Origin: Myxococcota bacterium
Lineage (GTDB): Bacteria; Myxococcota_A; Polyangia; Nannocystales; Nannocystaceae
Length of the DNA: 40,300 nucleotides
Direction: 5' to 3'
Assembly (NCBI GenBank): GCA_039028615.1
Contig: JBCCHT010000068.1
Coordinates: 1 to 40,300 of the forward strand
Position numbers and translations under genes: made by a program. Shown one piece after another: positions 1-40,300 of the stretch; positions within the stretch are counted from its first letter, which is position 1, and each line of letters starts with the position of its first letter. Below the pieces are notes generated by a model, which did not search any database, had not been told where the DNA came from, and saw only the letters and a list, made by a program, of their open reading frames with translations.

Positions 1-675
<675 letters not shown>

Positions 676-682
676 CCCACTC

Positions 683-1573
683 ATGCTCGTCGATCGAGGC
701 AACCTCTCGCAGTATGCGAGCCTTCGCCTGGCCTCCCCCGGGTCGGTGACGGCGCTCCAGCAGGGCGATCGCCGCTCCCCCTTCCGGGGCCGCGGGGTCG
801 AGTTCGCCGACTATCGGCCCTACGACCCCGGCGACGACGTGCGGCTCGTCGACTGGAACGTCTACCTGCGGCTGGGCATCGCGGTCGTCCGTCAGTTCAA
901 CGAAGAGCGCAGCCTGGCCATGAAGGTCTGCGTCGACACCAGCGAGTCGATGCGCTTCGGCGAGCCCCGCAAGGCCGACCACGCCGCCCAGCTGGCCGCC
1001 GCCCTGTCGCTCATCTCGCTGACCCATCGCGACCCGGTCGGCCTGTGCTTCTACGGCGGGGAGCAGCAGCTCGCCCAGACCCGGGCCTCCAACCTCGATG
1101 GCCTCGCCGAGGTCCTGCACGTGCTCGGTCGCGTCGAGCCGGGCGGGCGCGGAGACCCGCACGGCCAGATCGTCCGCCAGCTCGGCCAAGGTCGCTCCGA
1201 TCGCATCGTGCTCATCAGCGACATGCTGCTCGAAGACGACGCCCTCGACGCGATGCTCCGGCTCATCGCCGCCTCCAGCCGCTACCCCGCCGTGCTGCAC
1301 GTGCTGTCCGAGGCCGAGCTCGAGCCCGACTTCTCCGAGGTCGCCAAGATCGAAGACGCGGAGACGGGCGAAGGCTTCGTCATTCGTGACGACGCCTCGG
1401 CGCACCGCGAGTACCAGGCCGGCCTCGACACCTGGCTCGGCACCATCGAGAAGCGCTGCCGCGGGCTGGGGATCCGCTACGTCCCCGCGTTCACCCGCGT
1501 GGAAGTGCCAGACCTGCTCAACAACGAAATGCGACGGGCCCACATCGTGGAGCACGCGTTCGGAGGCGCATGA
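683..1573 (+). CDS. DUF58 domain protein (VWA-like partner of MoxR)
   Basis: GRGVEFADYRPYDPGDDVRLVDWNVY and DTSESM motifs; lies directly after moxR. Confidence 0.93.
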   Translation: MLVDRGNLSQYASLRLASPGSVTALQQGDRRSPFRGRGVEFADYRPYDPGDDVRLVDWNVYLRLGIAVVRQFNEERSLAMKVCVDTSESMRFGEPRKADHAAQLAAALSLISLTHRDPVGLCFYGGEQQLAQTRASNLDGLAEVLHVLGRVEPGGRGDPHGQIVRQLGQGRSDRIVLISDMLLEDDALDAMLRLIAASSRYPAVLHVLSEAELEPDFSEVAKIEDAETGEGFVIRDDASAHREYQAGLDTWLGTIEKRCRGLGIRYVPAFTRVEVPDLLNNEMRRAHIVEHAFGGA

Positions 1574-3300
1574 ACCTGGCCCAACCATGGGCGCTCGCGC
1601 TGGCCGCCGTGGCCCTGCCCGTCATCGCGGCCTACTTCCATCGACGGCGCAAGACCCCGCTGGTCGTCCCCAGCGCGATCCTGCTGCGGGTCATCGCGGG
1701 CGAGGCCACGCCGCGCAGCCGCTCGATGTCCAAGCCGCGGCACCTACTGTCGCTGCTGCTCGTGCTGCTCGTGCTCGCCGGTCTGGTCGCGGCCATGGTC
1801 GACCTGCAGCGCGAAGAGGAACAGCCGCGCAACTACATCGTCGTGCTCGACACCTCGGCCAGCATGGCCACCACCGCCGTCGGCCGCGACGAGACGCGCT
1901 TCGACACCGCGCTCGACAAGCTCGAGGCCGCCGTGGGGCGCTTGGGGCAGCAAGACCGGGTCGCCCTGGTCACCGCCGCCGACCAGGCCATCGTGCGGGT
2001 CGGCCTCACCGAAGACCACACCCGTGTCCTCGACGTCGCGCGCGAGCAAGCCCCGGCCGGCACCAGCGATGGTTCGGTGGCCGCCTTGCGCATCGCGGAC
2101 GCGATGTGCCGCGCCAACGAGCACGCCGCCCTGATCCTCATCACCGACGGGGTCGGCGTCTCCGCCCCCAGCACCCGCTGCGCCATCGAGCACGTGCCCA
2201 TCGGCGGCATCGGCCCCAACGTGGGCATCAGCGCGCTGTCCGTGCGCGAAGCCGATGCCCTCGGCCTGGCCGAGGTCTACCTCGCCGTCGTGTCCGACCT
2301 CGAAGAGCCCAAGCAGGTGGAGGTCGAGCTGCTGCTCGACGACACGCTGGCCGAGGTCGTGCCCCTCGACCTGCCCGCCGAGGGTGAGGTCAAGCGTCTG
2401 CTGCGGGTCCCGCTGCCGCCCGGCAAGCGGCTCACCGCCAAGCTCCGCGACCAAGGTCCCGACGTGCTCGCCAGCGACGACATCGCCTGGGCGCCGCGCC
2501 GCCTCGGCAACCGCGTCCGCGCCCTGCTCGTCACCGAGTCGCGCCTGAGCTTCACCGCCGAGGCCCTGCAGCTGCACCCCCGGGTCGACCTCACCATCAT
2601 CGGCCCCACCGATCGCACGCCCTCGGGCTCCTTCGATCTCGTGCTCGTCGAGGCCGATCGCTCGGCCACCGCCCTGCCCACCACGAGCCACGTGGTCATG
2701 ATGGGCGCCCCCGCGACCGAGCTGGGCGTCGCCGTGGCCAAGTCCGAGGTCGACGGGGCCCAGATCGTCCGCTGGAGCTTCGACGACACCCTGTTCCGCT
2801 TCGTCAGCTTCGACGAGGTCCAAGTGCCCAAGGCCTCGATCTTCGAGGTCGGCCCCGAGCAGACCTCGCTCATCGACACCGACCAGGGCTCCATCGCCGT
2901 CAGCGGTTCCTCCGAGGATCGCAAGGTCATCGTCTTCGGCTTCCGCCCCCACGAATCGGACTTCGTGCTGCGCGTGGGCTTCGTGAACCTGGTGGCCAAC
3001 CTCGTCGAGTGGGCCGCGCCCCAGTCGGGTCCCGGCGGCGCCACCGAGGGTGAGGTCGAGGCCTTTGCTCAGGCCGCGGTCGAGTCCCACGTCGATCCCC
3101 CGATCAACATCACAGGCACCACCCGAGGCGACTGGAGCGGCCCCGTTCGCACGCATCGCTCGATGTGGCAGCTGCTCGCCATGATCGCCGCCGCCCTGCT
3201 CGCGCTGGAATGGCTGCTGCCCGCCGCCGCGTTCGGGGTGGGACGGCTGTGGTCCCGCGTGGGCGGACCCCGTCGACGCACTCGGAGGACGGCCTCGTGA
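1570..3300 (+). CDS. BatA-like N-terminal/VWA domain membrane protein
   Basis: ATGA overlap with DUF58; N-terminal double-TM BatA-like segment; MIDAS motif LDTSASM; C-terminal TM (LLALEW). Confidence 0.88.
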   Translation: MNLAQPWALALAAVALPVIAAYFHRRRKTPLVVPSAILLRVIAGEATPRSRSMSKPRHLLSLLLVLLVLAGLVAAMVDLQREEEQPRNYIVVLDTSASMATTAVGRDETRFDTALDKLEAAVGRLGQQDRVALVTAADQAIVRVGLTEDHTRVLDVAREQAPAGTSDGSVAALRIADAMCRANEHAALILITDGVGVSAPSTRCAIEHVPIGGIGPNVGISALSVREADALGLAEVYLAVVSDLEEPKQVEVELLLDDTLAEVVPLDLPAEGEVKRLLRVPLPPGKRLTAKLRDQGPDVLASDDIAWAPRRLGNRVRALLVTESRLSFTAEALQLHPRVDLTIIGPTDRTPSGSFDLVLVEADRSATALPTTSHVVMMGAPATELGVAVAKSEVDGAQIVRWSFDDTLFRFVSFDEVQVPKASIFEVGPEQTSLIDTDQGSIAVSGSSEDRKVIVFGFRPHESDFVLRVGFVNLVANLVEWAAPQSGPGGATEGEVEAFAQAAVESHVDPPINITGTTRGDWSGPVRTHRSMWQLLAMIAAALLALEWLLPAAAFGVGRLWSRVGGPRRRTRRTAS

Positions 3301-5945
3301 TCGAATTCCTCGACGGCTGGTTCTACTCTCCCGGCTGGCTGTGGGGCGTGCCCGCCCTGCTGCCGCTGGCCATCTGGGACGCCGCCCGCCGCTGGGGCGA
3401 GAGCAGCGTCGCCCGCCGCGTGGTGGGTGCCATCGTGCGCATGCTGATGCTCACCGCGGTCTTCGCCGCGCTGGCCGACCCCCGCTGGCACCGCAACGAG
3501 CAGGTCGCCCACGTCATCATGGTGGTCGATCGCTCCGCGTCCATCCCCGACGATGCCCTCGAGTCGGCCATGGAGCGCATCGAGAAGCTCCGCAGCGACC
3601 TGCCCGAGGACGTACGCATCGGCCTGATCCTGTTCGACGACGACCCCGAGGTCGCGGTCTTCCCGGGTGATGCATGGGACCCTCCGTCGCCGCTGCGCAC
3701 CGAAGCGCTCGAGGTCAGCGACATCGACGAGGCGGTTCAGCTCGCGCTGGGGCTCATCCCCGCCGATGAAGGCGGCGAGATCGTGCTGTTCTCCGACGGC
3801 CGAGCCACCGCGGGCGGAGGCACGGCCGGCCTGCGCGGCGCCACCGAGCGGGGCGTGGCCGTGCACACCGTGCCCATGCACCCGCACCGCGCCGACCCGG
3901 CCCTCACCGCGGTCCTGCTCGACGACCGCGAGGCCCGACCCGGCGCGACGCTCGAAGGCCAGGTCGAGATCGACGGCGCCGCCACGGCGTCGACCGGCGT
4001 GGTCCAGATCAAGCTCGGCGACGAGGTCATCGCCACCCCCCGCGTGGAGATCGGCGCGGGCGAGACCATCCAGGTGCCCTTCTCGCATCAGCTCGACGCC
4101 CGGGCCGAGCCGGGCACCACCACCGTCGAGGCGACCTTCATCCCCGACGACGCGGCCACCGATACCGACCGAGACAACAACCAGGGCACCGCGACGCTGG
4201 TCGTGGGTGAGCCGCCCAAGATCCGTATGATCGCGGGCGCCGAGTCCGATGCCGAGTCGCTGTCCCGCGCGCTTCGGGCGGAGCGCATGGACGTCGAGGT
4301 CGTGCTCGTCGACGCGCTGGGTCCCTCGCACGCCGACTTCTCCGGCGTGGACCTGGTGATGCTCGCCAACGCCCCGGCCATCTCTTCGCCGGGCCGCGGC
4401 TCGATGGACAAGAACTTCATCGACAGCCTCGGTCGCTACGTCGACGCGGGCGGCGGTCTCGTCGTGCTCGGCGGACCCATGGCCTACGACATGGGCGGCT
4501 ACCGAGACACCGACCTGGCGCGCATCCTGCCGGTCAGCCTCGACCAGGTCGATCCCGAGATCGAGTCGGCCGCCACCATCGTCATCATCCTCGACAAGTC
4601 CGGCAGCATGGGCGCGTACGCCGGCCTGTCGAAGACCAAGATGGAGCTCGCCGACGAAGGCGCGGCCGCTTCGGTCCGACTGCTCCGCCCCTTCGATCGC
4701 GTGGCCGTCATGTCAGTGACCGAAGAGGTCTTCATGGAGGTCGACCTCCAGCTGGTGCACGACCCCCGGGCCATCGAGCGCACCATCCTGAGCATTCGTG
4801 CGGGCGGTGGCGGCATCTTCGTCTACACCAGCCTCGAGGCGGCCCGAGAGGTGATGAAGCGGACGGACACGCCGCTGCGCCACGTGATCCTGTTCTCCGA
4901 CGCCGCCGACTCCGAGGAGAAGATCAAGGGCGTGCCCTTCGGCACCTTCGGCACCGGGCCGACCTCCGAGTCTCTGGCCCGGCAGATGCGAGACGAGGGC
5001 ATCACCACCTCCGTCATCGGCATCGGCGAAGAGTTCGACTCCGACACCCAGTTCCTCAAAGACCTCGCCAAGGCGGGCGGCGGCCGCTTCTATCTCACCT
5101 CCGACGCGGCCAAGCTCCGCGGGCTCTTCGTCGAGGAGACCGAGCGCCTGGTCGACACCTCGCTCCACGAGGTCAAGTTCCGCCCCACCGTGCGGACCAG
5201 TCACCCGGCCATCGCGGGCATCTCCTACGAGTCGGGCCCGCAGCTCCGCGGCTACCAGGAGATGGAGGCCCGAAGCACGGCCAAGGTCGTGCTCTCCGGG
5301 CCCAACGGCGATCCGCTGCTCACCACCTGGCGCTACGGCTTGGGCCAGGTCGCCGCGTGGTCGAGCGACTCGGGGCCGCGCTGGTCCGAGGACTGGCTGG
5401 CCTGGGAGGGCTACGGCAAGCAGTGGACCCAGCTGGCTCGCTGGGCGCTGCGCAGCCGCGAGGGCGACGAGACCGCGATCGAGGTCGACTTTGCCGGAGG
5501 CCGGGCCGAGGTCCGCGTCGCCCGGCGCGGCACCGATGGCCTGACCCTCGACGAGGGCGGCCTGCGAGCGAAGATCGACGACGGCGAGAGCGTCCAGGAG
5601 GTCGCGTTGCGCTCCAACGAGCCGGGGCTGTGGACCTCGGAGGTCCGCACGCGCTCCGACAAGACCTATCAGGTCAAGGTGCTCGACGAAGGCGGCAAGG
5701 TCCTGGCCGAGGACACCTTTGCGCCCCCGCCCTCCCCCGAGCGGCGCCATCGCACCATCGACGGCGCGTGGCTCGACCAGCTGGCGACGCAGACCGGCGG
5801 CGAGCGGGAGCCCAGCGCGCTGAAGCCCACGCCCGCGGCCAGCGTCACCACCCGGGTGGAGCGACTGTGGCCCTGGTTCGTGCTGCTCGCCTTGGGCCTG
5901 CTGCCGATCGACGCCTTCCTGCGCCGACCGGGCCGCGTGGTCTGA
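3297..5945 (+). CDS. Large membrane protein with two VWA domains, an Ig-like domain and a glutamine amidotransferase-like domain
   Basis: GTG start at 3297 overlaps the upstream TGA, with GGAGGA RBS (the track start at 3165 is too early). MIDAS motifs DRSAS and DKSGS; YVDAGGGLVVLGG and WRYGLGQVAAW segments. Confidence 0.87.
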   Translation: MIEFLDGWFYSPGWLWGVPALLPLAIWDAARRWGESSVARRVVGAIVRMLMLTAVFAALADPRWHRNEQVAHVIMVVDRSASIPDDALESAMERIEKLRSDLPEDVRIGLILFDDDPEVAVFPGDAWDPPSPLRTEALEVSDIDEAVQLALGLIPADEGGEIVLFSDGRATAGGGTAGLRGATERGVAVHTVPMHPHRADPALTAVLLDDREARPGATLEGQVEIDGAATASTGVVQIKLGDEVIATPRVEIGAGETIQVPFSHQLDARAEPGTTTVEATFIPDDAATDTDRDNNQGTATLVVGEPPKIRMIAGAESDAESLSRALRAERMDVEVVLVDALGPSHADFSGVDLVMLANAPAISSPGRGSMDKNFIDSLGRYVDAGGGLVVLGGPMAYDMGGYRDTDLARILPVSLDQVDPEIESAATIVIILDKSGSMGAYAGLSKTKMELADEGAAASVRLLRPFDRVAVMSVTEEVFMEVDLQLVHDPRAIERTILSIRAGGGGIFVYTSLEAAREVMKRTDTPLRHVILFSDAADSEEKIKGVPFGTFGTGPTSESLARQMRDEGITTSVIGIGEEFDSDTQFLKDLAKAGGGRFYLTSDAAKLRGLFVEETERLVDTSLHEVKFRPTVRTSHPAIAGISYESGPQLRGYQEMEARSTAKVVLSGPNGDPLLTTWRYGLGQVAAWSSDSGPRWSEDWLAWEGYGKQWTQLARWALRSREGDETAIEVDFAGGRAEVRVARRGTDGLTLDEGGLRAKIDDGESVQEVALRSNEPGLWTSEVRTRSDKTYQVKVLDEGGKVLAEDTFAPPPSPERRHRTIDGAWLDQLATQTGGEREPSALKPTPAASVTTRVERLWPWFVLLALGLLPIDAFLRRPGRVV

Positions 5946-5951
5946 GGCCGC

Positions 5952-7145
5952 TCATCGCCACAGGTGCAGCGCACGACGATGCCGGAACTCGGCGTCGAGA
6001 TAGTCGTCGCGCGTCGCGGGAGCCAAGCGCGGGTTGACCAGGCACGCGTGGGCGTTATGGGCGTGGTGCTCGGTGGGCACGGACTCCACGAGCAGCACGT
6101 TGACCCCCGGCGGCAGGATTTCCTCGGTCTGGACCGTCTGCCCCGGGTCGATGCGCACGCGCTGCTGCGTCCGGCCGTTGAGTCCCAGGTAGAAGTCCAC
6201 GCTCTGCTGCGCGGTGTGGTTGAGCGCCAGCCGGACATCGAAGCGGACATAGCCTTCGCGCCGCACTCGGCACGCGAGGTGGGAGGGTGCATGCACGCCG
6301 ATCCCATGGCTGCAGTCGATGCCCTCCCCCACGCTCATCGTGATGTCCTGGTCGGCGTAGAGGCGACCGTTGCGACCGCAGCGGCTGTAGCTGCTGACGC
6401 TGTCGAACTCCAAGCCATCGAGGAACACATCGCCACCACCGAGGTCGTTGACCGGGAGTTCGTCGAGACGACGGTACAGGTCGATGACCGCCGCGCGGTG
6501 AGGCTCGATCTTGTGGAAGATGGCGACGTCGCGCGACCACAGGTCGAAGCGGGTGTACATCCCGGGGAACGCACAGTGGACCCGCTGGTTGAGGCTGACC
6601 ATGGCGATGTCGTCGCGCTGCAGGCAGCTGGCGAGCAAGAAGTCGCAGCTCTGCCCCCAGCTCGACAGCCGCGACGCGTACTCCTCCATGAACGCGGCCA
6701 GGGCCTCGAGCGCGCGGCGGTTGAGGATGAAGCACGCCCCGATGAAGTAGACCCCGCGCTCGATCCCGGGCAGCTGGCGCATCCAGTCGTCAGAAAACTC
6801 GAACGGGTTGCCCCACGCGCACGGGAAGTCGTCGTGGACCTGCCGGAGGATCTGCTGGAGCCCGACGAGGTCGTGCACATAGCAATCGTGCTCGACGAAC
6901 CAGTACACGTCGTGGCGCGGCCGCTCATCGACGAGCCAGCGCACGCAGTCCCGAAACTTGATGACGTTCTCGTCGTAACGATAGTCGCGGCGGCGCAGGC
7001 AGCTGCCGCCCGGGAGCAGCTTCGGGTGGGCGGCGCCGTGGCAGTACACGGGCAGGCCGAGCTCGAGCAGCGGCTCGACCACCAGCCGCTCGCAACGCTC
7101 CGTGTTCTCCGCGTAGTCCTGTACGACCAGGCATGCGTCCACCAT
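5952..7145 (-). CDS. Putative GT-A glycosyltransferase (GT31/Fringe-like) with C-terminal NPCBM/NEW2-like carbohydrate-binding domain
   Basis: Pattern K..D..RW...DVYWFVEHDCYV, YFIGACFILNRRAL, CDFLLASCL, AIFHKI follows the GT31 layout. C-terminal HGIGVHAPS...YVRF...SVDFYLGLNG resembles NPCBM. Confidence 0.6.
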   Translation of the reverse strand: MVDACLVVQDYAENTERCERLVVEPLLELGLPVYCHGAAHPKLLPGGSCLRRRDYRYDENVIKFRDCVRWLVDERPRHDVYWFVEHDCYVHDLVGLQQILRQVHDDFPCAWGNPFEFSDDWMRQLPGIERGVYFIGACFILNRRALEALAAFMEEYASRLSSWGQSCDFLLASCLQRDDIAMVSLNQRVHCAFPGMYTRFDLWSRDVAIFHKIEPHRAAVIDLYRRLDELPVNDLGGGDVFLDGLEFDSVSSYSRCGRNGRLYADQDITMSVGEGIDCSHGIGVHAPSHLACRVRREGYVRFDVRLALNHTAQQSVDFYLGLNGRTQQRVRIDPGQTVQTEEILPPGVNVLLVESVPTEHHAHNAHACLVNPRLAPATRDDYLDAEFRHRRALHLWR

Positions 7146-7171
7146 CGAGCGGGATCATATCCCGCCGCCGG

Positions 7172-8572
7172 TCAGTCGAGCTCGACGATGGCCAGCTTCG
7201 GCATGCCGGTCGCGGAAATCTCCAGGTTCCGCACCCGCCACTGATGCACCACCACGTTGGGCCCGTAAAAGAGGGGGCACATCGGCACGTCGTCGGACAC
7301 GATGTCCATGATCCGCTGGAGGTTCTGGTCGGAGCTGTCCTTGCGGTAGCCGGCCAAGGCCGCATCCATGCGCTGGCTCTGATATCGCGCGAGGTTGTTG
7401 GCATACGCCGCGCCTCGCTCGGCCGTGGGGATCGACTGGGAGTGGCAGATCGCGTTGAGGAAGTCGAAGGGATCGGGCGTGTCGGCGATCCACCCCGCCA
7501 GGTCGAGATCGTAGCTCCCCGCCCGGGTCCGCGCTCGATAGTCGAGGCTGTCGGTGGTCGGCATGATGTCGACCTCGAGTCCGATGCGCCCCAGCTGCCG
7601 CTTGATGAGCTGCGCCGTCTCTTGCGGGTTCGGCATGTAGGGCCGCGGGCCCCAGATGGTGACCATGCGCAGCGGTCGGCTCGGCTTGACCCCGCTCTTC
7701 TGCAACCGCTCGCGGGCCTGCTTGGGATCGTGGCGGAGGCCGTCCCCGCGCCGCCACATCGACGGCGGCAGCACGCTGCGCGCGGTGAAGGCATGCGGGT
7801 TCTCGTAGGAGATCCGAGCGACCTCGGCCCGGTCGATCGCCTCGCAGATCGCCCGCCGCACCTCCACGTCGGCCAAGGCCTGGTTCTCGGTGTTGAACGA
7901 GAGCATCGCGGTCGAGGTGCCGGGCTGGAAGTCCTTGCGGACCCCCTTGAGGCCGGCCACGTCGTCGCGGGCGAGCGCGGTGGTCAGGTCGATCTTGCCG
8001 TCGTTGATCGCCTGCACGAGGTCCTTGGTGGACGGCAAGACCTGGAACTCCACGCGGTCGATCTTCGCCGGGCGCAGGGCGTGCTCGTTGCGATCGACGT
8101 TGACGTGCTGCGGCGTCCACCCCCGCTGCAAGACGAAGGGACCGGTGCCGATGAGCTGGTCGCCCTGGCGCTTGATGATGGAGGCCCAGCGGTGGCTCAG
8201 CCGAACCTCGAAGCGAGAGTCGTCCTCGGGCAGGGTGAACACGACCTTGCGATCACGGCCGGCGATCTGAGCCGAGCTGGCGATGGACGGCACCCGACGG
8301 AGGCTCTCCACCACCTCGGTCGCGGTCACGGGGCTGCCGTCGGAGAACTTGGCATCGGGGCGAATGGTGCCCACGAGCTCGATGCTGCGAGAGCTCTTGC
8401 CGCGGCGAACGAGCGGGCCGTCGAAGAGCACCGAACGCGGCTTGCCGGAGTCATCCAGCGCATAGGGTGCGTCGTAGAGCTGCTCGATGATCTGTCCGCA
8501 CACGTAGTCCTGCACGACCTCGGGGTCGAGGTTGTGGACCGGAGTGAAGAACCCGACGCGGAGCGTTCGCAC
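7172..8572 (-). CDS. ABC transporter family-5 (Opp/Dpp-like) substrate-binding protein, no signal peptide
   Basis: KFSDGSPVTATEV, IGTGPF, VRRAICEAIDR, GWIADTPDP and NNLARY motifs. Likely GTG start at 8572, 6 nt after TGcTACTAT; the upstream part of the track ORF is Arg-rich and unlikely to be coding. Confidence 0.85.
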   Translation of the reverse strand: MRTLRVGFFTPVHNLDPEVVQDYVCGQIIEQLYDAPYALDDSGKPRSVLFDGPLVRRGKSSRSIELVGTIRPDAKFSDGSPVTATEVVESLRRVPSIASSAQIAGRDRKVVFTLPEDDSRFEVRLSHRWASIIKRQGDQLIGTGPFVLQRGWTPQHVNVDRNEHALRPAKIDRVEFQVLPSTKDLVQAINDGKIDLTTALARDDVAGLKGVRKDFQPGTSTAMLSFNTENQALADVEVRRAICEAIDRAEVARISYENPHAFTARSVLPPSMWRRGDGLRHDPKQARERLQKSGVKPSRPLRMVTIWGPRPYMPNPQETAQLIKRQLGRIGLEVDIMPTTDSLDYRARTRAGSYDLDLAGWIADTPDPFDFLNAICHSQSIPTAERGAAYANNLARYQSQRMDAALAGYRKDSSDQNLQRIMDIVSDDVPMCPLFYGPNVVVHQWRVRNLEISATGMPKLAIVELD

Positions 8573-8764
8573 CCGCAGATAGTAGCAGCGCCTCGCACTA
8601 CGATTGCGCTCCCACGACGGAACATCGAACCGCCCGAACCTCGCTCGAAACGCGCTCGCGAGAGCGAAAGCACACGGCGCCCGCTCGACACTCCGCCCCC
8701 TTCGCACGGCACGGTGCCGAGCCCGCTACGCCTGTCGAACGGGCTCCCTTCGGGTAGGCGAAGG

Positions 8765-9628
8765 TCAGCGGTTGGAGTCCAGGGTGCGACGGATCCAGTC
8801 GCCGACGACCTGGACCACCGAGTCGGGATCGCGCGCCCACGCGAAGTGGGCTCGACCACGACCTGGCCGACTCAACCTCACGCGGCGGGCGTCGATTCGA
8901 GCGTGGGGCATGCGACGCGTCAGCTCGTGCATGGCCGCGGGCGGAGCCCAGTCGTCGCCCTGCACGGTCACCGCGACCACGGGCTTGGCCTGCTCGACGG
9001 CCTGCGCCTCCCAGTCGCGCTCCCCTTCGATCGCGTAGCGCCCGCTCCGAGCGCAGCTCGACCACTCCTCCATGAAGGTCTGCGACTCGCGATGGCCGAA
9101 GCCGAACAGCTTGCCCGGAAACCAACCCAAAAGACGCACCGTGAGGGGAAAGAGCCGACCCGCCAGCTGGACCTGGAGCGTCATCGCACCGCCGTAGCTT
9201 CCCCACCATGGGCTTCCCCCCGCCACGAGCACGAGGCCCGCGACCTCGTCGGGCAGCGCGGCCGACCCCAGCACGGCGACCTGCGCCCCCAGGCTGTGGC
9301 CCCCCACGAAACACGGGAGATCCGCGAAGCGCTCGCGGGCTGCAGCCACGGCCGCAGGCAGATCGCACTCGAGGAGCTCGCGATAGCCGAAGTCGACCCC
9401 GCGGCGGGCCCGAATGCTGCTGCTGCCGACGCCGCGGGCCTCGAGCATCACGAGCGCGACCCCGGCCTCGGCCATCGCCTTGCCGAAGGGCTCGTAGTAG
9501 CCGCCCGCGATCCCGAGCCCTCCGTGGAAGACGACCACCGCCCGGGGAGAGGCGGGCGCGAAGATCCGCAAGGTCGTCTGCGCCCCGTCCGAGGTGGTCA
9601 GGCGTTGTTCGTGGGTTTCGATGCTCAC
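8765..9628 (-). CDS. Alpha/beta-fold serine hydrolase
   Basis: GTG start overlaps the res stop (GTGA), with GAGGA RBS. Nucleophile GHSLG, RGVGSS, Asp in GDDWAP, His in AHFAW. Confidence 0.88.
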   Translation of the reverse strand: MSIETHEQRLTTSDGAQTTLRIFAPASPRAVVVFHGGLGIAGGYYEPFGKAMAEAGVALVMLEARGVGSSSIRARRGVDFGYRELLECDLPAAVAAARERFADLPCFVGGHSLGAQVAVLGSAALPDEVAGLVLVAGGSPWWGSYGGAMTLQVQLAGRLFPLTVRLLGWFPGKLFGFGHRESQTFMEEWSSCARSGRYAIEGERDWEAQAVEQAKPVVAVTVQGDDWAPPAAMHELTRRMPHARIDARRVRLSRPGRGRAHFAWARDPDSVVQVVGDWIRRTLDSNR

Positions 9629-11427
9629 GATGGATCCTCTTGCTGCTCGAGGGCATGCACGATGGCGGCGGCGGCCCGCTCGACCGCCCGCCAGCTCGTA
9701 CTCGAACCGGACGCGCAGACCTCGAGCACGGCCTGCATGGTCGCGCGGGAGACCAAGCATGGCGGCCGGCGGCGCAACAACAGCTCGGTCAGCGCGTCGA
9801 CGGGTGAGGTCGGCGACGCGCTCGGGTCGTCGACTTCGGCTGCGGCTCGTTGCGCGTGGGCGCACGCGTCGGTCTGCAAGCGCTCGCCGTCGATGGGCCG
9901 CCAGGGCGGTGCGCCCTCGGTCCGCGCCACCGCCTGCGACACCGACCCCTGCCCGATTCGCTCGGGGGCAGGCGCTCGCTCGTCGGCCCCCCAGGTCTGC
10001 CCGTCTTCGTCCTGCAGCCCGGCCACGTAGTCCTCGTAGCTGTCGTTGGCCACCACCGTCAGCACGTTGACCTCGGGATCGAGCACACGCTCTCCGCTCT
10101 GGCCGACGGCCAGCCGCACGCCGCGGCCGATCTCCTGCCGCTTGCGGATCTCCGACCGAGACCGCGCGAGCGTGCACAACACGAACACGTTCGGGTTGTC
10201 CCAGCCCTCGCGCAAGGCGGAGTGCGACACCACGAAGCAGACCGGCTCCTCGAAGGACAGAAGCCGCTCCTTGTCGCGCATGATCAGCGCGTAGGCATGC
10301 TCGTCGGCCGCGCTCTGCCCCGTGCGGGAGTCGACGGCCACGCTACGCCCCGCCTTGCGGCGCTCGGCGAAGTACGCCGCGCAGACCTGGGAAAAGGAGT
10401 GCGGCGAGGCCTCGGCAGCCAGCGACTCCCAGCAGCGCTGAAGCTCACGGCGCACCAGCCCCTCGGGCTCGACCCAGTCGGCCACGTGCTCGACGAAGAG
10501 CAGCGACAACACCTTGATCCCGCGCGGTGCGAGCTCGGCCTGCCGCTTCACGTGCCGTCGCACGGTAGCCTCGATCTGGGCGGCGATGCGAGCGTGTCGG
10601 TCCTCGATCCCGGTCGCGGGTGCGGCCACCTCGATCCGCTTGACGAGCCCCTGCACGTGCGCCTGGCGAGGCGTCAGGCGATGCACGAGCGCGTGGCGAT
10701 GACGATGGGTAGCCGAGTAGCGGAGCACCAAGGCGGGCGCCAGATCGACCAGCGCGGCCCGGCTGCGGGGGCTCTCCATGCGCTGCGGTTCATCGAGCAC
10801 GACCACGGGGCGAACCGCCTGCAACGACGCGATGGGCGACTGCCCGGCGAACGCATCCGAAGGCCGCCGCATGAGGTTGCTGGCCTTGTTGAAGGCATCG
10901 AGGGTCACCACCATGATCTCGATCTGCGACGAGCGGGTGAACGCGCGTAAGCGACCGAGTCGGCTGCCGTCGTAGGCGAAGAAGCGGTGTCGAGTGCCCG
11001 GCAGGATGGCGGCGAAGTGCTCGGCGGTGATGCGCAGGGTCTTGAGCACGCCCTCGCGGATGGCCACCGAGGGCACGACCACCACGATCTTGCGCAGCCC
11101 ATGGCGGCGGGCCAGCTCGAGCACGGTCCGCAGGTAGGCATAGGTCTTGCCCGTGCCCGTCTCCATCTCCACGGCGAGCTGCGGGCCGATGCCCTCGCCT
11201 CGCGGGTCGAGCTCGGTGCGCGGCAAGCCAGCGGCGTCCTGAACCCCGTGCAAAGCCTCGAGCATGCGCTCGGCCTTCACCGTGACGCGATTGGCCACGA
11301 CCCCGTGCTCCCGCCCCGCGACCATGCCCTCGGCGACCGAGACGTGTGGTTGCCCGGCCACGACCTCCAGCACGGCCTGGATCGCCGCCCGCTGGTGCGG
11401 CTGGTCGGGATCGAAGCGCAGCTTCAT
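9625..11427 (-). CDS. res: Type III restriction-modification Res-like SF2 helicase/ATPase, shortened (600 aa), no recognisable endonuclease domain
   Basis: Starts MKLRFDPDQPHQ, with ATGA overlap with mod. Motifs METGTGKT, DEPQ, YSATH, GIKVLSLLF, ALREGWDNPNVF and QEIGRGVRL. No PD-(D/E)xK-type tail is visible. Confidence 0.88.
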   Translation of the reverse strand: MKLRFDPDQPHQRAAIQAVLEVVAGQPHVSVAEGMVAGREHGVVANRVTVKAERMLEALHGVQDAAGLPRTELDPRGEGIGPQLAVEMETGTGKTYAYLRTVLELARRHGLRKIVVVVPSVAIREGVLKTLRITAEHFAAILPGTRHRFFAYDGSRLGRLRAFTRSSQIEIMVVTLDAFNKASNLMRRPSDAFAGQSPIASLQAVRPVVVLDEPQRMESPRSRAALVDLAPALVLRYSATHRHRHALVHRLTPRQAHVQGLVKRIEVAAPATGIEDRHARIAAQIEATVRRHVKRQAELAPRGIKVLSLLFVEHVADWVEPEGLVRRELQRCWESLAAEASPHSFSQVCAAYFAERRKAGRSVAVDSRTGQSAADEHAYALIMRDKERLLSFEEPVCFVVSHSALREGWDNPNVFVLCTLARSRSEIRKRQEIGRGVRLAVGQSGERVLDPEVNVLTVVANDSYEDYVAGLQDEDGQTWGADERAPAPERIGQGSVSQAVARTEGAPPWRPIDGERLQTDACAHAQRAAAEVDDPSASPTSPVDALTELLLRRRPPCLVSRATMQAVLEVCASGSSTSWRAVERAAAAIVHALEQQEDPS

Positions 11428-13052
11428 AGCAGCGATAGCGGGTGTCGCCGGGCGAGGTTGAAGGCCAGTTCGTCGTCGAGGGCCTCGGCCCGACACACGA
11501 CGGAGGTGCTCGAGGTCAGGCCCCAGCCCGCGACGGCGTCGGCATCGAGCGCGGCGTCGAGGCTCACCACCAGGCGCCGCGCCCCGTGCTCCAGCGCCCA
11601 GCACTGCGAGCTCAGCCCTTCGATGCGGGCACTGAGCGGAAACCCGGCCGCGACCGCGGGGCCCCAGGGATCGCGCGGCCAGGGGTGGTGTTCGTCGCGG
11701 TCCTCGAGCTTGAAGCAACGCAGCCCTCGCCCGGATGGCCGCGCGGCCGCGATACGCAGGCGAGTGACGTCGGCGATGGTCTCCGCCCCCAGGGTCCGCG
11801 CGGGCGCATCGGCGGGCAGTTGCTCGGGCAGCTGCGCCAGGATGCACTGCCGCGATCCGCCCTGCTCGGCGTCGAGGCGGAAGACCGCTTCGGCCGTGGT
11901 CCCCGACCCCGCGAAGAAATCGAGCACCACCCCGTCGGGATCGGAGCCCAGCCGCAGGCAACGCTCGACGAGCTCGACCGGCTTGGGGTGATCGAACGCC
12001 GCCACGCCCAGGCGCTCTCGCAACGCTCGGGTGCCTCGCTCCGAGCGGAGCTCCGGCTCGTCCCACACCGACTTGGCCTTGGAGGTCTGCGCGCGGTGCT
12101 TCTCGTAGACGTTGAACACTCCGTCGCGTCGCCGCCGTGCCACGACCTCGAGCGTCCCGTTCTCGGAGATCGCTGCCTGCAAGCGCGGCTGCCCCCATCG
12201 CCACACGCTCGGCGACCCCTCGCGGTTGCGCGGCTCCGTGCGGATCCAGTCGGTGCGGGCCTCGACCGCGACCGGACACAGCCCGTCTTCGTCGGCCGCC
12301 TCGGCATCGACCCAGATCGGATAGAAGAGGTTGGGCCGATTGGCGGGCGAAAAGCGAGGGTTGCGATTGCGAAGCTCTCGCAGCTCGTAGGGCCCTCGCT
12401 CGTCGCGGTGCTTGGGCGCGGGCCCCTGCCGGGGCAGCGCGCGCACGGGCGCGTCGGGGCTCTTGCCGTAGCACAGCAGGTATTCGTGCGTCGTGGCGAT
12501 CCGCAGGTAGTCGCGTCCGCCTCGATTGCCGATGACCACCACCTGCGCCACGAAGCAGTCGGGACCGAAGACCTCGTCGAGCAGCACCCGCAGGTGGTGG
12601 ACCTCGTTGTCGTCGATGCTGATGAAGATCAGCCCGTCGTCCCGCAGCAACTCGTAGGCGACCCGCAGCCGGGGCTCCATCATCGCCAGCCAATTGGAGT
12701 GGAAGCGGCCGTGGGTCTCCGGGTTGGCGACCAGTCGCTCGCCCTGTTCGCCGGCCTGCCCGCTGCGACGCAGGTACTGCGCGGTGTCTTCGGCGAAGCG
12801 ATCGCGATAGATGAAGTCGTGCCCCGTGTTGTACGGGGGGTCGATATAGATGCACTGCACGGTGCCCGCGTAGGCGGGCCGCAGGATCTTCAGCGCGTCG
12901 AGGTTGTCGCCTTCGACCAGCACGTCCCCCGCGTCGTCGAAGTCGATGGACTCGGGCGCGTCGGCCACCAAGCGAGCCGCGGGTTCGTCGTGAGCGTGGG
13001 CGGCCGCCTCGGACTTGCCTGCGTAGCGCAAGCCGAACGGCTCAAGCTCCAT
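11424..13052 (-). CDS. mod: Type III R-M Mod subunit (N6-adenine DNA methyltransferase, beta class)
   Basis: VEGDNLDALKIL, IYIDPPYNTG, FISIDDNEV, FDHPKPVEL and VLDFFAGSGTT motifs; adjacent to res. Confidence 0.93.
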   Translation of the reverse strand: MELEPFGLRYAGKSEAAAHAHDEPAARLVADAPESIDFDDAGDVLVEGDNLDALKILRPAYAGTVQCIYIDPPYNTGHDFIYRDRFAEDTAQYLRRSGQAGEQGERLVANPETHGRFHSNWLAMMEPRLRVAYELLRDDGLIFISIDDNEVHHLRVLLDEVFGPDCFVAQVVVIGNRGGRDYLRIATTHEYLLCYGKSPDAPVRALPRQGPAPKHRDERGPYELRELRNRNPRFSPANRPNLFYPIWVDAEAADEDGLCPVAVEARTDWIRTEPRNREGSPSVWRWGQPRLQAAISENGTLEVVARRRRDGVFNVYEKHRAQTSKAKSVWDEPELRSERGTRALRERLGVAAFDHPKPVELVERCLRLGSDPDGVVLDFFAGSGTTAEAVFRLDAEQGGSRQCILAQLPEQLPADAPARTLGAETIADVTRLRIAAARPSGRGLRCFKLEDRDEHHPWPRDPWGPAVAAGFPLSARIEGLSSQCWALEHGARRLVVSLDAALDADAVAGWGLTSSTSVVCRAEALDDELAFNLARRHPLSLL

Positions 13053-14391
13053 GCGCGCGCGCCTCGGGTCGACCGTGCTGTCCCGGGGCCATGGTCACGA
13101 CCCGGGCCTGCGTGCCATCGCCCTCGATCTGCACGTGGACTCGCTTCCCCGCCCACGACGCGGCCTCCGGGGGCAACGCCACCCGCAGGTAGTCGTCGGT
13201 CAGCGCCTCGAGCCGACCGTCACGGCGAGGCCGACGATGCACCACCGCGTCGGCGACTCGGCCCACCGCCGCGCGCTGACGTTGCTCGGTGTGCGCGGCC
13301 GAGATGACCCGCAGCGCGGCCACGCGACGGCTTCGCTCCGCGTCGGGGACCTGGTCGGGCATGCTCGCCGCGGGGGTGTCGCGACGCGCCGAGAACGGGA
13401 ACACGTGGAGGTAGGCGAGCGGCAGGCTCCGCAACAGCGCCGCCCCGCGCTCGAAGGCCAGCGGGTCCTCGCCCGGGTGCCCAGCGATGACGTCCGAGCC
13501 GATGGCGATGCCGGGAATGGCATTGGTGGCGCGATGGACCAGGTCGGCGAAGGTCCCCGCGGTGTGGCCCCTTCGCATGCGACGGAGCACGCCGTCGTCG
13601 CCCGCTTGCACGGGCAGGTGCAGGTGCCGACAGATCGTATCGGGGTGCGCGGCCATCAGCGCGAGCAGCTCGTCGTCGACCTCCTGCGGATCGATGGAGC
13701 TCAGCCGCAGGCGAGCCGGCCCCAGCTCGGGCAGCAGCGCGCGCACCATGTCGGCCAGGCGTTGCCGCGGCCGCAGGTCTCGCCCGTAGGTCCCCAGGTG
13801 CACGCCCGTGAGCACGATCTCGGGCACCCCGGCCGCCACCATGCGACGGGCCTGCTTCACCACCTCGGGGATGGCCAGGCTCCGCGACGAGCCGCGCACC
13901 TTGGGCACGATGCAGAACGCACAGCGATAGTTGCACCCGTCCTGCACCTTGAGCATCGCCCGCGAGCGACGGGGCGCGACCGCAGGCGGCAGCGGCGTGA
14001 AGGGCAGGCGCCGCGTCAGGGCCGACGGAGCGATGAGCGTCGGGGCCGGGGTGGGACCCAGCGTCTCGAGCACTTCGTTCAGCTCGGCCTTGCGACCGTT
14101 GCCCAGCACCGCATCCAGCCCGGGCAGAGCGGCGGCGGCCTGCGGATCGGCGTCGACGTGGCACCCGGTCATGACCACCCGCAATGAAGGATGGTCGCGA
14201 CGCGCCCGACGGACCGCCCGGCGCGCGTCCGCATCGGCGCGGTGGGTCACCGTGCAGGTGTTGAGCACGTAGACCTCGGCATCCTCCAGGTCCTCGACCA
14301 CGGTATGCCCCGCCCGTTGCAGGGCCTCGGCCATCGCGTCCGACTCGAACTGGTTGAGGCGACAGCCGTGCGTGTCGATTGCCACCCGCAC
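13042..14391 (-). CDS. mtaB: tRNA t6A37 methylthiotransferase (radical SAM)
   Basis: GCRLNQFES, NTCTVT, VMTGC, KVQDGCNYRCAFCIVP and LTGVHLG motifs; likely GTG start at 14391. Confidence 0.9.
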   Translation of the reverse strand: MRVAIDTHGCRLNQFESDAMAEALQRAGHTVVEDLEDAEVYVLNTCTVTHRADADARRAVRRARRDHPSLRVVMTGCHVDADPQAAAALPGLDAVLGNGRKAELNEVLETLGPTPAPTLIAPSALTRRLPFTPLPPAVAPRRSRAMLKVQDGCNYRCAFCIVPKVRGSSRSLAIPEVVKQARRMVAAGVPEIVLTGVHLGTYGRDLRPRQRLADMVRALLPELGPARLRLSSIDPQEVDDELLALMAAHPDTICRHLHLPVQAGDDGVLRRMRRGHTAGTFADLVHRATNAIPGIAIGSDVIAGHPGEDPLAFERGAALLRSLPLAYLHVFPFSARRDTPAASMPDQVPDAERSRRVAALRVISAAHTEQRQRAAVGRVADAVVHRRPRRDGRLEALTDDYLRVALPPEAASWAGKRVHVQIEGDGTQARVVTMAPGQHGRPEARAHGA

Positions 14392-14456
14392 GCCCGAAGG
14401 CTTAGCAGAACCCCGCCCGCGGCGAAATACCGCCGCCCCCGCGACTGCCGCAGGCG

Positions 14457-15428
14457 CTAGTCGATGCGCTGCGGCGCGCTGCGGCCCGGACTCCAGCGCC
14501 ATCCATCCGTGTCGCCGCCGACCTGCACCCCGCCCACATGCCGTACCGGGGCCGTCCCGTGCTGCATATAGTCCCGCCGACCCGCGCGAGCATCGTGCCC
14601 GAGCGCGGTGGCGGTGACGGTGCGGTCCTGCCACGCGCCCTCCGAAAACTCGACCGCCCCGCCCCGCGCCAGCCGGGACAGCACCGCCCAGAACATGAGG
14701 TCCCCCAGGTAGGGGCGTGGCTCGAGCTCGTAGGTCAGGGTGCGAAACAAGGACCCCGCCGACACCGGGCCCGACTCCAGCGCGTCGAGGGTCAGTCGCT
14801 CGGTCAGCGAAAGACCCGTGTCGATCCAGGGAAGCTCCTGCAGGTGCCGCGAAAGCGCCCCCGCCATGATCGGCAGCGCCACCGTGCCCGACTCCGCGAT
14901 GGCATGCAGCGACCGCGGCGACGGCTCGCACAGCGCGGCCCAGACCTCGGTGCCCAGCTCGAGCAGGTCGTCGCCGACCGGCGCCCGCACGCGATGCAGA
15001 CTACGAAGCGCGGTGGAGGACAGCTGCCCCAGGCCGTGGAAGGGCTCGACGCCATCGAAGCGATCGATGCACACGATCGACAGCGCGCCCGCGGGGCGGC
15101 GGCGGGCGAACTCGGTCAGCACCCGCGCCAGGATCAACTGATCGTAGCTGTCGTGCTCGAACCACAGCACCACGTCGCGGTAGCGCTCCGCCGCCGTGGC
15201 CAGCTCCTGGTAGCCACGGTTCAGTTGGGCCTCGACCTCGGCCCGCGTCCCGCCGTAGCTGTCGGCGATGAACTGCGCCCGCGTGGCCAGCAACGCCGCG
15301 CCATCGACCACGGGGCCGTCGCAATACGGATCGGAGAACTCGAGGAAATCGCCCTCCACGCCCGCTTGCTGCAGCGCCTCGCGAATGTCGGAGCCACAGC
15401 GAATGTGAACGGTGTCGTGACTCGTCAT
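14457..15428 (-). CDS. DUF1835-family protein
   Basis: HIRCGSD, DPYCDGPV, VVLWFEHDSYDQL, RHLQELPW.DTGLSLTER and YLGDLMF motifs; ATG at 15428 overlaps the putP stop. Confidence 0.75.
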   Translation of the reverse strand: MTSHDTVHIRCGSDIREALQQAGVEGDFLEFSDPYCDGPVVDGAALLATRAQFIADSYGGTRAEVEAQLNRGYQELATAAERYRDVVLWFEHDSYDQLILARVLTEFARRRPAGALSIVCIDRFDGVEPFHGLGQLSSTALRSLHRVRAPVGDDLLELGTEVWAALCEPSPRSLHAIAESGTVALPIMAGALSRHLQELPWIDTGLSLTERLTLDALESGPVSAGSLFRTLTYELEPRPYLGDLMFWAVLSRLARGGAVEFSEGAWQDRTVTATALGHDARAGRRDYMQHGTAPVRHVGGVQVGGDTDGWRWSPGRSAPQRID

Positions 15429-16837
15429 GTTCGTTCCCTCCCCCACCAGGCCACCGCCAATGCAACCGCGAAGGGCACCACACGCTCCCAGGGGCCGCCC
15501 GCCATGCCTTCGATCGAATACGCAGCCACGCTCAGCGAAAAGCCCAGCACGATGGAGGCCAAGCGAGCGCCGGGCCGGACCGCCCCCGCGCTCACGCGCA
15601 CGAGCAGCAGGGGGCCGAAGGCGGAGCCCATGGCCGTCCATGCAAAGAGCACCCGCGAGAAGATTTCCTTGCTCCCCCACAATGCCAGGCCGATCGCGAT
15701 GGCGCTCAGCAGCACCACCACGATTCGCGTCCGGGCCAAGGGCGGCTGCTTGCCCGCCTCCGGGTCCTCACCGCGCAGATCGTGGGCCACCGACGACGCC
15801 GCCACCAGCAGCTGGCTGTCGGCCGTCGACATCACCGCCGAGAGCACCGCCGCGATCATCACCCCCGCCACCATCGGCGGCAGCAGCGAGCGCGTGGTCT
15901 CGATGAACGCCACCTCAGCGTCGGCCAAGGGCGGCAGCAGGGCCCGCGCGCACCAGCCCACGACCAGCATGCCCGTGTACATGACCACCGCCCAGCCGAT
16001 CGCGATGGCGCGCCCGCGAACCAGCGAGTGTTCGTCGCGCACGGCCATGAAGCGATTGACCACGTGAGGTTGGCCCGGGTAGCCGAGCCCGATCCCGAGC
16101 AACCCCACCACAAACCCGATCGCCGCCGCGGTCGGCATGCCCCGCACGAAGCTCGTGTACCCATCGACCGAGACGTCCCCGAGCGAGGCCATGAGCGGCC
16201 CCGGACCCCCCACCGCGACCAGGGCCGCGAGCGGGACGATGATCGCCGCCGCGGCCATCACCAGCCCCTGGAGCGTGTCGGTGATGCTCACCGCCCAAAA
16301 GCCCCCGAGCAGCGTGTACAGCACGATGATGCCGCCCCCGAGCCCGATGGCGGCGGGCATGGACATATCGAAGGTCTGGTGGAAGGTCTTGCCCGCCCCC
16401 TGGAACTGCGCGGCGACATAGGCCAGCAGCGAGATGAGCACGATGGCGGTGCAGACCCAGCGGATCGCCGACGACCCCCGGGAGCCCGGCGGACCCGCCA
16501 GGACATCGGTGACCGTCAGCGAGCCGTCGTCGTGGCTCAGCCGTCGCAGCCGCGGGCCGAGGAAGTACCAGTTGATGATGAAGCCGGCAAAGCAGGCGGG
16601 AAAGAGCCAGAACGCGCCCAGCCCCCACGAGTAGGCCGCCCCGCTGACCCCGAGCAGCGTCCAGGCCGAGGACGAGGAGGCCGACGCCGAGATGGCCGCG
16701 ACCCAGGGCCCGAGCTGTCGGCCGCCGAGAAAGAAGTCGGCCGTGTCGTGCGTGCGCCGGTTCGCGATCAAACCGATTCCCACCAAGACGAGCTTGTAGA
16801 GGATCAGAGTGATCGCGATTGCGAGAGACTCACTCAC
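15425..16837 (-). CDS. putP: Sodium/proline symporter (SSS family)
   Basis: DFFLGGRQLGPWVAAISASASSSSAW, GLGYPGQPHVVNRFMA and SAVMSTADSQLL motifs; many TM helices. Confidence 0.88.
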   Translation of the reverse strand: MSESLAIAITLILYKLVLVGIGLIANRRTHDTADFFLGGRQLGPWVAAISASASSSSAWTLLGVSGAAYSWGLGAFWLFPACFAGFIINWYFLGPRLRRLSHDDGSLTVTDVLAGPPGSRGSSAIRWVCTAIVLISLLAYVAAQFQGAGKTFHQTFDMSMPAAIGLGGGIIVLYTLLGGFWAVSITDTLQGLVMAAAAIIVPLAALVAVGGPGPLMASLGDVSVDGYTSFVRGMPTAAAIGFVVGLLGIGLGYPGQPHVVNRFMAVRDEHSLVRGRAIAIGWAVVMYTGMLVVGWCARALLPPLADAEVAFIETTRSLLPPMVAGVMIAAVLSAVMSTADSQLLVAASSVAHDLRGEDPEAGKQPPLARTRIVVVLLSAIAIGLALWGSKEIFSRVLFAWTAMGSAFGPLLLVRVSAGAVRPGARLASIVLGFSLSVAAYSIEGMAGGPWERVVPFAVALAVAWWGRERT

Positions 16838-16893
16838 GGCGAGGCACAGGGTAGCAGGCCCCGAGCCCCATCACGGACGACTCCGAGCGGAGC

Positions 16894-17322
16894 CTACTCG
16901 GCCGGAGCGTACTGGTCGGCCCACATGAGTTCCATCATGGCGTAGAGCCCGTTGGCATCGTCCTCGTCGTAGGAGGACACCAAGCCCATGTCGGGATGGA
17001 GATCGTCGACGACGGCCATCGCGGCCTCGCCGGAGCTGAAGCCCATCGCCTCGTACTCGTGCAGGGCATCGCGAGACGGCGCCATGCTCGAGTGGCACGT
17101 GCTCGCGGTGCCGCCGCATCCCCCGGTGGGCGGAGGCGGCGGAGGCGGAGGCGTGATGTCGCAACCATCGTCGCGAATGTCCTCCAGCCCCAGCGCGTCG
17201 CGATCCAGCTGCTGGTCACAGCCCCCCAACAGGACCAACGCCAGCGCTCCGGCCCAACTCGCGTGCACGCCCATCATCCGCGTGCGACATCCTCGACTCT
17301 TCATGATTGACTGATTCTTCAT
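16894..17322 (-). CDS. Hypothetical lipoprotein with poly-Pro tract
   Basis: ATG at 17322 with GGGGAG upstream; lipobox-like LLGGC; P8 run; GC3-rich codons. Start uncertain. Confidence 0.6.
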   Translation of the reverse strand: MKNQSIMKSRGCRTRMMGVHASWAGALALVLLGGCDQQLDRDALGLEDIRDDGCDITPPPPPPPPTGGCGGTASTCHSSMAPSRDALHEYEAMGFSSGEAAMAVVDDLHPDMGLVSSYDEDDANGLYAMMELMWADQYAPAE

Positions 17323-17499
17323 TGCTGCTCCCCGGATCACCCCAAATGGCAATCGATGTATCTGTTTCGAGACGCGTCGTGCTCGACCGACCGAGCACTG
17401 GCGCACAGGTTCATTGGCGGCTCCGGACCAGCGACGGATAGGTCGCGCCCGAGCCCAAAATCGTGTTCGTGACAGTCCTTGGCGGCGACGTTCTCCGCT

Positions 17500-18720
17500 C
17501 TACCGCGCACGCAGTGTGTAGCCAGCCGCTCCGCGGGACGTGATGGCGATGAAGGCCGAGTCCCCGGCGCCGATCGACACGGAGGTCTCGGGCTCCAGCG
17601 AGGTCACTCGAACCTCCTCGTCGCCCACGACGACCACCCGACCGGCGATCAGGTCGTTGCGATCCGACGCGAACTCGAGGGTGCGCACCTCGGGGTCCAC
17701 GATGTCGATGTAGTCGATGCCGTACTCGGAGACCGAGCCCGACACCTCCGACTCCAACGTGAGTTCATCGGCGACGCGGACATCGGGCACGTCGAAGCTC
17801 GAGAAACCGTAGCCGAGCTGCGGCGCGTCGAGGTACATGGCGACGATCATGTCTTGATACAACTCGAACGCGCCTTTGGGATCTCCCACCTGCTCGAGCG
17901 CGGCGTCGATCCCATCCCAGCCATCCTTGGGCTCGAACGTGATCGCCTGCATGAGCGAGGCACCGCCCCGTTCCCACAAGAAGCTGCCCCACAAAAGCGC
18001 CGCCCCGTAGTCGAATTCGTGGACCTCCGGCTCGCCCGGCCCCCAGTTGCGATCCGGTTGGGCGACGAAGCCCTCGAGCCACTCGATGTCGGTGAAGTAG
18101 CCGTTGGCCGTCATCGCGGCCTCCGCCAGGCTCTCCTCGACCCACATCGCCTCGTCCTCGTCATACGCCCCGTGGATCACGTGTTGGATCTCGTGGGTCG
18201 CGATGGACGCGGAGAACTCTCCGTCGAGCGGCTGCAGCAGCGGCCCGTCGAGGTGGATCTGCGGGTACTCGCACCAGTCGCACAGGTAGCCGTCGCCGCC
18301 GCCGTGGGTATCGACGACGAAGATCGGCAGCTTGCCCCCCGGGAACTGCGAGTCGTCGAGCGGGCCGAAGATCGCCTCGTTGTTCATCAGCGCGCCTTGG
18401 CCGGGATCGATGCTCCCCGATGGCGATTGCTCCTCCAAGATTCGGATGAGCCCGTCGATGGACTCGTCGGACACGACCCCCGGGTCGACGTCGTCGGCCA
18501 CGTAGACCACCACGTGCTCCCCTTCGGCGCGACACGTCGCGGTCACCGTCTCGAGGGAGAAGCTCTCCCCGTTGTAGACGAACGTGTACGGAAACTCTTC
18601 CCCGCACGACTCGGCCTGCTCTTCGGCACCACCGGGGCCTCCAGTCCGGCCCGTGGCCTCGGGATCACAGCCGCCCGCGAGCAACAGGGCCACCCCCACC
18701 ATTGCCGCGCAGTTGTTCAT
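17500..18720 (-). CDS. Lipoprotein zinc metallopeptidase (gluzincin, M30/hyicolysin-like)
   Basis: Lipobox LAGGC; HEIQH (HExxH) followed by WVEESLAE (third-ligand Glu); DYGAALLW. Start uncertain (18720 or 18744). Confidence 0.72.
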   Translation of the reverse strand: MNNCAAMVGVALLLAGGCDPEATGRTGGPGGAEEQAESCGEEFPYTFVYNGESFSLETVTATCRAEGEHVVVYVADDVDPGVVSDESIDGLIRILEEQSPSGSIDPGQGALMNNEAIFGPLDDSQFPGGKLPIFVVDTHGGGDGYLCDWCEYPQIHLDGPLLQPLDGEFSASIATHEIQHVIHGAYDEDEAMWVEESLAEAAMTANGYFTDIEWLEGFVAQPDRNWGPGEPEVHEFDYGAALLWGSFLWERGGASLMQAITFEPKDGWDGIDAALEQVGDPKGAFELYQDMIVAMYLDAPQLGYGFSSFDVPDVRVADELTLESEVSGSVSEYGIDYIDIVDPEVRTLEFASDRNDLIAGRVVVVGDEEVRVTSLEPETSVSIGAGDSAFIAITSRGAAGYTLRAR

Positions 18721-19023
18721 CTTCGACGTCTTGCCACCAACCATCTCGAACGGGTCCTTTCGCGAGTACGACTCGCCGCGTCATCGGCTCCGAGCGCGGC
18801 GTGCCATGCCGCCGTTCGGGAACCCAACCTCATCGAAGCGTGAATACGAGGGCTCGCCGTGGAGCCGGCTCCGTTGCGGCGACGCGTCGACCGTGACGCC
18901 GCAACCAGTAGTGCCCCTACTCGACCAAGTTCATTCACCGCGGGCCGATGCGATGCGGGCCGGCGAAGATCGGTCGGGCGCTTGGCCGACGCACGTGGGC
19001 CGAGAACGGCATTTCCGCCCAGT

Positions 19024-20091
19024 TCAGGGCAAGCGCAGCTCGACCCCGAGCGAGGCCCGACCGCCGAGCGGGGACGCACGAAAAACCGCGATCGAGGATG
19101 GTCCCATGCGGATGTCGAACCCGGGCCGGGCCAGCGCGGCGATGGCATCGAGCGACAGGCCCAGGCTCACCCGAGGACCCAGCGCCAGGCCCAGTCCGGA
19201 GCCGGCTTCGGCTGCGATCCACGGCGCTCGCTCAACGCGGGGCAGCACCTCGGCGCCGCGTCCGAACGCTCGCATCGCGCCCCCGGCCAGCCCGGCGCAC
19301 AGCGGGATCTCCAGGCGCCCCCGCGACCACGTATGACAGCCCCGCACGCCTCCGCCGATCATGCGCGCCTCGATCCGCGACGGCACCGCCACGCTGGCGT
19401 CCACGGCGGTCGAGCTCGGGGTCCAGAACATCGCAAAGACGCCGACGTTCCAGCGAGCCAGCCGCAGCGCGACCGAGCCACGGATCTCCGCCGACACCGA
19501 CGGCAAGACGCCGATGCCGGGTCCCAGCGAAAGGCCCAGGCCGACGCGGGGCCGAATCCGTCGACGGGGGCGCTCGGGCGGCAGCGGCTCGGCCCGGGCC
19601 TCGGTGGGCTCGTCCGGGCTCGGCGTCGTGGGTGGAGCCTCGCTCTCCGGCTCGACCTCGGCATCGTCGGGCACAGGCGACGGCACGGGCGTCGGCGATT
19701 GCACGGGCGGCGGCGCCAGCGAGCCCGCCACGACCATCGGACGCAACGCGACCGCCACCACCAACGCGGTCGCGTTCGCCAGGGCGGCGCAGCGCGGGGC
19801 ATCGAAACGACGCTGATCCACCGCGTCGCCATGCCGCGCCGAAAGCTCGACCACGTACCCGTCACCGCCCGGGCTCACCACCGCCTTCACCTGCGTGGAG
19901 ACGCCGTCCATCGACCCCGGGGGCTGTCCCACCAGGCGCTCGATCGTCGCTCGAACCTCGGCCGCATCCGGGCACCCGGCGGGGCCGCGCCCGTCGAGCT
20001 CGAGCCCGGCCGGCGTGGCCCCTTCGGCGGGCGCGGGAGCCCCAGCCCCAGCCAGAGCTCCCGCCAGGAGCACGCTGACGACGCCCGACAA
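19024..20091 (-). CDS. Hypothetical exported protein with probable C-terminal beta-barrel-like region
   Basis: Hydrophobic N-terminus; CPD...C.ALA.A.A domain typical of myxobacterial proteins; Pro-rich linker; amphipathic beta strands. Start uncertain (TTG 20091 or GTG 20073). Confidence 0.65.
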   Translation of the reverse strand: MSGVVSVLLAGALAGAGAPAPAEGATPAGLELDGRGPAGCPDAAEVRATIERLVGQPPGSMDGVSTQVKAVVSPGGDGYVVELSARHGDAVDQRRFDAPRCAALANATALVVAVALRPMVVAGSLAPPPVQSPTPVPSPVPDDAEVEPESEAPPTTPSPDEPTEARAEPLPPERPRRRIRPRVGLGLSLGPGIGVLPSVSAEIRGSVALRLARWNVGVFAMFWTPSSTAVDASVAVPSRIEARMIGGGVRGCHTWSRGRLEIPLCAGLAGGAMRAFGRGAEVLPRVERAPWIAAEAGSGLGLALGPRVSLGLSLDAIAALARPGFDIRMGPSSIAVFRASPLGGRASLGVELRLP

Positions 20092-20146
20092 GCCTCGGTC
20101 TATAGCCGAGGCCCGACGTCGGCACCAGCGTGCAGGTGTGACCCGC

Positions 20147-20881
20147 TCAGCAAATCTCGCCGGTCTCACCAGGCAGACACACCATCGGGTCGGCCGCACC
20201 GAGCAGACAGTCGATCAGCAGCGCCTCGTCCGTCTCGGCCTGGCACTGCGTGAAGTAGTCGGGCTCGCGCAGCTCGGTGAGCTGCTCGGTGGCGTCGCAG
20301 CTCTTGTCGTGCTCGAGCACGATCTGTCGCAGGACTCGACCGTCGGGGAGCACCTCGAAGCGGTAGTTGTCGCGGAAGTTGACCTCGTCCTGCACCCGGA
20401 TTTGGTAGACCCCGACTTCGCCCGCGGCCAGCCCGTCGAGCACGCAGTCCGCCGCATCGAGGTCCTGGAAGCCGACGGGGAACTTCGGGAACAGAGAGTC
20501 GAGCTGGTAGATGACCATGTCGCAGGCGTCGGGGGCCCCGCAGTCCTCGAGGGAGAAGTTCACGTTGCAGTCGTGCTCCATGTAGAAGCAGTCGCCGCCC
20601 GTCCCGGCCATGCCGGTCTCGCCCGGGCCTCCGGTAGCGGTTGCGGCTCCGCTCTCCTCGCCTCCGGTATCGAGCGCTCCTCCGCTCGCGGTGGCACCCG
20701 TGACCATGCTCGTCGCGCCCGGGCCCGACTCCTCCTCGCCTGCGCCCGCCGTTTCTTCGGCCGCGCCTTCGGTGGTGGTCATGCCGTCGCTGTCGACGGG
20801 AACCTCACCCACGGTGCCGAGGTCGACCAAGCACCCGCTGAGCAGTGAAGAAGCCAGAATCAATCGAATGGAATAAGTCAT
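20147..20881 (-). CDS. Hypothetical Cys-rich lipoprotein
   Basis: Lipobox LLSGC; T/G/E-rich linker; Cys-rich C-terminal domain. Confidence 0.72.
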   Translation of the reverse strand: MTYSIRLILASSLLSGCLVDLGTVGEVPVDSDGMTTTEGAAEETAGAGEEESGPGATSMVTGATASGGALDTGGEESGAATATGGPGETGMAGTGGDCFYMEHDCNVNFSLEDCGAPDACDMVIYQLDSLFPKFPVGFQDLDAADCVLDGLAAGEVGVYQIRVQDEVNFRDNYRFEVLPDGRVLRQIVLEHDKSCDATEQLTELREPDYFTQCQAETDEALLIDCLLGAADPMVCLPGETGEIC

Positions 20882-21070
20882 GTGCAGTCCCTAGCACCGC
20901 CGCCACCGCCGGTTGTCACGAAAAAGATCGACGGCCGTGAACCAGGGATCGAGCGGTGAGCGGCGCCACGCGCAAAGCACCCCAGGCGCGACGCAGGGTC
21001 GCAACTACGCCCCAATTGGCCGCAGACCCCCGTGCTAGGTTGGCGCGTCGCCACCCCCCCGATGTTCCCC

Positions 21071-22129
21071 ATGCGCGCCCGTCTCCTCCCCTTTCTGCTC
21101 ACCGTCGGCTGCACGACATCGGCGGCGGACGACTCGACGACCACCCCGCCCGACGCCTCGACCTCGAGCGCAACCGAGCCGCCCACCGCCTCCTCGGGCG
21201 TCGACTCGGCCACGGGCAAGGCGACCTCCGATGGGCCCGCCGACTCCTCGGGTGGCAGCGTGGACTCCACGGGCCTCGGCTCTACGGGTGAGCCCGGCTG
21301 CCCCGCCCTGCCCGATCCGACCCCGTCGTGGCTGCTCCCCATGCAGGAGGACATCGTGGCTCGGCTCGCGGGCGCGACCGAGCTGACGCCGGGCGTCACC
21401 CTCTCCGACCGCTCGACCCCGGCCAGCCGCGCGGCGACCCGCGACTTCCTCGTCGAGCAGCTGGACACGCTGGGGCTGGGCGGGCAGCTGCAGACCTACT
21501 CGGACACGGGCACCAACGTCTACGCCGCGCTGCCGGCCACCCTCGAGACCAACCGGACGATCGTCATCGGGGCCCACTTCGACAGCGTGCCGGGCAGCCC
21601 GGGCGCCAACGACAACGCGACCGGCGTAGCCATGGTGCTGAGCCTCGGCCGCTGGCTCCAAGACCTCCCCTGCCGTGATCTCAACGTGCTGCTCGTGCTC
21701 TTCGACGAGGAGGAAATCGGCTTGCTCGGCAGCTTCGGCTACGCCCAGTGGCTCGCCGCGCAGGACCTCGACGTCGTCTCCGTGCACACCATCGATCAGA
21801 TGGGCTGGGACGCCAACGGCGACCGCGGCCTCGAGATCGAGCGCCCCGACCCGGGCCTGCTCGAGGTGTACGAGCAAGCCGAGCCACTCGCGCCCGGGGA
21901 CACGCCGTTGACCGAGACTCAAACCGGCTTCACCGATCACGTCTCGTTCCGCAAGCTGGGCTTCGACGCGGTCGGTCTCACCGAGCAGTTCGTCACCGGC
22001 GACACCACGCCGCACTACCACCTGCCGAGCGATACCTTCGAGACGGTGGACCTCGGGTTCTTGGCGTCGAGCACCGTGCTGCTGCACGTCGCGATCGGTG
22101 GACTCGTCGCGTCCGAGCCCGACGCCTGA
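21071..22129 (+). CDS. M28-family peptidase lipoprotein
   Basis: IGAHFDS, PGANDNATG, FDEEEIGLLGS, TDHVSF and PHYH..DT motifs; lipobox LTVGC; Ser/Thr linker. Confidence 0.9.
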   Translation: MRARLLPFLLTVGCTTSAADDSTTTPPDASTSSATEPPTASSGVDSATGKATSDGPADSSGGSVDSTGLGSTGEPGCPALPDPTPSWLLPMQEDIVARLAGATELTPGVTLSDRSTPASRAATRDFLVEQLDTLGLGGQLQTYSDTGTNVYAALPATLETNRTIVIGAHFDSVPGSPGANDNATGVAMVLSLGRWLQDLPCRDLNVLLVLFDEEEIGLLGSFGYAQWLAAQDLDVVSVHTIDQMGWDANGDRGLEIERPDPGLLEVYEQAEPLAPGDTPLTETQTGFTDHVSFRKLGFDAVGLTEQFVTGDTTPHYHLPSDTFETVDLGFLASSTVLLHVAIGGLVASEPDA

Positions 22130-22420
22130 TCAGCGGTCGCCTCGGCCCCGACCGCGACGACCCGGCAGCAACGCTCGCAGCGACGGGCGAGGCAGTCGCG
22201 GCATCTTCCACAGCGCGGCCGCGAGCTGCTTGGCCAGGTGCAGCGGGGTGGCGCCGCGAGCCTCCACCGAGACGCGCTGCCCCTCGAGATCCTCCATCGC
22301 ACCTCGCGCGATCGTCCGCTGCCCGTCCGAGCGGATCTCGACGACGAGGCGGGCCACGACCGGCAGCTCGTCGTCCTCGACCCTCGAAAGTGCCTCGTCG
22401 GTCTCGTCGGAACGGGACAT
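22130..22420 (-). CDS. Small hypothetical protein (96 aa)
   Basis: Protein-like core LPVVARLVVEIRSDGQRTIARGAMED; ATG lies 8 nt after TAGGAT. Confidence 0.65.
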   Translation of the reverse strand: MSRSDETDEALSRVEDDELPVVARLVVEIRSDGQRTIARGAMEDLEGQRVSVEARGATPLHLAKQLAAALWKMPRLPRPSLRALLPGRRGRGRGDR

Positions 22421-22605
22421 TGCACGAGATCCTACCCCTTCGAGGCCCCAATTCGTGGTCCGCCTCACGCAACGGACCGCCGCAGCATCTACTTGCGAAA
22501 TACGCGCGATGATACGTTCCCGGTTAGTCGATGCCCTGATGGCGCACGGAGCGCCACCCCCTCGGAGGGGGGCATCGTCCACCTTAAGAAGGAGGTTCGA
22601 ACCGC

Positions 22606-23454
22606 ATGAGACGACGTCCGCGAATCGCCGGCCTGGCTGGGCTCGGTGCTACGGCGCTCGTGCTGAGTGCCTGTCAGGGTCAGGGGGCGTTCAACGCCAT
22701 CCAAACCAAGCTGGCGGAGATTTCCGATCAGCAGACGCAGATCCTGGACCGCATCGGCCAGCTCGAGACGAAGATTGAGAACATGCCCGCTGCTGCACCT
22801 GCAGCTCGCGGCAAGCAAGCCCCCAAGGGTCCGCAGCCTGGACGGCCGGATCCCAAGGCGACCTACAAGGTCGCGGTGGGCGATGCCCAAACCAAGGGTC
22901 CCGCCGACGCGAAGATCACGATCGTCGAGTGGTCGGACTTCCAATGACCCTACTGCCAGAGGGTCGGTCCGACTCTCAAGCAAATCACTGACGCCTACGG
23001 CGACGACGTCCGTATCGTCTTCAAGCACAACCCGCTTGGCTTCCATCCCCGGGCCATGCCTTCCGCGCTCGCAGCCGAGGCTGCCGGCAAGCAAGGCAAG
23101 TTCTGGGAGATGCACGACAAGCTCTTCGCCAACAACAAGGCCCTCACCGACGAGAACTTCGACAAGTTCGCCGGCGAGCTGGGTCTCAACGTCGAGCAGT
23201 TCAAAAAGGACATGGCCGACGCTGGGCTCAAGAAGAAGATCACCGGTCAGCAGCAGCAGGGCGTCGGCCTTGGTGCTCGCGGCACCCCGGCCTTCTTCAT
23301 CAACGGCCGCTTCCTGTCGGGGGCTCAGCCCTTCCCCGCCTTCAAGGCGGTGATCGACGAAGAGGTCAAGAAGGCCGACAAGTTGATCGCATCGGGTACC
23401 CCGAAGGCGAAGGTCTACGAGAAGACGATCGAAAAGGGCAAGACCAAGGTCTAA
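22606..23454 (+). CDS. DsbA-family thioredoxin-fold lipoprotein, probable selenoprotein (Sec at codon 114, UPYC)
   Basis: Track ORFs 22606-22947 and 23056-23454 are in the same frame. Reading through TGA (22945-22947) gives IVEWSDFQ-U-PYCQRVGPTLKQI...VFKHNPLGFH...QGKFWEMHD...GTPAFFING..GAQP. Strong SD AAGGAGGT; lipobox VLSAC. Confidence 0.9.
22959..22977 (+). other. Candidate bacterial SECIS element
   Basis: Hairpin GAGGGTCG-GTC-CGACTCTC starts after an 11-nt spacer from the TGA. Apical GGUC sits at +22..+25 (U of UGA = +1), the same register as E. coli fdhF. Confidence 0.82.
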
Positions 23455-23485
23455 CGCCCCGGCAGGCTCGCCTGCCCGTTCGTAC

Positions 23486-23533
23486 GACAAGGGCCGCTCT
23501 TCCCTCGGGAAGGCGGCCCTCGTCTTTGGTTTC
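23486..23533 (+). terminator. Intrinsic terminator after the DsbA gene
   Basis: AGGGCCGC-T-CTTCCC/GGGAAG-GCGGCCCT stem followed by TCTTTGGTTT, between convergent genes. A second hairpin GGCAGG/CCTGCC lies at 23461-23476. Confidence 0.7.
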
Positions 23534-23551
23534 GGCCTCGGTGGTCGCGAC

Positions 23552-24673
23552 CTAGCCGGCTGCTTCGGCCTCGGCCTTCGGCTTTTGTTCGGCGTCGCCG
23601 TCGGCCGCGGCGGCCTCTTCCTCGGCCTTCGTCCGCAGGGCTTCGGCTTGCTCGGCCGTCGCCGCGCAGCGGAACCCGAAGTGATGGAAGGGCTCGTTCT
23701 TCGGGAAGTGCGGCCGTCGGAAGATGCCCGTCGCCCGCGTCTCGTCCCAGTACCAAGACCCGCCCCGCACGATTCGCATGTAGTGCTTGGCGCAGGGCTC
23801 CTCGCCGTTGCAGGGACCCCGCGGATCGATGCCCGTGCAGTCCTCCCCGCACTCTTCGTAGCTCGGCGAGTACCAGTCGATGACCCACTCCCACGAGTTG
23901 CCGACCATGTCGTAGAGGCCGTAGACGCCCGGGTCGCGCGACGCCACGTCCCAGGGTCGCCCCGTCTCCGGCTTGCTCTTGCCCTTCTTCACGCCGCAGC
24001 TGCGTCCGCGCTCGTCCTTGATGATCGCGCGCTCGCAGGTGACCGGCTCGTCACCCCACGGGTACACCGCGCCGTCGGGTCCACGCGCCGCCTTTTCCCA
24101 CTGCGCTTCGGTGGGCAGGTCCTTACCGTGCACCTGGCAGTACTTGCGCGAGTGGTACCAGCTGACGCCCTGGATCGGCATCTTCGGATGGTCGAAGTCG
24201 AGGTACTTGGGGCCCGCTCGATCACAGCGCCGCTCCTTTTGGCAGCGCTTGTACTCGCGGAACGTGACCTCGTTGAGATCCATGTAGAAGGTCTGCAGGT
24301 GGATGGTGGCCTGGGGCTTGGCGTTGGCCGGCTCGTCCTCGTCGGTGCCGCGGATGAACGCGCCGCCGGGGATGCAGGCCATGCCGGGCGGCGGCTCGGC
24401 GCACGGCAAGATCGGCGTGCCGTCGGGGAGCGTCGGCGGCGGCTCGGGTTCCGGCTCGGGTTCGGGTTCCGGCTGCGGGGCGGGCTCGGACTCGGGCTTC
24501 GCCGCGACAGGTGCGGCATCCGCGGATGACGCAACCGGCACGGGTGCCTCGGCCCCGTCGGGCGCCGAACTCGAGACGGCCTCGGATCCACGGCAGCCCC
24601 CCGCCACGGCTCCGCTGGCCACGATTCCCACGATCCACAGCAACGAATGTCGAACCACGATGCGGACGGGCAT
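23552..24673 (-). CDS. Formylglycine-generating enzyme (SUMF1/FGE-sulfatase) family lipoprotein
   Basis: IPGGAFIRG, FYMDLNEVT, LPTEAQWEKAARG, YPWG, GLYDMVGNSWEW, RGGSW and GFRCA motifs; Pro-Glu repeat linker. Confidence 0.92.
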   Translation of the reverse strand: MPVRIVVRHSLLWIVGIVASGAVAGGCRGSEAVSSSAPDGAEAPVPVASSADAAPVAAKPESEPAPQPEPEPEPEPEPPPTLPDGTPILPCAEPPPGMACIPGGAFIRGTDEDEPANAKPQATIHLQTFYMDLNEVTFREYKRCQKERRCDRAGPKYLDFDHPKMPIQGVSWYHSRKYCQVHGKDLPTEAQWEKAARGPDGAVYPWGDEPVTCERAIIKDERGRSCGVKKGKSKPETGRPWDVASRDPGVYGLYDMVGNSWEWVIDWYSPSYEECGEDCTGIDPRGPCNGEEPCAKHYMRIVRGGSWYWDETRATGIFRRPHFPKNEPFHHFGFRCAATAEQAEALRTKAEEEAAAADGDAEQKPKAEAEAAG

Positions 24674-24696
24674 ACACCGCAGGACCCCTCGCCCCC

Positions 24697-24727
24697 AAAC
24701 AATGAAAGCGGGCCCCGAAGAGGCCGC
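24697..24727 (-). terminator. Terminator-like hairpin upstream of the FGE gene
   Basis: Minus strand GCGGCCTC-TTCG-GGGCCCGC (cUUCGg loop, imperfect stem) followed by TTTCATTGTTT. Confidence 0.5.
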
Positions 24728-25033
24728 AATTTCAGCTCACGACAGATTTGCGAGCCTCATTACTTTCACAATCTTCGCTGATCAGTTCCTTCCGCGGCGC
24801 GACCGATGGTCGCGCGCACTCCCGCCCCGGTGGATCGTCCCCTCGATCGAGCCGCGTCCGGGTGGGGGTTCGAACCCGCAATCGTGGGGTGGTCGCGGGC
24901 ATGATCGGCCCTGCTCGCGCGTTGGTGCCTACCGCAGGGACCCCTGGCGTTCGACCTCGTTCAACGCCAGCCGTTTGGGGTTTGTACGCTGCCCCGGTTA
25001 CACTGCACTCGGCTCCCGACCAAAACCCCCCCC

Positions 25034-26560
<1,527 letters not shown>

Positions 26561-26660
26561 GGGCGGCCCGCGCTGGCCCCCCTGCCGACCCCGGTAGGCC
26601 GGATAAACTGGGGGCTCGGCTTGTCGGACCCGTGCGGGCCTGCCATCCTTGGCGGCTCCC

Positions 26661-27983
26661 ATGGCCGATTCCGATGATGATTTCGCGAGCTTGTTCGAGC
26701 AGTCGATGGCCACCGGGTCGGGCACTGCCCCCAGGCCGCGGACCAAGAAGCTCCAGGCCGGTCAGCGCGTCAAGGGCACCGTCGTCGCCATCAACGACGA
26801 CACCGTGTTCGTCGACGTCGGCACCAAGGCCGAAGCCCGGCTCGACCGCAGCGCGGTCGTCGACGCCAAGGGCAACCTGAAGGTCTCCGTCGGCGACCCC
26901 ATCGAGGCCACGGTCTCGCATCCCGGCGGTCGTCAGCCGCCGCAGCTGGTGATGTCCTTCGGCGGTGCCGGGCTCGACACCGCCGCCCTCGAGCTCGCCG
27001 CCCAGAGCGGCACCCCGGTCGAAGGCGAGGTCACCAAGGCGGTCAAGGCCGGCGTCGAGGTCGACATCGGCGGCACGCGGGCGTTCTGCCCCGCCAGCCA
27101 GGTCGAGCTGGGCTATGTCGCCGACCTCGAGGTCTTCGTCGGGCAAAAGCACTTCTTCCGCGTGCTCGAGGTGCGCGACGGCGGACGCTCGGTCGTGGTC
27201 TCGCGCAAGGCCCTGCTGCTCGCCGAGCGCGAGGAAAAGGCGGCCGAGCTCGCCACCCGCCTCGCCGTCGATGCCGAGCTCGATGGCATCGTGCAGACCA
27301 TCCAGCCCTACGGCGTGTTCGTGGACCTCGGCGGCCTCCAGGGCCTGGTGCACATCTCCGAGATGGCGCACTCCCGGATCTCCAGCCCCGAGGACATGGT
27401 CGAGGTCGGCGAGTCGGTGCGGGTCAAGGTGCTGTCGATCGAAGCCGCCGCCTCGGGCAAGCCCAAGGACATGCGGATCTCGCTGTCGATGAAGGCGCTC
27501 ACCCAGCCCAGCGCCGAAGAAGCCGCCGCCGCCACCGGGGGCAAGACCGACGAGGTCATCACCGCCACCGTGGTCAAGGTCGAGGGCTTCGGCGTCGTAG
27601 TCGACACCCCGGCCGGCCAGGGCGTGGTGCCCAACAACGAGCTCGCGCTGCCCCCCGGCAGCGATCCGCGACGTGCCTTCAGCACGGGCGACGAGCTGTC
27701 GGTCGTGCTCAAGCGCCGCGACCAAAACGGCCGCCTGCGCTTCTCGGCCAAGGCGGTCGAAGAGGCCGAGGCCCGCAGCAACTTCCGCCAGTTCCGCCAG
27801 GGACAGCGCGCCAACAAGAAGGGGCTCGGCAGCCTCGGTGACCTGCTCGCCGGGATCGATCTGTCCAATGCACCCGACGGCCCGGCTCAGGCCGCCGCCC
27901 CGGCGCCGCAGCAAACCCCAGCCCAGGCGGCTCCCGCCTCCGAGAACGCGCCCCGCCGCAAGGGCCGGCGGCGTCGCGTCTGA
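26661..27983 (+). CDS. S1 RNA-binding domain protein (RpsA-like, about 4 S1 repeats)
   Basis: RAFCPASQV and YGVFVDLGGLQGLVHISEM motifs; C-terminal LGSLGDLL. Confidence 0.88.
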   Translation: MADSDDDFASLFEQSMATGSGTAPRPRTKKLQAGQRVKGTVVAINDDTVFVDVGTKAEARLDRSAVVDAKGNLKVSVGDPIEATVSHPGGRQPPQLVMSFGGAGLDTAALELAAQSGTPVEGEVTKAVKAGVEVDIGGTRAFCPASQVELGYVADLEVFVGQKHFFRVLEVRDGGRSVVVSRKALLLAEREEKAAELATRLAVDAELDGIVQTIQPYGVFVDLGGLQGLVHISEMAHSRISSPEDMVEVGESVRVKVLSIEAAASGKPKDMRISLSMKALTQPSAEEAAAATGGKTDEVITATVVKVEGFGVVVDTPAGQGVVPNNELALPPGSDPRRAFSTGDELSVVLKRRDQNGRLRFSAKAVEEAEARSNFRQFRQGQRANKKGLGSLGDLLAGIDLSNAPDGPAQAAAPAPQQTPAQAAPASENAPRRKGRRRRV

Positions 27984-27998
27984 GCCCGTAGCGCTCCC

Positions 27999-29339
27999 AT
28001 GGCTGCCGTCGACCGCTCGGCTCAGATCACCCTGCGCACGCTGATTACGGCGCGCTGGGTGCTCCTGGGCCTGCTGGTCTCGGCCGCGCTGGCCGTGTCG
28101 CTGTCGCCCGACTTGATCGGGCCGGTGCTCAGCTGGTTCCCGCAGTCGCCCGACCCCACCGCGTTCTTTGCCACGCTCGGGGTCTGGCTGGTCGCCAACC
28201 TCGTGACCCTGCAGTGGGTGCTCAAGCCGGGGCGCGCGACCCAGGGCATCGCCGGTCTGCACCTGCTGATCGACGCCACCGTGCTCACCGTGCTGCTCGA
28301 GCTTTCGGGCGGCGCCACGAACCCGTTCACCACCGTCTACTTCGTCCCCATCACGCTGGCGACCCAGGTCTCGCCGCGGTGGACGTGGACGCTGGCCGGT
28401 TACTGCCTGGTGGGCTTCGCGATCCTCTTCGTCATGCAGCCGCTGCCCGAGCCCGACATGCACGCGGGCCACATGATGGGGCACGGAGATCACTTCGCGG
28501 GCCACCTGCGTGGCATGTGGATCGCGTTCGGGGTCTCGGGCGGGCTCATCACCTACTTCGTCCACCGCATCGCGCTGTCGCTGGCCCGGCAGCGCAAGGA
28601 GCTGGGGCGGCTGCGCGAGCAAGCGATCCAGGGCCGGCACCTCGCCGCGCTCGGCACCCTGGCAGCGGGAGCCGCCCACGAGCTCGGCACCCCGCTCGGG
28701 TCGATTCAGCTGCTGGTCGGCGAGCTGCCCCACATGAGCGAAGAGGAGCACACCGAGGCGGTCGGCACCATCAAAGGCGAGATCGGGCGCTGCAAGGAAA
28801 TCGTGCACCGCATGGCCAGCCCGGAGATGAGCGTCCAGAACCTGGGCGCCGAGGGGGCCGAGCCCTGGCCGGTCAGCGTGCTGGGCGAGCAAGCCCAACG
28901 CGTGGTGGCGGCCAGCGACATCGAGCTGCACCTCGACATCCCGGCCGAACTCCACTCTCGGGTCCCGCGCGAGCCGGTCGAGCAGATCCTGCGAGAGCTG
29001 GTCGCCAACGCGGTGGATGCATGCCAGCGACGGGAAGACGGCAAGGCGGCCATCACCGTGGCCGCCAGCGAAGACGACGACGAGATCGTGGTCGAGGTGC
29101 GGGACCAGGGCGTGGGCATGGACTCCGAGGTCGCCGCCCATGCCTTCGACCCCTTCTACTCCACCAAGGCCGAGGGTGAGGGCATGGGCCTGGGCCTGTA
29201 CCTGGCGCGCGCCCAGCTGCGACAGCTCGGAGGCCAACTCGAGCTGGAATCGACGGCCGATCGGGGGACGACCTTGCGTATGCTCTTACCCATCCAGCCC
29301 GCCTCGATCGCCAGCGGGTTCAACTCCCGGAACACCTGA
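27999..29339 (+). CDS. regB: RegB/PrrB/ActS-like sensor histidine kinase
   Basis: GGATNPF (GGxxNPF membrane motif); H-box AAHELGTPL with downstream Cys (GRCKE); N, G1, F and G2 boxes. Confidence 0.88.
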   Translation: MAAVDRSAQITLRTLITARWVLLGLLVSAALAVSLSPDLIGPVLSWFPQSPDPTAFFATLGVWLVANLVTLQWVLKPGRATQGIAGLHLLIDATVLTVLLELSGGATNPFTTVYFVPITLATQVSPRWTWTLAGYCLVGFAILFVMQPLPEPDMHAGHMMGHGDHFAGHLRGMWIAFGVSGGLITYFVHRIALSLARQRKELGRLREQAIQGRHLAALGTLAAGAAHELGTPLGSIQLLVGELPHMSEEEHTEAVGTIKGEIGRCKEIVHRMASPEMSVQNLGAEGAEPWPVSVLGEQAQRVVAASDIELHLDIPAELHSRVPREPVEQILRELVANAVDACQRREDGKAAITVAASEDDDEIVVEVRDQGVGMDSEVAAHAFDPFYSTKAEGEGMGLGLYLARAQLRQLGGQLELESTADRGTTLRMLLPIQPASIASGFNSRNT

Positions 29340-29341
29340 GC

Positions 29342-29905
29342 ATGCCGTACACGATCTTGCTCGTCGACGATGACCGGACCTTCTGCGCGGCCCTGGCCGG
29401 AGCGCTGCGCCGCCGCGGGCACCAGGTCTTGTTGGCCCACGACTACGACGACGCCGTGTCCGAGGCCAAGGCATGGAGCCCCGACCGCGCCGTCATCGAC
29501 CTGCGCATGCCCGGCCGAGGCGGGCTAGAGGTCGTCCAGACCCTGCACGAGGCCCTGCCCGAGCTGCGCATGGTCGTGCTCACCGGCTACGGCAGCATCG
29601 CCAGCGCGGTCGAGGCGATCAAGGCCGGCGCGGTGCACTACCTGACCAAGCCCGCCGACGCCGACGAGATTCTCAGCGCCTTCGATCGCACCGAGGCCAA
29701 CATGGAAGCCTCGGCCGAGCTGCCGCCGCAGCGGCTCGAGGAGGTCGAGTGGGAGCACCTGCAAAAGGTCCTCACCGACGCCAAGGGCAACATCTCAGAG
29801 GCCGCCCGACGCCTGGGCATGCACCGCCGGAGCTTGCAGCGAAAGCTCGCGCGGGGCCGCCCCGGTCGTGATGGCAGCGACACGGACGGCGGCGAGAGCC
29901 CCTGA
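29342..29905 (+). CDS. regA: RegA/PrrA/ActR-like response regulator
   Basis: LLVDDD, DLRMP, LTGYGSIASAVEAIK, EWEHLQKVL and NISEAARRLGMHRRSLQRKL motifs. Confidence 0.92.
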   Translation: MPYTILLVDDDRTFCAALAGALRRRGHQVLLAHDYDDAVSEAKAWSPDRAVIDLRMPGRGGLEVVQTLHEALPELRMVVLTGYGSIASAVEAIKAGAVHYLTKPADADEILSAFDRTEANMEASAELPPQRLEEVEWEHLQKVLTDAKGNISEAARRLGMHRRSLQRKLARGRPGRDGSDTDGGESP

Positions 29906-30058
29906 CGCGCCCGGAGTCGCCATCCGCCGCCACCGCCGGGCATCACCCCGCGAGCGGATCGTGCGACCGAGCACATCGATGCGCACTGCTGGCTCACGCG
30001 TGATGAAACCTGGTTCAGAAACCGGCGACGAGCACGTAGGGTCCAAGCTCCAATCGCC

Positions 30059-32224
<2,166 letters not shown>

Positions 32225-32265
32225 TCGACGCGCCGCGGCGGGCGAGCTACGCTTTCGTGCTCGCC

Positions 32266-32640
32266 ATGCCCACGCCCCCGACGCCCGAAGAGCTGTCCCC
32301 CGCCCAGCGCAACGAGCTCCGCGCGCTGCTCGAGCAGCTCGCCACCGAGCTCGAGGACGCCATCGCGCGCAGTGCCGAAGAAGCCAAGCCGGTCGACCTC
32401 GACACGCCCATCGGGCGACTGTCGCGAATCGATGCCATCGCCCAGCGCGAGATTTCCCAGGCCGGGCGGCGCACTCAGGCCAAGCAGCTCGGCCAGGTCC
32501 GGGTCGCCCTCGAGGAGATCGACGACGAGGAGTTCGGGCTGTGCCGGTCGTGCGACGAGCCGATCGGCTTTCCGCGGCTCAAGGCACGGCCGTTTTCCAC
32601 CGTGTGCCTGCGCTGCCAGGCCGCCCGCGAGGCTCGCTAG
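32266..32640 (+). CDS. TraR/DksA family C4 zinc-finger protein
   Basis: GRLSRIDA coiled-coil tip; FGLCRSCDEPI..RLKARP..VCLRCQ zinc finger. Confidence 0.88.
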   Translation: MPTPPTPEELSPAQRNELRALLEQLATELEDAIARSAEEAKPVDLDTPIGRLSRIDAIAQREISQAGRRTQAKQLGQVRVALEEIDDEEFGLCRSCDEPIGFPRLKARPFSTVCLRCQAAREAR

Positions 32641-32896
32641 CCGCCGCGGCCCGCTCGGGCACGAAGCCGCGGTTGCGATCGACAAGCGTCGACGCTTCCG
32701 CGAGCGACGGCGAGTGGCCAGCCGCAAGCCGTCGTCGTGGTGCGTCGTGCCCTCGTGGTCCCAGCGATTCGGCTGGCCATGACGTGATGCGTCGCGTCGC
32801 GTGTCCGAGCCGGACGGGGAGCAGTTCGGACGAGGAGGGCCGCAGGGGCCCCCGCGGCCGCAAGCGGCGTCACCAACGCCATCGGCCCACGGGTCG

Positions 32897-32995
32897 TTAA
32901 TGATCGTTGTTTTCGATAGCTATGAACTGAAAACGAAATACAACATTCAATCGCGATAATGTATTAAAGAAAACGAATATCAATTTCATTGACAT
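32897..32995 (+). promoter_or_regulatory. AT-rich regulatory island with Fur-box-like repeats
   Basis: GAAAACGAA direct repeats at 32929 and 32969, plus an inverted related copy at 32901-32914. AGAAAACGAATATCA matches 10/14 of TGATAATnATTATCA. Precedes iron-uptake-type genes. Confidence 0.65.
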
Positions 32996-33042
32996 TCAAC
33001 GTACGCAGTGCGAAGCGACCACGTCAACGAACGAGGACACCT

Positions 33043-34527
33043 ATGCGCACCTCCATTTACGTGACTGGATTGGCCGCGGCTCTGACCCTGACGGCCTGCA
33101 ACAACGACGACGGCGGAAGCCAAGCCGACGGCACTTCGACCGGCTCGGACGAGACCGGAGACGAGACGGCCGGCGACGAGACGGCCGGCGACGAGACCGA
33201 AGGCTCTCCCGCCGATCCCCCCGACATCTACGAGTTCGAAAGCCGCTTCGTCGAAGATGCGAGCAGCGTCTCGCACGGTGGCCAGACGACCCGGCACTTG
33301 CTGATCCAAGAGCTCAAGGACTTCATCGGCGATCTCGACGACACGATGTACGTCGGCTCCGCAGCGGGCGACGTCGTGGCCGATCTCAACTTCTGGTACG
33401 ACTTCAAGAACAACGGCGGCGAGGCGGGTGAGCCCATCACCTTCGGCCTCGAAGGCGCCACCCTCATGCAGACCACCTTCGGTGAGGTCGGCAGCGTGGC
33501 CAGCGTCAAGGACAAGATGGCCGACATCGAGTCGGTGGCGGGCTGGGAAGGCGGCGTCGCCGGTTGGGGCGATGGCACCACGACCCCCAGCGCCCTCATC
33601 GATCAGTGGTTCCTCGAGCTCGAGACCCAGGTCTTGGCGCGAGCCAACGATGGCAACATCCCCACCAACCCCGACGGCCAGGACATCGCGGAGCCCTACG
33701 TCAGCGCCGATGGCCTCGACTACCAGCAGCTGATCCAGAAGTTCCTGCTCGGCGCGGTGGCCTTCTCGCAAGCCGCCGACAAGTACATGGACGACGACGC
33801 CGACGGCCATGGCCTGCTCTCGGACAACACCGAGGCGTCCGAGGACAAGCCGTACTCGGCGCTCGAGCACGACTGGGACGAGGGCTACGGCTACTTCGGC
33901 GGCGCCCGTGACTACATCAACTACAGCGACGACGACCTCGCCGATGTCGGCTACTTCGACACCAACGGCGACGGCATGATCGACCTGGGCAAGGAGATCA
34001 ACTGGGGCGCCTCGGTCAACGCGGGCAAGCGCGACCGCGGGGCCAACGTCGGCACCGACTTCACCAAGGAGGCCTTCGACGCCTTCCTCGCTGGCCGTCA
34101 CCTCATCGCGACCTCGGGCGGAGCCCTGAGCGACGAGCAGATGACGGAGCTGCAGGGCTACCGCGACGCCGCGCTGCTGGCGTGGGAAAAGGCCATCGCC
34201 GCCACCGTGGTGCACTACATCAACGACACCTTGCAGGACATGGGTGCGGCCGGCACGGACGACTACTCCTTTGCCGACCACGCGAAGCACTTCTCCGAGA
34301 TGAAGGGTTTCGCGCTCAGCCTCCAGTTCAACAAGAACCACTCGCCGCTGTCGGGCGCGGACTATGGCGCCCTGCACGAGGCCATCCGTGACCGTCCGGT
34401 GCTCCCCGGCAGCGACGAGGTCGACGCCTACCGGGCCGACCTCAACGCGGCCAAGACCATTTTGCAGGACGCCTACGGCTTCGATGCACAGAACATGGGC
34501 GATGCCGATGGTAACGACGGCTGGTGA
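33043..34527 (+). CDS. DUF4856-like lipoprotein (iron-uptake associated)
   Basis: GAGGA RBS; lipobox LTAC; GLDYQQLIQKFLLGAV, LEHDWDEGYGYFG, HYIND and KHFSEMKGFAL motifs. Confidence 0.8.
   Translation: MRTSIYVTGLAAALTLTACNNDDGGSQADGTSTGSDETGDETAGDETAGDETEGSPADPPDIYEFESRFVEDASSVSHGGQTTRHLLIQELKDFIGDLDDTMYVGSAAGDVVADLNFWYDFKNNGGEAGEPITFGLEGATLMQTTFGEVGSVASVKDKMADIESVAGWEGGVAGWGDGTTTPSALIDQWFLELETQVLARANDGNIPTNPDGQDIAEPYVSADGLDYQQLIQKFLLGAVAFSQAADKYMDDDADGHGLLSDNTEASEDKPYSALEHDWDEGYGYFGGARDYINYSDDDLADVGYFDTNGDGMIDLGKEINWGASVNAGKRDRGANVGTDFTKEAFDAFLAGRHLIATSGGALSDEQMTELQGYRDAALLAWEKAIAATVVHYINDTLQDMGAAGTDDYSFADHAKHFSEMKGFALSLQFNKNHSPLSGADYGALHEAIRDRPVLPGSDEVDAYRADLNAAKTILQDAYGFDAQNMGDADGNDGW
33148..33198 (+). 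repeat. Intragenic tandem repeat (GACGAGACGGCCGGC unit; DETAG linker)
   Basis: Two exact 15-bp copies flanked by partial copies. Confidence 0.8.
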
Positions 34528-35740
34528 GCCGACGCCGACCAGAGCCCACCGCTGGTGGGCTCTGGGCCTGTGCACGGTGGCGTTGCTCGGGAAGGGCTGC
34601 AAAGAGTCCGACTCCATGGGGTCGACCGATCCCGGCGAGTTCGACCACGCGGCGATGCTCGAGAACCTGAGCACCAACGTCATCCAGCCCGCCCACGACG
34701 AGTTCCTGAGCGCGGCCGACGAGCTGGTCGCCGCCGTCACGGCGTGGCAGGCCTCGCCCTCGGGGGACACCCTCGAGACCGCACGCCAGGCCTGGCGCAA
34801 CGCCATGCGCGTCTGGTCCCGGGTCGAGGTCATGCAGATCGGTCCCGCCGCGGGTCCGTCGGCTCCGGGTGCGGAGTCTCTGCGCGACGAGATCTACTCC
34901 TGGGCCACAGTGAGCGCCTGCTCCGTGGATCAGCAGGTCGTGTCGGGCAGCTACACGGATCCCGACTTCATCGACAACAAGCTGGTCAATGTCTACGGGC
35001 TCGACGCCCTCGAGTACCTGCTCTTTTACGAGGACACCGACAACCAGTGCCCCTCGGCCTCGTCGATCAATCGCGACGGTCTGTGGGACGAGCTCGATGC
35101 CGACACCGTCACCGAGCGACGCGCGGCCTATGCCGTGGTCGTGGCCGAGGGCGTCGCCACCCGAGCCCAGACCCTGGCCGATCGATGGGACCCCGACGGG
35201 GGTGACTTCGGAGGCCTGTTGGCCACCGCAGGCACCAACGACGACTCGGTCTACGAGAACGTGGGCCAAGCGGTCGATGCCGTGTACGCAGGGATGTTCT
35301 ACGTGGACACCCAGGTCAAGGACGCCAAGCTCGGGCGCACGAGCGGGCGTTGGAGCGAATGCGCCAACGAAGAGTGCGGACCGCAGTTCGTCGAGTCGGC
35401 GTGGGCCCAGCACTCGCTGGAGAACGTCGTCGGTAACCTGGAGGGGCTTCAGCTGCTCTACCACGGGGGCGCCCCCGAGGGCGACGGCGTGGGCTTCGAC
35501 GACTTCCTTCGCGCCAAGGAGGCCGACTCGCTCGCCACCCAGATCGGTGACGCGATCGCACAGGCCCTCACCGTGGCCGAGGGCACCTCGGCTCCGCTGG
35601 TCGACACCCTGTCCGACGACCTCGCTCAGGTCGAGGGGCTCTACGACGCCGTCAAGGCGATCACCGATCCTCTCAAGAACGAGTTCGTCATCGTCCTGCA
35701 GGTCACCATCCCCAGCGTGGGCAAGGGCGACACCGACTAG
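34508..35740 (+). CDS. Imelysin (peptidase M75/EfeO-like) family lipoprotein
   Basis: ARQAWRNA...QIGP, YGLDALEYLLF, VES.WA..S and C-terminal GDTD motifs; lipobox GKGC. Start uncertain. Confidence 0.8.
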   Translation: MVTTAGEPTPTRAHRWWALGLCTVALLGKGCKESDSMGSTDPGEFDHAAMLENLSTNVIQPAHDEFLSAADELVAAVTAWQASPSGDTLETARQAWRNAMRVWSRVEVMQIGPAAGPSAPGAESLRDEIYSWATVSACSVDQQVVSGSYTDPDFIDNKLVNVYGLDALEYLLFYEDTDNQCPSASSINRDGLWDELDADTVTERRAAYAVVVAEGVATRAQTLADRWDPDGGDFGGLLATAGTNDDSVYENVGQAVDAVYAGMFYVDTQVKDAKLGRTSGRWSECANEECGPQFVESAWAQHSLENVVGNLEGLQLLYHGGAPEGDGVGFDDFLRAKEADSLATQIGDAIAQALTVAEGTSAPLVDTLSDDLAQVEGLYDAVKAITDPLKNEFVIVLQVTIPSVGKGDTD

Positions 35741-35741
35741 C

Positions 35742-36716
35742 ATGGAGACCGTAGTCGATGCAGTGGTGGCTCCGCTCGAGTACTTTCTCGAGCCGGACCG
35801 TCGCATCTACTACGGCTTCTTGCTCAGCGCCGCCGTGTTGGCGCTGTGGGTTCATGGGTCGGGGCGCCGTGGTCTTCGCGGCGCCCTGACGTCGCTGGTG
35901 CCGTGGCGCCAGTGGTGCAGCGCGTCGTCCGGTCTCGACGTGCAGCTGTGGCTGGGAAACGCGGTGGTGCGGGCGCTGCTGCTCACGCCGCTGCTCGTAT
36001 CGAGCATGACCGTGCTGCTCGCCGTCGCGGGCACGCTCGTCGATTGGTTCGGTCCCCCCTCCCCCAGCGCGTGGCCCCGCTTCGCGGTCGTCACCGCGTA
36101 CACGGTGGCGCTGTTCGTCGCCGACGACCTGACTCGATATCTGGTGCACCGAGCCATGCACCGCATCCCCGCGCTGTGGTCCATTCACCGGGTGCACCAC
36201 TCGGCCGAGGTCCTGACCCCGCTGACGCTGTACCGGGTCCACCCGCTGGAGTCGCTCCTCATGGGGCTGCGCTCCGCGTTGACCCTGGGGACGGTCAGCG
36301 CGCTGTTCTATTACGCGTTCCCCGGTCGCATCGCGCAGTGGGAGATCGTCGGCGTCAACGCGATCAACGTGGTGTTTTCGGCGCTCGGCTCCAACCTGCG
36401 CCACAGCCACGTGTGGCTGTCCTTCGGCCCTCGGCTCGAGCGATGGTTCATCAGCCCGGCGCAGCACCAAGTGCACCACAGCTCGGCGCCGCAACACTTC
36501 GACACCAACTTTGGCGCCTTCTTGGCGGTCTGGGATCGTCTCGGTGACACGCTGCGTACGACGCATCGTCGACCGGGCCCAACGACGGCCCCGCTCCGCT
36601 TCGGCCTCGGCTCCGACAAGCCGCATCGCGACCACTTGTTGTCGGCCTACGCCGCCCCCCTCGTCGACGCCTTCCGCTGGTGGCTCGCGTACCGCAGCTC
36701 TCGCCGCATGCGATGA
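35742..36716 (+). CDS. Sterol desaturase / fatty acid hydroxylase family membrane protein
   Basis: His boxes HRAMH, HRVHHS, LRHSH and HQVHHS; NFG..L..WDRLG. Confidence 0.9.
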   Translation: METVVDAVVAPLEYFLEPDRRIYYGFLLSAAVLALWVHGSGRRGLRGALTSLVPWRQWCSASSGLDVQLWLGNAVVRALLLTPLLVSSMTVLLAVAGTLVDWFGPPSPSAWPRFAVVTAYTVALFVADDLTRYLVHRAMHRIPALWSIHRVHHSAEVLTPLTLYRVHPLESLLMGLRSALTLGTVSALFYYAFPGRIAQWEIVGVNAINVVFSALGSNLRHSHVWLSFGPRLERWFISPAQHQVHHSSAPQHFDTNFGAFLAVWDRLGDTLRTTHRRPGPTTAPLRFGLGSDKPHRDHLLSAYAAPLVDAFRWWLAYRSSRRMR

Positions 36717-36800
36717 CCGATCCAGGGTCCCGGACGCCACGGTAGGCCCCGCCCCCCCGCACCCGGTGGACCGGGGGAGCCCGCACGCTATCCTGCCGCG

Positions 36801-37337
36801 GTGCGCCTGTTCGTCGGCCTCGATCTACCGTCCTCGGTCAACGACCACCTCTCGCTCGTCAGCGGCGGCATCCCACGCGCGCGCTGGCAGACCGCGGAGC
36901 AACGCCACCTCACCCTGCGCTTCATCGGCGAGGTCGACGGGGGCACCCAGCGGGCCATCGTCGAGGCGCTGCAGACGGTGAGGCAGCCGCGCTTCACCAT
37001 GAACCTCGCGGGCATCGGACACTTCCCGCCCCGCGGTGAACCCCGTAGCGTGTGGGCGGGCGTCGAGCCTCCCGAGCCCCTGCACGAGCTCGCCGGGAAG
37101 ATCGAGCAGACCCTGCGCACCATCGGCCTCGAGCCCGATAGCCGCAACTTCGCCCCGCACGTGACCCTGGCCCGCCTGCGCGGTGCCCCCAAGACGAAGG
37201 TCATCGAGTTCCTGCAAAACCAGGCGCTGCTGCGTACGCAGAGCTTCGAGGTGGACGCGTTCCTGCTCTACTCGAGCATCCTGTCGCCCCGCGGCTCGAA
37301 ATACACGGTCGAAGAGACCTTCGCGCTCGACGACTGA
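36801..37337 (+). CDS. thpR: RNA 2',3'-cyclic phosphodiesterase (2H phosphoesterase)
   Basis: Starts MRLFVG; two HxT motifs (HLTLRFIG, PHVTLAR). Confidence 0.93.
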   Translation: MRLFVGLDLPSSVNDHLSLVSGGIPRARWQTAEQRHLTLRFIGEVDGGTQRAIVEALQTVRQPRFTMNLAGIGHFPPRGEPRSVWAGVEPPEPLHELAGKIEQTLRTIGLEPDSRNFAPHVTLARLRGAPKTKVIEFLQNQALLRTQSFEVDAFLLYSSILSPRGSKYTVEETFALDD

Positions 37338-37384
37338 TCCGCCGGCGGCGAGCCGAGGGCCCTGCGAGGCACGCGCCGCTGCGC

Positions 37385-37414
37385 TTGCGCCAAAAGTAAA
37401 TCCAATTTACTTTT
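37385..37414 (+). promoter_or_regulatory. Sigma70-like promoter overlapped by a TetR-type operator
   Basis: TTGCGC-17 nt-TACTTT. Perfect inverted repeat AAAAGTAAAT-CCA-ATTTACTTTT at 37392-37414. Confidence 0.78.
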
Positions 37415-37431
37415 AGATTCAACGGCACCAC

Positions 37432-38046
37432 ATGCCTACCGGACCCACCGATCGCGGCCGTCGTACTCGCGAACGCCTGCTCGAGGCAGCCGTGCAGGAG
37501 CTCGTCGCGAGCGATGGCGCCATGGACCTGGCCGCCGTGGCCGCTCGGGCCGAGGTCTCGCCGGGCGCTCCCTATCGGCACTTCTCGTCCAAGAGCGACC
37601 TGCTGGTCGCGGTGGTCGATGCCTTCTACGACGAGTGGGAAGAGGTCTCTTACCACCCCACCTTCGAGGAGTTCTCGCCGAACTGGTGGGTCCGCGAGCA
37701 GGAACGCATCCGTCGCACGGTGGAGTTCGCCTATCGCCATCCCCTGGGTGCGCTGATGCAGCAGCGGCTGCTCGCCGACGCCCAAGCCCTGAGGCAGCAG
37801 CGCGCCCGCACCGATCGCCAAGTCCGAGGCGCGGTCAAGAACGTCAGGCGCGGCCAAGCCCTGGGCTACGTACCCGAATCCATCGACGCCGAGCTGTGCG
37901 GCGCCCTGCTGATGGGCGGCGTCGGCCAGAGCCTGCACAGCGCGTTGGCCCGCAAGCGGAAGATGCCGCGCGCCCGCGTGGTGCGGGAGCTTCAGAGCTT
38001 CATGCAGCGCGTCCTGAGCATCGAAGAACCGGAGGGAGAGTCATGA
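37432..38046 (+). CDS. TetR/AcrR family transcriptional regulator
   Basis: N-terminal HTH: RERLLEAA...VAARAEVSPGAPYRHFSSKSDLL. Confidence 0.93.
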   Translation: MPTGPTDRGRRTRERLLEAAVQELVASDGAMDLAAVAARAEVSPGAPYRHFSSKSDLLVAVVDAFYDEWEEVSYHPTFEEFSPNWWVREQERIRRTVEFAYRHPLGALMQQRLLADAQALRQQRARTDRQVRGAVKNVRRGQALGYVPESIDAELCGALLMGGVGQSLHSALARKRKMPRARVVRELQSFMQRVLSIEEPEGES

Positions 38047-39179
38047 AGCGAGACACGGAGCTCGAGCTGCTGGACGCATCGATTGCCCTGGTGCGAGACA
38101 AACGACGGCCGCTGGATGGCGAGGAGACCCAGGTCCCCACCTCCGACTACGTCGACCCCGAGCACTTCGAACGCGAGCGCAGCCGCATCCACCGTCGCGG
38201 GCTCAACGTGGTGACGCTGTCGTCGGCCATCGCGAACCCCGGGGACTTCGTCACTGCGGACGTGATGGGCACGCCCACCCTCATCGCCCGCGGTGACGAT
38301 GGCCAGCTGCGTGCCTTCTTCAACGTGTGTCGCCACCGGGGCGCCACCATCGAGCTGCGCGAGCAAGGCCACTGCAAGCGCTTCGTGTGTCCCTATCACG
38401 CGTGGACCTACGACCTCGACGGCAGCCTCCATCGCGTGCGCCACCCGGAGGGCTTCCCCACCCTACGAACGCAGGACCACGGGTTGGTGGAGCTGGCCTG
38501 CACCGAAGCCGCGGGACTGGTGTTCGTCTGCCCGACGCCGGGTCTGTCGCCCGACCCCCTGCCCGCGGCGCTGGTCGAGGAGCTCGAGGTGGTGATCGGC
38601 GAAAACCCCACCGTCTATGCATCGACCTCGAAGGTCTGGCACGCGAACTGGAAGCTGCTGGTCGAAGGCGGCATCGAGTCCTATCACTTCAAGGTCGCCC
38701 ATCGAAACACCATCGCGTCCTACTTCGCCGACACGGCGTCGACCTGGGAACGCATCGGGTCCCACATGCGCATGGTCTTGCCCAAGCAGTCGGTGCTGCA
38801 GCTGCAAGACCTGCCCCGCGAGCAATGGAACATCCGCGAACACACGCATGTGACCTACACGCTGCACCCCAACGCGACCATCCTGCTGCAGAAATCCCAC
38901 TTCGACCTCATCATCATGACCCCGCTGGCACCCGACGAGACACGGGTCGACGTGCTCACGGTGGGGCGCAAGTCCGGTGATGCCGAGCGCGACGCCAAAG
39001 CCAGGCAGTACCTGTCGCAGAACCACGCGTTCTCGGTCCTCACCCTCGACGAAGACTTCGCCATCGGCGAGCAGATCCAGCGAGGGCTCCGCACGGGGGC
39101 CAACACCCACTTCCGCTTCGGTCGCTTCGAGGGGGCGCTCAGCGACTGGCGGCAGCGGATGAACGCCCGGCTGAAGTGA
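38043..39179 (+). CDS. Rieske non-heme iron oxygenase alpha subunit
   Basis: ATGA overlap with tetR; NVCRHRG...CPYHAW Rieske motif; NWKL..EGGIESYH...AH and ED mononuclear iron ligands. Confidence 0.92.
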   Translation: MKRDTELELLDASIALVRDKRRPLDGEETQVPTSDYVDPEHFERERSRIHRRGLNVVTLSSAIANPGDFVTADVMGTPTLIARGDDGQLRAFFNVCRHRGATIELREQGHCKRFVCPYHAWTYDLDGSLHRVRHPEGFPTLRTQDHGLVELACTEAAGLVFVCPTPGLSPDPLPAALVEELEVVIGENPTVYASTSKVWHANWKLLVEGGIESYHFKVAHRNTIASYFADTASTWERIGSHMRMVLPKQSVLQLQDLPREQWNIREHTHVTYTLHPNATILLQKSHFDLIIMTPLAPDETRVDVLTVGRKSGDAERDAKARQYLSQNHAFSVLTLDEDFAIGEQIQRGLRTGANTHFRFGRFEGALSDWRQRMNARLK

Positions 39180-39183
39180 GCGG

Positions 39184-40152
39184 CTAGCCGCGACGCGCCG
39201 AGGCGGGCGGCACGAAGACCCAGCCGTCTTGCAGCCACGAGGTGCCGTAGTCGTCGATGGCCGCGTCGAGCTGCTCTTGCGTGGTGTTGACCGCGGTCGA
39301 GCCGTCCAGATCGAGCGGGCCGCGGTAGCCCTTGCGCGCCCACAAAAAGGCGGTGAAGGCACAGATCACGGCATGGAACATGTGCGAGTTGCGAACGACC
39401 AGCTCGGGCCAGACGTAGTCGAAGGCGATGCCCTCGACCAGCCCGGCGAGCACGTGCTTGCGCATGGCCCAGACCCGCGTGTCGTCGCCATGCCGCGCAC
39501 GCCGGGCCGTCTGCGGACCAAACACGCGATCGATGGTGGTGCGCGGCTCGACCTCGATGAGGTTTTCGTGCAGCCGCAGCTGCGGCGACAAGACCCGCCG
39601 CAGGTAGGCCGCCCGGGCGGCGAGCGGGCCCGTGCCCTGCCCCAGCGTCTCCCGGGGGCGAATGCCCACCGCCTGCTGAAAAATCTCGGTCGGCCGCTGG
39701 GTGTAGGGCGTGACCAGGGGCTTGCTGCGATCGCTGCGACGCCGTCGGTCGAGGCGAGGCGCCCAACGACGCATCCACTCCACCGCGGGCACGGTGCAGC
39801 GCTCGACGGTGGGACACGGCAGCGTGCAACGAATGCACGGGGGCAGGGTCAGCGGCGCATCCACGGCCACGACCGTGTGGTCGTCCGCCCAGCGCCGCAG
39901 GTAGGCGACGAGCACGTCGTCGCGAAACAACGAGTCGCCGGCCGGCTCGTCACGCACCAGGCCGGTGCCGCGCTGGCCATGACGAACCTTGGCCTCGGCA
40001 ATGCCCAGCCGCGGGCGACCGCGAGGGTCGCTGGTCAGCTCCAGGCGGGCGACCGCGGTGTTCTTGCCGCGGCCACCTCCCAGGTCGACACCGATGAAGC
40101 GACGGAAGCCGGTCCGGGGCTGCCCCGGATCCTGCGCTCGCGCCTCGCTCAT
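39184..40152 (-). CDS. DUF429-like protein (predicted RNase H-like nuclease)
   Basis: FIGVDLGG and [10 protein letters not shown] motifs, Cys cluster, LIEVEP. Confidence 0.72.
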
Positions 40153-40300
40153 TCGGGCATCGGGGCAGGCTCGCCCGTGGGCACCTTCTCGCGAAGGAAC
40201 CGCAGATACGCGATCACCGAGGGCAGCTCCAGCGCGGGCAGAGCGTCGATGAGCTCCCGCGCCTGGCGACGCAGGGTCTCGGTCGGGGCCGCCCCCACCC
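40149..40300 (-). CDS. Hypothetical protein, C-terminal part (5' end outside window)
   Basis: Open frame ...[32 protein letters not shown]...MPE*; TGA overlaps the DUF429 ATG. Confidence 0.6.

Follow-up and report, generated by a model that had tools for sequence, protein, structure and literature searches.

Does the TGA at 22945-22947 of contig JBCCHT010000068.1 end a short gene, or does it encode selenocysteine (Sec) in the active site of a longer DsbA-like protein? The window, i.e., the whole stretch of 40,300 nucleotides analysed here, belongs to a Myxococcota genome of 12.3 Mb (68% GC, 96.7% complete; hereafter G000), whose ORF track splits the gene into a 113-aa ORF (22606-22947) and an in-frame 132-aa ORF starting at 23056. 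Translation of the frame 22606-23454 (+) gave 282 residues followed by TAA, the TGA being the sole internal stop, which bears out the claim of a first-pass annotation that only this codon parts the two ORFs; it falls at codon 114 in the context SDFQ-*-PYC, i.e., as also claimed there, at the first Cys of the DsbA motif. GC3 was 0.74 ahead of the TGA, 0.81 between this codon and the following ATG, and 0.88 downstream of that, so the "gap" between the two ORFs looks coding. The features of the locus are the following.

22130..22420 (-): short conserved hypothetical gene, oriented divergently to the Sec gene and syntenic with it; product probably about 96 aa
22589..22595 (+): Shine-Dalgarno sequence AAGGAGG, 10 nt 5' of the ATG
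22606..23454 (+): predicted selenoprotein CDS, 282 aa with U114; DsbA-like (Thioredoxin_4/DSBA) lipoprotein
22606..22674 (+): lipoprotein signal peptide with lipobox LSA-C23 (LSAC, residues 20-23); C23 invariant in 25/25 aligned homologs
22681..22779 (+): amphipathic helix (residues 26-58), a candidate coiled coil for self-association (heptads, low-pLDDT AF2 helix, three-copy model)
22858..23391 (+): catalytic domain (thioredoxin fold, helical insert) spanning roughly residues 85-262 (AF2, Foldseek)
22945..22947 (+): putative Sec codon UGA, codon 114, U114 of U-P-Y-C
22954..22956 (+): resolving Cys117, last residue of U-P-Y-C
22959..22977 (+): candidate bacterial SECIS, a hairpin with a stem of 8 bp and the apical loop G-GUC-C, 11 nt downstream of the TGA
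23281..23289 (+): G-T-P cis-proline loop, residues 226-228 (sequence, alignment)
23490..23520 (+): GC-rich hairpin, possible terminator with weak U tract, between the selenoprotein gene and a convergent FGE-domain gene

The full-length chain (30.4 kDa, computed) contains C23, U114 and C117 and no other Cys or Sec. The Shine-Dalgarno sequence, lipobox, GTP loop, thioredoxin fold and predicted coiled coil described at first pass were all recovered, whereas the terminator proved weaker than described: the hairpin at 23490-23520 is strong (-25 kcal/mol; z -3.4 for 23455-23535), but its T tail is broken, and a consensus scan with a U-tract rule found no terminator on the + strand. A consensus scan likewise found no sigma-70 promoter, and Rfam gave no real family across the region (best E 0.35).

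Conservation and probable decoding of the UGA codon

One account of the stop is that the gene is a nonsense pseudogene or an assembly error, or that its product is really the 113-aa stub, with an independent gene following in the 3' part. In its favour, TGA is the commonest stop in G000 (2662/4165 long ORFs), databases do call the stub, and an intact Cys paralog in the same genome could relax selection; it is nevertheless highly improbable in view of what the relatives contain. In a survey of 61 related genomes, covering the best matches listed (202 weaker matches lie outside), single-TGA copies occurred in 13 family genomes including G000, hence in 12 others (G001, G003 with two copies, G004, G005, G011, G013, G014, G017, G019, G026, G028 and G036), as well as in the more distant G024, G038, G043 and G049; the named close homologs and loci are of Nannocystaceae/Myxococcota. 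Within the genus, four of the five other genomes carry the TGA; for G002 the matches listed are Cys copies only, the best of them 341 nt from a contig start. G034, too, showed just a Cys copy among the matches listed. The 165 codons past the TGA are open in 13/13 compared copies, with 111-137 identical residues (67-83%), so that a conserved frame continues beyond a stop that would divide the domain at its active site. Aligning the active-site column, a check proposed at first pass, gave TGA in the Sec copies and a Cys codon (TGC/TGT) in the Cys copies.

The databases tell the same story. All 80/80 short homologs of the stub end at the UGA (after WSDFQ, WSDYQ or WSEFQ), mostly unnamed or "hypothetical", and the public collection contains the 113-aa stub of this contig, whereas the read-through and the exact 132-aa piece are absent from it, in an identity look-up that cannot find U-bearing records. 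Since 12 further genomes of the family and 80 database stubs share this TGA, an assembly error is excluded as its source, and the miscalling as fragments foreseen at first pass is seen directly in these stubs. The annotation error is systematic, with a clade of envelope oxidoreductases sitting in databases as "hypothetical" stubs.

The hairpin at 22959-22977 has a 3-nt loop with G first, a loop position 19 nt after the UGA and an energy of -9.7 kcal/mol, and in our own scan of published criteria (not bSECISearch) all its values lie within the bSECIS limits given in section 5 of PMC13188914, i.e., a loop of 3-9 nt, a stem of 4-16 bp, G within the first two loop positions, a spacing of 16-37 nt and an energy of at most -7.5. 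Taken alone, such a hairpin is ordinary for a genome of 68% GC (z -1.1 to -2.8), so its weight comes from conservation. Among the related genomes, a hairpin of -7.5 or lower was present in 19/21 TGA domains vs 2/62 Cys domains, and at the hairpin the 13 compared copies show synonymous differences in 0-1 of 5-6 codons, against about 25-35% elsewhere. The case that, at first pass, was to refute the selenoprotein reading, close relatives all with Cys and without the hairpin, did not arise: TGA and hairpin are kept together in relatives.

A scan of GTDB with the pattern TGA-P-[YFH]-C-x-[RK]-V-G-P-T, third positions free, extended this beyond the phylum. It returned at least 123 loci, with 127 distinct TGA sites among the matches listed; of these sites, 127/127 used GTC for V, GGT for G and CCG for P, and 118/127 had a hairpin of -7.5 or lower. 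The 123 loci listed, several per genome in cases, carry the labels Acidobacteriota (60), Myxococcota (39), Planctomycetota (11) and others (13), and because the pattern required V-G-P-T, Sec forms with other peptides were missed; one Sec domain of G049 has a different hairpin. In a metagenome control, a single scan accepting TGA, TGC or TGT at the same peptide, the core codons were found at 83/83 TGA sites vs 8/40 Cys sites, the hairpin at 80/83 vs 4/40, and an AGG/AGA Arg codon at 77/83 vs 2/40, AGG making up 1.1% of Arg codons in G000. Over 76 distinct sites, 95.6% of stem cells pair, against 22-58% in slid controls; three of the eight stem pairs have changed on both sides (24 cells; 0/500 shuffles as high) and four never vary, while a pair-count covariation measure was not above shuffles (174/500), all these shuffle tests being inflated by sequence relatedness. 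Frozen synonymous codons and compensatory pairing confined to TGA copies speak further against the pseudogene and stub accounts. As a separate observation, the metagenome homolog L194 has TGT and yet a complete SECIS hairpin, which is likely a recent Sec-to-Cys change.

The first-pass annotation also predicted that the genome should carry selA, selB, selC and selD, and all four were found in G000 above curated cut-offs: selA on contig C16, selB on C38 and selD on C12, each on a separate contig, and tRNA-Sec (selC) with a TCA anticodon at C10:12188-12281. A variant code or a suppressor that makes UGA a Cys or Trp codon is another conceivable account, to which the Cys of the paralogs in the same column lends some colour; we give this very little credence, as TGA ends most long ORFs in G000 and the only TCA-anticodon tRNA found there is tRNA-Sec. 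The SelD at C12:10471-11406 (-) has the motif GCAAK, a Cys form, and is therefore not itself a selenoprotein in G000. Four tRNA-Ser genes with differing anticodons and another tRNA lie tightly clustered at C3:258280-258720, and further tRNA clusters occur on C27 and C83.

Across relatives, selA was found in every TGA genome except G013 (71% complete), which also had no selB above cut-off, and G038 (83% complete), in which selB is present. In a phylum-wide sample of 301 genomes, TGA with SECIS occurred in 12, all of them among the 190 with selA and none among the 111 without (0/111), counts in which related genomes are not independent; this co-occurrence again argues against a decayed gene. The comparative data hence show conservation of the UGA, an open frame, a predicted SECIS and the machinery to use it, and support the envelope lipoprotein selenoenzyme inferred at first pass. 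We put the reading of the gene as a Sec-containing lipoprotein, leaving redox direction aside, at roughly 93%, and the presence of Sec at U114 appears, from sequence comparison, close to certain.

A genome-wide scan for TGA with a hairpin, noisy as it was (282 candidates from 121008), yielded eleven hand-picked candidates that were checked against Pfam.

C36:110964, C5:96454, C21:184047, C33:133832, C1:338912, C14:16632, C50:49269, C18:139362, C42:70173, C65:40851, C16:393: other G000 Sec candidates (TGA and hairpin scan)

They comprise an FdhA-like protein, three AhpD/CMD-like CxxU, five AhpC-TSA UxxC, an ArsC-like protein and one unassigned UxxC, and for 9/11 the part around the TGA falls within a Pfam match (molybdopterin oxidoreductase/FdhA-like, five AhpC-TSA, two CMD/AhpD-like, ArsC). 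Three of the five AhpC-TSA candidates sit behind Ig-like segments and are probably exported. Among the 22 DsbA-like matches in G000, just one, the gene at 22606-23454, has a stop.

Architecture and redox direction

The protein passes the Pfam cut-offs of both Thioredoxin_4 and DSBA (PF01323, 94 vs 25.6 bits). AlphaFold2 gave a pLDDT of 46 from the single sequence, and a rerun with a 25-sequence alignment was used instead (mean pLDDT 81; >90 for 183 residues), which confidently places a DsbA-type domain from residue 81 or so onwards, with the helix 26-58 at low confidence and a disordered linker. Foldseek matched the catalytic domain to TsdA, alpha-DsbA1/2, BdbD and ScsC. In sequence and fold alike, the protein comes closest to C. 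diphtheriae TsdA/DsbA (7UNN, 4PWO) and B. subtilis BdbD (3EU3), with E 2e-21 and an rmsd of 2.2 A over 171 columns; SDF-x-CP-[FY]-C and GTPAF are common to TsdA and the selenoprotein, but, unlike the Sec protein, these are Cys enzymes of monoderm bacteria.

Ahead of this domain, residues 26-60 are hydrophobic at 9/10 a/d heptad positions, and a three-copy model of residues 25-65 scored 0.78 vs 0.01 for the best control (contact agreement 100%; pLDDT >=85). The mark for an oligomer was reached by 21/30 solved pairs and 0/23 single chains, a calibration on two copies that three copies lie outside; coiled coils, moreover, resemble many solved structures and may pass by likeness, and three copies were the only number modelled. 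We consider it probable from the model that the protein forms an oligomer, and very likely that it is lipidated and exported.

The following mechanism would fit these features. SelB and tRNA-Sec, directed by the hairpin at 22959-22977, would decode UGA114 as selenocysteine to give a 282-aa prolipoprotein, Cys23 of which would be lipidated so that the protein faces the periplasm, and the coiled coil would bundle several catalytic heads on flexible Pro/Ala/Gly/Lys linkers. The Sec114 selenolate would attack substrate disulfides and Cys117 would resolve, the arguments from selenolate reactivity being general chemistry. The protein would most likely act as an isomerase/reductase for envelope proteins, kept reduced by a DsbD-type membrane protein, while VKOR-DsbA fusions would perform de novo oxidation. 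Under selenium shortage, translation would end at the UGA and the Cys paralog at G000:C3:72431-73285 could cover, a back-up role that we propose only tentatively.

G000 has one DsbD_TM gene, elsewhere in the genome, and four VKOR matches (C9:97466, C17:9616, C4:1866, C23:179531), each adjoining or fused with a DsbA-like domain; DsbB (PF02600) was not found in this genome, complete as it is to 96.7%. N-terminal helical oligomerisation makes alpha-DsbA2, ScsC and LpDsbA2 isomerases, and alpha-DsbA1 pairs with DsbB, as described in PMC6450060; according to PMC11634996, however, both oxidase and reductase activity of ScsC proteins have been seen in cells, so that the oligomer state does not fix the redox direction. 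The trimeric isomerases (Proteus and Caulobacter ScsC, Wolbachia alpha-DsbA2; PDB 4XVW, 7RGV, 6EEZ) resemble the present protein, at 18-26% identity, in having a DsbA-type domain that follows an N-terminal helical segment, which in the present protein is predicted from sequence and model; those are Cys enzymes, whereas the present protein is predicted to carry Sec, and it has no scs neighbours. On balance, we lean towards a lipid-anchored oligomeric isomerase/reductase.

The same selenoprotein might conversely be a dithiol oxidase of secreted proteins, similar to DsbA, BdbD or MdbA and re-oxidised by a VKOR protein. The top PDB matches (TsdA/DsbA, Wolbachia alpha-DsbA1, BdbD) and the four VKOR genes point that way, BdbD and TsdA are oxidase-side proteins, and lipid anchoring is typical of such oxidases; the VKOR matches, however, share their loci with DsbA-like domains of their own, the N-terminal helix is predicted to self-associate, and disulfides oxidise more strongly than selenenylsulfides do, which together leave an oxidase unlikely. 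We think it more doubtful still that the protein serves mainly envelope protection instead of folding, through DsbG-like reduction of sulfenylated cysteines or ScsC-like Cu(I) binding: although, among named seleno families, the DsbG-like NF041057 comes nearest, ScsC structures match and the Sec candidates of G000 include five UxxC proteins that look exported or Prx-like besides several other redox ones, the conserved neighbourhood has no copper or metal gene.

In the family, that neighbourhood comprises an M28 peptidase gene, the small divergent gene, the Sec gene (alone or followed by a tandem paralog) and, in convergent orientation, the FGE-domain gene; it offers no hint of function, and neither dsbD nor VKOR nor any copper gene adjoins the selenoprotein gene. 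The small divergent gene had tblastn matches at 20/29 loci tested and no Pfam or NCBIfam match. Its Atlas record begins at residue 55 of the 150-aa ORF, and it resembles Myxococcota hypothetical clusters with a score of 0.85-0.88, a lead only.

Known families, Cys paralogs and multi-Sec chains

DsbA-like (UxxC; COG2761 or PF01323) and DsbG-like (UxxC; COG1651, NF041057) selenoproteins have been reported (PMC1088965, PMC1794560, PMC2398784), in agreement with the statement at first pass that the class is not new; PMC1794560 lists a DsbA-like selenoprotein for Anaeromyxobacter dehalogenans, and Table 1 of the 2026 review PMC13188914 gives both kinds as predicted, with one Sec each. The present gene, judged from its predicted product, is a fresh member, in a separate subfamily, of this known class. 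With the DsbA-like selenoprotein form 1 it has in common PF01323 above cut-off, UxxC and a SECIS after the UGA; the founding set of that form is COG2761 (PMC1088965), and the present protein is also a Thioredoxin_4 protein, a lipoprotein and a predicted coiled coil, in a comparison on the level of features. NF041057 ("Rcas_1661 family thioredoxin-like (seleno)lipoprotein", DsbG-like) is likewise a UxxC lipoprotein family and matches residues 16-252 (E 2e-30), but the score of 106.2 bits (98.9 in the genome scan) lies below its cut-off of 190, which 0/22 DsbA-like matches in G000 pass. From this score we infer that the protein works like that family without being a member of it and belongs to a separate subfamily. 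For NF041057 the review's listing (PMC13188914) has one Sec, whereas relatives of the present gene carry up to four.

Among the papers listed by literature searches, with subscription papers thinly covered, none was relevant to selenoproteins in Myxococcota or myxobacteria, none treated a native Sec-DsbA in the periplasm, and those on bacterial multi-Sec tandem proteins included no DsbA case. In term searches, the main texts of PMC12013277, PMC13326102 and bioRxiv 10.1101/2022.07.06.499078 mention neither DsbA nor Myxococcota. The BSepDB genome list (Table S1) includes Nannocystaceae, so the selenoprotein genes may already be in BSepDB.

Cys counterparts are abundant. Single- and tandem-domain Myxococcota DsbA-like Cys proteins (e.g., Paraliomyxa miuraensis "DsbA family protein", P0105) are 62-71% identical with the same lipoprotein architecture, but have a TGC/TGT active site without SECIS constraint. 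In G000 itself, the Cys paralog (L049, C3:72431-73285, -) is full-length, 72% identical over 255 residues, shares the lipoprotein design of the Sec gene and has TGT and no hairpin; in G003, G005, G014, G017 and G026 the Sec gene is immediately followed by a Cys paralog. Such a pair of Sec and Cys paralogs in one genome, 72% identical, is a natural experiment on selenium in periplasmic disulfide chemistry.

In a phylogeny of 72 domains, 39 with Sec and 33 with Cys, hand-picked from the collected loci, the Sec/Cys label needs 11 changes, at least 7 of them forced by well-supported branches, and in several genera the Cys paralogs are sisters of their own genus's Sec copies. This sister pattern would reflect repeated duplication with a Sec-to-Cys change, or gene conversion in tandem arrays; in G003, two Sec domains that are nearly identical follow N-termini that differ. 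A single origin of Sec among the 72 domains was considered as well, but the tree lends it no support.

The Sec domain behaves as a module: a lipobox (own pattern) was found in just 10/78 ORFs tested. Tandem chains occur with two Sec (L070, L089, L137, L153, L167), with three (L128, and L060 of G049, C169:67152-69233, +, 693 aa) and with mixed Sec and Cys domains (L077, L113, L116, L129). The longest in Sec, L061 (G038:C117:9123-11759, -), seen in one genome only, has 878 aa, four Thioredoxin_4 domains with one hairpin per domain and UxxC positions U77, U296, U514 and U731, whereas the largest Sec count in the inventory table of PMC13188914 is three. An invariant SECIS and chains of 2-4 Sec would allow one to test how the bacterial ribosome handles several in-frame SECIS per message, which bears on the production of multi-Sec proteins.

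Viewed together, these loci could make up a sizeable subfamily of exported Sec-DsbA modules, as yet uncatalogued, in Myxococcota, Acidobacteriota, Planctomycetota and Nitrospirota, a proposal that we regard as plausible but slightly short of an even bet when all its parts are taken jointly. In such a subfamily, the helix after UxxC and the SECIS would be locked at the nucleotide level across phyla; the heads would be multiplied by a coiled coil, as in the present gene, or by tandem fusion with up to four Sec; and Sec and Cys copies would be maintained together, with repeated changes from one to the other, and might serve as a switch of envelope disulfide handling that depends on selenium. Specialists may find least expected the frozen SECIS across Myxococcota, Acidobacteriota and Planctomycetota and the multi-Sec chains.

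A few observations concern the surroundings of the gene. A plasmid collection returned 5 matches only, all haloarchaeal at about 40% identity, with no sign of mobility. Three metatranscriptome assemblies from one study hold contigs of a strain about 95% identical, which as contigs cannot show transcription; two of them span only the selenoprotein gene (22592-23527 and 22558-23482), and no difference at 22891-23006 occurs among the matches listed, which we do not count as evidence. Elsewhere in the window, 9625-13052 (+) holds ORFs resembling a type III restriction-modification pair, a Res-like helicase and an N6-adenine methyltransferase, from motifs recognised by eye.
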